Source: Nostoc sp. DedSLP01 | GTDB lineage: Bacteria; Cyanobacteriota; Cyanobacteriia; Cyanobacteriales; Nostocaceae | Direction of reading: 5' to 3' | DNA length: 64,000 bases | Assembly (NCBI GenBank): GCA_034530875.2 | Contig: JAVRCJ020000005.1 | Span: 273,903-337,902 of the forward strand | The notes under the pieces: generated by a model | The model's input: the letters and a program-made list of their open reading frames with translations, nothing else | Database searches by the model: none | Told to the model about the DNA's origin: nothing | Part shown: piece by piece, positions 1 to 64,000 of the stretch | Numbering within the stretch: the stretch's first letter is position 1 | Layout of the letters: each line of letters opens with the position of its first letter | Made by a program: the position numbers and the translations under genes

Positions 1-579
1 CCCCTCAACGATACAGATCTGGAATTTCTCTTCAATGAACTGTTGCAAGGAGTACATCAAGCACGAGGGGAAGCCTGGGCAAGCAAGTGGTTGCATAATA
101 TCGAACATCGCGTCACAACCGAACGCTGGGTTGAGTGGTTGGGGCGCTTTGGTCAAAAATTGCTAGCATCGCCCACACCTAATAATGAGATGGCTGCGCG
201 ATTGGTGCAACTGGGTGAGTTACGCCTCGGAGAAATTAGTGATGTTGCCTATAGTATCGGAATGCAGCTATTAACACGCAATCAAGGCGAACCAATTTGG
301 GAATATCAAGGGCCGGATGCTGTGAGTACTAGTTTGCCATCTCAACCAGCTGCTGCCCCACCCCAAGAAGTATCTGAAGAAGAAAATCTCCCAGAGGGAG
401 AATATCAAACTGTTACCCTAGAAGAACTGTTTGTCATGTTGCAGCAGGATGGAAACTTACGCCAACAAATTGCCCAGCAGTTGGCTGTTGAGAGTGACGA
501 CCCACAAGTTCTAGTGCAGGAATTAATTAGTCAGCTATATCCAGGCGCTCAATCAAATACAGAGCAAACAGAAAATTAA
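1..579 (+). CDS. Hypothetical protein (5' end outside the window), paralogous to the N-terminal region of the downstream TPR-CHAT protein
   Basis: Frame 1 is open from base 1 (PLNDTDLEFLFNELLQGVHQ...) to TAA at 577-579. It aligns by eye with LPELTDADLERLFIQLLEGVHQ...LLASPTPN...LGELG of the 840..4727 product. Confidence 0.8.
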   Translation, partial: PLNDTDLEFLFNELLQGVHQARGEAWASKWLHNIEHRVTTERWVEWLGRFGQKLLASPTPNNEMAARLVQLGELRLGEISDVAYSIGMQLLTRNQGEPIWEYQGPDAVSTSLPSQPAAAPPQEVSEEENLPEGEYQTVTLEELFVMLQQDGNLRQQIAQQLAVESDDPQVLVQELISQLYPGAQSNTEQTEN

Positions 580-839
580 TTGCTTAGTCAGCACAACCCA
601 TTATATTGACTAAATCCTTGCAGTTGTATTCCTTAAAAAAACTAGCAAGTTAGTATCTAGCTTGGAAAACTCCGGAGTTGAGTTTGAAAATTGTAATGTT
701 GTAATGCTGTAATCTTGTACTTTTATGTATTTTTTGCTAGCCTGCCACAGAAGCACTGTACGGATATAATGGGTTTTTACGTAATTCATGACTTTTTTAA
801 CACAACGATGGCTACAATCTAGAAAAACAAAATCCAAGA

Positions 840-3800
840 GTGTGGCAGATGCTCAGGCGGATATCCCAGTCGCTTAAAAGGTTTTTAAGGCGTCTAATAA
901 AAACTAAGCAGACTCGTTCTCTCAAGGGTAGAAGAGGACACAATTTGGTAGAGGTACTACCAGAACTAACTGATGCGGATCTGGAACGATTGTTTATCCA
1001 ATTGCTGGAAGGCGTGCATCAAAACCGAGGACGCGAGTGGGCATTAAGGCATCTGCAACGAATCGAAAATCGCATTCCGGGCGATCGCTGGCTAGCTTGG
1101 TTGGTGACATTTGGGGAAGGCTTACTAGCTTCACCCACACCGAATCAACAGTTAGCAATACAGATGGTGCAACTCGGAGAACTTGGTATCGGCAGAATTG
1201 GAGATGTTGCCTATGAGATTGGCATACGGTTGATGCAAAACTTACCTACAGAGATACAGACAGAGATATATGAGGACGATGGTGCGGAAAATCTTGTTGA
1301 CTTGACTCCTGGGCAAGAACTAATCCGCGAATTAGGCGAACAGTTATGGGAGTATGATGAGCCTGATGTACCAGAAACTACTCCTGGAGAAGAACTGATT
1401 CGCGATCTAGGCGAACAGTTATGGGAGTACGATGAAACTGATGTCCTAGAAAGTACGTCGAATGAAGAAATCCTACTAACTTCGCCTGAGCAAGAGCTAA
1501 TTGTGGATTTAGGCGAACAGTTATGGGAGTATGATGAGCCTGATACCCAAACAATAACGCCAGCTCCTGAAACTGCCTCTGCTGAAGCAATATCGACCCA
1601 AGAATCAGAGGAATCGATTTTTGAGTCTCGAGAAGAACAAACCCAAAGCACAATACCTGAAAATCTCCCTCTCCCTCCAGCAAAAGATTCAATCACCAAA
1701 TTGACTCAGCTGAGGTGGGACGAAGAAGAAGAAGAAGAAGAAGAAAATACTAAAACTCAAACAGCCGCAAATCTCCTTTCCACTAGGCAAAAGAGTGAAT
1801 TAGCAACAACTGACTCAGAACAAAGCTGGGATAGCGCTTTAGCTAACTTAGAGCCAAATGTAGCTGATACTTTAGATCGACTGTGGGTGAGTTTGGATCA
1901 AAGTAGCAACTTAGTCCAACAACTTGCTTCTAACTTGGCAGTTCAAAGCAGCAATTCTTCAAGTATTATCGAGCGATATGGCGACGATCCTGTTAATCAG
2001 GCTCAAGCTTGGTTTTACCAAGGTCTAAGCCAAGCGAAAACAGGTGATTTGTTGGGCGCGATCGCATCTTACGACCAAGCCATTGAACTGCAACCTGAAT
2101 TTTGGGAATATTGGTTTAATCGCGGCTTGACGCTGTTTCATTTAGAACGTTTTGATGAAGCGATCGCTGCTTACGAAACAGCTATCGAACTCAAACCCGA
2201 CTTCTACAAAGCTTGGTACTACCGCGGTGGCACTTTGGGAGAATTAGGATACTTTGAAGAAGCGATCGCTTCTTTTGATAAAGCGATTGAAATTAAGCCA
2301 GACTACCAAGAAGCTTGGTCTAGCCGCGGTTTAGCGCTGCTGAAGTTAGGCTGGCTGCGGGAAGCAATTTCTAGTTACGACCAAGCCCTTGATTTGCAAC
2401 CACAAGACCCAGAAAATTGGTATCACCGAGGCATTGCACTAGCCGTAGACGAACAATTTCAAGAGGCGATTGTATCTTACGACAAAGCGCTAGAAATTGA
2501 CCCAGATTACCATGAGGTGTGGATTGACCGGGGTGTAGTGTTATTTAATTTAGGACGGTGGTCAGAAGCCATCGATTCTTGGGACAAAGCGCTTTCAGTT
2601 CAAGCCGACTTTTACTTAGCTTGGTACAACCGGGGCGTAGCATTGGATAATTTGGGACGCCGCCAAGAAGCCATCGCTTCCTATCAGCGAGCGATCGCCA
2701 TCAAACCCGACTTCCACTTAGCTTGGTACAATCAGGCAGTAGCATTGTTTTATTTAGAACAGCTTGGCGAAGCGATCGCTTGTTATGACAACGCTTTGCA
2801 AATTAAACAAGATTACTGGGAAGCTTGGATTGGTAGAGGAACAGCCATTGGCAATTTAGCGGATGCTGATATATTGCTGAATTTGACGAGTAGTCTGACA
2901 GCAAACAATCCCGCCTTGCAACAGATAGGCTATGAGGGTAAATTAGCCACCTACGAGGAAGGGCTAAAACATTTGCGTACAGATACCCACCCAGAAGGTT
3001 GGGGTAGATTGCATTTGGCGATGGCTAACACTCACTACGAACAAGGTAGGAAACAGCCTAATCCCCGTGATTATTGGCGTAAAGCTGCATCAGAATACCA
3101 TCAAGCACTCTTAACCCTCACATTAGAATATTTTCCCCTGTTGCATTTAGAAGTTTTGCAATCCCTCAGTAAAGTCCTGATGGGTTTGGGACAAACAACA
3201 CAACTTCCAGAATTACTCCAACGAGGCAGAGATTTATTACAACAATTATTAAGTGAAGAAACTCGTTCTGAAGAAAGCAAAAAACAATTAGCTTTAAAAT
3301 TTATAGGCTTTGAGCAATTAGCAGTTGATTTGGCTGTAGATTCTGGTGATGTGGTAGAAGCCTGGGAAATTGCCGAACAAGGCAAAAATGCTTGTTTAAA
3401 TTGGCAGCTTTTTGGCTGGCATAATAATATTTATTCACCCCCGTATAGCGCAATTCAAGAACTATTTAATCCCACAACAGCAATTATTTACTGGCATATT
3501 AGTCCAGTTGCACTACAAACCTTCATTCTCAAAGACCAAGCACCATCACCGATTCTACTTTTTACACCCATCCAAGATGTCGGAACAATAAGTTTAGCAG
3601 AGGAGACTATCCGTCTCAATGAATTACCCTTACCTGAAGCAGTACGACGCCTAATTGAATTTGAAAATTGGCTAGAAGATTGGCATCAACAATACCAAGA
3701 ATATCGCGCCACAGCCCAAGATAAAGAAAGCAAAAGTCAGCATTCTTGGCGAGTGGATATGGAAGACAAGTTATTACAACTGTATGAAATATTGAATATT

Positions 3801-4727
3801 TCTACAATTGTTCAAGAACTTGAAGGTATCACCCAACTAATTTTAATTCCTCATCGCGATCTATATAGATTGCCTATTCATACGCTTTTCTATCTTTACT
3901 CCCCATCCCAGGAAGATTTACCAAATATTGAGTCAAATTTTATCATTAGTTATTTGCCTAGCGCCCAAATCGGTTTGTCAATAAAAAATCAAGATGTTTT
4001 TCCGTGGCAAAATCAATTATTGCTCAGTGTTGAACATCCTGAAAGTACAGGTTATCCGGGGCTGAAGTTTGCCAAACTAGAATCGGAACTGATCGGCAAG
4101 ATGTTTGATAATATCCAGCGAATTCAGGGAGCGCAAGCTACAAAAGATATTGTAAAAAATGCCTTATTTGATAATTACAATATTTTTCATTTTACCGGTT
4201 ATGTAACTAATTATTTAAACGATCCAAAAAAATCAGAATTGGCATTAGCAGGTGAAGACAAGTTAACTTTAGAAGAAATTTGCCAACAAAGTCTAGCAAA
4301 TTACAACCTTGTGACTCTATCTGCCTGTGAAAATGTTAGTACCAGTACATACATGACTAGCAGCGAATATCTAAGTTTAGTTAATGGTTTGCTGAATCAG
4401 GGCGTTCCTCATGTAGTCAGTACTCTCTGGACTGTAGAATCTTCCGCTAGTGCCTTGGCGATCGTAGAATTTTACCGAAGATTACAGCCCGATAAATCAG
4501 CAGTTACAGCCTTAGCTGAAGCAACGCTATGGCTCAAAGAACTAACTGCCGGAGAACTGACAAAATGGTATGAGGATGTACTCAACAATTTGCATCCTGA
4601 GGAAGTCAGAATTAGAGCTTATTTAGCAACGCAATTATATAGAAATAGCAAAATGAATTCAGATAAAAAGCTTTATAACCATCCCTATTATTGGGCAGCA
4701 TTTACGATTACAGGGAAGTTAAATTAA
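840..4727 (+). CDS. TPR-repeat and CHAT (caspase/HetF-like) domain protein
   Basis: About 8 canonical TPRs (AWYNRG..L..LGR..EAIASYD.A). C-terminal CHAT motifs LILIPH..L..LP, FHFTG, LVTLSAC, VVSTLW.V and HPYYWAAF. Confidence 0.9.
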   Translation: MWQMLRRISQSLKRFLRRLIKTKQTRSLKGRRGHNLVEVLPELTDADLERLFIQLLEGVHQNRGREWALRHLQRIENRIPGDRWLAWLVTFGEGLLASPTPNQQLAIQMVQLGELGIGRIGDVAYEIGIRLMQNLPTEIQTEIYEDDGAENLVDLTPGQELIRELGEQLWEYDEPDVPETTPGEELIRDLGEQLWEYDETDVLESTSNEEILLTSPEQELIVDLGEQLWEYDEPDTQTITPAPETASAEAISTQESEESIFESREEQTQSTIPENLPLPPAKDSITKLTQLRWDEEEEEEEENTKTQTAANLLSTRQKSELATTDSEQSWDSALANLEPNVADTLDRLWVSLDQSSNLVQQLASNLAVQSSNSSSIIERYGDDPVNQAQAWFYQGLSQAKTGDLLGAIASYDQAIELQPEFWEYWFNRGLTLFHLERFDEAIAAYETAIELKPDFYKAWYYRGGTLGELGYFEEAIASFDKAIEIKPDYQEAWSSRGLALLKLGWLREAISSYDQALDLQPQDPENWYHRGIALAVDEQFQEAIVSYDKALEIDPDYHEVWIDRGVVLFNLGRWSEAIDSWDKALSVQADFYLAWYNRGVALDNLGRRQEAIASYQRAIAIKPDFHLAWYNQAVALFYLEQLGEAIACYDNALQIKQDYWEAWIGRGTAIGNLADADILLNLTSSLTANNPALQQIGYEGKLATYEEGLKHLRTDTHPEGWGRLHLAMANTHYEQGRKQPNPRDYWRKAASEYHQALLTLTLEYFPLLHLEVLQSLSKVLMGLGQTTQLPELLQRGRDLLQQLLSEETRSEESKKQLALKFIGFEQLAVDLAVDSGDVVEAWEIAEQGKNACLNWQLFGWHNNIYSPPYSAIQELFNPTTAIIYWHISPVALQTFILKDQAPSPILLFTPIQDVGTISLAEETIRLNELPLPEAVRRLIEFENWLEDWHQQYQEYRATAQDKESKSQHSWRVDMEDKLLQLYEILNISTIVQELEGITQLILIPHRDLYRLPIHTLFYLYSPSQEDLPNIESNFIISYLPSAQIGLSIKNQDVFPWQNQLLLSVEHPESTGYPGLKFAKLESELIGKMFDNIQRIQGAQATKDIVKNALFDNYNIFHFTGYVTNYLNDPKKSELALAGEDKLTLEEICQQSLANYNLVTLSACENVSTSTYMTSSEYLSLVNGLLNQGVPHVVSTLWTVESSASALAIVEFYRRLQPDKSAVTALAEATLWLKELTAGELTKWYEDVLNNLHPEEVRIRAYLATQLYRNSKMNSDKKLYNHPYYWAAFTITGKLN
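1305..1544 (+). repeat. Three in-frame coding repeats (two exact-length 75 bp units plus a third copy) encoding TPGxELIRxLGEQLWEYDE(P/T)D
   Basis: Units at 1305-1379, 1380-1454 and ~1482-1544 share TAGGCGAACAGTTATGGGAGTA. Confidence 0.9.
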
Positions 4728-4732
4728 AAGTG

Positions 4733-4860
4733 ACTGGGGATTAGGGAGATGGGGAAGTGTGGGTAAATGAGGAGATGGGGAAGTGTGGGGAGTGTGGGGG
4801 GAGAGGGGGGAAAGATTTCTTCCCCATCTTCCCACACCTCCCACACCTCCTACACCTCCT
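4733..4860. repeat. Inverted arrays of G-rich/C-rich short tandem repeats (STRR-type) between convergent genes
   Basis: GGGGAAGTGT/GGGAGAT units followed by CCCACACCT units. Confidence 0.75.
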
Positions 4861-4866
4861 AATACC

Positions 4867-5015
4867 CTGACTTTTCACGTTATGTGGACTCATGAGCGAG
4901 GGTGTGGGGTGTGGGGTTGCAGGTTCGTAAGACTTTCCTCTTTTCCCTACACCCTACACCCTACCCCCTACCCCCTGTCTTGACAAAGGTTTTAGGACTT
5001 GCCGTGAAAAGTCAG
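4867..5015. mobile_element. 149 bp MITE with 13 bp terminal inverted repeats and a 9 bp target-site duplication
   Basis: TIRs CTGACTTTTCACG (4867-4879) and CGTGAAAAGTCAG (5003-5015). Direct repeat CCTAATACC at 4858-4866 and 5016-5024. Confidence 0.9.
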
Positions 5016-5030
5016 CCTAATACCCAGTCC

Positions 5031-6602
5031 CTAAATTGAATGCGCTCCTGGCTGTCCGTTTTCGACCACAAAGGAAGCTAGGGTTTTTACGGTGGCCTTT
5101 AAATCAACGATGCTGGAGACAACCCGGTAGTCACTTTGCCAACGGTGTGGAGTAAGTTTGCAGCGGACGTATCCTCGGAAAGCACCATCAAAGAACTTAG
5201 TGTGGGGATTATTACTGAGTGCGGCTTGCACTGGAGCGATAAATGCGGCGGGAAAGTCAGAAGTAATGGAGGTTCCGACAAACTCAGTGCCTACCGTTGG
5301 TGATTTTGGGTTATTAAAATCCAGCTTCAGGTCGTGTACCCAACTAGAATGGATGTCTCCGCTAATTACTACTGGATTGGAGGGTCGGCGCTGGTTAAGA
5401 AAATTCAAAAGACGATCGCGTGCAGCTACGTAGCCATCCCACTGATCGACATTGAACACACCGACACCGGGATTACTATTAAAATTGTACTGGGCTAGCA
5501 TGGTCTGTTGAGCGATCGCATTCCAACGCGATCGCGATCGGTCTAACCCTTTTAGTAGCCACTTCTCTTGTTGCGATCCCGTCATCGTCGCATTGGTATC
5601 AAAAGCTTCAGGACAACGAGGCTTGAGTCCATCGTTGCAAGGTTGGTCGGTGCGGTATTGCCTGGTATCTAGTACATTAAACTCGACTAAATTACCAAAA
5701 GCGAACCGCCGATAAAGTAGTAAATTTGCGTCATTAGGCAGAGAAGACTTACGTAAGGGCATGTGTTCGTAGTAAGCCTGGTAAGCATTGGCTCGTCTTT
5801 TCTTAAAAGCTTCTTGGGTTTGGGCGTCTTCAGGAATTAAATTCGCGTAGTTGTTATCAACTTCATGGTCGTCCCAAGTGACAACCCAAGGAAAAGCAGC
5901 ATGAGCAGCTTGGAGATTCTGGTCGGTTTTGTACAAAGCGTGGCGATTGCGATAGTCAGCAAGAGTGATGATTTCCGGACTATTATGCTGGCGTGGCCCT
6001 CCAAGTTGCGGCCCGTATTCGTAGATATAGTCACCGAGATGAATCACCAGGTCGAGGTTTTCCTCAGCCAAATGCCGATAAGCCGTATAGTAGCCATTTT
6101 GCCAGTCTTGGCAAGAAGCAAAAGCAAAGTTTAGCTGTGAGATATAGCCATAAAAAGCTGGTGCCGTGCGAGTCCGCCCAATGGGACTAACTTCTCTACC
6201 CACTTGAAATTGATACCAGTACCAACGGTCAGGGTCTAGTCCACGCACATCAACATGGACTGAGTGTGCTAACTCTGGTGTAGCTAGTACCGTTCCTCGG
6301 CACACCACCTTTCTCATGTTTTCATCAAGGGCGACTTGCCACCGCACTGGAACATTTACAAAAGGCATTCCACCTCCGTTAAGAGGATTGGGAGCCAGCC
6401 TTGTCCAGATAACAACCCCATCCGGTAAAGGATCGCCAGAAGCCACACCAAGACTAAACGGATACCCAGAAAACCTGGGATTAGCGAATACTGGATGCCA
6501 TTGACTAGCTACTGTTAACCCCGTTAAGAATCCTGCACCCAGCAAGAAATTTCGCCGTCCGCATCGATTTGCTAACAGGCGGTTGCAATCCATAAGTTCC
6601 AT
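5031..6602 (-). CDS. phoD: Alkaline phosphatase D (Tat-exported)
   Basis: RRNFL twin-arginine signal, GVASGDP, HLGDYIYE, TWDDHEVDNN, LDTRQYR, DQWDGY, SGDIH. Confidence 0.95.
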   Translation of the reverse strand: MELMDCNRLLANRCGRRNFLLGAGFLTGLTVASQWHPVFANPRFSGYPFSLGVASGDPLPDGVVIWTRLAPNPLNGGGMPFVNVPVRWQVALDENMRKVVCRGTVLATPELAHSVHVDVRGLDPDRWYWYQFQVGREVSPIGRTRTAPAFYGYISQLNFAFASCQDWQNGYYTAYRHLAEENLDLVIHLGDYIYEYGPQLGGPRQHNSPEIITLADYRNRHALYKTDQNLQAAHAAFPWVVTWDDHEVDNNYANLIPEDAQTQEAFKKRRANAYQAYYEHMPLRKSSLPNDANLLLYRRFAFGNLVEFNVLDTRQYRTDQPCNDGLKPRCPEAFDTNATMTGSQQEKWLLKGLDRSRSRWNAIAQQTMLAQYNFNSNPGVGVFNVDQWDGYVAARDRLLNFLNQRRPSNPVVISGDIHSSWVHDLKLDFNNPKSPTVGTEFVGTSITSDFPAAFIAPVQAALSNNPHTKFFDGAFRGYVRCKLTPHRWQSDYRVVSSIVDLKATVKTLASFVVENGQPGAHSI

Positions 6603-6733
6603 ATTCACCTTGACCCAGATCTAGAAACAGTTGGCAAACTTGGGGAGTTCAGCTGCTAAAAGTTCAAACAATAACTTGATTAAACTTCTCTCCCGCTTGC
6701 TGCTTAACCAAACACAAGAAAGGTATCAACTCA

Positions 6734-6763
6734 GGATCAAGTAGAAATTAAGATTGGTTTAAA
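6734..6763 (-). promoter_or_regulatory. Pho box (SphR/PhoB) upstream of phoD
   Basis: Minus strand TTTAAACC-aat-CTTAATTT-cta-CTTGATCC: three PyTTAAPyPy-like units at 11 bp period, followed by an extended -10-like TGaTACCTT. Confidence 0.75.
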
Positions 6764-6785
6764 ATTTTATTGGACATTCCCCAGT

Positions 6786-8051
6786 TCAAAACCTGCCATT
6801 CCCCTGAACGATGTGCTTAACGGTAGTCAAGGTTTCCAGGCTGATAAATCCCCGGCGATGGCCTTTTTGGTTGGACATGCCGAGAAATACTGAATCTCCC
6901 CGTGAGGGGTTGCGGGAAAAACGCGGGGAACTGTTGATGTAGGTGGAGGCGCTATTAACTCCTAAAGCAAACTGCCGACTTTCTTGGTAGGATTCAGTAA
7001 CGATACAGTCGGCATGACCGCTGCTGTATTGATTAATCCAGGCGATCGCCACTTCTAAGCTATCTACGAGTTTAAAAGCTACTGTCCTGGTTAAATAAGG
7101 GTTTGCCCATTCACTATCTTTCACCAATTGCAGCTGAGGAAAGGCTTCTACTAGTTCTGCATCGCCTTTAATTTCAAAGCCTTTTTCGATTAAGCTGTTC
7201 CACAAAACTGCTAAAGATGATGGCAAAGCTTGGCGATGAATTAGCACTTTTTCAATGGCATTTACCGGATCTGGTTCGCTTTGATGGCTATCAAGAATCA
7301 TCCAGCGCACCATTTCTAAGCTGGCATTGAGCGACCAGTAGAGGTAACAATTACCCATTGCTGACTTCAAAACCGGGCAAGTTGACTGTCTTACTACTTG
7401 CTGTATCAAGCTAGAACGCCCGTAGGGAATCACTAAATTCACGTACTCATCTTGGGTGACTAAATCGCGAATTGAAGCTCCGTGTTCGGCTGCGATTAGT
7501 TCTAGGCAGCCAAGCGGTAACCCAACTTCTGCCAGTGCAGTTTGGAGTACTGAAGCAATGGCGGCGTTAGAATGACTCGTTTCGGTACTGCCTTTGAGAA
7601 TTATACTATTGCCAGTTTTGATACAAAAACCCGCTGCGATCGCCCCTAAATCGGGAAATGCTTCATAAATAAATCCAATCGTTCCTAAAGGCATTAACTG
7701 GGAGTAACTCTGGGAATCTTCCAATTGGTAATCAGCATTCCTGACGCGCCGCAGCGGATCTGATAATTCCCCCAACCTTTGTAAAATGTCTACAGTGGTC
7801 TCTAGCCTTCTGGGAGTCAGCTTCAGCCAGTCTAAGATCAATTCTGAAACTGCCATTTCCCGACTAGCTTCTAAATCCAAAGTGTTGGCTTCGAGAATGT
7901 CGTCAAATGAGCGCTCAAGCGCCTTTGCCATCGCCAATACCGCGCGACTCCGGTCTGCTCCCTTTGTGATCCCCAATTTTAGGGAGGCTTGATGCGCTCG
8001 TTTGGCAATAGTAATCGGTTCGGGGCGTTCGTCCAAAACTTCAACAGTCAT
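6786..8051 (-). CDS. proA2: Gamma-glutamyl phosphate reductase (ProA) paralogue, atypical active site
   Basis: ILEANTLDL, PLGTIGFIYEA, KTGNSIILKG, GNCYLY, INQYSSGH, GMSNQK. The catalytic xCNAxE motif reads PVNAIE. Confidence 0.8.
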   Translation of the reverse strand: MTVEVLDERPEPITIAKRAHQASLKLGITKGADRSRAVLAMAKALERSFDDILEANTLDLEASREMAVSELILDWLKLTPRRLETTVDILQRLGELSDPLRRVRNADYQLEDSQSYSQLMPLGTIGFIYEAFPDLGAIAAGFCIKTGNSIILKGSTETSHSNAAIASVLQTALAEVGLPLGCLELIAAEHGASIRDLVTQDEYVNLVIPYGRSSLIQQVVRQSTCPVLKSAMGNCYLYWSLNASLEMVRWMILDSHQSEPDPVNAIEKVLIHRQALPSSLAVLWNSLIEKGFEIKGDAELVEAFPQLQLVKDSEWANPYLTRTVAFKLVDSLEVAIAWINQYSSGHADCIVTESYQESRQFALGVNSASTYINSSPRFSRNPSRGDSVFLGMSNQKGHRRGFISLETLTTVKHIVQGNGRF

Positions 8052-8055
8052 TGAG

Positions 8056-8463
8056 TTAACGTCTGTAGGTAAGCCAAACCATTAGTGCCGGCAGAATAGC
8101 TAACAGCACCGCCACCATTGCCCAAGCAATAATGCTGGAACCGTTTGCCAATCGCAGTGCTAATGGCAGCCATATAATCACTAGCACGAAAATAATGCCA
8201 AGTGCTATGGGCAGATAGCTTTCTCCCAAACGGGGATGGACAACATGCCAACTATTTCCCATCCAACGCCAAGCTCGCTTGTAAGGATAGGTGGTAGAAA
8301 GCTGTTCTAGGACATGACCATTATCTTCTACGACAAAGATTTGCTGACAGCGATCGCAACCAAATGCTTCTGTCAACGTAATCGGAATTAACTGACCCCG
8401 GCGACGACAGGGACAGGGGTATTCGGTATTTAAGTCTATTTTTTCGGGTTTTTGAGATTGCAC
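8056..8463 (-). CDS. Small membrane protein with an N-terminal Zn-binding motif
   Basis: CPC and CDRC motifs, then two hydrophobic segments. Ends 4 bp before the proA paralogue. Confidence 0.75.
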   Translation of the reverse strand: MQSQKPEKIDLNTEYPCPCRRRGQLIPITLTEAFGCDRCQQIFVVEDNGHVLEQLSTTYPYKRAWRWMGNSWHVVHPRLGESYLPIALGIIFVLVIIWLPLALRLANGSSIIAWAMVAVLLAILPALMVWLTYRR

Positions 8464-9084
8464 AAGCGTTCTAAAAACTTGAGCGTGTTTTTCTATAAAC
8501 GGCAGGAATACGATCCTTGGTAAATGCCTTGGGGCTTCTCTCTTTATACTTTATATAAGTTGGCAGATGAAGCAAACATTGCCACAATTGCAAACAGGAG
8601 ATGCAGCTAGCTCTAAATAGCGTAATTGCCCTATAAATGGAGGATTATCTGTTTGCAGTCTTTCCCCATAGTTGGCAATCTTGTTTAAAAATTTTCTTCT
8701 CTCCATCTATCGCTTTAAAGGTAATGTGGTTGCTTTTGTGGCCATTCTATTGTGCTGATACACTTGGTACAATTTTAAGCCTACGTAGCGACCGCTCCTA
8801 ACATAGATCCTTCGGAATGTCTGCCAACTAGCAGTTTGTACTACTACTACAGTACCACGGAGATAGGTAAAAACTCAACTGCCGTCAGTTCATCATCAAC
8901 CGTAGTCCAAGTATTACTCAACAGAGGTTTCGTTTTTGTCTAGGCAGAGCACAACAGCAACCAGGCTATGTCTCACACTAGCATTAACGAAGGCAGGAGG
9001 CAGGAGGCCGTTTTTGTAACGAGGATTTATACCCCGTGACAAAAACTTTGGACGAAGTACGGTTTTAGACCCTATTATTTCGAT

Positions 9085-9121
9085 AAAAAAAGTCTTAGAG
9101 CAAAAACTCTAAGACTTTTTT
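9085..9121 (-). terminator. Intrinsic terminator directly after tRNA-Gly
   Basis: AAAAAAAGTCTTAGAG-caaaaa-CTCTAAGACTTTTTT perfect hairpin with flanking A/T tracts. Confidence 0.8.
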
Positions 9122-9125
9122 CGGA

Positions 9126-9197
9126 AGCGGGTAACGCGATTCGAACGCGCGACATTCACCTTGGCAAGGTGACGCTCTACCACTGAGCTATACCCGC
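9126..9197 (-). tRNA. trnG: tRNA-Gly(GCC), CCA not encoded
   Basis: Reverse complement GCGGGTATAGCTCAGTGGTAGAGCGTCACCTTGCCAAGGTGAATGTCGCGCGTTCGAATCGCGTTACCCGCT folds into a cloverleaf with a GCC anticodon. Confidence 0.97.
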
Positions 9198-9326
9198 ATT
9201 TGTTAACCGAATATTAATGTCTCATATTTGTTTTTAATTGTCAACCCCTAAATTTTTTTAATTTTGGGTATGGGACATTGGGCATTGGTTTTCACTCGTG
9301 ACCAATGACCAATGATTAATGACGTA

Positions 9327-9905
9327 CTAACTGACTTCTTCTGAGTCCACTGTTAAATTGCCGACGCTGGCACTAGGGAAAGAGGGCGGCAAAGACTGGC
9401 TATTAATAGAATATGGCTCTGCCAAATTAGAACGCAGTTGTCGCATCAGACTAGCCATTTCTAGGGCATTGAGGGCATAATCCCAACCGTGATTACCTTT
9501 GATGCCTGCCCGTTCTAAGGCTTGCTGCATGGTGTCCACTGTCAAAATGCCAAAAATGACTGGTACTCCAGTTTGAAAGCTCGCAGCAGCAATGCCTTTA
9601 GAAACTTCAGCAGATACGTAATCAAAATGGGGCGTTTGTCCTCGAATGACTGCCCCAAGACAAATTACAGCATCATAACGATGAGAAAGTGCTAGCTGGC
9701 GAGCTACTAACGGCACTTCAAAACTTCCTGGTACCCAAACGTAGTCTACCTGATTACCGTGGGGGTTGGGGTCTACACCGTGGCGTTTCAAGCAATCTTG
9801 ACATCCTTCTAGCAGCTTTCCGGTAACCAAATCATTGAATCGACCAATCACCACTGCAAAACGCAGAGGTTCCGTTTGAGTAAAAGTTCCCTCAAAAACT
9901 GCCAT
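9327..9905 (-). CDS. ribH: 6,7-dimethyl-8-ribityllumazine synthase
   Basis: [42 protein letters not shown]. Start taken at MAVFEG. Confidence 0.96.
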
Positions 9906-10091
9906 GACTGCCTCTTTATCAACTATACTTCTGGCCAATATACATTTTTACTTAAATTGCGAGGAGCAGGAAAGCGCAGTCAAAAATAAGGAAACAGGAA
10001 AAAATATCTCTTTTTTCCTTAACTTTTGACCTGAGCTTTTCTGCTCCTCTAATTTTTATATTAAGTGCCTGCGCCAGAGCGAAGCCGTTGC

Positions 10092-10280
10092 CTAGACGAC
10101 AAAAAAGTTTAACAAACCAACTAAAAGTACCAAAGCAATCCAAACGCCAGAACCAAGCCAGAGCAACTTTTTGGATTCAACCCAATTTTGGGGAGTAGCG
10201 TAAGCAACAGGAACGCCAACAACTAGTACAAAAGACAACAGGACTAGGCTAATCAAAGCAAATTGGAATATTATGGTCAT
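10092..10280 (-). CDS. psbZ: Photosystem II protein Z
   Basis: 62 aa, [33 protein letters not shown]...[10 protein letters not shown]. Confidence 0.96.
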
Positions 10281-10490
10281 TTTTACTTCTCCCAATACAG
10301 CTAAATACTAAAGTGTAGAATATCCTAAAGGGCGACACTGACACTTACTTTTTTCTTATCTATAAGCTACCAGAAATTGCAACGTTTTAGTCATTTGTCA
10401 TTGGTCATTGGTCATTAGTCATTAGTCCTTTGTGAGTTAACAACAACCAATGCCCCACAAGCGATGCCTAATGCCCCATCCGTATTAACT

Positions 10491-13196
10491 ATGGACTTAA
10501 TTCTTTGCCACACCACAGCAGATTTTGACACACTTGGGGCGGCAGTAGGGCTAACACGCCTATTACCAGGAAGCAAGATTGTGCTGACTGGGGGAGCTCA
10601 TCCTCCGGTACGGGATTTTTTAGCTTTGTACAGGGATGAATATCCGCTAATTGAACGCCGTGCGGTGATTCCGGAAAAAATTCGTTCTTTGACTGTGGTC
10701 GATATGCAACAGCGCGATCGCTTGGGTAAAGCTGCCGAGTGGTTAGATTTACCCGATGTTAGAGAAATTATAGTTTACGACCATCACGTAGGACAAGAAT
10801 CAGATATTCCTGCTACGCGATCGCATATTTCTGCGGTGGGAGCGACGACAACTTTAATTGTGGAGCAATTGCAACAACAGCAAATCTCCCTAACTCCTGC
10901 CGAAGCCACAGTCATGGCTTTAGGTATCCATGTTGACACTGGCTCGTTAACCTTTGACCAATCTACACCACGGGATGCTTTAGCTTTGGCTTGGTTGATG
11001 CAACAGAGTGCCAGTTTAACAGTAATTTCCACATACCGCGACCCTGGTTTGTCTCTGCAATTGCAGGAGTTATTAACTAAAACCCTGGAAAATTTAGAAT
11101 ATCTTTGTCTGCGCGGATATACAGTTGGTTGGGTAATTTTAAATACAGATGCTTTTGTGCCTGGTTTATCGAGTTTAGCTTCAGAACTCGTGGAATTAAC
11201 CGAAATTGATGCCCTACTGTTAGCTAATGAGTATCCTTTAGGTGACGGTGATTTGCGGTTAACAGTAATTGGGCGATCGCAAATTCCCAAAACAAATCTT
11301 AATCTATTATTTGAAGCCTTGGGCGGTGGCGGGCATTCACAAGCTGCATCGCTGAACTTAAGAGGAGTAGATTCACAGGCAACATTACAACAACTACTTA
11401 ACGGGATTAAAGCCCAAATTCCCCACCCCCCTACTGCTAGGGATTTGATGTCCTCTCCTGTCCGCACTATTTTGCCTGAAACCACAATTGCAGAAGCACA
11501 GCGTATTTTGTTGCGTTACGGACATTCTGGTTTATCTGTAGTCGATGCCCAAGGACAACTGGTGGGTGTTATTTCGCGCCGGGATCTTGATATTGCCCTG
11601 CACCACGGCTTTAGTCACGCGCCAGTCAAGGGCTACATGACCATAAATGTGAAAACAATTACGCCGGATACGACACTGCCACAAATTGAAGCGCTGATGG
11701 TGACTTATGATATCGGGCGCTTACCAGTATTAGAAAACGAACAGTTAGTTGGTATCGTCACGCGTACTGATGTGTTGCGGGAATTACATGAAGAGGACGC
11801 GGGGACGCGGGGACGGGAAGACGCGGAAACTAGTTTAATGTTGCGATCGGAGCGTGTTAATCTCTCCGTGTCATCTTCTCTTGCTCCTCAACTGTGGGAA
11901 TTGCTGACTACGGCATCGCAAGAAGCAGAAAAACGAGGTTGGCATCTTTATCTTGTTGGCGGTGCGGTGCGGGACTTGCTGTTAGCTGATGCAGCAGGAG
12001 GCCTGATGATTAAAGATATTGACCTTGTAGTTGATGGCTTTCACAAATCAGCAGATGTTGGTGCTGGCGTGGAATTAGCAAAGGCACTCCAAAAACTTTA
12101 CCCAGCAGCGCGTCTAGAAATACACGGGGCTTTTCAAACTGCGGCTTTGCTATGGCACAAAGACCCAGAATTCGATTCTTTATGGGTAGATATTGCCACC
12201 GCTAGGACAGAATTTTATCCTTACCCAGCAGCGAATCCAGAAGTTGAGGCGAGTTCCATTCGTCAAGATTTATATCGTCGAGATTTCACCATCAACGCCC
12301 TAGCTTTGCGCTTGACTTCTCCCCGTGCTGGTGAATTACTCGATTTCTTTGGTGGTTTACTCGATTTAGAAGCTAAACAAATTCGGGTTTTACACGCCAA
12401 CAGCTTTATCGAAGACCCCACCCGCATTTATCGCGGCGTGCGCTTTGCAGTGCGCTTCGGCTTTGAAATTGAGCCGCAAACACAAGAGTTTATCCGCTAT
12501 GCCATCAACAGTGGTGTTTACGATCGCACTGCTCAAGAGAATAGCAAAACTCCAGCTCTCCAAACTCGACTGAAAACAGAATTAAAGCACATCCTAGAAG
12601 CCCCTTATTGGAAATCAGCTTTGCAGTTACTCGATAACTTAGGGGCATTGCAATGCATCCATTCTACTTTGAAGCTAGATGTAGGACTCCTGCGAGAATT
12701 ACGTTTGCTAGAACGCTGTTTGCGGCGATTTGACCAGCAACAAACCCTAATTAACTGGGAAATGCGTTTAGAAGTATTAATCGCCCATCTCGAACCACAA
12801 TATCGGGCGAAAGTAGCAAAAAATCTGCAATTGCAAGAAGATGGCATTAAACGGTTACAGAATCTAGCTCAGACTCAAGCTGATATTTTAGAAACTTTAC
12901 CTAGATGTCAGCGCCCCAGCCAAGTAGTTCAATTTCTCAGACGATATGACTTACCAATGTTAATTTTAATTGCTTTACAAAGCCAGAAAGCGATCGGGCG
13001 GCAGATATGGTATTACTTAACAGTTTTGGCTAACATTGCACCGATTTTAAATGGTAATGACTTAAAGGAATTAGGTTATAAACCAGGGGCGCAATATCGA
13101 GAAATTTTAGACAATTTACTTGCTGCTACTTTAGATGGAGTGATTCAAAATAGAACTGAGGCTAAGGAGTTTTTAGCCAAGCATTATCCCCAGTAA
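10491..13196 (+). CDS. DHH-CBS-nucleotidyltransferase: tRNA nucleotidyltransferase (probably the A-adding enzyme)
   Basis: DHH domain (HTTADFD, YDHH, DTG, GGGGH), CBS pair, LVGGAVRD, DIDLVV, DLYRRDFTINA, EDPTRIYR. Flexible loop RTEFYPYPAANPEVE is present. Confidence 0.9.
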   Translation: MDLILCHTTADFDTLGAAVGLTRLLPGSKIVLTGGAHPPVRDFLALYRDEYPLIERRAVIPEKIRSLTVVDMQQRDRLGKAAEWLDLPDVREIIVYDHHVGQESDIPATRSHISAVGATTTLIVEQLQQQQISLTPAEATVMALGIHVDTGSLTFDQSTPRDALALAWLMQQSASLTVISTYRDPGLSLQLQELLTKTLENLEYLCLRGYTVGWVILNTDAFVPGLSSLASELVELTEIDALLLANEYPLGDGDLRLTVIGRSQIPKTNLNLLFEALGGGGHSQAASLNLRGVDSQATLQQLLNGIKAQIPHPPTARDLMSSPVRTILPETTIAEAQRILLRYGHSGLSVVDAQGQLVGVISRRDLDIALHHGFSHAPVKGYMTINVKTITPDTTLPQIEALMVTYDIGRLPVLENEQLVGIVTRTDVLRELHEEDAGTRGREDAETSLMLRSERVNLSVSSSLAPQLWELLTTASQEAEKRGWHLYLVGGAVRDLLLADAAGGLMIKDIDLVVDGFHKSADVGAGVELAKALQKLYPAARLEIHGAFQTAALLWHKDPEFDSLWVDIATARTEFYPYPAANPEVEASSIRQDLYRRDFTINALALRLTSPRAGELLDFFGGLLDLEAKQIRVLHANSFIEDPTRIYRGVRFAVRFGFEIEPQTQEFIRYAINSGVYDRTAQENSKTPALQTRLKTELKHILEAPYWKSALQLLDNLGALQCIHSTLKLDVGLLRELRLLERCLRRFDQQQTLINWEMRLEVLIAHLEPQYRAKVAKNLQLQEDGIKRLQNLAQTQADILETLPRCQRPSQVVQFLRRYDLPMLILIALQSQKAIGRQIWYYLTVLANIAPILNGNDLKELGYKPGAQYREILDNLLAATLDGVIQNRTEAKEFLAKHYPQ

Positions 13197-13221
13197 TTTA
13201 TATCTCAAAAATGTTGTTTTT

Positions 13222-13809
13222 ATGCAAACACAAACACACAAAAAATACTACACTCCAGAGGAATATTTAAAACTAGAGGAGACCTCAGAATCCAAAAATG
13301 AATATCGAGATGGAAAAATAATTCCTATGCCTGGTGGTACGACTAATCACAATGAAATTGCAGGTAATTTTTATGCCAATTTTAAATTTACGATGCGGGG
13401 TAAAAATTATAAAATTTACATAGGTGATGTCAAATTGTGGATACCACGTTATCGTATTTATACTTATCCTGATATCATGGTGATTCACGGAGAACCAATA
13501 TATGAGGGAAGTGGCACTACCAAAGTGACAAATCCTTTAACGATCGTAGAAGTGCTTTCCAACTCTACAGAGAACCACGATAGAACTAATAAATTTAGAT
13601 TTTATCGTTCTATTCCGACGCTCCAAGAATATATTATGATTAATCAATATGAATATCTTGTTGAGCAGTTTAATAAAAATGCTGAAGGTCAATGGGTATT
13701 AACTGAATACGAATCAGTAGATGCTGTATTCTCACTAAAATCAATAGATTTTCAAATTTCCTTCAGTGATATTTATGAAGGAATTGATTTTGAAATAGAA
13801 GAATCGTAA
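13222..13809 (+). CDS. Uma2 (DUF820) family PD-(D/E)XK endonuclease-like protein
   Basis: YTPEEYL..E, EYRDGKI..MPGG...H, YPD, IVEVLSNSTE..DR..KF..Y. Confidence 0.92.
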   Translation: MQTQTHKKYYTPEEYLKLEETSESKNEYRDGKIIPMPGGTTNHNEIAGNFYANFKFTMRGKNYKIYIGDVKLWIPRYRIYTYPDIMVIHGEPIYEGSGTTKVTNPLTIVEVLSNSTENHDRTNKFRFYRSIPTLQEYIMINQYEYLVEQFNKNAEGQWVLTEYESVDAVFSLKSIDFQISFSDIYEGIDFEIEES

Positions 13810-13816
13810 TGCATAG

Positions 13817-13902
13817 GCGTTGGCGTAGCCTCTCGTAGAGAAGCCCATCGTACTCCTACGGAGAACCAAGCTATGCGTAGCGTCTCGTAGAGAAGATATC
13901 GC
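13817..13902. repeat. Cluster of small dispersed repeats (SDR-like)
   Basis: Two copies of GCGTAGC(C/G)TCTCGTAGAGAAG (from ~13823 and ~13875), each followed by ATCG(C), plus a CTCCTACGGAG mini-hairpin. Confidence 0.65.
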
Positions 13903-13908
13903 AGTAGT

Positions 13909-14079
13909 CTAAATAGTTTCGGGGTCGATATTTAACTCCCGCAATTTTGCAGCCAAACGTTCTGCTTTTTTTTGTGCCTGTTCTGCCATTTCTTCAGGTG
14001 TTGGGACTAGTCGCCCATCTGGTGTAAAAAACCGCAATAAACCTTCATGGATTCCCAAGTATAAACCTAGTTGTTCGCT
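13909..14079 (-). pseudogene. 3' remnant of a Uma2-family gene
   Basis: The minus strand reads SEQLGLYLGIHEGLLRFFTPDGRLVPTPEEMAEQAQKKAERLAAKLRELNIDPETI*, the typical C-terminal tail of cyanobacterial Uma2 proteins. No start codon or N-terminal part is present. Confidence 0.8.
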
Positions 14080-14095
14080 CTCCGGAATTGCTTTG

Positions 14096-14377
14096 TGCTA
14101 AACTGTAGTCAACATCAAACCTCATCACAATTCAAACGAGATAGCAAAAATGAAGTAGTACCAAACGCCTGTTGCACCAAAGCAACAAATGTCAACGAAA
14201 AATAAACGCAACTAGTTTGACAGGGTTACTTCACAAAGTCATGTACTAACAATATTGTTATTACTCCTATCTATATCAGACCGCTTGTAAGCGGCTGAGT
14301 TTGTTTTGTGCCTAATAATTTACCCGGAATCATTGCCAACACGTGGGTAGAAGTTTGCGAATTGAGGTTTGGAAAGA
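14096..14377 (+). promoter_or_regulatory. Putative promoter and attenuator leader of the ABC-F gene
   Basis: Extended -10 TGcTAAACT (14096-14104), uORF ATG AAG TAG (14150-14158), and hairpin TCAG-a-CCGCTTGTAAGCGG-CTGA followed by GTTTGTTTT (14276-14308). Confidence 0.6.
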
Positions 14378-15988
14378 ATGCAGAAAAAATCAATATTATT
14401 AGCTGAGAATTTAAGCTATCAACTCAGCTTAGAAAGAACTTTATTTCAACAAATTCAGGTAACTATTGACGCACGGAATAGCATCGCTTTAGTTGGTAGC
14501 AACGGTGTAGGAAAATCAACCCTACTGAAGATACTTGCAGGTCAAATTACGCCCACCACGGGTTCAGTTTGGCATCATGGTGTTATTTATTATTTACCCC
14601 AAATTAGCACTATTCGAGAAGAAATCAAATCAGATACAGTACTTGATTTCTTGATTTCTATTTCTGATGAATGGTGGAAAATTGAGGAAATTTTACAAAC
14701 ACAATTCGATACAAACATTGACCTTTATTTATCAATAGAAAATTTGAGTGGTGGAGAACTGACAAAACTCTTTCTAGCAATTGGTTTGGCTCAAAAACCA
14801 AATTTGTTATTGCTAGATGAACCAACTAATCACATGGATTTAGAAGTGTTAGAAAGCTTAAAAGAGTTTCTGTTCAATTTTACAGGTGCGTATGTAATTG
14901 TCTCGCACAAGCCTTTTTTCTTAGACCAAGTGGTAAATATTACCTGGGAACTTACGCCTATTGGGTTGAAAGTATATGGAGGTAATTTTTCTCATTATCG
15001 AGAACAGAAAGAAATCGAGTTAGAAGCAGCATTACGATCGCACGAAGTCGCCAGGAAGGAACTCAAACGCGCTCAAGCTATGGCTATGCAAGAACAACAG
15101 CGTGCAGCCCAATCTCAGCGCAATGGTCGTGCTAAGTTCCTTAGTGGTAGTATCGACAGAACCGCTGCTGGAGCGATGAAAAGAAAAGCTGAAATCTCAG
15201 CCGGAACTGCGAAAAAGAAACATGAAGCAGCTGTAGCGAAAGCTAATCAAAAAGTTGCAGATACCAAGGTCAAAACCACAAAAGTAACAAGTATTCAACT
15301 AGAAGAAAAAAGCCAAAAGCGCAAAAACTTAATTGATATTCAAGGTGCAAATCTTAAGGTATCAGAACGGGTACTTTTACACAACATTCAATTGCATATT
15401 TCTTCTGGCGATCGCATTGCCATTGTCGGCGCTAATGGTTCCGGTAAATCGAGTTTGGCAAAAGCAGTTTTAGGAATGGAAAATCAAACAGCAGTTTTCG
15501 TATCGGGTGAGGTTTTGCTTGCACCAGCGATGAAAGCCATATATCTCGATCAAACCTACAAATTGGTAAATCGCCAATGCACAATTCTGGAAAATATGCA
15601 AGCTGCTAATCCGCATCTCAGCTATCAGCATTTGCGCCAACAACTAGGACATTTTTTGTTTAAATACGATGATGTCAACAAAAGTGCATCTGTACTCAGT
15701 GGTGGTGAGTTGGCAAGATTAGCGTTCGCCATGATTACTATCTCTGAAATCGACCTCTTGATTCTCGACGAACCAACTAATAACTTAGATATTGAAACCG
15801 TCGAACAAATCATAGTAGGTATCAATGACTATCAAGGAGCTGTTTGGGTAATTTCCCACGATTTAAATTTCTTGAGCCGCATTAATATTACTCAAAGTTT
15901 CAAATTGCAAGACCAAGCCTTACAAATGACAACCTATTTACCCAGTACACCAGAGCAATATTATCGAGAATTATTATCTTACAACTAG
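14378..15988 (+). CDS. ABC-F family ribosome-associated ATPase (antibiotic-resistance-like)
   Basis: Two ABC cassettes (GSNGVGKST/LSGGE/LLLDEPTNHMD; GANGSGKSS/LSGGE/LILDEPTNNLD), no TM segments, long helical interdomain linker. Confidence 0.92.
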   Translation: MQKKSILLAENLSYQLSLERTLFQQIQVTIDARNSIALVGSNGVGKSTLLKILAGQITPTTGSVWHHGVIYYLPQISTIREEIKSDTVLDFLISISDEWWKIEEILQTQFDTNIDLYLSIENLSGGELTKLFLAIGLAQKPNLLLLDEPTNHMDLEVLESLKEFLFNFTGAYVIVSHKPFFLDQVVNITWELTPIGLKVYGGNFSHYREQKEIELEAALRSHEVARKELKRAQAMAMQEQQRAAQSQRNGRAKFLSGSIDRTAAGAMKRKAEISAGTAKKKHEAAVAKANQKVADTKVKTTKVTSIQLEEKSQKRKNLIDIQGANLKVSERVLLHNIQLHISSGDRIAIVGANGSGKSSLAKAVLGMENQTAVFVSGEVLLAPAMKAIYLDQTYKLVNRQCTILENMQAANPHLSYQHLRQQLGHFLFKYDDVNKSASVLSGGELARLAFAMITISEIDLLILDEPTNNLDIETVEQIIVGINDYQGAVWVISHDLNFLSRINITQSFKLQDQALQMTTYLPSTPEQYYRELLSYN

Positions 15989-16203
15989 GTGTAATGCCGA
16001 CTATACTGAGTAAATTATAATACTTAGCGAATTGATTCTGTTTAGGCGTTAGCTAAGATTTTAAGTATTAATTATGACTATTGCCTGCATATTGTACTGG
16101 ATATAGTCAGCCATCTCCAGCGTAAATATCATGCTTCAAAACAGAAGCCGCAAAGCATACAGGCAAGTTATAATTCTTTTGCGGATGAACGTAACAAAAA
16201 TTT

Positions 16204-16530
16204 ATGAGTAACCCCCTTGTGCAAGCCTTTTTTGTAGGCAGAGCAGTAGCTGAAGTAGTTAACGAGCGTTTAGAGGTCGCTTTGACCGATGCTTTGAGCG
16301 AACTGGGTAAATTTGATGCTGAAGCTAGAGAGCAGTTGCGCCAGTTTACACAAGAAGTCCTAGAACGGGCAAATCGAGCAGCAGAAACTGCTAGTACTGG
16401 CCAACCTAGCACGAGTACCAGGCAATCTGGTTCAGACCCAGTAGACGTGCAAGCAGAGATTGATGAATTGCGAGCAGAAATTGCCCTATTGCGAACAGAA
16501 CTCCAACATCATCGCAGAACTTCTGCATAA
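16204..16530 (+). CDS. Conserved cyanobacterial coiled-coil protein upstream of the ABC1 kinase
   Basis: MSNPLVQAFFVGRA...IDELRAEIA.LR. First gene of the conserved hypothetical-ABC1-PP2C cluster. Confidence 0.8.
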   Translation: MSNPLVQAFFVGRAVAEVVNERLEVALTDALSELGKFDAEAREQLRQFTQEVLERANRAAETASTGQPSTSTRQSGSDPVDVQAEIDELRAEIALLRTELQHHRRTSA

Positions 16531-16635
16531 ATTTGGTCATTAGTCATTGGTCATTAGTCATTAGTTTTATATCAAAAACAAATGGCAGTTTGGGTGTCTT
16601 TTCTTGCAGGTAATTCGTTTGCAAACCAACGGTAG

Positions 16636-18330
16636 ATGGAAAATATGGAACAAGGTTATTCAGATAAGGCATACCGTTGGAATCGGGAAAAATACTCTAG
16701 CAGACGGCGTTTTGTGGACATTTGGTCTTTTGTTTTGACCTTATTGTTCAAACTTTGGCTATACAACAAATCTTGGAGTTATCCAGGTGGCGTAACTGAA
16801 GCCAAGCAAACTGCAAGACGCAAAGTCCAAGCGCTTTGGATTCGCAATACCCTACTGGACTTAGGCCCAACGTTCATCAAAGTTGGGCAATTGTTTTCTA
16901 CTCGTGCTGATATATTCCCTGTTGAATATGTAGATGAACTAGCAAAGTTACAAGATAAAGTACCAGCATTTAGCTACGAACAAGTAGAAGGAATTATCGA
17001 GCAGGAACTAGGCAAGAAAATTCCTGAATTATTCCATAATTTTGAACCGATTCCTTTAGCTGCTGCTAGCTTAGGGCAAGTACACAAAGCTGTCCTGCAT
17101 AGCAAAGAAGCAGTAGTAGTTAAAGTGCAACGTCCGGGATTAAAGAAGTTATTTGAAATAGATTTACAAATTTTGAAAGGAATTACCCGCTACTTTCAAA
17201 ATCATCCAAAATGGGGCAAAGGACGAGATTGGCTCGGTATTTATGAAGAATGTTGCCGCATTCTTTGGGAAGAAATTGATTATCTCAATGAAGGGCGTAA
17301 TGCTGATACTTTTCGCCGTAACTTCCGTGGCTACGATTGGGTAAAAGTCCCAAAAGTTTACTGGCGTTATACTACCTCCCGCGTACTGACATTGGAATAT
17401 GTCCCTGGAATTAAAATTAGTCAATACGAAGCTTTAGAAGCAGCAGGATTAGATCGAAAAACTATTGCTCGTCAAGGCGCTCAAGCCTATTTGCTACAGC
17501 TACTCAATAGTGGCTTTTTCCACGCCGACCCGCACCCAGGCAATATTGCCATCAGTCCCGATGGTGCTTTGATATTCTACGATTTTGGGATGATGGGGCA
17601 AATTAAGTCCAACATTCGTGAAGGATTGATGCAAACGCTGTTTGGCATTGCCCAAAAAGATGGCGATCGCGTAGTACAATCTCTCATCGATTTAGGTGCG
17701 ATCGCTCCAGTGGATGACATGGGGCCAGTACGGCGTTCCGTCCAGTACATGCTGGATCATTTCATGGATAAGCCCTTTGAAAATCAATCAGTGGCGGCAA
17801 TTAGCGACGATCTTTACGAAATAGCTTATAATCAACCATTTAGATTTCCAGCCACTTTCACTTTTGTGATGCGAGCCTTTTCCACTCTAGAAGGGGTAGG
17901 CAAAGGCTTAGATCCAGAGTTTAACTTTATGGAAGTTGCCAAACCCTATGCAATGCAGCTTATGACCGATATGAATGGTTCTGAGGGGAATAGCTTTCTT
18001 AACGAATTGAGTCGTCAAGCAGCTCAAGTTAGTAGTACTGCGTTGGGTTTACCACGTAGGTTAGAAGATACCCTAGAAAAGTTAGAACGGGGAGATATGC
18101 GCCTGCGCGTTCGGTCTATAGAAACCGAACGTTTACTAAGGCGGCAGAGTAATATTCAACTATCAATGAGCTATGCTCTGTTGATTAGTGGTTTCACGCT
18201 TTCGGCTACTATTTTAGTAGTTAATCATTATGTATGGTTGGCACTGCTGCCTGCTTTAATCGCAGCGGCAGTTTCAGTAATTCTAATCCGATTACTTTTA
18301 CGCCTCGACCGTTATGACCGTATGTATTAA
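16636..18330 (+). CDS. AarF/ABC1/UbiB family kinase
   Basis: LGPTFIKVGQ, AAASLGQVH, VVKVQRP, FHADPHPGN, DFGMMG, two C-terminal TM helices. Confidence 0.95.
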   Translation: MENMEQGYSDKAYRWNREKYSSRRRFVDIWSFVLTLLFKLWLYNKSWSYPGGVTEAKQTARRKVQALWIRNTLLDLGPTFIKVGQLFSTRADIFPVEYVDELAKLQDKVPAFSYEQVEGIIEQELGKKIPELFHNFEPIPLAAASLGQVHKAVLHSKEAVVVKVQRPGLKKLFEIDLQILKGITRYFQNHPKWGKGRDWLGIYEECCRILWEEIDYLNEGRNADTFRRNFRGYDWVKVPKVYWRYTTSRVLTLEYVPGIKISQYEALEAAGLDRKTIARQGAQAYLLQLLNSGFFHADPHPGNIAISPDGALIFYDFGMMGQIKSNIREGLMQTLFGIAQKDGDRVVQSLIDLGAIAPVDDMGPVRRSVQYMLDHFMDKPFENQSVAAISDDLYEIAYNQPFRFPATFTFVMRAFSTLEGVGKGLDPEFNFMEVAKPYAMQLMTDMNGSEGNSFLNELSRQAAQVSSTALGLPRRLEDTLEKLERGDMRLRVRSIETERLLRRQSNIQLSMSYALLISGFTLSATILVVNHYVWLALLPALIAAAVSVILIRLLLRLDRYDRMY

Positions 18331-18345
18331 TTGTTGAAAAAATTT

Positions 18346-19083
18346 ATGAAAATTAATTTCACGGGTCTTAGCGATCCGGGACTTATTCGTTCTAATAATC
18401 AGGATGCTTATTATATCGACCCACAAGGACGATTTTTTATTGTTGCTGATGGTATGGGTGGTCATGCGGGAGGAGAAGAAGCAAGCCGCATTGCCACAAG
18501 TGAAATTCAGGCGTATTTAGTGGCTAATTGGGAATCGCCTCGATCTGCTCAAGAATTACTAGAACAAGCTTTGTGGGATGCCAATCAAGCAATTTTGCAG
18601 GATCAGCAAAATCATCCCCAACGTGCCGATATGGGTACAACAGTTGTAGCGGTAATTTTTCGCTCTCCAGAACCGCCTTGGTGCGCTCATGTTGGCGATT
18701 CCCGGCTGTATCGCTTGCGAGAATCACAATTAGAACAAATAACCGAAGACCACACTTGGGTAGCACGAGCAATCAAAATCGGTGACATCACCGCAGATGA
18801 AGCGCGGTTACATCCTTTTCGTCACGTATTATCGCGCTGTTTGGGGCGTGAAGACCTGCATCAGATTGACGTGCAACCATTGGATGTGAAAACTGGCGAT
18901 CGCTTGTTGTTATGTAGTGATGGTCTCACAGAAGAACTTGTCGAGCAAAAGATTGCTAGCTGCCTCCAAAGTACTCCTTGGCTAGATAAAGCCGCCATCT
19001 CTCTAGTTGAGGCTGCTAAGGAGGAAGGAGGGCACGATAACATTACTGTTGTCATCGTCTCACTCGAAGAAAATAATTCCTAA
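18346..19083 (+). CDS. pphA: PP2C/PPM Ser/Thr phosphatase (PphA-like)
   Basis: RSNNQD, VADGMGGH, MGTT, HVGDSRLY, LCSDGL, GGHDNIT. Directly follows the ABC1 kinase, as pphA does in other cyanobacteria. Confidence 0.85.
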   Translation: MKINFTGLSDPGLIRSNNQDAYYIDPQGRFFIVADGMGGHAGGEEASRIATSEIQAYLVANWESPRSAQELLEQALWDANQAILQDQQNHPQRADMGTTVVAVIFRSPEPPWCAHVGDSRLYRLRESQLEQITEDHTWVARAIKIGDITADEARLHPFRHVLSRCLGREDLHQIDVQPLDVKTGDRLLLCSDGLTEELVEQKIASCLQSTPWLDKAAISLVEAAKEEGGHDNITVVIVSLEENNS

Positions 19084-19247
19084 TCATCGCCTATTGGACA
19101 TCGCGCATTAAGCATTAATTCTTGGTAACTCTCTAATGACTGATGACCAATGACCAATGACTAATGACTAATGACCAATCCGGTAAATATACCCATCAAT
19201 TTGTTCAGGCTGAGCATTTTTCCTTTTGACAATTTGATACTAATATT

Positions 19248-19279
19248 TTTAGCCTCCTAAGGTCACTTTGGAGGCTAAA
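19248..19279 (+). terminator. Hairpin, possible terminator of the ABC1/pphA unit
   Basis: TTTAGCCTCC-N12-GGAGGCTAAA inverted repeat. Confidence 0.45.
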
Positions 19280-19766
19280 TTTCCATAAATTGGTAAATTG
19301 ACTTCTTGCACGTAATGAGGTAAAGCGACTATAATTCACGCTTATCACCATTTATTCTCATACCTCCTTCAACTCCCCGGCTTGGAAAGCTATCTCCACA
19401 TAGGGGAAGGAATTATCTTAGTTTTTCTTAACCAGGGAAACTATAGAACATTAGGCATTACACCTAATTTTTTCCAAGCATCAAGGGGTAAGGAGAGTAG
19501 ATATACCCATTTAAGACAAAATAGCGTCTATTTTCTGGAATATGACTCGATCGACTTGAGTGGTATATCAGTGGGATTAGGTGCAAGATATCAAATCGCA
19601 AAAATTCCACACTTAGGATGTGGGCAATCTGTCAAACACTTGTTATCTTTCTTAATACGGAGGAACAAATGCTGGACAGATAGAAGTCCAAATACTATTG
19701 CATTTGGACTTCTGTGAGAGATATCACCTTATTTAACCTTTACGCTTTGTTTTCTCGGAGTTAATT

Positions 19767-19964
19767 ATGAATCAACCAATGAAACTATCCTTAGAACAGC
19801 AATTCAGCATCTGCTCCTTTGCAACTCAAGTACAGCACATGAGTCACGAACAAGCCAAAGACTTTTTAGTGAAGCTGTACGAGCAAATGGTAGTGCGCGA
19901 GGCAACTTATCAAGAGCTTCTGAAGCATCAGTGGGGCTTAGATTCGGGTTCCACTATGGCATAG
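19767..19964 (+). CDS. nblA: Phycobilisome degradation protein NblA
   Basis: LSLEQQF, QVQHMSHEQAKDFLVKLYEQM...LLKHQWGL. GGAG RBS upstream. Confidence 0.95.
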   Translation: MNQPMKLSLEQQFSICSFATQVQHMSHEQAKDFLVKLYEQMVVREATYQELLKHQWGLDSGSTMA

Positions 19965-20446
19965 AATCTTCTGATGTCGCAGTGGGCGACCTCCTTCTCT
20001 TGCTTGGTTCCAACGGAGGAAAAGAGCTGGGGATGTCGGGGCGTCAACTCCGATAAACAACTCAACAAAACCCACTCTGGGGAAAAAATTTTTAACTCAC
20101 AAAATTAATCAAGAATAACTAAGGTTCTCAACTAGGTATTTGTCGATCTACAGATTTAACTTGGGATTCAAGCCCAAACATACTGCCTACTTTAGCCAAA
20201 CTTCCTCTTGTTTAGTTTAGTGCGAGAATCACACCTGCGTAAATTTATACTAATTTATCCTATGTACACAGGAATACCACTAGATGTTTGAGAAAGCCTA
20301 ACTTTTGCAGCCAGTACTTTCACTATTTATACATATAACTAGAAGTTAGATCCAAATATATAATTTGTTTATAAAAATTTACAATTTTTGAATTCATGCT
20401 CTTTTGTTACAAAACAAAGATGTAACATTAACATGAAAAAATCTTC

Positions 20447-22003
20447 TTAACTCGAAAGATCGTATGGAGAATCAGTATCAATACTTTCGAGTTTAACTAG
20501 GATTTGAGGTTTAATCTTTTCGTATTCGTTTTTGAGTAAGTTTTTACTAATCTGCGGGTCAGCAGAGGATATAAAGGTATTGCTGATTTTGACCCACTCT
20601 TGCAGGCGTTGACGTTGGGCAGGAGCGATGCTGGAAAGTAGGATATGACTACAGCGACTTGGTGCTTCTCGTGCAAAAAATAACAGACGGTAGTAGCCTG
20701 TTTGCTGGAGCAGGCGAGAAATTTCTTGTCCAAGACTGGTTTTGAGGTCGAGATAGTAATGTAGCCATTTAGGGCCGTACTTGCGGTTGTAAATGACAGT
20801 AATCCACAACAGCATCGGATGGGGGACAGAGATAAACAGAAATTGATTGTAGCGGGTACAAACCAAGCGCTTTTGAATTTCCTGTTGGGGTAGCATTACC
20901 CACAAAGCTGGTAAAGTCTCGCCATTTGTATGTACGGGTTGAGGAAAGACAATATCAGCAATTGGTTTATTTTTCGGCCAGGAAATGCTGTTGGTAATTT
21001 CCTGGTTCGAGGAGGCGATTTGCAAATCAGTTTTCGTTTTTTGCTCAACCTCAGCGCTGACAGCCAATGTCGCAGGAACTAGTGCATAGTTGTTTTGTTT
21101 AATTTTACGCGTGCGATCGGATTGCTCTAGAGATGTTAAAGTCTTCAGAATTTCACTAATGCTTTGCGGGCGATCGCGTGGTACTTTGGCTAGACAACTC
21201 ATCACCAAATCTTCTATTTCTTGTGGTAGTTCTAAAGCAGGCGAAACCTCACTAAAAGAACGTGGCTTTTGATAGTGATGAGTTTTATACCATGCTCCAA
21301 AAGAATGAGTAGGTGCTACCAGTGGCATTTTGCCTGTGAGCATCTCAAACATCATTACGCCCAAACTATAAATATCAGAACGGTTGTCTAATTCTTTACC
21401 CTCCATCTGTTCGGGAGAAGAATAAGCCAGCGTTCCCAAATAAAATTTTGTATGGTCGCCATCTGAGAGTAATAACTTAGCAATCCCAAAGTCGAGAACC
21501 TTGACTAGTTCCCCAAAACTCGGGTCTTGAATTACCAGCATATTGCTGGGCTTGACATCGCGATGGATAATCGGGCAAATTGTCCCCTCAACTGGAATCC
21601 CATCATGAGCGCACTGTAAACCCAGGCTCAGTTGACGCGCCATACTGAGAAATCTTGGTAAAGGCAATGGTTGCTTGCGAATAATATTGTTTAAGCTTTG
21701 TCCTTGTAAATATTCCATGACGTAGAACGGAGTATCATTGTCATCTACGCCATAGTCCATTACTCGGACTATATGAATACTTTTTTGCCCTAGCAAAGCA
21801 CAAGTTTTAGCTTCTCGCTCAAAGCGGTCTTGCAGTCGCATCTTTTCATTTTGGATTGATAGGGCGAGGAACTTGACAGCAACAGGTACACCACCCAACA
21901 AAATATCTTTAGCACGATAAACTCGACCCATTGCTCCGGTACCGATTAATTCCTGGAGTTGGTAGCGTTTGCTCAGTAACCGACCAATGTTGGGGTCTGA
22001 CAT
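20447..22003 (-). CDS. Hanks-type Ser/Thr protein kinase with a C-terminal domain of unknown function
   Basis: IGTGAMGRVY, VAVK, HRDVKPSN, DFGIAK, GTLAYSSPEQ, SDIYSLG. Confidence 0.95.
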   Translation of the reverse strand: MSDPNIGRLLSKRYQLQELIGTGAMGRVYRAKDILLGGVPVAVKFLALSIQNEKMRLQDRFEREAKTCALLGQKSIHIVRVMDYGVDDNDTPFYVMEYLQGQSLNNIIRKQPLPLPRFLSMARQLSLGLQCAHDGIPVEGTICPIIHRDVKPSNMLVIQDPSFGELVKVLDFGIAKLLLSDGDHTKFYLGTLAYSSPEQMEGKELDNRSDIYSLGVMMFEMLTGKMPLVAPTHSFGAWYKTHHYQKPRSFSEVSPALELPQEIEDLVMSCLAKVPRDRPQSISEILKTLTSLEQSDRTRKIKQNNYALVPATLAVSAEVEQKTKTDLQIASSNQEITNSISWPKNKPIADIVFPQPVHTNGETLPALWVMLPQQEIQKRLVCTRYNQFLFISVPHPMLLWITVIYNRKYGPKWLHYYLDLKTSLGQEISRLLQQTGYYRLLFFAREAPSRCSHILLSSIAPAQRQRLQEWVKISNTFISSADPQISKNLLKNEYEKIKPQILVKLESIDTDSPYDLSS

Positions 22004-22661
22004 AGAAAAGACTCTAAAAACAGATTGTAAGTGTTTATAAGTAAAAATACGTTCTAATTCATACAGCAGAATTGTTGAATTCAGAATACAGAATTCAACT
22101 TTGAGTCCTTACAAAGAGAACTCAAACTATAACAAACCCATTTTGCGACCAAGACGGCTCTTACAACTGGTGCAACATCTTAGTCAAACAGGTAAAAAAG
22201 GTAAATGTATACTGAACTTTTTTGTACTATTCCGAACTTTAATTATGATGTAGTTTTAGTTTGCCCAGTTTTGACTAAATAAATAACTCTCAGATCTGCC
22301 AAAACCCCACTTGCACAACTAGAAGCTTTTAGCTGTTTAGCAGTAGAACCACAGTGGCGTACTATCTGCTACCAATGAAAGAAATACTTTCTTTCCCTAT
22401 CCCCATACTTCTATGTTTCTTAACAGTCATACCAATTTGTAAAAAATGTGATAAATACAGTGGATAGGGACGCATAGCTGTGGTAACTTACAAACTATTT
22501 ATGTCTGGCAACAATTGTGGTAATTGTTATCAGATAATATTTCTCGTTATCGTGAGTTATAAGATAGGGCGCACACATAAGTATACGCCCCAGATAAATT
22601 GCTATACCTTAGGGTATTGAGAAGTGCTATATATGACAACCCTATTAAAAAACTGATATTA

Positions 22662-23675
22662 CTAATTAGTTGTTTTTCTTTTTTTCTCTAAGTTATAAGA
22701 AATATGAAAAACTGATTTATCGCCTGTCATATAGTATTGAATTCGACGTTTAATTATATTGCTGATTCGGAAAGTAAAATAATAAAAAAAGTCGGGATTT
22801 TTCACCATTTCTTGAAATGCTGTTAACCATTTTCCTTCTTTTAAAGGCTCTATAACTTGAAAGTAAGCAAGATTTTTTTTATAAACTTTAAGATTATGAG
22901 ATAAAGCACGCATTAAAGCTGGATTTTTTTGCACAGCTTCTTTTTGCATGAAAGAATTGGTAGCTTTGCAGCTTTGATTCAGACGTGGCAATCGGCTTTG
23001 ATGTACGAGGGAGCCAGGGCGCGAGAGATAGAAGTAATAGGGTTTTGGCACAAGAAAAAAGCGAGCTCCTTCGATTAAGCATTTCATATCAAGCCAAAAA
23101 TCTTGACCCATTCTGATGGCTTCATCATATTCAATGCCATGCTGAACCAAAAATTCTCGTTTGAATAGTGGCTTACTTAAACCAAGATGCAAGCCTGGTT
23201 GTCCATAAATATCAGTTTCTACAAAATAAACGATATCAATTTGGGTAATTTTATCTATATTTTCTCCGCTTTCTTGAATCAATGTACTCCAAGGAGACGT
23301 TTCGCCATCGTTGATTAAATAAAGGTCGTCAGCAATCATGTCTGCATTTTTTTCGTATGCTAGCGACACAAGCTTTTCTAATCTTTCAGGAGCGTACCAA
23401 TCATCTGAATCAAGGACAGCAATCCATTCGCCTTGGGCTGCTTTGAGGGCGCGATTACGCGCACCAGCAGCCCCAAGGTTTTTTTCATTCACTATCACTT
23501 TGAGACGTGGATCGGTAATACTTTTAGCAACTTCTACAGTTCGATCGCTGGAAGCATCATCAACAACGATTACTTGAATATCAGTAAGTGTTTGGTTTAA
23601 AGCAGACTCGATCGCTTTCTCAATATAAGCCTCAGTATTATAAGCAGGAATAATTATAGATACTTTAGGATTCAC
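22662..23675 (-). CDS. Glycosyltransferase family 2
   Basis: VSIIIPAYN, VVDDASSD, GAAGARN, VLDSDD, GQDF. Confidence 0.92.
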   Translation of the reverse strand: MNPKVSIIIPAYNTEAYIEKAIESALNQTLTDIQVIVVDDASSDRTVEVAKSITDPRLKVIVNEKNLGAAGARNRALKAAQGEWIAVLDSDDWYAPERLEKLVSLAYEKNADMIADDLYLINDGETSPWSTLIQESGENIDKITQIDIVYFVETDIYGQPGLHLGLSKPLFKREFLVQHGIEYDEAIRMGQDFWLDMKCLIEGARFFLVPKPYYFYLSRPGSLVHQSRLPRLNQSCKATNSFMQKEAVQKNPALMRALSHNLKVYKKNLAYFQVIEPLKEGKWLTAFQEMVKNPDFFYYFTFRISNIIKRRIQYYMTGDKSVFHISYNLEKKRKTTN

Positions 23676-24075
23676 GAATATTAATCTCCTGACGACATTG
23701 TTACGTAAAAATACTAAAGCTTTAACATAACTGAATTATTCTTTTTTTTACTATATACCTAAGTAAGTTAATGAAAACTAAACACGAATTTTTAATATCG
23801 AGTCTGGAATTTTCGACATTTGTAGCCCTCAAGTGTTACGAGTCCGTCACTGCAAGCCATGTTTGCAACTTAAAGAAATGGTGAAGCAGCCGATTTTATC
23901 CGGTGTTTCTACGCCACTTCCTCCTGTAAATTCCAGAAGCTCTAACTCGGATGCAAGTTCCCTGGCTAATAACAGGTAGTGTCTGGTTAAAATATTTTTA
24001 CTAATCAATGTAGAAAATAAATAATTTACATTATTTAATATAATTTGTTTTGTTTGTAATTAGTTACCTAATAGC

Positions 24076-24522
24076 TCAGATTGGCTGACGTTCGAGGCTA
24101 GCTTCCATTGTGTTAGTTAAAAAATGACCGCCCATGATTCCACTACTGAGGTAGTATGTATCTTCTGAAAGTCGGTGCAGGGTTTCAAAGCCACTACGAC
24201 GCTGACGATCGCCTAGTACCCAGTAACGTTGCACAATGGTGTCTAAACCAATCCAGCCCTCGCCTTCAACCTGTCCCCAAATATTATGTTGTAGTAAAAA
24301 AGTATACTGACGTTCTCCATCGTGCAGGCGTCCCTTGTATACTAAGGAAATTTCCGAGCGATCGCTACCTGGAAAGATCAGCTTTGTGGCCATAGTAAAC
24401 CAGTTATCTCGATTCCAAGCGACTAAGGTCATACCCTTGACACTGATTGGCATACCATTACGTTCCAACCAATTTCCTTGTATTTTCCAGCGTCCTGATT
24501 CTAATAAAAAAGTATGAGCCAC
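24076..24522 (-). CDS. Conserved hypothetical protein (predicted beta-rich)
   Basis: 148 aa ORF with ATG start and AGAAGG upstream. Resembles a conserved cyanobacterial MAHTFLLE.G.W family. Confidence 0.7.
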   Translation of the reverse strand: MAHTFLLESGRWKIQGNWLERNGMPISVKGMTLVAWNRDNWFTMATKLIFPGSDRSEISLVYKGRLHDGERQYTFLLQHNIWGQVEGEGWIGLDTIVQRYWVLGDRQRRSGFETLHRLSEDTYYLSSGIMGGHFLTNTMEASLERQPI

Positions 24523-24686
24523 CTTCTATATTTCCTGTCTGCGCTCGAGTACCGCCAAGACTACAGTTATAGCAGTGCTGAATGGGGCATTGGGCATTGG
24601 GTATTGAGCATGGGCAAAGGGAAAGGGGAAAGGTTAAATTTATCCCTTTTCCCTTTTCCCTTTAACCTTTTCCCTCATCTCCCCAT

Positions 24687-25928
24687 TTAGCACTGGTAAA
24701 TTTCTCCTAAAAGAACTTCACCAGGTGCTCCGGTGGCAGTTGGTAGGTTGCCAGGAATGCCCAAATGTCGCCAGTAGGCTAAAACTGCAAAGGCGATCGC
24801 TTCTTTAAAATCTGCACTCAAGCCGACTTCATCTGTAGTCAAAACTGGTATTGATGATAATAATAACTGTAATCTTTGTTTCAAAAAAAGATTGCGACTA
24901 CCGCCACCGCATAACAACACCCGTTGGGGCATTTCTGGCAGAAAAGTTTGATAACTATGAGCAATTGAAGCAGCTGTTAGTTCTGTGAGAGTTGCCAATA
25001 TGTCAGCAGCATTGAGTTCGTATGCTTGGGCATCTTTTAAACACTGCTCCAGATATGCCACACCGAATAACTCTCGACCAGTGGATTTGGGCGGTGGCAG
25101 ATGAAAGTAGTCTTGTTTGAGCCATTGTTCTACCAATGGATAGCAAGGAGTACCACTCGCTGCCCAGTTACCATCTTCATCGTAAGTTTTAGCACCAGCG
25201 CTCAAATGCTGCACTGCCAGATCTAACAGACTATTTCCGGGGCCAGTATCCCAACCGCGAATTTTTGACAGCCAGTCGCCATACCGGGGTGGAATATAAG
25301 CGACATTACCAATACCCCCAATGTTTTGGACGCAACGCCCCTCCTGGGGATGGCTGAGTAAATAGGCATCCACTCTCGGAACCAGAGGCGCACCATGTCC
25401 GCCAATTGCGATATCAGCAGCACGGAAATTGCTCACAGTTGTAATACCCGTCAAATGAGCAATTAAGGCACCGCGTCCTAGTTGGAGGCTATAGCCTAGT
25501 AGGGAGTGGGGAGTAGGGAGTGGGGAGTAGGGAATATTTTTGTTTCCCATTCCCCATTCTCCATTCTCTATTCCCCATTTTCCAACAGGCCGATGATAAA
25601 CCGTCTGACCGTGGGAGCCAATTAAATTAGCTCCTTGGTGACCGTGTTGAATATTTTGGGCAGCTTGGGCAAAACTAAAGGCGATCGCATCATCTATTAG
25701 AGCCAATTCTGCCATCGATATGGCATCACCCGCACAAAGTGCCAATATTTTTTCTCTGAGTTCAGCTGGATAAGGATATGTTTGCCCAGCTACCAACTCA
25801 ATTTTCAGATCCAATTCTTGACCGGAAATCTCTACCAAGGCAGCGTCTATACCATCTACAGATGTGCCACTAATTAAACCGATAACACGAGTAGGGATAG
25901 CAGCTTTTTCGCTCGGATGCATTGACAA
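24687..25928 (-). CDS. anmK: Anhydro-N-acetylmuramic acid kinase
   Basis: [57 protein letters not shown]. Confidence 0.95.
25500..25583. repeat. Inverted heptamer STRR arrays inserted in frame in anmK
   Basis: (AGGGAGT/GGGGAGT)n-spacer-(TTCCCCA)n, translated as [29 protein letters not shown]. Confidence 0.85.
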
Positions 25929-26190
25929 ATATTCTATTTTGGATTAACAACGGTAGTTTAACAGCTAACAGTCAAAACTTACCAGTATTTGCGCCAGCGA
26001 TCGCATCTTTAGGACAGAGTAGAAAGCTGAGAATGTTCTTTATATTCACATATAATCCGTCTTTGGCGCTAAAATCAGCATTTTATTTGCTAGTTATCTG
26101 CTGGTTAATATTTATGCATAAAACGGCCGGCTTCGTGAGAAGAAGTGTATATGATAGAAAAGTAGATAAAACTTAAAAAATATTTATCGA

Positions 26191-27606
26191 ATGCTGATTC
26201 AATCATCTGGCTTATCCAAGGTAAAAGATTCAGTAACAGAAAAAATCTTTTTGGGCAATGAACCAAATGCCGAGTTAATTGCAATTCTCGCAGTTTACTT
26301 TGTGCAAGGAATTTTAGGCTTATCGCGTCTAGCTGTAAGCTTTTTCCTCAAAGATGAACTGTTATTAAGTCCAGTCCAAGTGTCGGCCTTGTTGGGGGCT
26401 GCCTTCCTACCTTGGATGATTAAGCCAGTGTTTGGTTTTATCTCTGATGGCTTGCCGATATTTGGTTATCGCAGGCGTCCTTATTTGATTTTATCGGGGA
26501 TACTCGGAACTATTGCTTGGGTGAGTTTAGCAACAATAGTTCATACTCCTTGGGCAGCGACGATAGCCATCACCCTTAGTTCTTTTTCGGTTGCCATGAG
26601 TGATGTCATCGTTGACTCACTGGTTGTAGAACGAGCTAGAGGCGAATCACAAGCAAAAGCCGGTTCATTACAATCTCTATGTTGGGGTAGTTCTGCGATC
26701 GGAGGTTTGATAACAGCATACTTTAGCGGGCTGTTGTTGGAATACTTTACTGCTTCAACTGTCTTTTGGATTACCGCCTCATTTCCTCTAATTGTCTCGG
26801 CGGCGGCTTGGTTGATTGCTGAATCCCCCATCACCAAAGATACTAAAGATGCTAATCAAACAAACGCCTTAACAATCAAACATCAACTGAGCCAGTTACG
26901 CCAAGCCATCACCCAAAAAACAATTTGGCTACCAACGGCATTTATATTCATTTGGCAAGCGACTCCCAATGCTGACTCAGCCTTTTTCTACTTCACTACC
27001 AATGAATTACACTTTGAACCGGAATTCTTGGGACGAGTGCATTTAGTAACAAGTTTCGCTTCTTTAGCAGGTGTTTGGATTTTTCAACGTTTCCTCAAAA
27101 GCATTCCTTTTCGTGTGATTTTTGTTTGGAGTACCCTGCTTTCCTCAATTTTGGGGATGACAATGCTGTTATTAGTGACTCACACGAATCGGCTGTTGGG
27201 TATAGATGACCGTTGGTTTAGTTTGGGCGATAGTCTTGTTCTCTCTGTGATGGGGAAAATTGCCTTTATGCAAGTGATGGTTCTAGCAGCAAGGCTTTGT
27301 CCTTCTGGAGTAGAAGCAACATTATTTGCCTTGTTAATGTCGGTGTTCAATTTAGGAGGAAGTATTTCCCAGGCATTTGGGGCATTAATTACACATTGGT
27401 TGGGAATCACAGCAACAAATTTTGATTTGCTTTGGCTGTTGGTGCTAATTACTAACCTCAGTACGCTCTTACCTTTACCGTTTGTCAATTGGCTACCCGC
27501 TGCTGAAGAGGAAATTCAGATATCAAAAGATGAGCAACAAGGATTTTTGCCTGATTTAATGTCTGGGTTAGTACTCAGAGAATCAGAGTCGGAAGTAGTT
27601 GAGTAA
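26191..27606 (+). CDS. Folate/biopterin (BT1/FBT) MFS transporter
   Basis: YFVQG, PWMIKPVFGFISD, YRRRPY, DVIVDS, LCPSGVEATLFALLMS. Confidence 0.93.
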   Translation: MLIQSSGLSKVKDSVTEKIFLGNEPNAELIAILAVYFVQGILGLSRLAVSFFLKDELLLSPVQVSALLGAAFLPWMIKPVFGFISDGLPIFGYRRRPYLILSGILGTIAWVSLATIVHTPWAATIAITLSSFSVAMSDVIVDSLVVERARGESQAKAGSLQSLCWGSSAIGGLITAYFSGLLLEYFTASTVFWITASFPLIVSAAAWLIAESPITKDTKDANQTNALTIKHQLSQLRQAITQKTIWLPTAFIFIWQATPNADSAFFYFTTNELHFEPEFLGRVHLVTSFASLAGVWIFQRFLKSIPFRVIFVWSTLLSSILGMTMLLLVTHTNRLLGIDDRWFSLGDSLVLSVMGKIAFMQVMVLAARLCPSGVEATLFALLMSVFNLGGSISQAFGALITHWLGITATNFDLLWLLVLITNLSTLLPLPFVNWLPAAEEEIQISKDEQQGFLPDLMSGLVLRESESEVVE

Positions 27607-27685
27607 TACTTTATCTGTAGAAATTTTGTACGGTAAAAAATTTATACGTTACCGTACAGATAATTTTTATAACTTAATTTATACA

Positions 27686-27760
27686 CGAAAAAGCACTTGA
27701 GAGTTTTGCCCACCCAAGCGCTTCTCCGTAAAAGTTTGTACCAACTCACTAGTTTGATGC
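27686..27760 (-). ncRNA. Candidate small RNA ending in an orphan intrinsic terminator
   Basis: Minus-strand stem AAGCGCTTGGG/CTCAAGTGCTT followed by a T-run, with no minus-strand ORF upstream. The 5' end is a guess. Confidence 0.3.
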
Positions 27761-28445
27761 AACATTTGTAATCTGCAACACTCTCTTAGGAAGGAGGATT
27801 GCGGGGATAACTTGTGACAAACATGTGGTGAAATGGTATCACTCCTTGCACTAGTTAAGAATATCTCTTCTGCGATCTAACTAATGTTCTGGTGAGTGAC
27901 AGTTTGTCAACTGACACTAGTTAAAAAGGACTCATTGTGAAGAGTAGCTAAAAATACTAAACAATAATGTAGCAAATTTATAAAAAGACTATAAAAACTG
28001 AGAATTGATTGGCGATCGCCTGAGTTCGAGTAAAAATAAAATACCTCAAATTTTGCGGCAGATGTAATGTCAATGACCCGTAGTAAATTCTAATAAGGAT
28101 GAGAATAAGGGGCTAAGAACTAGGAAATAATTGTTTTAACAGCTAATACTCAGTATCCAATCTTCAATCCCCAGTACCTAATACATGAATCGACGTTCTA
28201 GGTATATGGTAAGATTAACTTCCTGGAACAGAGGTATTATCTGAGTTAAAGTCTCATATAAATAAACTGCAAATGTCAAGCTGACAGTTGATTAGCTCCT
28301 ACGAGAGTTTGACTATAGACTTGGAAAATACACAGCAAGAATGGTGACCAGCTGAGTGTAATTTGTAGAGAAAAATCTAGAATTTGCTACCAGACTTAAC
28401 CAATTTCCGACAATTTTGACTTTTATTTGACTTTAGGATAGACAC

Positions 28446-29597
28446 ATGAACGATAAGCTGATGCTGATGATTCCTGGCCCAACTCCAGTGCCAGAAGCTG
28501 CTTTGCTGGCATTAGCCAAGCATCCGATTGGACACCGTACTAGTGAATTTAGCAACATCTTGGCAGAGGTGACGGAAAACCTCAAGTGGCTGCACCAAAC
28601 TCAAAGTGATGTACTGATGCTGAATGTCAGCGGTACGGGTGCTGTAGAAGCCGGGATAATTAATTTTCTCTCTCCAGGCGATCGCATTTTAGTTGGTTCT
28701 AATGGTAAGTTTGGCGAACGTTGGGTAGAAATCGGTCAGGCTTACGGTTTGAATGTAGAAGAAGTAAAGGTTGAATGGGGAAAACCTTTAGATCCCCAAG
28801 TATTTGCCGAAAAACTCCAAGCAGATAGTAAAAAAGAAATCAAAGCTGTAATTGTTACCCACAGCGAAACTTCAACAGGCGTGTTGAATGACCTAGAAAC
28901 CATCAACCGCCACGTCAAAGAACACGGTGAAGCTTTAATTATTGTTGATGCCGTAACTAGCTTGGGTGCGTTCAATCTCCCCGTTGATGCCTGGGGTTTG
29001 GATGTAGTCGCTTCTGGTTCCCAAAAAGGTTATATGATTCCACCGGGATTGGGTTTCGTCTCTGTTAGTCCTAAAGCTTGGGAAGCTTACAAAACTGCGA
29101 AATTACCGAAGTATTATTTGGATTTAGGTAAATATCGCAAATCCGCAGCCAAAAATACAACCCCATTTACTCCCCCTGTAAACATGATTTTCGCGCTGCA
29201 CACTACTTTGCGAATCATGAAAGAAGAAGGCTTAGAATCAATATTTAGCAGACACGAACGGCTGAAAAATGCTACTCGCGCTGCTATCAAAGGATTGAAC
29301 TTGCCTCTATTTGCAGCAGATAGTTATGCTAGTCCGGCAATTACAGCTGTAGCGCCACACGGAATTGAATCGGATAAAATTCGATCGTTGATAAAAAAAC
29401 GTTTTGATATTGCTCTAGCAGGCGGACAAGACCATCTAAGTAACAAAATTTTCCGCATTGGTCACTTGGGTTTTGTGAGCGATCGCGATATCCTCAGCTG
29501 CATAGCATCCTTAGAAGTTACCCTCAGAGAACTTGGCTATGAAGACTTCACCCCTGGAGCAGGTGTAGCAGCAGCAGCTAAAGTCTTTACAGAATAG
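28446..29597 (+). CDS. Class V PLP aminotransferase (alanine-glyoxylate/serine type)
   Basis: LMIPGPTPVP, HSETSTG, IVDAVTS, SGSQKG (PLP lysine), FRIGHLG. Confidence 0.93.
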   Translation: MNDKLMLMIPGPTPVPEAALLALAKHPIGHRTSEFSNILAEVTENLKWLHQTQSDVLMLNVSGTGAVEAGIINFLSPGDRILVGSNGKFGERWVEIGQAYGLNVEEVKVEWGKPLDPQVFAEKLQADSKKEIKAVIVTHSETSTGVLNDLETINRHVKEHGEALIIVDAVTSLGAFNLPVDAWGLDVVASGSQKGYMIPPGLGFVSVSPKAWEAYKTAKLPKYYLDLGKYRKSAAKNTTPFTPPVNMIFALHTTLRIMKEEGLESIFSRHERLKNATRAAIKGLNLPLFAADSYASPAITAVAPHGIESDKIRSLIKKRFDIALAGGQDHLSNKIFRIGHLGFVSDRDILSCIASLEVTLRELGYEDFTPGAGVAAAAKVFTE

Positions 29598-29641
29598 TCA
29601 TTAGACATTGGGCATTGTCAATCAACAATTAGACTAATGAC

Positions 29642-29693
29642 ATACAAATAAAAAGAGCGAGTTAATGATTTTACTCGCTCTTTTTATTTGTAT
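29642..29693. terminator. Bidirectional intrinsic terminator
   Basis: Perfect 21 bp inverted repeat ATACAAATAAAAAGAGCGAGT / ACTCGCTCTTTTTATTTGTAT between convergent genes. Confidence 0.85.
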
Positions 29694-29884
29694 ATAAATG
29701 AGTAAAAACCGCTAGAGATAATTTTGCCATATATCAACCTTTGGATAAGTTAGAGTGGATATGACATACCTCAATTCTTTTGAATGAGCTATTCATAAAC
29801 TACCCTCGGTTTAATTTACAGCCAGTTAATAACCAACAAACTAGCACGATCGCCTTTCCTCCTTTTGAGTTTTAAATGACCAAA

Positions 29885-30076
29885 CTATGCAGTTTCTAGC
29901 CAATCATAAATTTGCTCTAACTGCTCTAGAGTAATCAATCCATACTGCCAAAGAATCATTGGTAAAGGCCCTGGATCTTGCTCTCGATGGCGGAGTGCCA
30001 CTGCTAGTGAAGCTGTGGAAATTGCCATATCTTCTTGCAAAAAATGAATAAGTCGAGAATATTTCGATGGTGACAT
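29885..30076 (-). CDS. DUF2949-family small protein
   Basis: LIHFLQEDMAIS...PLPMILWQYGLITLEQLEQIYDWLE, with a GGAGG RBS. Confidence 0.85.
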   Translation of the reverse strand: MSPSKYSRLIHFLQEDMAISTASLAVALRHREQDPGPLPMILWQYGLITLEQLEQIYDWLETA

Positions 30077-30589
30077 TTGTATCTCACCTCCTTGTGCAGA
30101 ATGTATTGTCATATATCAGTTCACCATTAGTTGCTAGCCACTAGCCAATATTCGATCTGTCACTATGCCGCTATGAGCCATATATCTATACCCAATCTTC
30201 TCAATCTGCTTGAAAAATAGGCTTTTTATGAGAATTTGGGAAATCAAAATTTGTAAAAGTTATTTGCTTGAGATTCAAGTAGTATTTTTACCTAGTTAAA
30301 CTGACTCCTTCTTATTTACTTTTGTGCTTGAGTTAATTACACATCTAGTTATCAAGATTCCATAGCCTATACTCACCTATCGGCAACTATTTACACTTAC
30401 GTCTAAGGGAATATTTTTACAACCAAACCTTAAAACTGCGGTTTCAGCTTTAAGACGATGGAATTTTACACGATCGCCACAGTTTTTAAATATTAGCCTC
30501 ACAATTGAGTTTTTACCACATTAAGTCACTTTTTTTACAAAAAAAACATAGATTTTGATACTTAGAGCTGGAAACAAACCACCAGAGTC

Positions 30590-31096
30590 TCAAGGCTCAA
30601 TTTTGATAGTATCCCCTACTTTTAAATTTAATTCGGCTGCTCGTCCAGACCGAAGTTCAATCACCTTGTCGATTGGTGTATTGGGGCCATAAGTAGGACA
30701 AGGTTCATTAGCACAAGGGGGTGCAGCAGGTTGAATATATTTAACTACGCCATTCTGTAGAAATACCATATCTAAAGCTACAGGTACATTCTTCATCCAA
30801 AAACTGACTGGTTGTGCTGAAGGAAACGGAAACAACATTCCCCGGTCATCTGGCAAAGCTGGTCTATACATTAACCCCATCGCCTGCTGTTTTGCCGTCT
30901 TTGCCACTTCTAGCTGAATCGTTGTGCCATTAGGAAGAATAGCTTTGGCAGTAATTGGTAGTTTTTGACCTAAATTCTCTGGTGGTGGAGTTTGAGAATT
31001 AGATGTGGAGTTTGAAGGTATAGCTGTGGTTGGCATAGAACAACCCATCAGTAAAATACTTAGTAACATTGAGAGCAAGCTTAGGCAACGACTCAT
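30590..31096 (-). CDS. DUF192 family lipoprotein
   Basis: Lipobox LLMGC, LEVA.T...Q..GLMYR, GMLF, FWMKNVPVALD, VIELRSG. Confidence 0.9.
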   Translation of the reverse strand: MSRCLSLLSMLLSILLMGCSMPTTAIPSNSTSNSQTPPPENLGQKLPITAKAILPNGTTIQLEVAKTAKQQAMGLMYRPALPDDRGMLFPFPSAQPVSFWMKNVPVALDMVFLQNGVVKYIQPAAPPCANEPCPTYGPNTPIDKVIELRSGRAAELNLKVGDTIKIEP

Positions 31097-31204
31097 ATAA
31101 TTTTTTGATTCTGTAATTTAGATTTCAATTTTACAGAATATATCCGATTTTGGATTTAAAATTTGAAAATTTTGGATTGGGAATCGCTTTCTACATCTAC
31201 TTTC

Positions 31205-31377
31205 TAAGTAGGTCAGCCCAATTAAAGCTAACTGGCATAGGTTATCATTTGTCCTGCGTTCAAATTCTCAGCAAAGGGAACCTTTGCTGAGAATTTGCAC
31301 TTTGCGATTGTTGATTAATAGGGGTTTGAAGTCTGCTTAGGCTTCGTAACATAATTTAATTTATTGTCGCCGACTTA
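31205..31377. mobile_element. Degenerate MITE (TAAGTAGG-type ends) with an internal palindrome
   Basis: Left end TAAGTAGGTCAGC, right end GCCGACTTA. Shares subterminal TTCGT(A/T)ACATA.TTTAATTT with 35245-35375. Perfect 17 bp palindrome at 31261-31297. Confidence 0.6.
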
Positions 31378-31495
31378 ACGATCTATACGTCTGTGGCAAT
31401 TATTTTTGATTAAATAGACCATTATTAAGTCACGACCTAAATACAGCGACTATTTAAAATAATACTTTTGAGTTTTGACTTTTGCCTTGCGGTAC

Positions 31496-32182
31496 TTAGG
31501 ATTCTCTCAAAACGTAGCCGACGCCCCGCACTGTTTGTATGAGGCGCTTTTGACCTTCATCTTCAATTTTTAAACGCAAGTAGCGGATGTATACTTCAAT
31601 TACATTCGATTCACCGAGAAAGTCGTAACCCCAAACATTTTCTAAAATTTGTTCGCGGGTTAGAACTTCACGGGGATGTTCCATTAAGAATTTTAATAGT
31701 TCAAATTCCTTCATTGTCAAGTCAATTGCCCGTCCGTTGTGTATGGCGCGGCGAGTTGCTATGTCTAAAATCAAATCCCCAAAGCGTAATTGCTCTGTGG
31801 TATCCACATCCGGTTTTAAGTAGAGGCGAATTAACTTTAAAAAGTCTTCTGACCGATAAGGCTTGAGGATGTAATCATCAGCTCCAGCTTCTAGACAAGC
31901 TACGCGATCGTCAACTGTATCCCTTGCCATTAAAATTAACACAGGCGATCGCACCCCAGTGCTTCTGAGATTTTTGCACAATGAGAGTCCTGATTCACCT
32001 GCTAGCATCCGGTCTAAAACAATTAAAGCAGGCTGGCGATCGCGACAGTATTGCAATCCACTAGTCGCATCATGAGCCAAAACTGATTCATAGCCGGCTT
32101 CTTGCAAATCGCAAGCAAGCTGATTTGCTAGGTTCTCATCGGTTTCAATCACCAAAACACAGGGACTTTGAGCAACTGTCAT
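31496..32182 (-). CDS. nblR: OmpR-family response regulator NblR
   Basis: Atypical receiver (VIETDE, LMARD) plus OmpR winged helix LTMKEFELL...SNVIEVYIRYLR...IQTVRGVGY. Conserved position after nadK. Confidence 0.88.
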   Translation of the reverse strand: MTVAQSPCVLVIETDENLANQLACDLQEAGYESVLAHDATSGLQYCRDRQPALIVLDRMLAGESGLSLCKNLRSTGVRSPVLILMARDTVDDRVACLEAGADDYILKPYRSEDFLKLIRLYLKPDVDTTEQLRFGDLILDIATRRAIHNGRAIDLTMKEFELLKFLMEHPREVLTREQILENVWGYDFLGESNVIEVYIRYLRLKIEDEGQKRLIQTVRGVGYVLRES

Positions 32183-32532
32183 AACAATTGAGGATATTGG
32201 ATTTGGATTGTAAAAACGTTTTCGAGGAAGTCTTTACATCTGTATAAAAGTGCAATTACGAGTTTCTAAAGATGGAACAATCCCGAGCGATCGCGTTACT
32301 TAGGATGTTTTAACACGTTCGGGTATGAACCACCGAATTCTCAAGTGCAATCTTAATAACTAACTCCAAATACCATCCTGACACCACTAATTCTGGAAGG
32401 AAACCCCGAAATGGGGTATGGGGATATGGGGAGAGATGAGGAGATGGGGAAGTATGGGGAGAGAGGAGAAAGATTTCTCCCCCATCTCCTCACACCTCCC
32501 ACACTCCAATGCCCCATGCCCCATGCCCTATG

Positions 32533-32577
32533 ACAGCAGTTGCTTCAAGCCGGGAAACCCGTCCAACGCACTGCCTC
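32533..32577 (+). repeat. 45 bp small dispersed repeat inside a heptamer array
   Basis: ACAGCAGTTGCTTCAAGCCGGGAAACCCGTCCAACGCACTGCCTC. A homologous copy lies at 62566-62610 on the opposite strand. Confidence 0.8.
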
Positions 32578-32592
32578 CCCTATGCCCAATAA

Positions 32593-33510
32593 TTACGGCA
32601 ATTCTACCGAAGTTGGTTTGGCTATATGCGGCAAACCCCAACCTAATTTTTCTCGCAAAATTCGGAAAAACTCTGGCGATTGTAGGCGAATAAATCGGAC
32701 ACTATATTGCGATCGCTCTATATGTACTCGATCCTCTGGAAGTACATAGCACCCACCATTACCATCCACCACCATTACCATTCGCGGAATATTGACTGGG
32801 TAGATGTTGACCGATTCTGTGTCTGGAAATACTAATGCTCTAGAAGCTAGGGAATGCGGGCAAATCGGTACTAGCTGTAGAGCCGGTACACCAGGAGTCA
32901 CTACTGGGCCGCCAGCACTTAATGAATAGGCTGTAGAACCAGTAGGTGTGGAAACAATCACACCATCCGCGGCAATATCTACTGGCGCGTGACGCCCGAT
33001 GGCAATTTCAAAATGGCACATAGAAGTCAAAGGCTCCCGATGTAGCACCATTTCATTCAAGCACAGAGCTTCCCACAGTAATGAATCTCCCCGAAGCACT
33101 TGCACTGTGAGCATGGCTCGTTCTTCAATTTCATACTCACCCGCCATCACCTGCTCTAATGCTTGAGGCAATTGATTGAGGAAAGCTTCCGTCAAAAATC
33201 CCATGTGGCCGGTATTCACTGTTAACAGTGGAATACCACAGGGAGCTACTTGACGAGATGCTGCTAAAACAGTGCCATCTCCTCCTAACACCACTGCAAA
33301 TTTCATCTCTGAGTCAAAACCAGGCGGTGTCAGCCCGTCTAAAGGGGTGTGGCATACAGGACTCTCAGGGGTAGAGTAGCCCAATATGCCACCGATACTC
33401 GATGTGAGACACACATCCCAACCGGCAGCGGTTAGCTTGTCTTTTAACTCGATAGCGACACGACCCGCTATCGGTTTAACGTCATTGTAGATAATGCCTG
33501 CTTTCGGCAC
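32593..33510 (-). CDS. nadK: NAD(+) kinase
   Basis: [40 protein letters not shown] start. Confidence 0.95.
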
Positions 33511-33674
33511 ACTTAAATATCCAGGTTTCGGCAATGCTCTGTATTCTGTAATCGTTACACATTTTTGGTCATGTAGTCATTAATTTAGCTAAATGAGCTA
33601 CAAACCTCTGCTGTGCTGCAAGGATTAGCGCCAGCTACTTGAGAGTCAAATATTTATATTCCAGAGTCTACTGG

Positions 33675-34673
33675 CTATTGACTATTGGCTTTTGAAGATT
33701 GTTTAAAAGGACTTTTTTTAGATTTCTGCTTTTTAGTTTTATTTTTTTCGTAGTCTAACTCTTTGAGCTTCTTCATAATTCGGCTGAAGTACTCTTGGAG
33801 ATAACTTTCTAGAGTTGTAGTTTGTTCTTTATCTAAGCCAAATACTTTGTAAGCTTCATCCATTGAAGCATTTAACGGTTTTCCACTAGCCAATACTTCT
33901 GTAAATGCTAGCCTGTCGGCGACATTCCATCCCCATTGAAAGAAGCGCATGAAGTTCCGCACGGCGCGCAGTAAATTTATTGGCATCCGTGTGACTCTGG
34001 CTTCTTTTCCAGATAAGCGTTCGCACAAACCAATGATTTCTTCTGCACTCCACGCACGAGTACCTACTACTGGAAAAGCTTTGTTTTCTGTTTCTGGCAC
34101 GCTCAATGCTCGAATCGCAAATTTAGCGATATCCTGAGTGTCCATGTAGGCGATGGGAGAAGATTGACCAGTTACCCAGACTGGCTGTCCTTCTAAAATG
34201 GGAATCCCGTATTGACCGATTAACCCTTGCATAAAACCAGCTAGCCGCAAGATGGTGTAATTTAAGCCAGACTCAGCCAAGAAAAGTTCTGTACACCGCT
34301 TAATTTCCATCAGTGGCACTTCTGGGTATTTCTCGGCATCTAAAATCGAAAAGAAGATGAAACGCTCTACACCCGCTGCCTTTGCAGCTTGAATCAGTGC
34401 TACTTTGCCGTCCCAGTCTACTTGTTTGATGCTTAGCGAATCTGTAGGCCGAGATGTTGAGGCATCAATAACTTGGGTGACTCCTTGTAATGCTTCTGCT
34501 AGGGTGTCTGGATAACGCAAACTTCCCGACACAAGTTCTGCACCCCATTCTTTAAGAAAAGCTGCTTTTTTAGTACTGCGGACTAGACAGCGTACTTTAT
34601 ATCCCTCATCGATAGCACGACGAGCCACTTGTCTTCCTAAGGTGCCAGTGGCACCGACGATTAATAATGTCAT
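33675..34673 (-). CDS. ycf39: Ycf39 atypical SDR/NmrA-like PSII assembly factor
   Basis: LIVGATGTLGRQVARRA, FLKEWGAELV, VPLMEIK, FFQWGWNVADRLAF, LESYLQEYF. Confidence 0.9.
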   Translation of the reverse strand: MTLLIVGATGTLGRQVARRAIDEGYKVRCLVRSTKKAAFLKEWGAELVSGSLRYPDTLAEALQGVTQVIDASTSRPTDSLSIKQVDWDGKVALIQAAKAAGVERFIFFSILDAEKYPEVPLMEIKRCTELFLAESGLNYTILRLAGFMQGLIGQYGIPILEGQPVWVTGQSSPIAYMDTQDIAKFAIRALSVPETENKAFPVVGTRAWSAEEIIGLCERLSGKEARVTRMPINLLRAVRNFMRFFQWGWNVADRLAFTEVLASGKPLNASMDEAYKVFGLDKEQTTTLESYLQEYFSRIMKKLKELDYEKNKTKKQKSKKSPFKQSSKANSQ

Positions 34674-34837
34674 GAGGGTTGTAATATATCTTAATGTTTT
34701 ATGAAAAGAATCTTATCAGAATAATCTTATGTAAACAAAAGTTTACATTTTTTTCAGAAAATCTATTGAATTGGAGGCAAACATGAGAAAATTGCTGTCC
34801 GGTTGGCGGACAAGCTTTTTTCTCAGTTAGGGGTGAA

Positions 34838-34870
<33 letters not shown>

Positions 34871-34935
34871 GGAGATGAGGGGGATAGGGAGAATTCTTAT
34901 AACTCCTAACTCAGCATTCAACACTGAGGACTCAA

Positions 34936-35040
34936 TTATTCTTCTCCGCCTTGAATTTTTAGTAACAATGCGCCTAAGCCCCAGCCGACGAAGATTAAAC
35001 CGAAGGACAATAGAGCTGCATTCAAAATTTCGGCGCCCAT
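34936..35040 (-). CDS. petM: Cytochrome b6f subunit VII (absent from the ORF track, 34 aa)
   Basis: [34 protein letters not shown], with AAGGAG upstream. Confidence 0.95.
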
Positions 35041-35244
35041 TGGTGTGATTCTCCTTATGGTAAGTTGGTCAGTGTAAAGATGGTCTACCAGAGCTTTTTG
35101 ATAGTTGCTGTGGCATTAGACCTGTGTAAATAATTCTAAACTACTTTAGCAGGTAATCCCTACTGGTTTTAGAGGCAATCTCTCTACTATGGAGAGGGGA
35201 TAAGGGAGATGGGGAGATAAGGGAGATGAGGGAGAATTGGATGG

Positions 35245-35375
35245 TAAGTAGGTCGGTGTTGAAAATTATCGTTATGGCAAGGCAGGAGGCAGAGGGCAGA
35301 AGGCAGGAGGGAAGAGCTTTTTGGGCAACTTTACTTTTCGTTACATACTTTAATTTTTTTACGCCATTCTACTTA
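35245..35375. mobile_element. MITE (TAAGTAGG-type ends) containing GGCAGGA heptamers
   Basis: Imperfect inverted ends TAAGTAGGTCGGTG ... ACGCCATTCTACTTA. Related to 31205-31377 and to a lone right end GCCTACTTA at ~41983-41991. Confidence 0.65.
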
Positions 35376-35391
35376 ATTCCGAACAAGTCTT

Positions 35392-36483
35392 ATGTATTCA
35401 AATAATCAAGGTAGTTTACAAAATTTTGGCCAACAGAATCGCCCGCGCTTAGCGCTGACAGTGGGAGATCCTGCGGGAATTGGGCCAGAGGTGATTTTAA
35501 AAGCTTTAACAGATGCGGAAATAAATCAAAAATACGAGGTTACTGTGGTAGGTAACCGAGATTTATTGACAAAGACTTATCACACGCTAAATTTAAGTCA
35601 AAATTTAGCACCTTTAGTAAATCCAGATCTGTTGTCAGTAATTGATGTGCCGCTGAAGGAAGAAATTAAAGCTCAAATTGTCTCAGGAGAAGGTAATGCA
35701 GCTAGCGGTGCGGCTAGTTTTGCTTATATGGAATATGCGATCGCTCAAACACTGGCTGGTAAGTTTGATGCTATCGTCACCGGGCCGATCGCTAAATCTG
35801 CTTGGAAAGCCGCAGGGTATAATTATCCAGGGCAAACGGAACTGCTAGCACAAATGTCTGGTGTCAAGCGCTTTGGTATGTTATTCGTAGCGCGATCGCC
35901 TCATACTCATTGGACGCTCCGAGCTTTACTTGCTACCACACATATTCCTTTATGTCAAGTGCCTGAGATATTGACACCGCAGTTGTTGACAGAGAAACTG
36001 GATTTGCTGGTGGAGTGCTTAAAGCAAGACTTTGGCATAGAGAAAGCGAGAATTGCGATCGCTGGTTTAAATCCCCATAGTGGCGAACAGGGACAATTAG
36101 GACGTGAGGAAGCAGATTGGTTAATTCCTTGGTTAGAGCAAGAGCGCCAAAACAGGCCACAATTGCAATTAGACGGGCCGATACCGCCAGATACGATGTG
36201 GGTTAAACCCGGTCAAGCTTGGTATGGAAATTCTCAGATTCAAAATCCGGCTGATGCTTACCTGGCACTTTACCACGACCAAGGCTTAATTCCTGTGAAA
36301 TTGATGGCGTTTGATAGAGCAGTTAATACTTCTATCGGTCTTCCTTTTGTACGCACTTCACCAGATCATGGAACAGCATTTGATATTGCAGGTAACGGAA
36401 TTGCTGATGCTACGAGTATGAAAGCAGCGATAGATTTAGCGGCTGAGTTAGTTAGTCAAAGGTTGGGGACGGGTCGTGGTTAA
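35392..36483 (+). CDS. pdxA: 4-hydroxythreonine-4-phosphate dehydrogenase
   Basis: [56 protein letters not shown]. Confidence 0.96.
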
Positions 36484-36522
36484 AAGCTATTTGTCGCAAT
36501 ACTTACTAGGAGTAATCCTTAC

Positions 36523-36753
36523 TTGAATTTTGAAATTATCGGAGACATCACCAATATTGAAACAATTGCTGTTAGTAACTCCATTCGTGAACTTGAACGC
36601 TTGCGTAAAACTTATGGTTCAGGAAGGTGGCGGAAACTTAAAGGTTTTGCAACCATTAGCTTAGACGACGAAAGCATTTATGAAGCTGAGTTACACTGGT
36701 ATGAAGCCCACGGAATTGGTAAGAAAGAAATTAAAATAAAACGCTTTCTATAG
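36523..36753 (+). CDS. Small basic hypothetical protein (putative toxin of a two-gene module)
   Basis: TTG start with AGGAG RBS, 76 aa, RWRKLKG...ELHWYEAHGIG. 8 bp from the next gene. Confidence 0.75.
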   Translation: MNFEIIGDITNIETIAVSNSIRELERLRKTYGSGRWRKLKGFATISLDDESIYEAELHWYEAHGIGKKEIKIKRFL

Positions 36754-36761
36754 GAGTCGTT

Positions 36762-36995
36762 ATGCAGTCAGCGAACACAGAAACTCAATATGTTGTTTGC
36801 ATTAGCAACAAAGATTATCCTGCTTCTTTAGAAATTCGGAAAATTTACCAGACTGTTCCTGATTCTGATGCTGGTAAGCACCGAATGATTAGAGTGATTG
36901 ATGAATCAGGTGAAGACTATTTATACCCTAGCAATTATTTCGTATTGATTGAATTACCAAAAGCTGTTGCAGAAGCTTTTTCCCTGGCTAGTTAA
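36762..36995 (+). CDS. Small acidic hypothetical protein (putative antitoxin/immunity protein)
   Basis: AGGAG RBS overlaps the upstream stop. 77 aa, LEIRKIY...IRVIDESGEDYLYP..YF. Confidence 0.8.
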   Translation: MQSANTETQYVVCISNKDYPASLEIRKIYQTVPDSDAGKHRMIRVIDESGEDYLYPSNYFVLIELPKAVAEAFSLAS

Positions 36996-37145
36996 AATTT
37001 AATTAAGTTATTTACTAATTTTGAGTGAAACTAATTTGCATATCACAGTATTTTAAAAGTATATGTGAAAATTCTAATTTATTACTTTAGCCCTTTGGCT
37101 TGAGCCTCGAAGCCGTTTACTAGTTTCAAGTAAAGGCAATTTATG

Positions 37146-37188
37146 AATACCAGTCATCTGTTTTTCGGGCGACTGGTATTTATTTTTT
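37146..37188 (+). terminator. Intrinsic terminator-like hairpin
   Basis: AATACCAGTC-N15-GACTGGTATT followed by TATTTTTT. Confidence 0.7.
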
Positions 37189-37439
37189 GTGTTTTTTGAT
37201 TTAGAGAAAGAATAGGCTAACGCCTAAAAAAAAAGAAAAAATAAAGAGTTTTACTCCAATAGTTGTGGTGTCAATACGTCTTTAAATATTTTTCTTAAAC
37301 ACTTCGTGTTGTAGCGAAAATTGAACCGACTAACACCTTAGAAATGTGAGGAAATCTAGTTTTTTCGTGGTTGAGTCGATAGGACTTCCTTTTTTTGTTC
37401 ATTTTGGGTTGAAGAGTTTTTGATTTTTAGGAGTTAATT

Positions 37440-37919
37440 ATGAATTTCAATAACATTGAAGACTTTGGTTGCGATCTTCAAAGTCTTCATGACTGGTGTA
37501 ATCATCAATTTAGCATGAAGTCAATGGCTTCTAGTGAGATTACTTTTGGTCGAACTCACAAATGGTTTGGATACGAGGTAATACTAGTACACCCTGCGGT
37601 AATTAAGAAAGGACATTGGGATGAGATGGTTAATCGACTTGGCGATCGCATTCTTCCAGGATGGAATTGTGCCTTACTCTGCCATTATCGTCCAGGCGGC
37701 GGCATGATAGAACATCGTGACCATTCCGTTTTTGAACCTCTGGTAGCATTAGTCAATATTGGAAGTGCTAATTTCCGCATTGATAATCACGAATATCACC
37801 TTACAGATGGTCAGGTTATCAAGTTTAATTCTAATATTCTCCATGAACTACTTCCGGTTGCATCTGACCGCTGGTCTTTGTCTTTTCGCCGGATTAAGCC
37901 ACAGTCTCTACAGTTCTGA
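37440..37919 (+). CDS. AlkB-like 2OG-Fe(II) dioxygenase
   Basis: HY..GG...HRD (HxD), distal LHE, R.SLSFR. AGGAG RBS. Confidence 0.8.
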   Translation: MNFNNIEDFGCDLQSLHDWCNHQFSMKSMASSEITFGRTHKWFGYEVILVHPAVIKKGHWDEMVNRLGDRILPGWNCALLCHYRPGGGMIEHRDHSVFEPLVALVNIGSANFRIDNHEYHLTDGQVIKFNSNILHELLPVASDRWSLSFRRIKPQSLQF

Positions 37920-37957
37920 ATTTATGTAATCCTTTTGATGTAAGGATTATGGGGCTG

Positions 37958-38962
37958 TTATTGTATCGCTGATGTCACTCTATAATTAAATCTTTGTAAC
38001 TTGCGCTCCCATCTAAAAAACAAACTTTCCCCGTTCACCTCATCTGTCTTTTCACTTTCATTAATGAGGTCTTGGTTTTTCTCCTCTAATTCGCGCATAT
38101 ACTGCCTGAGTATACCCCCAACAGCGATCGCTCTGGTTTTATGTAGCTGACGGGTTAACTCTAAAAACCATTCTCTATCACCTACCAAATCTGACTCTTT
38201 CACTTGATACTTGAGAATTTCTGGAATAAGTATTGAGGGATTATGATGTTTAGCGATCGCGCTAATATGAATAACTGGCTGGTAATCAATCCGTAAACAC
38301 TGCTGCCATAACGCTACCCATTTGGTATGAGATAAATAACCATGACTGAAATACGAAGGCGGTACCATCGCCAAAATATGTAAATGCGGATGTGCCGATA
38401 TTCCATTTTTAGCTTTAGTCACTTCTATGGACTTCACCCAACCTTTTGCAGGCCATACTTTTAATTCAGTCAATCGCTTAAAAGCTTTATTTATCGAATC
38501 TAAGTTTTCCCTAAGTTCCTCAATTTGGCAATTCTTTATAGTCAAGGTGACAAACAGCCAACGGTACTTGGGGTAGTCAGTAACAACCTGTGGGAGAATT
38601 TTGTAAGCCTTTGCTTTCCACATCAGCGATCGCCGCCACTGACAAACTGGACAGTGACGAACTCTACAAAATTGGGCATCTGATAGTTTTAAGCTGAGAA
38701 TACCTTCCGATTTTTCTGGCACTAATTGAAACTCCAGCAACTCGGAACATGTTTTCACTCGGCAAGCATACTGCTGAAAGCAATGTTCATCTGCTTTGGC
38801 GTAATACTGGAAGACTTTATCAGCATTGGCTCGGTGCTTGTCCCAAGTTTTACCTATAGGCGCAACATTACTTAAGCTAAGTACATTTTGATTAGGTTGG
38901 GACTTATCTTGAGAGGATATATTAAAAGTTATAAACTTACAGTCTGAGGCTTTCGCGGACAC
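37958..38962 (-). CDS. rep: Rolling-circle replication initiator (Rep_1, pC194/pUB110/pKYM type)
   Basis: FCRVRHCPVCQWRRS Zn motif, FVTLT (motif I), EVT..HPHLHIL (HUH), EILKYQVKE (catalytic Tyr), GGIL. Confidence 0.93.
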   Translation of the reverse strand: MSAKASDCKFITFNISSQDKSQPNQNVLSLSNVAPIGKTWDKHRANADKVFQYYAKADEHCFQQYACRVKTCSELLEFQLVPEKSEGILSLKLSDAQFCRVRHCPVCQWRRSLMWKAKAYKILPQVVTDYPKYRWLFVTLTIKNCQIEELRENLDSINKAFKRLTELKVWPAKGWVKSIEVTKAKNGISAHPHLHILAMVPPSYFSHGYLSHTKWVALWQQCLRIDYQPVIHISAIAKHHNPSILIPEILKYQVKESDLVGDREWFLELTRQLHKTRAIAVGGILRQYMRELEEKNQDLINESEKTDEVNGESLFFRWERKLQRFNYRVTSAIQ

Positions 38963-39084
38963 AAAATCACCGAGTCAGTTTGGTATTAACGTCCTAACTT
39001 AACTCAATTTATACATTCAAGCCTCAATATAAATATTTAGTTAATTCAGTTTTCACGCTCAGGTTTTGAGCGATTCCGACGAGT

Positions 39085-39777
39085 CTAAGTAAAACGTTGA
39101 GGCTCTAGAATTAAATCTACAGCAGCGCTCAAGTCTTTAACGATTAAGTCGGGATGGTAAAGTTCTAATTGGGTACGATCGCGAATCCCAGATTCCACAG
39201 CGATCGCTTTAACACCGTAGTTTTTTGCAGCTGTAATATCTGCTTCTGTATCTCCGACCATCCAGGTATCGGCGGCGGGAGGTAGTTCTTCTAATGCCCT
39301 TTTCATTAATAAGGGTTTATCTTCGATGTCACGAGTTTTAACGTAGTCGTTACTCAGGCAATAACAACGATTTTCAGGAAAAAATTTGCCTAAATCATGC
39401 TTTTTGAAGGCATAATCTAGTTCCCGGACTCGGCGCATGGTCATAACTGCTAAATCAATGCCAGCTTGTTGAATTTTTAACAGTGCATCCACAGCACCAG
39501 GCGCAAGCGCGTCATAGTCGAAGTAAGGTTCTGTATGTACTGTTTTTCGCCGCAGCTGTGCAAATTCTTGTGCTTGCGCTTCATCTAAGCCAGAATTTAA
39601 GGCAATTTGTTTTTCGGGAACGCGCTTGCGCTTGAATTCCCAAAACTCTGCTTTGGGAAGTTCTCGTACATCTTGGCCTGGGCGACGGGTTTTTTCTAAG
39701 CAAAATTTATAAACTTGATAGTAGCGTTCGGAAACATCGATAATCGGGCCGTCAAAGTCAGTAATTAGTCTTAGCAT
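39085..39777 (-). CDS. HAD family hydrolase
   Basis: DFDGPIID motif I, VMT, KP, MVGDTEADI. Confidence 0.9.
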   Translation of the reverse strand: MLRLITDFDGPIIDVSERYYQVYKFCLEKTRRPGQDVRELPKAEFWEFKRKRVPEKQIALNSGLDEAQAQEFAQLRRKTVHTEPYFDYDALAPGAVDALLKIQQAGIDLAVMTMRRVRELDYAFKKHDLGKFFPENRCYCLSNDYVKTRDIEDKPLLMKRALEELPPAADTWMVGDTEADITAAKNYGVKAIAVESGIRDRTQLELYHPDLIVKDLSAAVDLILEPQRFT

Positions 39778-39933
39778 CGCTACACAATGTTAATTTTTCT
39801 TAAAATTATCGCAGTTATGTGGCTGTTTTGCGATCGCCAATCTTGCTGACGTTAAATTCGTGAAGTTGCTTGTCCACAAAGTCAACTTCTTTTGAGTCTG
39901 GCTGACTTTGAATTGATATTTTGTACTCAGGCA

Positions 39934-41025
39934 TCATTGCAATGTACCGCGTTTAATTTGTTCGCTTTCAATGGCTTCAAATAAGGCGCGAAAGTTGCCT
40001 TCCCCAAAACCTCGAGCTTGAAAACGGCGTTCGATAAACTCAAAGAAAAATGTCGGCTGTGCAAATATTGGCTGGGTAAAAATTTGCAGTAATAAGGGTG
40101 CAGAATTGCTTCCCTCTAAAGGAGTATATTCGTGCCAGTCTACAAGAATTTCTTGTTGGGCGATCGCTTCAATTTCTAAATCTGATAATGGAAATCCGGG
40201 ACGCTGTTTTAGCTGAGTGTAATAGCTTTGAGGAACTGAGAGTAAGGATAAACCACTGGCACGAAATTTAGCGATCGCACTCACCAGATTAGTTGTTCGC
40301 AAAGCGATATGTTGAATTCCTGGCCCGCGGTTAACATCGAGAAATTCTTGAATTTGGGAATTGCTAGAAGCTGGTTCGTTAATTGGCAATTGTACGTTAC
40401 CGTTACGCGAAACCATGACTTGGCTGTGTAAAGCAGAGCGATCGGTTTTAATTTTAAATACCTGCTGGGGTTTAAAATCGAGGATGTTTTCGTACCAAGC
40501 AACAGCACGTTCTAAATCGCCAATTTCTACGTTGAGTACGATGTGATCTATGGCAGTAATTGAAGAGGACGCGGGGACACGAGGACGCGGGGACACGGAG
40601 AATTCTTTTACCGTATTCTCTCCTACTTTTGCACAGTGCCTTTCTATCAGCGTATGAGTCAGTCCACCCCAAGCGGCAATTTTGCTCCACTTAAGGGATG
40701 TTGCACCTAAATTCTCTTGCTGGATGGGTTGTAGGATTGTGGCATCGTGCATTTTAGCATGTGCGATCGCTGCTTCTACGTCTTCCACAGCAAAAGCAAT
40801 ATCGGCTACACCAGGTGGATATTGACGCAGAAACTCAGCCACCGGACTTGTGGGTAACAGTGGTGAAGACAGCCAAAAGCAGACGTCACCACTTTTGACT
40901 ACTTCTGTGCAAGTGTGAAAAGAACTAGTGCGACTGGGTACTGCTTGAAAACCAAGATGGTGTACAAACCAATCACGCCATGTTTTGGCGTCTTCTACAT
41001 AGAAATGAACGCGATCGATATTCAT
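39934..41025 (-). CDS. hppD: 4-hydroxyphenylpyruvate dioxygenase
   Basis: IDHIVLNV, PINEP, SQIQEFL, GPGIQHIAL, LLQIFT, FFEFIER, GFGEGNFRALFEAIE. Confidence 0.96.
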   Translation of the reverse strand: MNIDRVHFYVEDAKTWRDWFVHHLGFQAVPSRTSSFHTCTEVVKSGDVCFWLSSPLLPTSPVAEFLRQYPPGVADIAFAVEDVEAAIAHAKMHDATILQPIQQENLGATSLKWSKIAAWGGLTHTLIERHCAKVGENTVKEFSVSPRPRVPASSSITAIDHIVLNVEIGDLERAVAWYENILDFKPQQVFKIKTDRSALHSQVMVSRNGNVQLPINEPASSNSQIQEFLDVNRGPGIQHIALRTTNLVSAIAKFRASGLSLLSVPQSYYTQLKQRPGFPLSDLEIEAIAQQEILVDWHEYTPLEGSNSAPLLLQIFTQPIFAQPTFFFEFIERRFQARGFGEGNFRALFEAIESEQIKRGTLQ

Positions 41026-41140
41026 AGTTACTGAAAATCCAGCATATCAGCTTATATATCTCTAGATTTTGCCTTTTTTGCTAAATTTTCAGGTCTTTCC
41101 CAGGCCAGAATTCTGTAGGCGAACTACAATCTCTCCAGTC

Positions 41141-41845
41141 CTAAAAAAACAAATGACTATCAGGTTGAATGTTAATTTCCATTGGCACAGCTTGCGGTTC
41201 GGCAGAAAGAGCAAAGAAAATCGCATTGGCAGCAGTTTCAGCACTGAGCATTTTTTTCCGATCTACTTTTAAGTTCACATTATCCCAAAATGGAGAATCT
41301 ACCCCACCAAAGTAGAATAGCGTGAACTTGATGCCAAAGCGCTTGAGTTCTTCTGCCATGCACTTGCTAAAACCAACAACACCAAATTTAGAAGCAGAAT
41401 AAGCTGCCGCCATCGCCATAGAATGTTTGCCGAGAATTCCTACCACGTTACAGATGTGACCAGATTTACGCTTTTGCATCTCTTCAGCAGCCGCCTGAGT
41501 AGTGTAAAAACTGCCTTTTAAATTCACATCTAGCATCTTGTCTAAATCGGCAGGTTCCAAGCTATTGTAAGGCTTGAGGATACCAGCACCCGCAGCATTC
41601 ACTAAAATATCGATTTGGCCAAACTCAGCAATAGTTTTTTCGATTAAAGTGTCTACTTGTTGAGGATCGGTAATATCGGTAGGAACGGTTAAAACTTGTC
41701 CTGGTAAATTAGCAGCTAGTGTGGTTAAACGAGTTGCATCTCTAGCAGCTAATACCAACCGTACTCCAGCAGACGCCAGTTTGTGCGTTAAGACCGAACC
41801 AATACCACCAGTAGCACCGACAATAACAGCGACTTTATCTTGCAT
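41141..41845 (-). CDS. Short-chain dehydrogenase/reductase
   Basis: GATGGIG, LVNAAG, YSASKFG. Confidence 0.92.
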   Translation of the reverse strand: MQDKVAVIVGATGGIGSVLTHKLASAGVRLVLAARDATRLTTLAANLPGQVLTVPTDITDPQQVDTLIEKTIAEFGQIDILVNAAGAGILKPYNSLEPADLDKMLDVNLKGSFYTTQAAAEEMQKRKSGHICNVVGILGKHSMAMAAAYSASKFGVVGFSKCMAEELKRFGIKFTLFYFGGVDSPFWDNVNLKVDRKKMLSAETAANAIFFALSAEPQAVPMEINIQPDSHLFF

Positions 41846-41852
41846 TTTAATA

Positions 41853-41880
41853 TTTACATTTCTTTACATCTTTTCACATA
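41853..41880 (+). promoter_or_regulatory. HLR1-like (RpaB) direct repeats over the SDR promoter
   Basis: TTTACATT-tc-TTTACATC-tt-TTCACATA at 10 bp period, overlapping a minus-strand TATTAT -10. Confidence 0.55.
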
Positions 41881-42007
41881 ATACTGAATTATGGACTCAA
41901 GTTGTGAGAAGTAGAAGGCAGGAGGTAAAACCCTCAATAATAAAAGGTTTTGCCCTTTTGGATTTTACATTTAATTATGTCTGCCTACTTAGATATTGAG
42001 AAAGTAT

Positions 42008-43288
42008 TTACTCAAAGAATAGCGGCATTACCTCATATTCCTTTCCGCTTGCTTTTAATTTAAACGCGGAGGATGATTGTAAATATTTAGTAAAATTAGA
42101 AGCTAGCTTTAATTTTTTGACAATTGAATTAGGAGATTCTCCGGTTATTTTCTGAATTTCTGTACCTAATTTGGACACAGATAATATAGTTTTGGGAGAA
42201 TTGATTTGTATATCTTGAATTATTTTTAATAAAAAATTATCTAATGTTTGTTTATCGCAAATATGAGCTAATTTTTTTTGTTCTTCTTTGAGTAAACTTG
42301 TAGATGCTTGTTCTGGAAGAAAAATCATCTCTTCAATTACTGGTTGCTTTTGAGTATGAGTAGTATCGAGGTTGCATCTTTCTTCAAATAAAGTGGCAAT
42401 AGTCGCTAAACTATTTAATCGAGCAGCGATTGAGTTTTGTTCGTTTTTAATTAAATCTTGTATTTGTTCAACTACTTGTTCCAATGATGGAACTTCTCTC
42501 GCCATTGCTATGGAATAATGAGTTAAATTGCCGGTATTTCGATTTTCTATATGCAAGCTTTGTCCTTGTCTGCGTACCCAATGAACAGATAATCCCTGGT
42601 TTTGGAGTTCGTTGCAAAGGTGAATTAAAATTCCATCGCCAGAACAAACCAAAATTTCTTTAACTGTTGGATAAGACCGTAAGACACAAGCGCCAAATGC
42701 AATCATTTTTGCATCCGCACTATCCTTACCTCCAGGCACATGAACAAGTTGATAGCCGCGGTTATATAGTTCGATATCTTGCTTGCCAATACTTGGGTTT
42801 TTCCAGTTAGCAAATGCTAATTTAACTTGGAGAGGATATTCACATATACTCGCTAAAAATAATTCTGAATTAATATCTAGCTTTAAATTTTCTGCATCTA
42901 AAAGTAAAAGAGAAATTCCTGGTTCTGCTTGATGTTTAATTTCTTGTTTTTGCTGAATTTTTTGCAATAACTGACTGAAAGCATCAGATTCTAGCCAATC
43001 AGGTGATAATAATATTTGCAACAATTCTTCAGCTAAAAAACTAAAAGAATTAAGACTTTTTTCCCTAAAATCTTCTTCCGATATTTTTTTGGCGAAAGGA
43101 ATTTCTGTAGATTCAACTGGAGTTACTTTACTGTGACCGTTACTGTTAAAAATCAAATCAGTTTCCAGCAAACGAGAAAATGTAGGCTCAAGGAATTGCT
43201 TACCACAGCTTTTGCAGAGGTAATTTTGCTTCTGATTCCGACGGCCATTTTTACGATATGAAGTAGAGTCGCACCGAGGACATTTCAT
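42008..43288 (-). CDS. Zn-ribbon (IS1 InsA-like) + NYN (PIN-like) RNase domain + C-terminal winged helix (LOTUS/OST-HTH-like) protein
   Basis: CPRC...KNG...QNYLCKSCGKQF; LLLDAEN, GKDSAD, SGDG; LSVSKLG.EI...F.KYL. Confidence 0.75.
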   Translation of the reverse strand: MKCPRCDSTSYRKNGRRNQKQNYLCKSCGKQFLEPTFSRLLETDLIFNSNGHSKVTPVESTEIPFAKKISEEDFREKSLNSFSFLAEELLQILLSPDWLESDAFSQLLQKIQQKQEIKHQAEPGISLLLLDAENLKLDINSELFLASICEYPLQVKLAFANWKNPSIGKQDIELYNRGYQLVHVPGGKDSADAKMIAFGACVLRSYPTVKEILVCSGDGILIHLCNELQNQGLSVHWVRRQGQSLHIENRNTGNLTHYSIAMAREVPSLEQVVEQIQDLIKNEQNSIAARLNSLATIATLFEERCNLDTTHTQKQPVIEEMIFLPEQASTSLLKEEQKKLAHICDKQTLDNFLLKIIQDIQINSPKTILSVSKLGTEIQKITGESPNSIVKKLKLASNFTKYLQSSSAFKLKASGKEYEVMPLFFE

Positions 43289-43581
43289 TTTTTCTTTAGG
43301 TGGTCTAAAGCAGATATTTCACTTCAGTATATAGTATAAAAAATACTGTCAACTTAGATTAGTATTGCTCAACACAAAAAACTTACTGAGTCCAGAAATT
43401 ATATTCCAGCCTTAATTACTAGTTATATTATGCGATCGCCCTCTCAATAGCCAAAATTTAGAGGGAATTTCAAGTTCACGAAAGTATACAAACTATGTAT
43501 AAAAACCTGGTATTAAGTCTGTTTAACTTTTGTTAGCGTATCGGTACGTAGCCCATTCTGAATTCTGCTGTCAAAAAAATT

Positions 43582-44361
43582 TCAAATGACACGAGCAAAA
43601 ACGTAATCGCGGGTACGGGAATCAATGGGGCTAGTAAAAATCTTATTTGTAGTACCAAATTCGATCATTTGAGTAACACGATTTTCAATACTGTAAAAGA
43701 AAGCCGTAAAATCAGATAGTCGAGTAACTTGCTGCAAGTTATGAGAAACAATAACAATTGTCAATTCAGAGCGCAAGTTTTGGATCAAATTCTCAACCTG
43801 CATACTACTTATAGGATCGAGACCGCAACAAGGTTCATCCATTAACAAAACTTTTGGTTTAACTGCTAAAGCACGGGCAATACATAATCTTTGTTGTTGT
43901 CCGCCAGAAAGTTCTAAAGCAGATTTGTGCAGCTTATTTTTCAGTTCATCCCAAAGATCGGCAGCTTTAATGGCAGATTCAACAATCACATCTAATTCTA
44001 TTTTCGGATGCCATCCAACCAATTTCACCCCATAAGCAACATTATCATAAACGCTCATGGGGAAAAGATTCGGCTTGGGAAAAACCATACTAATTTGGCG
44101 ACGTAACCTACTTAAATTGACACGACGCTCATAAATATTTTGTCCAAAAAATTCTACTTTTCCTTCAACCTTTACTTCTGCCTCTAATTCACTCATGCGA
44201 TTTAACGATTTCAGAAAAGTAGACTTGCCACAACCACTAGAACCAATAATTGCCGTGACTTGGTTTTCATAAATATCCATTGACACGCCTTCAACTATCT
44301 TTTGAGTTTCGTAATAAAAGCTGAAGTTTTTGACTCTGATGGCTGGAATTAGTTTACTCAT
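43582..44361 (-). CDS. pstB: Phosphate ABC transporter ATPase (second copy)
   Basis: [36 protein letters not shown]. Confidence 0.9.
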   Translation of the reverse strand: MSKLIPAIRVKNFSFYYETQKIVEGVSMDIYENQVTAIIGSSGCGKSTFLKSLNRMSELEAEVKVEGKVEFFGQNIYERRVNLSRLRRQISMVFPKPNLFPMSVYDNVAYGVKLVGWHPKIELDVIVESAIKAADLWDELKNKLHKSALELSGGQQQRLCIARALAVKPKVLLMDEPCCGLDPISSMQVENLIQNLRSELTIVIVSHNLQQVTRLSDFTAFFYSIENRVTQMIEFGTTNKIFTSPIDSRTRDYVFARVI

Positions 44362-44611
44362 ATTCCCAAAACGTGTGAAACAGAACTTGACTAAGAAGAT
44401 AGTACAAATCAGCTGTGCTGTTTCACTATGTTACCCCTAAAAGAAAATCTTCATAGAAATTACCTAAGTATCTGGTAAATGAATAGCAAATACGCTCCTA
44501 GTAAATGTTTATATTAAGTTACGTCGCAAAAATCATTGTTCAAAGAATTGGGAAGGGGGAAAGGGAAGATCCCTCCTTTTCCCTACCCAAAGGCTTTTGA
44601 CCAATGACCAT

Positions 44612-45391
44612 TTAACCGAAACGTCCTGAAACGTAGTCGCGGGTGCGGGGGTCGAGTGGGCTGTTAAAAATTTGCTCTGTAGCACCGAATTCAATCATTT
44701 GACCGATGCGGCTTTCATCGGTGCTGAAGAAAGCGGTAAAATCGGAGACGCGAGCAGCTTGCTGCATGTTGTGAGTAACGATCGCGATCGTCAACTGAGA
44801 TCGCAAATTATGGATTAGTTCCTCAACTTTCATCGTCGCGATGGGGTCAAGAGCCGAACAAGGCTCATCCATCAGCAGAACTTTTGGCTTGACTGCTAAA
44901 GCACGCGCAATACACAATCTCTGCTGTTGACCGCCAGAAAGCCCTAAAGCAGATTTATCTAGCTTATCTTTCACTTCATCCCAAAGAGCAGCGCTTTTGA
45001 GAGCAGACTCAACAATTTCATCTAGTTCTACTTTTGGATACCTACCCGCTATTCTCATCCCGTAAGCAACATTTTCGTAAATGCTAAAGGGAAAAGGATT
45101 CGGTTTTTGGAACACCATCCCAATTTGGCGGCGTAATCGATTGGTGTTGACACGAGGAGCGTATATATTTTGGCCAAAAAATTCTACTTCGCCTTCAACT
45201 TTTACAAGGCCTTCTAATTCGCTAATCCGATTCAAAATTTTGATGAAGGTAGATTTGCCGCAACCACTAGGGCCGATAATTGCTGTTACATGGTTTCGAT
45301 AAATATCTATTGATATCTTGTCTATCGCTTTGATTGTGCCATAGTAAAAACTGATATTTTTTACTTTGATAGCTGGAATTAAGTTATTCAT
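44612..45391 (-). CDS. pstB: Phosphate ABC transporter ATPase
   Basis: [48 protein letters not shown]. Confidence 0.95.
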
Positions 45392-45437
45392 AAATTGCCC
45401 AGATGCGAAATAAAAATTTATCAAAATAGGGTTTTGT

Positions 45438-46319
45438 TTATTTAATTCTTCTCTGCCTAATAATTAAGCGAGAAACAATGCTGACACATAAAATTAAGCC
45501 CAATAGAATTATCGAAGTCGTCCATACTAATTGATTTTTTTCTGGATCTGGGTCGTTGTAGAGATTAAAAATTAATACTGGTAAGGAAGCTGTTGGACTT
45601 AACAAATTTTCTGACCAATCTAAACTAAATAAAGCAGTAAAAATTAAGGGTGCTGTTTCACCAGCAGCACGAGCCACAGCTAATAAAACGCCTGTCGCAA
45701 TTCCAGGAATTGCAGAGGTTACAACGATGCGAAAAGTAGTTTGAAAGCGAGTTCCACCTAAAGCAGCAGAGGCAAGGCGTTGAGATGCAGGAATCAATTT
45801 TAAGGACTCTTCTGTAGTTAAGACAATCACTGGTAGCATAATTACAGCTAAGGCAAAACCACCTGCGATCGCACTAAATCCTTTAGTTGTTAAAACAATT
45901 ATACCGTAAGCAAATATTCCTACAACAATTGAAGGCACGCCTGTGAGAATGCTAGCGATAAAACGAACGATATTAGCAATTGGATTAGTTTGACCAAATT
46001 CTGCCAAAAAAATTCCTGTCATTATGCCTGTGGGAATGCTTAAAATAGTACCAATGGTTACTATAATTATCGTTCCGAGAATAGCATTACCGAAGCCATT
46101 ATCAATAACTGGATTGAGAAAAATTTCCGGTTTAATTCCAGATATGCCGCGGACGAAAATTTCCCATAAAATTGATAGTAAAGGAATGAGTGCTAGACCT
46201 GTCAAACTAAAGGCGATCGCATTCATCAAATAAGTAAATATGACTCGCTCTTTTGGTAGAGGGCTGCACAATTCTTTCGTTATAGATTCATCATTTTCTG
46301 GCTCAATGTAAACACTCAT
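45438..46319 (-). CDS. pstA: Phosphate ABC transporter permease PstA
   Basis: [26 protein letters not shown]. Confidence 0.95.
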
Positions 46320-46435
46320 ATCTTTTTCAAATTTTAGTTGATAAAAAAAGATTTATCTTGTAGTAATTACAAATAATAAATTAATAATCATATTTCTTAA
46401 TTCTGGATTCTGACTTCTGAATTCTGAATTCTGAT

Positions 46436-47437
46436 TTATTTATTTTTTCTGCCAAACCATCTGACTAATAAGACAGCACCAATATTTACAGCTAAAGTCA
46501 AGCCAAACAAAATTAATCCCAAATAGCTTAAAGCACCAATATGTAATCCTGGTTCGGCTTCAGCAAATTCATTAGCTAATACAGAGGGAATTGTATAAGC
46601 TGGATCGAGTAAAGAAGCACTAATTTGGGCAGAGTTACCAATTACCATAGTCACAGCCATTGTTTCGCCTAAAGCACGTCCTAAAGCCAGCATTGCTGCA
46701 CTAACTATTCCCGAAAATCCAGCTGGTAGCAAGACTCGAAAAATTGTTTCCCAACGAGTACCACCTAAAGCCATAGATGCACTACGCAATTCTTTAGGTA
46801 TAGCTAGCAATACATCACGAGTAATTGCTGCCATTGTTGGCAAAATCATGATGCCTAGAATAATTCCAGCAGTTAACATATTTGTGCCAACAGGGTCTTG
46901 TGTATTAAATAGCGGTATCACTTTCAAAGTGCTACCTAGCCATTTTTCTACAGGTTCTAAAACTGGAATAAATACAAAAATACCCCACAAGCCAATAATC
47001 ACGCTGGGAATTGCTGCGATTAATTCTACAACGAATGCTAATGTTGTTCGTACAGATTCAGGTAAAAAATTTTCGCTGGTTACTAAAGCGACAGCTATTC
47101 CTACTGGTACAGCTAATAAAATAGCGATCGCACTACTTACTAAAGTCCCATAAATATAAGGTAACGCACCAAAAATTCCATTACCTGCATCCCAATCTTG
47201 ACCCCAGAAAAATCCTACTCCAAACTGTTTAACCGCTGGTAGAGCTTCTTTATAAATTACCCAAGTCATTAAAAATAAGACTGCAAACGTAACCAGAGCA
47301 AAAAAGTAAACTAACCGTGTAAATCCTCGGTCAAACCAGAAATTTCTACCACTAATAGCTGTCAAATCCAAACTTTCATCGTCTAAATCTGATTTATCTG
47401 ATGAATTATTGCCGCCTGGTTTCCATGAATTTGCCAT
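46436..47437 (-). CDS. pstC: Phosphate ABC transporter permease PstC
   Basis: ELIAAIPSVIIGLWG, LGRALGETMAV, ANEFAEA. Confidence 0.95.
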   Translation of the reverse strand: MANSWKPGGNNSSDKSDLDDESLDLTAISGRNFWFDRGFTRLVYFFALVTFAVLFLMTWVIYKEALPAVKQFGVGFFWGQDWDAGNGIFGALPYIYGTLVSSAIAILLAVPVGIAVALVTSENFLPESVRTTLAFVVELIAAIPSVIIGLWGIFVFIPVLEPVEKWLGSTLKVIPLFNTQDPVGTNMLTAGIILGIMILPTMAAITRDVLLAIPKELRSASMALGGTRWETIFRVLLPAGFSGIVSAAMLALGRALGETMAVTMVIGNSAQISASLLDPAYTIPSVLANEFAEAEPGLHIGALSYLGLILFGLTLAVNIGAVLLVRWFGRKNK

Positions 47438-47636
47438 GACAGATAAACCAATTCAAAATTAAAAATTCAAAATAAAAATCATTTCCAGGTTGTACCTGGA
47501 AACGAGATTTACGAATAACATTAACTATCAGAAATCAGAATTTATGAAGAGTATAGTATGAGGATTATACTCATTTATCCATTTTCTCCTGATTTTTAAC
47601 TATTCTGATTCCTGGGTTATTACAAGAGATTAGCAA

Positions 47637-48680
47637 TTAAGGTTTCACATTGCTATTTACTGTTTCAAGTACTCGGTTTGCTACCTCAGATGGAATCTTG
47701 GTGTAGTTGAGGTCATCATTATATTGTTGACCGTCTTTCAATACCCAATTTATCCATTTCTTGATTGCATCAGACTTGGAAGCATTAGCATACTGTTTGT
47801 AAACCATTATCCAAGTCAGACCAACAATAGGATAACCTTGTGATGGATCTCCTACAAAAACGCGATAGTTCTGAGGAAAATTCACAGTAGCTAAAGCTGC
47901 ATTTGCAGACTGCAAAGAAGGAGCAACAAATTCTCCTTGCTTATTTTGAATTTGTGCTGATTTCAGGTTATTTTTGAGAGCGTATGCATATTCAACATAA
48001 CCAATAGAACCAGGAGTGCGAGCTACCAAAGCTGCAACACCGGGATTGCCTTTGCCTTTAAGGACGTTTGGTAGAGTCCATTTTGGTGTAGTACTAGCTC
48101 CAACTCTGCCTTTAAAATAACCATTGATTGTACTCAGATGGTTAGTAAAAATGAAAGTTGTGCCGCTACCATCGGCGCGAACAACAAATTTAATTGGTTG
48201 ATTTGGAAGATTTACACCAGGATTATCAGCTTTAATTTTTGCATCATTCCAATTGGTAATTTGGCCTGCAAAAATTGCTGGTAGTGTAGAGCGAGATAAT
48301 TTAAGATTGCTAACACCTGGAATGTTATAAACCACAGAAACGGCACCACCTGCTGTGGGTACTAAGATGACACCGTTTTTAACTTTAGCGATTTCATCAT
48401 CTTTCATTGCAGCATCGCTACCACCAAAGTCAACAGTTCCAGCAGTAACTTGACGAATACCGCCGCCACTACCAATTGCTTGATAGTTAATTTTCAAGTC
48501 TGGATATTTCTTCTTAACTTCACGAGCATACCGTTCGTAAAGTGGAGCCGGAAAAGTTGCTCCTGCACCATTGAGGGTTTCAGCTTGTGCGATCGCCCCA
48601 AACATTGGACTAAGTGCAACAGAAGTTGTCACCAATGAAGTAGCAACGACACGATTCAATATGGCGGCCGAAAAAATCAT
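47637..48680 (-). CDS. pstS: Phosphate ABC transporter substrate-binding protein
   Basis: GAGATFPAPLY, YQAIGSGGG, DFGGSD, RADGSGTT, GSIGYVE, YPI. Confidence 0.96.
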   Translation of the reverse strand: MIFSAAILNRVVATSLVTTSVALSPMFGAIAQAETLNGAGATFPAPLYERYAREVKKKYPDLKINYQAIGSGGGIRQVTAGTVDFGGSDAAMKDDEIAKVKNGVILVPTAGGAVSVVYNIPGVSNLKLSRSTLPAIFAGQITNWNDAKIKADNPGVNLPNQPIKFVVRADGSGTTFIFTNHLSTINGYFKGRVGASTTPKWTLPNVLKGKGNPGVAALVARTPGSIGYVEYAYALKNNLKSAQIQNKQGEFVAPSLQSANAALATVNFPQNYRVFVGDPSQGYPIVGLTWIMVYKQYANASKSDAIKKWINWVLKDGQQYNDDLNYTKIPSEVANRVLETVNSNVKP

Positions 48681-48746
48681 ATTACCTCTGAATTAAAGGA
48701 ATATTTTACTGCTGTAATCAAAACCTTAATTAGGGTACATTTCTTA

Positions 48747-48798
48747 TGGTTAAAATTTATTTAACAACGGATAAATATGAGATTAAGCTGTGTTTAAA
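48747..48798 (-). promoter_or_regulatory. Extended Pho box upstream of pstS
   Basis: Minus-strand units TTTAAACA, CTTAATCT, (ATTTATCC), GTTAAATA and TTTAACCA at 11 bp period, then a -10-like TACCCT. Confidence 0.75.
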
Positions 48799-49165
48799 AA
48801 TAAATTTTTAACAATATGTTAAGGTGTGGATATTTGATGCGAATTAATTTAGAAACAATATATTGATAAAAAAATTAAGCTATGTTTAAATACTAAAAAA
48901 TAGTTAAATGCTAATTAGCGATCGCTTAGTAAGAGACTCTTAAATAATAAAATATCCCAATATTTATTGTACGATGGACGTCTAGCCCTTCCTGTGAACT
49001 GGGCGGGCTAGAGAGCTTACCCCACAAGATTGAATAATTTATTTCTTGAAATTCCCTAAATACGGAATGGTAACTTTTCTGCCACAATTATACGAATCCC
49101 TGAAGCAAGTTCTCAATAGACTCAGGGAAACTGTTCAGTTCAAGGCAATATTATGGAGCTGGATA

Positions 49166-49852
49166 CTAATAAATATATGGAAATAAACGCTTGGTTTGCT
49201 GAGAATAAGACTGATATTCTTCACCGAACCGTTCTTCTAACATTTGCTCTTCAATTGCAATTCGGTTACCAAACCAAACAACACAGACCATTAACAATAG
49301 CCCAGAACCCCATAAGCTTTGTAACATAATGCAAAAGCCAAGAAACAAAAGTATGTAACTCGTGTATATGGGATGTCTAATTAAACTGTAGATACCGTCA
49401 GTAACTAACCGATGATCTGATTTAATTGTAAGACGGTCAAAGAATTTTCCTAAAGTTTTGATAGCAACTTGACTAACAATAATTGCAGCACAAATCAAGA
49501 TTATTCCAGTCACAGTTAAACTTCTATCAACGGCTATATCTGATATCTCCTTTTGCTGTGAAAAGGTGTATAAACTTATCCAGTGTACGCTCAGTAAACC
49601 AACAATAGTAATCAGCGAAGCTACACGTCCAGAAGTAGCTCGAACTTGGCGATCTTCTTGACGACTCGCTAGCTGACCGTATCGAACAACTCGCCAAACA
49701 GTTCCTAAAAAGAAAACAAAATAGCTGATTGATTAAAAAACTACTCTCCAATTTCCTGCGACTCCAAATTGTGCGGCTGGAATGACAATTAATGCCGCGA
49801 TAACAGCTAGCAAGGCTAAAATTAATCCCATAGATTTCAGGAACGCTGCCAT
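49166..49852 (-). pseudogene. Isoprenylcysteine carboxyl methyltransferase (ICMT/PEMT)-family gene with one in-frame stop
   Basis: A single frame runs from ATG at 49852 (MAAFLKS...) to TAG at 49166, with TAA at 49733-49735. C-terminal HRLVTDGIYSLIRHPIY, EE..L...FGEEY..Y...TKRLFP. Confidence 0.8.
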
Positions 49853-49973
49853 AAATATAAACTCCTGAGCAATGAAGTATATAGATTTAGACCTGACAGT
49901 GAACACTGCCAAACAGTCTCAGACTGTTGTCATACAAACAAATTAAAGCTCTTATACTATTGTTTGCCTAGCC

Positions 49974-50912
49974 TCAACTTAATTTCAAAACATCACTCAT
50001 GGTTGCACAGTAATTTGATAACCCAAAACTGCTAGGATTAACTGCATTTTCATAAGTAAAATGTCGATAATTCATACAAAACCTATCCCAAGCAGCCATG
50101 CGAATACGGAACAAAACAATAATCAAATTTGCTAAAGCTATAGATACGGGAATACGAAAGTAAATCTTTTTGCCAAAATAAGCGCAAACTTGTTCCACTG
50201 CTTGATTAGCAGTTAATTTTGCTTGACCTAAAACAAACTGATGTGGTTCATCCTTTTGAGGAGAATGTTCTATTAAATATCGCACTACAGTTGCAATGTC
50301 TCGCCCGTGGATAAAATGAAAACTACCATCTGCATTCAAAAAGCGAATCAAATTAATATATTTGGTAACTTCTCTAATACCAGATGTGACAGCAGAATAG
50401 GGTTTATTAGCATCACCACCCAAAACTATAGTTGGAAAAACCGTGGTGATTTTGTGAGCTATTTCTAATTTTTCTTTTTGATGTAAGCACTCATATTTAG
50501 AACGGATATAATCTGTACCGATTTCTCCCGCTTCTTTTAATGGTTGATTGTGGTTATCCAAAACGCTAGCTGTGGAAAAATAAATTACCTGTTGGCATTT
50601 ATTTGGATCTAGCAGCTTCATCAACTCTATAGTTTTGTTAACATTAATATCAAATGTCTGGTCGCCACCCCAAGCTGTAGCTGTGAGTACTGCTGTATCA
50701 ATTGTTGATAATAAATCGGCAAATTGGCTAATGTTTTGCATATCACCTTGCAAAACATTTATTCCTGGACGTGCTTGAGTATCAATTTGTAGTTTAGTGG
50801 GGTTTCTAACTAGCAGAAACAATTCGTAATCTGTTTCTTGAATTAAGGCTTCTGTTAAATAATGACCTATACAACCACTTGCACCAGTTACAAAAATCCG
50901 TTTCTGGCTCAT
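49974..50912 (-). CDS. NAD-dependent epimerase/dehydratase family protein
   Basis: FVTGASGCIG, FSTAS, YIRSK. Confidence 0.88.
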   Translation of the reverse strand: MSQKRIFVTGASGCIGHYLTEALIQETDYELFLLVRNPTKLQIDTQARPGINVLQGDMQNISQFADLLSTIDTAVLTATAWGGDQTFDINVNKTIELMKLLDPNKCQQVIYFSTASVLDNHNQPLKEAGEIGTDYIRSKYECLHQKEKLEIAHKITTVFPTIVLGGDANKPYSAVTSGIREVTKYINLIRFLNADGSFHFIHGRDIATVVRYLIEHSPQKDEPHQFVLGQAKLTANQAVEQVCAYFGKKIYFRIPVSIALANLIIVLFRIRMAAWDRFCMNYRHFTYENAVNPSSFGLSNYCATMSDVLKLS

Positions 50913-51068
50913 AAATAATTTATAAAAAGTTAGGAGTTAAAAATCAAGATTTAATTATAAAGTTAAAAGTTCCGAATCAGCTTTGTAAATTTTGGATTTT
51001 AGATTTTAGATTTTGGATTTTTTCTACAATCCAAAATCCAAAATTCAAAATCCAAAATTGAATAGCTC

Positions 51069-52130
51069 CTAAGGCGTAACTGCTGCTAAATTCAGTTGCT
51101 TTGCAGTTTCAAAGAAGAAAGCGACATTTTCTTCTGGAGTTTCTGGTAAAACGCCGTGACCGAGATTGAGAATGTGACCCCAATTGCCGGCTTTGCGAAC
51201 GGTATCATAAATACGATCGCGGATAAATTCCTTAGAGCCAAATAACACGCCTGGGTCAAGGTTTCCTTGGACTTTGATTTGTTTGCCCAATCTTGCCCGT
51301 GCATCTGCCATATCCACTGCCCAGTCTACAGTAACGATATCTGCGCCAGATTTGCCCATTCTTTCCAACACGCCTGCACTACCGCTAACTAGCAAAATCA
51401 ACGGTGTATCGGGGTGGGTTTGCTTAACTTGCTGGAAAACTCTCTGCTGATAAGGCAAAGCAAAGGTGTCATAATCTTGGGGGCTTAATTGACCCGCCCA
51501 AGAATCGAACATTTGGACAACTTGAGCGCCAGAGTCAATTTGATAGCGGGCATAGATGGCGATCGCATCTGCTAATTTTGTTAACAATTGATGCAAAATC
51601 GTCGGGTCAGAAAATGCCATATTTTTGATGATGGAATAGGTTTTAGAACCTTTTCCTTCCACCGCGTAAGCAGCTAACGTCCACGGCGCACCCACAAAAC
51701 CCAATACCGTTGATTTATCGCCAACTTCAGAGCGTAGCGCCTGCAAAATTGTTTTGATAAAAGGTAGAGCTGCTTCTGGTTCTAGGGGACGCAGGTTCTC
51801 AATTTGCTCTTGAGTGCGGAGAGGCGAGTGAATGATTGGCCCTTTACCTTCGGCAATGTCCATATCAATGCCCAAACCAGGTAATGGGGTGACAATATCA
51901 GAAAATAAAATTACTCCATCTGGCTGGAAGGCTCTCCAAGGTTGCAAGGAAACTTCAATTGCGACTTCTGGAATTTCCGAGCGATCGCGAAACGAAGGAT
52001 ACTTTTCTCTTAAATCTCGATATGCTTTCATATATCGTCCCGCTTGTCGCATCATCCATACAGGGGGACGATCTACTACTTCACCACGAGCAGCACGTAA
52101 GAGATGAGGAGTTGTTAACGAAACGCCCAT
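51069..52130 (-). CDS. hemE: Uroporphyrinogen decarboxylase
   Basis: [44 protein letters not shown]. Confidence 0.97.
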
Positions 52131-52424
52131 TTATCACTTCATCCTAAGTCACTTTTTTATGCCATTGTTTAGCTTATCATTCTGAGATTGCGCTTTTTCA
52201 GAATAAAAGGGGAGTGGAGAATAGGGAGTGGGGAGTAGGGAAGATAAGGGGATTAGGGACTTATTTTTGTAAATAATTTACAAAATTTTATTGACGAAGT
52301 AGAGAGTAGGGCATGGGAGAGATAAGGGGATTAGGGACTGAGACTCAGAAATAGGATAAAACAAGAATCGATATTGAATTGGGCAAGCAGGGTATGGGCT
52401 AAACAGGGCATTGGTTATCTTCCC

Positions 52425-52460
52425 GAAGTTCCGATCGGAGGAAACCTCCGCTCAGACTTC
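52425..52460. repeat. Small dispersed repeat (hairpin CGGAGGAAACCTCCG) within STRR arrays
   Basis: GAAGTTCCGATCGGAGGAAACCTCCGCTCAGACTTC nested stem. Confidence 0.55.
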
Positions 52461-52522
52461 TCTCCTTGTCTCCCTCATCTCTCCTACTCCCCACTCCCTA
52501 CTCCCCACTCCCCTAATTTCTT

Positions 52523-53251
52523 ATGCAAACTGACTCCAACAGTCCCGATGGCATTACATCTGTTAATAACGAGCTTAACCCAGGAAAATTTTTGATTCCG
52601 CGATCGCAGCGACAGAAATTCTTTTTTCAGTTTACTTTAATGACTCTAATCGGATGGGTTGTGGGTGGCGTTGCTAGTATCGCGCTAGAGAAACTGATTC
52701 TCCAAAATTTATCGCTAGAGCCGCAAACCTGGAGCATTGTGGTTAGATGCTTGAGTAACGTTGTGTTTGCGCTGATTTTTGCCGCCGACCAAGCCATTGT
52801 TATTTACCGATATTTACCTGGTTGGCAATGGATATTTGCTACTAGTGTTGGTTGGTTAATTGCTAACGGTGTTTCTACAGCTTGGATTAACTATATTTCA
52901 TCTTTTGCCTCATCGTTCAATGAAACTTTATCGCCAGAACAGATTTTTATTTTGGGGTTTCTATCTGCGATCGCCTATATTATTTCTGGCATTTGGCTAG
53001 GCATTTGCCAATGGCTGGTATTAAGAAAATATACAGCAAGTGCTTGGTGGTGGAATTTTTTACCTTCTATTTCTTTCTTCTTAATTACTATTTTGGTTTG
53101 GTTACTTTTTCTTATCCAAAATCTCATTCCCGAAGCAAATCGTAATTTTATATTGTATTGGAGTGGACAAGCATTTACAGCAATCATTCTCGGAGCGATA
53201 CCAGCAATTGGCTTGTGTACTTTGAAAAGAAATTTACCCCGCCAAAGTTAA
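52523..53251 (+). CDS. Hypothetical integral membrane protein
   Basis: About 6 hydrophobic segments with repeated Q...L..Y....W.W motifs. Confidence 0.8.
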   Translation: MQTDSNSPDGITSVNNELNPGKFLIPRSQRQKFFFQFTLMTLIGWVVGGVASIALEKLILQNLSLEPQTWSIVVRCLSNVVFALIFAADQAIVIYRYLPGWQWIFATSVGWLIANGVSTAWINYISSFASSFNETLSPEQIFILGFLSAIAYIISGIWLGICQWLVLRKYTASAWWWNFLPSISFFLITILVWLLFLIQNLIPEANRNFILYWSGQAFTAIILGAIPAIGLCTLKRNLPRQS

Positions 53252-53412
53252 ATTCCTCGATAAGGTTTTTGTCAGAATTGAGAATGAGCTAGCTAAGTAC
53301 AACATTTGATTAATTCCTAGCGATTTCTCCGCGTTCCTTTGCGTTTACCCCTGCGCCCCTTTGCGTTTAGATTTCAACCCTCAATTCACCACGTGTTATG
53401 GTGTGATATTTC

Positions 53413-54312
53413 TCAATCATCGATCGCCAATATCCCTGCATCCCCATCCAAAGTTGCTTGTACGCCCACAGGTAAGGCTGCGTTAGGGCTATTGTGACCA
53501 AAGGGCAAATCAGAGACTACAGGAATCCCCAAATCAGCAAAGCGATCGCGCAATACTTCTTCAACACTAAAGCTAGGCACGTTTGGCGGCGCTTCACACC
53601 GAGTAAAACCGCCTAAAGCTATGCCACGAACCTTTGCTAATACACCACTTAAACGCCACTGTGTAAGCATTCTATCGATGCGATAGGGCGCTTCTGTGAC
53701 ATCCTCCAGTGCTAAAATCGCGCCATTGAAATTTGGTTGAATTGGCGTACTTAAAAGATGAGTTGCAACTGTCAAGTTTCCTGGTAGCAAAACGCCACTT
53801 GCAATTCCACCACCCCAGCCAAAACCTTTAATAGCAGCAACAGAACGACCTTCCACCAAATCAAACAATCGCTCGATTGACCAATCTGGCTCATCAACAA
53901 GGGTTGTCAGCACGGGGCCGTGAACGCCGGAAATGCCTGCGTTATAAAGGCTCCATAACAGCGCAGTGATGTCAGAAAAGCCAATCAACCACTTGGGAGG
54001 TTCTGAATTATTTTGCCAATGCCAATTTTCTAAAATGCGGGTGCTACCGAAACCACCTCTGGCGCAGAGAATACCGCGACAATCTGGATCTTGCCATGCT
54101 GTTGCAAGCTGGTTGCTTCGGTTTTCATCGTTACCCGCTAAATATCCCCATTTGTCATTTATCTTGGGGCATATTTGAATTTTGTAGCCACGCGATCGCC
54201 AAATTTCTATACTTCGCTCAAACGCCTCAAATTCTCGTAAAGCACCACTAGGAGCAATGACTCGTAGTAAGTCACCAGGCTTGAGGGGTGGTGGCAGGAT
54301 TGTAGATTTCAT
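53413..54312 (-). CDS. ldcA: LD-carboxypeptidase (peptidase S66)
   Basis: IAPSG, YLAG.D..R, ARGGFG, GFSDIT (Ser), GNL, LEDV.E, FGH. Confidence 0.92.
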   Translation of the reverse strand: MKSTILPPPLKPGDLLRVIAPSGALREFEAFERSIEIWRSRGYKIQICPKINDKWGYLAGNDENRSNQLATAWQDPDCRGILCARGGFGSTRILENWHWQNNSEPPKWLIGFSDITALLWSLYNAGISGVHGPVLTTLVDEPDWSIERLFDLVEGRSVAAIKGFGWGGGIASGVLLPGNLTVATHLLSTPIQPNFNGAILALEDVTEAPYRIDRMLTQWRLSGVLAKVRGIALGGFTRCEAPPNVPSFSVEEVLRDRFADLGIPVVSDLPFGHNSPNAALPVGVQATLDGDAGILAIDD

Positions 54313-55616
54313 CTAGGTTGTAAAGAATCCCAAATTGAATCGAGGTTTGCTTGGGCTTTTGCGAGTGCTGTTTCTGGAGATGCACCTAGCACAGTCGCTT
54401 CAATTGCTCTACCAAGAGCATCAGACAAACGACTATAACCAGGAATAATAGGTCTATTACCTGATATAGGCATCAAGTCAAGAAAAGTTTTCATTACAGG
54501 TTTTTGCTTCAGATATTCTTGATAAGCTTGACTTTGGGCTGATTTAATATTTGTTGGTAAAAAACCCGATTTAATACTCCATTCTGTTTGGAATTCTTCA
54601 CTCATCACGTACTCAAAAAATTTAAGTGCAGCTTGTTCTTTTTCGGATGTAGTTTTCATCAAAAACAAATTTCCACTACCTTTAACTGAGGCTTGCTGGA
54701 CATTTGCAGGTATGGGAAATACTTTATAATCAACATCAGACTTCATGATATAAGTCCAAGGCCCTGTAATTTGCATCGCCACACGACCTGAAATAAAAGC
54801 ATCTTCCTCATAACCTCGTTCTGGCGGAGAAAGAGTTGCCGAACCATCTTTTAATAGGGTTTGCCAAAATTTTAAGGCAGCGATCGCTCCCGGATTCGTC
54901 AAATTTGGGCGATTATTGGTGACAATCTCTCCTTTAGCACTTAACAAAAACGGAAACCAACTAAAAACAGTCCATTCCGCCTTACCTAAAGGCAATAACA
55001 TGCCATACTGTTCCGGTCGATTGTCACCATTGCGGTCTATAGTTAATTTTTTGGCAACTTCCCTCAATTCATCCCAAGTCTTAGGTGTTTCTTTAATTCC
55101 TGCGGCTTCAAAAAGTTTAGGACGGTAAAAAATGCCCATGTTAGCAGTAGTCAGAGGAACTGACCAAATGTGGCCGTTAAATTCCAATTCCTCAAATAAA
55201 CTAGGAAAAATTTCCGACTTTTGTGGCAATTTTGCTAGCCAATCATCCACAGGGCGAATTGCATCTAATTCTACAAACTGACCTGTAATTTGAGGATAGA
55301 AAGACAAGATATCTGGAGGCGAATTGCCAACAACTGCTGTTAAGATTTTCGGTAATAATTGGTCTATTTGACCTGCATATATAGAATCTACATAAATATC
55401 AGGATGAGTCTGATTAAATTTATCTACTAGATTTTGAAAAGCACCCCGATTAGCAGGTGGATTAATGCTTTGCCATAGTGTCAGATGAATTACACCATCA
55501 TTTTTTGGTATTGTACTTTGACAACCAAATAAAAATAATAGACAGACACTCAGAACAATTCCGAAGAATGAACTTTGCCACTTATAACCAGTACACCAAT
55601 GAAATATATTTTTCAT
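54309..55616 (-). CDS. Sugar-type ABC transporter substrate-binding lipoprotein
   Basis: Lipobox LFGC, FNQTHPDI.V, PPDI, FYR..LF..AG, PKTWDEL, F.SG.VAM...GPW. Confidence 0.9.
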   Translation of the reverse strand: MKNIFHWCTGYKWQSSFFGIVLSVCLLFLFGCQSTIPKNDGVIHLTLWQSINPPANRGAFQNLVDKFNQTHPDIYVDSIYAGQIDQLLPKILTAVVGNSPPDILSFYPQITGQFVELDAIRPVDDWLAKLPQKSEIFPSLFEELEFNGHIWSVPLTTANMGIFYRPKLFEAAGIKETPKTWDELREVAKKLTIDRNGDNRPEQYGMLLPLGKAEWTVFSWFPFLLSAKGEIVTNNRPNLTNPGAIAALKFWQTLLKDGSATLSPPERGYEEDAFISGRVAMQITGPWTYIMKSDVDYKVFPIPANVQQASVKGSGNLFLMKTTSEKEQAALKFFEYVMSEEFQTEWSIKSGFLPTNIKSAQSQAYQEYLKQKPVMKTFLDLMPISGNRPIIPGYSRLSDALGRAIEATVLGASPETALAKAQANLDSIWDSLQPR

Positions 55617-55635
55617 ACTAAGTATTTAGCCAAAT

Positions 55636-56289
55636 TTAAGATATTTTATCTATAAAAATCTTAGTAGTGCTAGTATCCGACCTAGTATAAATATATGTTT
55701 CTGGTTCTTTGATTCTTTGAGTTTTAAATATTTTTTCAGCCCTAGACCACAATTCTGCATCTTCTCCATAATGAACATTATTAAATCCCTTCACTTCCCA
55801 GAATACTTTTCTTTTGCCGAAAAATGTTCCGCCTACAACACATTCTCGAATGCTAATTTTTTCCCCTGGTTTAAAAAAGTCGGCAACGAAGAACTCTTCT
55901 TCGATTTCCCATCCGCCTTCAATTAAATCAATTTCGGGATTAGCTTTCATATATTCAAAGCGCGACTCTAGATGATTATTTTTGTATGTGTCATCGCTAT
56001 CTATGAATGTGATGTAGTTCCCGAATGAAGCTTGGATACCTGCATTCCTTGCAAAAGCAGCTTTTCGATTTTGATGTTTTAGATAACGAATATTTTCGTA
56101 TTGTTGTAAATAAGAATTAACAACTGTAAAAGTCTCATCTTGACTTCCATCATCAACTATGAGTAGTTCCCAATTCTTAAAGGTTTGCTCTAGAACACTA
56201 TTAATACAATCGTTTAAATACTTTTCTCGGTTATAAGTAGATAAAATAATCGAAATTTCTGGATGAGGGTAAAAATTTATACTAAGCAT
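55636..56289 (-). CDS. Glycosyltransferase family 2
   Basis: SIILSTYNR, IVDDGSQD, ARNAG, FIDSDD, GED. Confidence 0.9.
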   Translation of the reverse strand: MLSINFYPHPEISIILSTYNREKYLNDCINSVLEQTFKNWELLIVDDGSQDETFTVVNSYLQQYENIRYLKHQNRKAAFARNAGIQASFGNYITFIDSDDTYKNNHLESRFEYMKANPEIDLIEGGWEIEEEFFVADFFKPGEKISIRECVVGGTFFGKRKVFWEVKGFNNVHYGEDAELWSRAEKIFKTQRIKEPETYIYTRSDTSTTKIFIDKIS

Positions 56290-56364
56290 TATGAGAAATA
56301 ACTTGACAAGAATTATTTTGAAGTCAGTATAACTTGTAAGTAGTTTATCTAAAAGTCAAAACTG

Positions 56365-56742
56365 ATGTTTGACCATCTATCCTTCGGGGTGAGTAGTTTA
56401 GAACGCAGTCTAGCTTTCTATGATGCGGTGCTTGCGCCTTTAGGTATCAAGCGGCTGTTTAATTTGACTGATATTGCTGGTTATGGTGCTGACAGTTTTC
56501 CCAGATTTTGGCTTGTGAGTCGCCAAAAGTTTACGCATGAGGTATCAAGGGGCTTCCATCTGGCATTTGTGGCTAATAATCGTGCTGCTGTCGATGCTTT
56601 TTACGAACAAGCGATCGCTTTAGGAGCTAAAGACGATGGTAAACCAGGATTACGTCTAAATTATCATCCCAATTATTATGCCGCTTTTGCGATCGACCCT
56701 GATGGGTATCGCATAGAGGCAGTTTGTCATGAACCGACATAA
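56365..56742 (+). CDS. VOC/glyoxalase family protein
   Basis: MFDHLSFGV, FYDAVL, HLAF, YYAAF..DPDG..IEAV. Confidence 0.92.
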   Translation: MFDHLSFGVSSLERSLAFYDAVLAPLGIKRLFNLTDIAGYGADSFPRFWLVSRQKFTHEVSRGFHLAFVANNRAAVDAFYEQAIALGAKDDGKPGLRLNYHPNYYAAFAIDPDGYRIEAVCHEPT

Positions 56743-56788
56743 TTGGGCATTGGGCATTAATCTCCGCGTCCCCGCGTCTCCCCATCTC

Positions 56789-59419
56789 TTACTGTGGCAA
56801 ACCCTCAACTCGCATCAAATCTAATTCGCGTTCAAATATTTCATCAATAGGCAACATTTGACCGTCAACAGTCATAAATTTATGGTCTTTTGTTGCCCGA
56901 ATCACCGAACCGTCTTCTAAAGAATACTCAAAAACTTCTTGCTGTCCGCGATTATGCCACTGGGCAATAGGTTGACTATAAATATTTCCATTACTATCAA
57001 CGCTGTAGACACTACATTCAATTTCTTTTTCTACAATCTCACCAATCGGCAAAAACCCATATTCTACCGTTAAAATTTGCGTATCATAACTTAAACAATA
57101 TTCAGCAAACTTCAACATTTGCTCGAATAATTCATCAGCAACTTGTTTTTTTACACCATTTTTTGCCGCACCATCAACGAATTTTTCTCGCTGCTTTTGC
57201 ATCTCAGAAACTTTCTTTTTCCCCATCGCCCGACGCAGTAAGTCAGCTTGACCTAAGGAATATCCAGCCATATCTTGAGCAATTTTCATGATTTGCTCTT
57301 GATAGACCATGATTCCATAAGTTTCGTCTAATATTGGTTCTAAAATATTGTGTTCGTAATCAATCTTTTCTCGGCCGTGTTTGCGGTTAATAAATTTAGG
57401 AATCAGTCCCGCATCTAATGGCCCCGGCCGATAAAGTGCCAAAATTGAAGAAATATCTTCTATATTAGAAGGCTTCAAATCTCGGACTATTTGACGCATT
57501 CCAGAAGATTCTAATTGAAATATTCCTTCTAATTCACCTGCTTCTAATAATTCGTAAGTCTTTTGTACATCTTTTGGTAGGTTGCTATGTTCGCCTTTAG
57601 CTAATATCTTTTGTGCTTTTCTTTCTTGTTGAGTAATTTCATCTGGATCGACGCGATATCCTTTGGTTTCTTCAATTAGATCGAGGGTTTTTTGAATCAG
57701 GGTCAGGTTACGCAAACCCAGAAAGTCCATTTTCAGCAAACCCATTGATTCTAGGTCTTCCATGAAATATTGAGTAATCACGGAACCGTCATTATTCTTT
57801 TGTAGCGGTACAATTTCATCCAGTGGTTCGTCTGAAATCACCACACCTGCTGCATGAACTCCAAAGGTTTTGTTAGTTCCTTCAATTCGCATCGCCATAT
57901 CAATCCAATGACGAACATGCGGTTCTCGATCGTATTTTTCTTTAAACTCTGGTTCTGGAGTTGCATCGGAAATCATCACCTTGAGTTTAGTAGGTTTCCC
58001 CCGCACCACAGGAATTAATTTCGCCATTTTGTCGGCTTCACCATAAGGAATATTTAATACCCTGGCGACATCTTTCAAAACGGCTTTAGAAGTTAAGCGG
58101 TTAAAGGTAATAATTTGAGCAACTCTATCTGCACCATATTTCTCAGTTACGTAATCAATAACTTTATCGCGTTGTTCAATACAGAAATCCGTATCAATAT
58201 CAGGCATGGATTTCCGTTCTGGATTCAAAAATCGCTCAAATAATAGCCCATGATGTACGGGGTCAATATTCGTGATTCGCATCGCATAAGCAACTAACGA
58301 ACCAGCGGCCGAACCGCGCCCAGGACCAACAGGAATATTATTATCTCTGGCAAATTTAATATAGTCCCATACAACTAAAAAGTATTTAGAAAAACCCATT
58401 TGCTGAATCATTTTCAGTTCGTATTCCAATCTTTCTTTGTAGACGGAATCTACTTCATTTCGGGATTTCCGATTTAATCTTTCTAAAAGTCCTTTCCACG
58501 CAACTTCTTCAGCGTAAGTATCAGCAGTATGACCGGAAGGAATTGGTGGAGTAGGAATTTGAGGCTCACCCATAATATGGTAAGGCTCGACTTTATCAGC
58601 GACTTCTTCAGTGGTGGCTACAGCTTCTGCAATGACATCATCTGGTAAATGGTCGCGGAATAGCAGCTTCATCTCTTCGGCAGATTTGAGATATTCTGTA
58701 CCGCTATAACGCATCCGATTATCTTCAATAATTAGCTTGCCAGTTTGAATACATAGCAAAGCGTCGTGGGCTTCAACGTCAAAACAAGAAATAAAATGCG
58801 AATCATTAGTAGCAACAAATTTAATTCCTAGTTCTCGCGCAATTTTGACTATTTCAACATTTACAATTCGGTCTTCTTGGGAACCGTGGTCTTGAATTTC
58901 TAAATAATAATCATCGCCAAATACATCTTTATACCACTGAGCAACTTTCCGGGCTGCATCTGGTCTGCCACTGAGAATTGCTTGAGGAATTTCTCCACCC
59001 AAACAAGCACTAGTAACAATCAACCCTTCATGATATTGTTTGAGTAAATCTTTATTAATACAAGGACGAGAAAAAATTCCTTTGCCTTGAACGCCTTTGA
59101 GGTTAGAAATACTAGTTAATTTGACTAAATTTTTGTAACCTTTTGTATTTTTAGCTAAAACAACTTGATGATATCTCGGACGGCGTTCTTGTTTTTCAAT
59201 ATCGCCGTTAATGATATACATTTCGTTACCGATAATCGGCTTAATATTTTGACTGCGGCAAATTTTAATTAATTCAACCGCGCCATACATAACACCATGA
59301 TCGGTAAGGGCGATCGCTTTCATTCCCAATGCGATCGCTCTTTCCACTAACTCTGGTAGCTGACTTGCTCCATCGAGCAAACTGTAGTCACTGTGAATAT
59401 GCAAAGGCACAAAAGACAT
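56789..59419 (-). CDS. dnaE-N: DNA polymerase III alpha subunit, N-terminal half, fused to the N-part of a split intein
   Basis: PHP domain ([16 protein letters not shown]), [22 protein letters not shown]. Ends [11 protein letters not shown]...ELDL. Confidence 0.97.
56792..57097 (-). other. DnaE split intein N-fragment (102 aa)
   Basis: [14 protein letters not shown]...[29 protein letters not shown] (block A Cys1, block B TxxH). No C-terminal intein motif. Confidence 0.95.
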
Positions 59420-59602
59420 AAGCATCTCCAAGCACAAGCCAAAAATATCTCTTAGGGTTTACCCTATATAAGCCGGATTTTGCAAAGCAACGGAATCTTA
59501 GATTAGCAGTTTTTAACCAAAAATAAAGCTCCCGTTTTTCCGGATTCCTCACTACTACAAGTGTTGTTTTAATAGTTACAGCAGTTCATCCGCATCTAAC
59601 CA

Positions 59603-60895
59603 ATGAGTCATCCAGATAGCACTACTGTGCCTGAAACCAAAGCTAGACCTTGGTGGCAGCGCATTCCTCTAACTTTACAAATCATTATCGCCCTAGTAGC
59701 CGCCCTTAGCGTCGGAATTGCCCTTGGTGCGGGAAATCCCAGCCCCAGTAATGCCACCCTCATAAACAATTTAGCAATTCCGGCCGAGTTGGTGCTCAAG
59801 GCTCTCCGTGCTTTAGCTACGCCCCTAATTTTGGTAGCGGTGCTGCATACTTTGATGACTACAAACATTCCTGGTACAGCCGGACGCCGACTGGCAATTC
59901 TACTTTTAACCAACACTACCGTAGCTATTTTAGTCGGACTTTTTGTCGCAAACGTCCTCCGTCCTGGAACCTGGGGTAATGTCGTCACCTCAACAACTAC
60001 ACAAATAACAAATCAAAGTCTCGACCCTTGGGGACTAATTAAAGATGCCGTACCGGAAGCAGTCCTCAAACCGTTGGTTGATAATAATGTCATTCAATTG
60101 ATTGTGGTTGCCCTAAGTTTTGGCATTGTCCTGCGGGGATTAAAATCCGAACAAATTGCCCAAGCGAAAAACGGATACCAGCCTATTGAAGATGTCATCG
60201 GCATTTTATTTCAAGCAGTAGTCCGCATCCTCGATTGGGTAATTGCCTTAGTCCCCTTGGCAGTCTTTGGGATTGTGGCTAAAACTGTTGCTAAAGAAGG
60301 CTTTGCCCCTTTTCAATCTTTGGGTGCATTCATTATTGCAGTGCTGGTAGCATTAGTGTTACAAGCTTGCTACTACCTCACCAGAGTAAAATTCGGTTCT
60401 TGGGTACAGCCTTTAAAATTTCTAGCTGGCGGTTCTGATGCCTTTTTGACGGCTTTCTCGACTTCTTCCTCTGCGGCAACAATGCCCGTAACATTTGAAG
60501 TTTTGCAAACAAAAATCGGTTTAAGAGAATCTTCTGCTGCCTTGGGAGCATTAGTAGGAGCAAATTTTAACAATGATGGTACTGCTCTTTATGAAGCAAT
60601 GTCTGCGTTGTATATTTCCCAATTAATTGGGCAACATTTGAGTTTGGGACAACAGTTAATTGTCATCCTCACCTCAATTTTTGCATCTGTGGGTGCAGCA
60701 AATATTCCTAATGCTGGACTAGTAACAATGACGCTAGTATTTACTTCTGTAGGTTTACCTACCCAATACATAGCTTTGCTAGTGACTGTAGACTGGTTTT
60801 TAGATCGCTGTCGCACTGCTATTAACGTTATGGGAGATATGACTGTTAGTACTTTATTGGACGGCAAAAAGCCTCGTGCTGTAGACGAGGCTTAA
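59603..60895 (+). CDS. Dicarboxylate/amino acid:cation symporter (DAACS)
   Basis: AFSTSSSAATMP, GANFNNDGTALY, ASVGAA.IP, DWFLDRCRTAINV.GD. Confidence 0.94.
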   Translation: MSHPDSTTVPETKARPWWQRIPLTLQIIIALVAALSVGIALGAGNPSPSNATLINNLAIPAELVLKALRALATPLILVAVLHTLMTTNIPGTAGRRLAILLLTNTTVAILVGLFVANVLRPGTWGNVVTSTTTQITNQSLDPWGLIKDAVPEAVLKPLVDNNVIQLIVVALSFGIVLRGLKSEQIAQAKNGYQPIEDVIGILFQAVVRILDWVIALVPLAVFGIVAKTVAKEGFAPFQSLGAFIIAVLVALVLQACYYLTRVKFGSWVQPLKFLAGGSDAFLTAFSTSSSAATMPVTFEVLQTKIGLRESSAALGALVGANFNNDGTALYEAMSALYISQLIGQHLSLGQQLIVILTSIFASVGAANIPNAGLVTMTLVFTSVGLPTQYIALLVTVDWFLDRCRTAINVMGDMTVSTLLDGKKPRAVDEA

Positions 60896-61605
60896 AGTCA
60901 AAAGTTAATAGTAATGATTAGTTGAGTGCAGCTGTTTTTAATGTTGCTAAGGGACTTCGAGAAAATAAATTATCTAATTTACTTAGATTGTATTTTTCTG
61001 TCTCTCCCCTGCTCCTGCCATCAAAGGATGGGATATTTTTTAAATTGCAAGTTCCTAATGCTGTTGAGGCCCTTTAGCGTCACATTCTTTACTCCAGCAG
61101 CGTTCTAGCATTTGCAGACGCCAAATCAATGCAAAATGATGCGGATTCAATACTAATTTTGTATCGCGACTAAATAAGGGCTGGTTCAGATATTGCCAAA
61201 CAGGAAATTTAATTTTGATGTCTTTTGGATTCATAAGAAGGACAAATATAAAAAAGTTTAGTGGGAATAGTTGACCTTTTGTCTAGGAACTGCGTGATAC
61301 TGTGTTTTCTAGTTAAAGGCTACACTGGCTTTCTACAATTGTCTTGGTGGCAATTGCGGAAATTCCACAGGTGAATTATGTTGTCTACGCTTTAATACTG
61401 AAATTAGATTTGAGTTTTAACTTCGAGCTGGAAAAACTCTTCTGCTGAAGCTATCCACGACGCAAAGTTTTCTTAAAATTTTCAAGGATGAGAACTCATA
61501 CTTGAGGTAAGATTTACAGCTTTGTTTATCAAATTATTAAGTAATTTAATAGAATTAATCATGACGCAAAGTTTTTGATAGTAAATATACTTAAGCTAAA
61601 GATGA

Positions 61606-61661
61606 TGTCCGGCGAGGAGCTAAAGTTCCTTGCTAATAGCAAAAGTCATCATCAGACGGCT
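61606..61661. repeat. Degenerate REP-like palindromic element
   Basis: GCGAGGAGCTAAAGTTCCTTGC hairpin followed by TAATAGCAAAAGTC and a second imperfect palindrome. Confidence 0.35.
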
Positions 61662-61764
61662 TGCATATCGCCAGAAATCTTTACTCTAGTGAAGTAGATT
61701 AGCCTAGTAATTTATTATTAAGCGTTTGTTGTGGCTCAATTTTTGCGTTTAGCAAAGGTATTGC

Positions 61765-62535
61765 TTAAGGAAACTTGCGTTCTCGCACTTCTAAAGCATA
61801 ATCTTGCACGGCTTTAGTAATTGTCTCTCGCAAATTGGTGTAAACCTTGGCAAATGGTGGATTCTTCGGTGTCAGACCGAGTACATCTGAGGTAACTAAA
61901 ACTTGGCCGTCACAGTGAGGGCCTGCACCAATACCAATTGTGGGAATGGTAAGTTTTTGTGTAATTTGCATTGCCAAATCTGCGGGTATATGCTCTAACA
62001 ACATGGCAAAAGCGCCGGCTTGTTCGAGAGCGATCGCTTCATTTAAAATTCTCTCGCTGGCTTCTTCGGTTTTACCCTGTTGTCGCAAACCGAGTTGATG
62101 TATTGATTGCGGCGTCAAACCCACATGACCCATAACTGGAATTCCGGCTTGCACCAAACGAGCCACAGTTTCCACCATTTGCGGATAACCACCCTCTAAC
62201 TTCACGCCTTGCGCTCCAGCCTCTTTCAAAACTCTACCAGCTGAATGTATCGCTTGTTCGATGCTTTGTTGATACGTCAAAAACGGTAAATCAACCAGTA
62301 AAAAAGCGCGTTTAACTCCTCGACGTACAGCTTTAGCGTGGTAAATCATCTCATCTAGAGTGATGGGCAGAGTTGTTTCATAGCCTAAAACTACTGCCAG
62401 AGAGTCACCCACCAGGATTAAGTCTACACCAGCTGCGTCGAGGAGTTGGGCGATCGCATAATCCCAGGCGGTCAACGCCACAATTGAACGTCCCTGTTGT
62501 TTCCATTGAATTAATTGCTGGGTAGTAATTGCCAT
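61765..62535 (-). CDS. panB: 3-methyl-2-oxobutanoate hydroxymethyltransferase
   Basis: [43 protein letters not shown]. Confidence 0.97.
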
Positions 62536-62565
62536 TTTTCTAGGTAGGGAGTAGGGAGTAGGGAG

Positions 62566-62610
62566 GAGCCACTGCGTTGGGCGGGTTCCCCGACTTGAAG
62601 CAAGTGGCGT
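62566..62610 (-). repeat. 45 bp small dispersed repeat (second copy)
   Basis: Reverse complement ACGCCACTTGCTTCAAGTCGGGGAACCCGCCCAACGCAGTGGCTC, inside an AGGGAGT heptamer array. Confidence 0.8.
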
Positions 62611-62672
62611 TAGGGAATAGGGATTAGGGAGTAGGGAATTTTACCACTCCCCACTCACCAGTCCCTACTCCC

Positions 62673-63779
62673 TCATTTCACGGCGCGACTGAAAGCAAGA
62701 TGGGGTTTTGCACTGTTCATCTTCGGCATTAACCAAGCTAGACCTTCACTAGTACCTATCCACAATTTATTGCCGATATCAGGTGCAAGGGCAAGAATCC
62801 GACTAGAAGGAAGTCCAGCAACTTCAGCGTCTAAGACAGCTCCTGTATTTGGATTTAATCGTAACAAACCATTGTTAGTACCAACCCAGACACTACCATC
62901 TTTTGCAAAACGTACTGCTGTGACATTACGCCCGCGCAGTCGCGTTACAGACCGTAATACTGCGCCAGTTTTCGGGTTAATAACTAACAAATTATTCGGC
63001 ATTCCTGCCCAAATTAACCCTTCTGGACTGATAGCTAAAGCTTGCACAGTTGTTCCCGGTAAATTTGCGATTCGCTTCATAATCTCAGCACTGGCAGTAT
63101 TAACCCGCACTACTCCATCAAGAGTGCCAACCCATAATTGACCGTCAGCATCTAAAGTTAGGGTATTGGCGCTGACACCAGGCAGATTCTTTAATGTTGT
63201 CATAATTAAGCCTTGGTCGGGACTAATTAGGGCTAAACCACTGTCAGTTCCAGCCCACAAATAGCCGCGCTTGTCAACTAACAGCGACAACACCCGTTTA
63301 GAGGGCAAAAATAAATTCTGTGCAGTAATTTCGCTGGTTCGCGGATCTACTCGCATTAGTCCGCCATAACTTCCTACCCACAAACGTCCTACTTTGTCTT
63401 GGGCTAAAGCACCAATGGCAACATTCGGCAAGGTCACACGAGAAACAATCTTGCCAGTTTCCGGGTCAATCCGCGATAGTCCCCGCCAAGAACCTATCCA
63501 AAGATTACCTGTAACATCTGTCAATAAGTTACTCACACGATAATCGGTTTCTGGTGAATTTTCTTGCACTCCCCGTTCATCGGGTAAAGGATCTACTTGC
63601 GGAGGCGGTGGTGAAGATGGGTAAGCTGGAGTTAGATCGGATGATTTAATGTCAGGGGTTTTTTGTGCCCATCCCATACTCGGTAGAGTTATTAACCCCA
63701 GCAAGATTGAAGAAATCAATAAACTAGTACGCTTGCAAAACAATACCACAATGACATTTCCTTTGGAGACACTACCCAT
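62673..63779 (-). CDS. Secreted stand-alone beta-propeller protein (two-component regulator propeller-type repeats)
   Basis: Signal peptide-like N-terminus and about 7 repeats of V..L..D..G.LW.GT..GL. The exact start is uncertain. Confidence 0.8.
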   Translation of the reverse strand: MGSVSKGNVIVVLFCKRTSLLISSILLGLITLPSMGWAQKTPDIKSSDLTPAYPSSPPPPQVDPLPDERGVQENSPETDYRVSNLLTDVTGNLWIGSWRGLSRIDPETGKIVSRVTLPNVAIGALAQDKVGRLWVGSYGGLMRVDPRTSEITAQNLFLPSKRVLSLLVDKRGYLWAGTDSGLALISPDQGLIMTTLKNLPGVSANTLTLDADGQLWVGTLDGVVRVNTASAEIMKRIANLPGTTVQALAISPEGLIWAGMPNNLLVINPKTGAVLRSVTRLRGRNVTAVRFAKDGSVWVGTNNGLLRLNPNTGAVLDAEVAGLPSSRILALAPDIGNKLWIGTSEGLAWLMPKMNSAKPHLAFSRAVK

Positions 63780-64000
63780 AGCCGTTGTCTAAACAGGCTT
63801 TTGGTTAACTTCAGTGTTCCCCTCGCTTCGATTTTTTAAACATTTAGGAATGGGGAGTGGGGAGTCGGGAATGGGGACAATAATTAATAACAGTTCGCCA
63901 TTAGATGAGTTTCTTTGCAGCAAGTCTTTCCCCTCCAGCCTCCCAATCCCTGTTCCCTACCTCCACTCCCTACTCCCCATTCCCCAAACACCATTAATGA

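Follow-up and report, generated by a model that had tools for sequence, protein, structure and literature searches.

A vertically inherited Rep_1 initiator in Nostoc chromosomes, with a downstream nick motif and exchangeable passenger genes

The window analyzed here is a 64,000-nucleotide stretch of the genome of Nostoc sp. DedSLP01. Its rep gene is not part of a one-strain island and belongs to a widespread chromosomal clade. The gene is under purifying selection and sits in a compact unit whose passengers exclude one another and are mosaic among strains; the unit decays and has relocated once. Judged from its sequence, this Rep appears to have passed down through an order while retaining its active site and, in many cases, its cut site. 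The reading that we favor, with a little less than even confidence, is that a resident Rep-nick unit promotes recombination at the locus and survives through a cycle of decay and renewed supply from relatives.

The rep gene and its descent

The rep gene (37958..38962, minus strand) encodes an uninterrupted, 334-aa HUH initiator of the pC194/pUB110 type. A sequence-only reading had called it an intact Rep_1 initiator, which was borne out by the Pfam match (PF01446; E 3e-82, 276 bits against a cut-off of 33). The protein carries E180, HPHLH at residues 191 to 195, E248-x3-Y252, and a four-cysteine site; HPHxH, E248-x3-Y252, and E180 are invariant in 74/74 intact homologues. In pC194-type Reps, the catalytic set consists of the HUH motif with Tyr214, Glu210, and Glu142 (PMC5703833), and the window Rep probably has equivalents of these three residues, with the numbering matched by motif.

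Cyanobacterial plasmids of the pC194/pUB110 family (pCYLM02, pCRI9333.08, Planktothrix PLAM_p, and pCA2.4) encode Rep_1 proteins 45 to 60% identical to the window Rep and share with it the catalytic residues, the nick 12-mer, and a homologous rep leader. The plasmid origin proposed earlier for the gene is supported. Unlike the plasmid proteins, the window Rep is chromosomal and vertically inherited, and its unit has the nick downstream of rep, a different 3' half, and a lost origin hairpin. The passengers of the unit have no match on the cyanobacterial plasmids examined.

After integration, a plasmid Rep is usually soon lost or disrupted. Here, the chromosomal clade was present in 107 of the 389 genomes of the family, in single copy in all but one. 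A quick tree placed the chromosomal reps in one clade (SH-aLRT 99) sorted by host genus. The dS of rep tracks that of pdxA (rho 0.89, 29 loci), and purifying selection on the two genes is similar (dN/dS 0.17 vs. 0.145); rep thus descends vertically in filamentous cyanobacteria. The single clade sorted by genus and the parallel dS support a long residence in cyanobacteria, which had been argued from four HIP1 sites in rep and the neighboring dioxygenase gene. The four sites are present (37642, 38124, 38253, and 38626), but the count is weak evidence alone because 1.7 are expected at genome density. No description of the clade was found in a literature search that covered few subscription journals.

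Decay is common. In an unselected sample of the genus Nostoc (n = 57), rep was intact at 14 loci, broken at 16, and absent at 27, and tandem rep fragments occur upstream of rep. One allele exchange was seen, between the window and locus L159, for which the dS of rep is 0.09 vs. 0.30 to 0.35 for pdxA and ycf39.

Anatomy of the Rep-nick unit

The unit spans 37107..39044 on the minus strand, exactly the stretch common to loci L160 and L167, and comprises the rep leader, rep, a passenger slot, hairpins, and a nick motif with a 3' motif. The conserved leader/promoter of about 85 nt (38963..39047, minus strand) is an eroded homologue of the post-nick stretch of free plasmids, which runs from the origin hairpin to the start codon, without the nick; in four basal chromosomal copies, the 3' arm of that hairpin survives. 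The nick and binding hairpin of a plasmid-type origin are absent upstream of rep.

In free cyanobacterial plasmids, the pC194-like nick 12-mer CCTTYACTTGAA lies upstream of rep. In the chromosomal unit, it lies about 850 nt downstream of rep, beyond one convergent passenger gene (CCTTTACTTGAA, 37125..37136, minus strand; the same word stands upstream of rep in plasmids L082 to L084). By comparison with the pC194 nick site (as given in PMC5037232), the cut would fall between 37127 and 37126 on the rep strand. The 12-mer has 5 exact copies in 8.57 Mb. It is followed by a conserved 3' motif, AAATA..TTCGA (37107..37124, minus strand), which is unlike the plasmid 3' half and is a possible new Rep-binding site. 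A matrix of this motif built on 36 other copies gave 39 bits to the window and 15 to the genome runner-up, and plasmid nick sites scored negative. No second site for the nick/3' motif matrix was found in the genome, and a search for orphan nick sites elsewhere found none.

A hairpin 5' of the nick (37147..37179, minus strand) is conserved in structure and variable in sequence: its folding z is below -2 in 20 of 26 copies, and RNAalifold on a MAFFT alignment gave no consensus pairs. It could alternatively be a plus-strand terminator. A small terminator-like hairpin, AGGCGTTAGCCT with a T tail, follows at 37213..37226 (minus strand), with a core that recurs in plasmid L083, again 5' of the nick. 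The 440-bp spacer had been described as structured; this holds only for 37095-37200, which folds better than shuffled sequences (z -3.7), and the remainder does not (z -1.7 and -0.3). The stretch 37195-37440, inspected as a candidate single-strand origin, folds little better than shuffles.

The unit has no long terminal repeat within 36300-39300, and no integrase or transposase family was detected among the ORFs scanned, as the sequence-only reading had stated. The left end was considered as a sharp Rep-made junction and rejected; it is mainly the start of the conserved leader, because genome G036 retains ancestral sequence beyond it. Xer/dif-integrating elements (IMEX) have dif-like arm-spacer-arm sites at both ends. 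An element of this kind was also rejected: the single conserved arm-like word belongs to the rep leader, and there are no two dif-like ends.

By a strict pattern, 31 of 61 intact reps lack the downstream nick motif. In Nostoc, reps lacking it are equally constrained (dN/dS 0.15 vs. 0.18), which may mean that Rep serves some other purpose, unless the losses of the motif are recent. The strongest competitor, although we consider it clearly less probable than the favored reading, is a domesticated Rep that works independently of the adjacent nick, with small plasmids or other single-stranded DNA as its trans targets. The nick would then be a slowly decaying relic, and the cassettes would turn over as at any insertion hotspot. 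The single copy fits this role, as does the descent of rep within Nostoc, which is as vertical as that of the flanking regulator. Against it, conservation across genera extends to non-coding elements (the nick, its 3' motif, and the hairpin on the 5' side), and the genome offers no second matrix site. Nor are plasmids excluded: three of the six plasmid-type matches at E<=1e-100 come from genomes that also hold a near-full chromosomal rep, which leaves anti-plasmid exclusion by the chromosomal rep unsupported.

The passenger slot and its AlkB-fold dioxygenase

In the window, the passenger slot holds a minimal AlkB-fold Fe(II)/2-oxoglutarate dioxygenase of 159 aa (37440..37919, plus strand), convergent to rep. 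Linkage to rep is tight, as had been suggested, with close homologues adjoining rep in 31 of 34 genomes; distant homologues stood beside rep at 0 of 30 loci. Across 75 loci, the slot held the AlkB-fold gene at 21, an unrelated 103-aa gene at 18, and both at none. The 103-aa protein gave no family, plasmid, or clear fold match (best Z 5.4). Reps that are nearly identical can differ in their passenger (L160 vs. L165), and the dioxygenase alleles are mosaic across Nostoc strains (pN/pS 0.8), with a dS below that of rep and uncorrelated with it.

The AlkB-type fold claimed for the enzyme is supported by its predicted model (pLDDT 92). The best folds were ALKBH5 (Z 16.2, rmsd 2.7, 152 aligned), OsALKBH1 (15.9), ALKBH6 (15.8), and E. 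coli AlkB (15.4), compared with 14.1 for the first prolyl hydroxylase; the top six VIA rows and nearly all of the Foldseek matches listed belong to the AlkB family. A profile search matched ALKBH8 (E 7e-5). AlkB-family enzymes have an HxD...H triad and a C-terminal R-x5-R. The dioxygenase has H92-x-D94, H135, R144, and R150; in 22 close homologues, D94 is nearly invariant and the other four are invariant, and R150 is outside the conserved columns in 47 distant homologues. It shares the fold, the triad, the R-x5-R end, and an R...W lid motif with E. coli AlkB and ALKBH5/6/8. Unlike these enzymes, it is only 159 aa long, is 15 to 18% identical to them, evolves fast and mosaically, and has no match to Pfam PF13532, which 8 of 47 relatives match weakly (best E 5e-4). 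The most probable predicted activity is oxidation or demethylation of a base in single-stranded nucleic acid. Together, these genes make up a small AlkB-like family that evolves fast and is associated with mobile DNA.

The proposal of a dedicated repair enzyme was not supported. The slot has two interchangeable passengers, of which this gene is one, and 54 of 75 loci lack it; the closest free plasmids carry no match, and the host genome has two canonical AlkB-family genes. PADLOC defense systems matched 0 of 6 proteins, and PHROGs gave unnamed families only. Contigs from RNA runs of a relative, which cannot show transcription, cover the dioxygenase and rep.

The DSO-gene-SSO element of staphylococcal pC194-family plasmids (qacC and lnuA; PMC5037232) offers a possible parallel. 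In both, the passenger adjoins the nick; in the staphylococcal plasmids it moves independently of rep and has diverged less, and the passenger here may behave likewise. In contrast to that element, the window unit is chromosomal and has no identified single-strand origin, its exchange runs past the nick, and its alleles are mosaic rather than near-identical.

Turnover of the locus and its interpretation

The gene pdxA (35392..36483, plus strand) is the ancestral chromosomal neighbor, linked in 40 of 83 loci of the clade in several genera. Between it and the nick, outside the unit, a small gene pair of 76 and 77 aa was confirmed (36523..36995, plus strand; ORFs 36523-36753 and 36762-36995); it has no Pfam or NCBIfam family and is one of several exchangeable pairs. 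On the other side, the HAD hydrolase (39085..39777, minus strand) is a derived neighbor. Most Nostoc have an OmpR-type regulator instead, and in 16 of 20 other genomes examined the 3' neighbor of HAD lies beside the response regulator on contig C26 of genome G000. HAD thus arrived by host rearrangement, and the idea of an island inserted between pdxA and HAD was not supported. The pdxA-HAD interval was rejected as an empty site; "empty" pdxA sites are deletions. An assembly chimera was excluded by the pdxA-rep linkage and by a 6.6-kb contig at chromosome depth spanning 35322-41000 in 3/3 DNA runs (possibly of the source sample).

One relocation was resolved. In L160 and L167, a 2-kb unit occupies a second, previously empty Nostoc locus, flanked by an imperfect duplication of about 43 bp, and the pdxA locus is vacated. 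Because the relocated unit ends at a HIP1 site, host recombination could explain the move. Most other rep locations are one-sided rearrangements.

Synonymous divergence, expressed relative to pdxA, dips around the nick: it is 1.11 in the regulator, 0.92/1.00/0.85/0.76 in the quarters of rep, 0.59 in the dioxygenase, 0.28 to 0.72 in the small pairs, 0.79 in the 3' quarter of pdxA, and 1.05 in ycf39. Homogenization is strongest in the genes immediately beyond the nick, although the low pS of short genes (about 0.3 of pdxA for the small pair) may have other causes and the kin pairs are not independent. Exchange also extends outside the rep-nick slot, so the swaps can be accounted for by ordinary recombination between homologous flanks.

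Under the favored reading, a small pC194-type cyanobacterial plasmid would have opened at or just after its nick and become a permanent part of an early filamentous cyanobacterium's chromosome, beside pdxA in many lineages, giving the order leader, rep, passenger, hairpin, nick. Rep would occasionally still nick the downstream site, with no routine circle since there is no second nick site. Repair of the nick or of a broken fork by homologous recombination may make the spot a gene-swapping hotspot where passengers are exchanged, deletions and tandem duplications arise, and the unit on rare occasions relocates, and decay and re-supply among close relatives would maintain complete units. The AlkB-fold gene would be a later passenger from a plasmid pool of DNA-processing genes, one that Rep does not need.

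The conserved Rep and its motif provide one defined enzyme and one 12-base target that bear on how Nostocales chromosomes start replication without DnaA, and on gene swapping at integrase-free hotspots. A bolder version is improbable: a domesticated initiator with a re-evolved cut site would act on the chromosome, its nick seeding DnaA-independent, recombination-driven replication or Hfr-like transfer and driving exchange and diversification of the neighbors, one of them a base-modifying AlkB-like enzyme whose evolution resembles an arms race. Somewhat less probable still is that Rep and nick form a one-way chromosomal start, whether a DnaA-independent origin or an Hfr-like transfer origin from which the small gene pairs and pdxA would leave first and rep last. 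The nick polarity, as judged from the pC194 site, would point away from rep, no nick-like stop occurs within 100 kb, and the homogenization past the nick agrees. Nostoc PCC 7120 uses multiple origins without DnaA, and in a dnaA mutant an integrated plasmid became the origin (PMC7198777); pC194-type Reps can act as relaxases (PMC5714925). However, rep is missing or broken at 43 of the 57 Nostoc loci, dnaA is present, no clear GC-skew switch marks the site, and the contig has the depth of its neighbors.

An autonomous rolling-circle transposon, IS91/ISCR- or Replitron-like, is very unlikely. An origin-like site behind an HUH gene related to pUB110-type Reps is common to IS91/ISCR and the unit, and the relocation with target duplication and the permuted flank orders in L140/L219 and L230/L206 also suggest one. 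Yet rep is vertical and single-copy in nearly all genomes, and its protein scores 14 bits against a cut-off of 125 on the IS91 model (NF033538). IS91/ISCR are defined by two catalytic tyrosines (PMC5714925), whereas the window Rep has one tyrosine plus a glutamate (E-x3-Y); the nick polarity of the unit would be outward from the element, and IS91/ISCR insert without a target duplication, whereas the sole resolved insertion of the unit has one. Replitrons (PMC10288648) are also HUH elements, and their insertions may have an indistinct right end and a target duplication that varies, but they occur in eukaryotes at high copy number, are related to CRESS/pCRESS, and have short terminal direct repeats, in contrast to the single-copy Rep_1 here.

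Least likely is the autonomous, excisable mini-replicon proposed at first, with an AlkB gene repairing its own single-stranded intermediates: intact Rep, AlkB fold, and tight linkage fit it, but it has no complete upstream origin and no duplicated nick, the contigs of 3/3 DNA runs, which drop rare forms, contain no circle joint and no extra depth, and the passenger is replaceable or absent and evolves at a pN/pS near 1 in its N-terminal lid region, unlike a housekeeping repair enzyme.

The chromosomal Rep_1 clade

The sequence-only reading had described rep (37958–38962, − strand), a convergent dioxygenase gene (37440–37919, +) and a small gene pair (36523–36995, +), with four HIP1 sites and neither integrase nor terminal repeats. 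The observation is real, and each of these elements was confirmed. The AT-rich spacer, also described as structured, folded better than shuffled sequences in its first ~100 nt; the remainder did not. A single 6.6-kb contig covered 35322–41000 at the depth of its neighbors in three of three DNA runs, which may derive from the source sample.

The 334-aa protein is a member of Rep_1 by the catalytic residues given in PMC5703833. Among 74 intact proteins, E180, HPHxH, E248-x3-Y252, and four cysteines were invariant. In a quick maximum-likelihood tree of these proteins, the 67 chromosomal Reps formed one clade separate from seven plasmid-type Reps (SH-aLRT, 99), with grouping inside the clade largely by host genus. 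Matches at an E value of ≤1e-100 occurred in 107 of 389 family genomes, three of which carried only a plasmid-type Rep and one of which (G411) was alone in having two chromosomal-type copies. The best 80 of 139 relatives, a choice that favors intact genes, plus loci from a second search gave 83 nonduplicate loci of at least 61% identity (67 intact, 13 broken, and 3 at an edge), 40 of them linked to pdxA. They came from Nostoc, Tolypothrix, Scytonema, Fischerella, Anabaena, Trichormus, Stigonema, and Coleofasciculus records. The locus is old and widespread.

Sixty Nostoc genomes and the window were sampled, and the stretch after pdxA was fetched for 56. Of the resulting 57 loci, window included, 14 had rep intact, 16 broken, and 27 absent, a count that includes one locus scored intact (G051) but showing a stop in the family-wide search and, among the absent, two loci that run into a contig edge. 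Across 29 intact loci linked to pdxA, the median dN/dS of rep was 0.17 and that of pdxA 0.145, with dS values of the two genes correlated at 0.89; within Nostoc, the correlation was 0.65, versus 0.76 for pdxA-ycf39 (related pairs are not independent in these comparisons).

One genome carries a second chromosomal-type rep (L212:5060-7951) that groups with Anabaena/Dolichospermum copies, which suggests horizontal transfer; the start of the adjoining ORF resembles a relaxase. Two other chromosomes contain plasmid-type reps that have kept the origin upstream (L145, L146, and L147; one genome has two copies). These are more recent integrations, useful for comparison with the chromosomal clade.

Rolling-circle plasmids exist in cyanobacteria, according to PMC6066503; this chromosomal Rep_1 clade was not found described in the literature searched. 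Membership tests ruled out a plasmid, an IS91 element, a dif module, and a Replitron (as defined in PMC10288648). Among known systems, the staphylococcal DSO-gene-SSO element offers the closest working analogy.

The putative nick site and its surroundings

In free cyanobacterial Rep_1 plasmids (L082 to L084 and small contigs), CCTTYACTTGAA followed by the hairpin GGGATAAC...GTTATCCC lies 110 to 150 nt upstream of rep. This 12-mer and the pC194 nick given in PMC5037232 have CTTG^A in common. In the chromosomal clade, the nick was absent upstream of rep; the leader was still alignable with the plasmid leader, and four basal copies retained the 3' arm of the plasmid hairpin there. The window copy of the 12-mer, one of five in the 8.57-Mb genome, lies on the rep strand at 37125–37136, ~850 nt downstream of rep. 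Under a strict pattern, the 12-mer was downstream in 37 of the 83 loci (best 80 of 139 relatives plus the second search) and in 30 of the 61 intact reps with room to look. The 12-mer is flanked 3' by a new conserved motif that has no second match in the genome (39 bits; next, 15) and 5' by a hairpin whose sequence varies, with z<-2 in 20 of the 26 copies picked for carrying the 12-mer. The simplest reading of this arrangement would be a plasmid opened at the nick or just past it. By pC194 polarity, synthesis from this nick would head away from rep and toward pdxA (35392–36483, +); no nick-like stop was found within 100 kb.

A word inside rep (38351–38362) is similar to the plasmid nick in its 5' portion, and tandem fragments have this word fused to the rep leader (L176, L185, L188, and L161); it could be a pseudo-nick or plain microhomology.

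Beyond the nick lie exchangeable small gene pairs: a RelE/ParE-type toxin-antitoxin, an aspartic-protease pair, or the window's pair. Their pS was lower still than that of the dioxygenase, indicating a dip in divergence around the nick, with recovery in pdxA and in the 5' portion of rep. The window's pair (36523–36995), for which no family was found, is 88 to 99% identical across Nostoc, far below pdxA divergence, and a Thiodictyon plasmid carries a 63% homologue of its first gene.

The passenger slot

Between rep and the nick, 75 loci held the dioxygenase (21), an unrelated 103-aa gene (18), or neither (36), never both. Near-identical reps at L160 and L165 have different passengers. The 103-aa protein (L163:7997-8308, −, and 17 other loci) belongs to no known family and is conserved in many genera; of the two passengers, it is probably the older.

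Close dioxygenase homologues occurred in 35 of 389 family genomes. The linkage to rep that the sequence-only reading had proposed checking held in 31 of the 34 genomes other than the window's; the remaining three had a truncated rep overlooked by the script (G453), a leader only (G036), and a 1-kb contig (G296). Distant homologues were beside rep in 0 of 30 loci. In three of four large-plasmid regions opened, they lay near ArdA, SSB, Rad52, DnaB, or a cytosine methyltransferase; nearly all genes in the fourth were hypothetical. The distant homologues on large cyanobacterial plasmids, some of them fused to longer proteins, sit within rows of small co-oriented genes that include ArdA, SSB, or Rad52, and one homologue is in an Aphanizomenon phage (L328 to L331, L081, and L085).

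The dioxygenase model (pLDDT, 92) matched AlkB-family structures best (Z, 16.2 versus 14.1 for the first prolyl hydroxylase). A 47-sequence profile matched ALKBH8 at 7e-5 and Escherichia coli AlkB at 0.02; thus, the substrate could be RNA just as well as DNA. Among Nostoc copies, the dioxygenase gene had a synonymous divergence 0.59 times that of pdxA, and the two did not correlate (rho, −0.13); its pN/pS was 0.81 for the whole gene and 1.13 for the first 60 codons, with metal and 2-oxoglutarate ligands retained. Its evolution is mosaic and either diversifying or relaxed. Two canonical AlkB-family genes lie elsewhere in the genome, one (C97:1140-1667) on a 4.7-kb contig that is possibly mobile DNA.

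Movement of the unit and proposed explanations

The pdxA-HAD interval had been taken as the site of insertion, and this did not hold. Upstream of rep there is usually an OmpR-type regulator. HAD (39085–39777, − in the window) was examined in 20 other genomes, and in 16 of them the gene after it is one that, in the window's genome, comes after the regulator on contig C26; the HAD junction therefore stems from a host rearrangement, the other breakpoint of which holds a close pair of paralogous OmpR-type regulator genes (C26:78683-81531). Nor do rep-less pdxA loci represent the empty site: five (G013, G023, G032, G036, and G054) retain the rep leader or first codons and are deletions.

Another Nostoc site also carries the span 37107–39044 (L160, L165, and L167); the copy is decayed in L162, G427, and G041, and the site is empty in G456 and G462. 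The filled site shows an imperfect ~43-bp duplication with HIP1 at its end. Regulator and pdxA stand together, with rep missing, in G447 and in G438, where a leader stub is left. HIP1 homology increases integration in Synechococcus, as reported in bioRxiv 2024.09.10.611283; thus, the insertion need not be the work of Rep. Fusions of tandem rep fragments to the leader, and flanks permuted in two locus pairs, fit circles or duplications, but local rearrangement as well. Between the window and L159, one rep allele looks recently exchanged.

We tentatively favor a resident Rep-nick unit. Rep would nick its site from time to time, the putative nick would stimulate recombination, and complete units would survive through decay and re-supply from relatives. 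Against this, the motif is missing from half of the intact reps, and these are under equal constraint. A domesticated Rep acting in trans is a less likely account. That Rep and nick form an auxiliary replication or transfer origin is doubtful. Replication in Nostoc PCC 7120 is reported to be DnaA-independent and multi-origin, with an integrated plasmid having served as an origin (PMC7198777), and Reps can reportedly act as relaxases (PMC5714925), but rep presence is patchy, dnaA is present, and the site has no skew switch. A transposon is improbable. An excisable mini-replicon carrying its own repair gene, along the lines of the sequence-only reading, is improbable too, and no circle joint was found in the contigs of the three DNA runs, possibly from the source sample.
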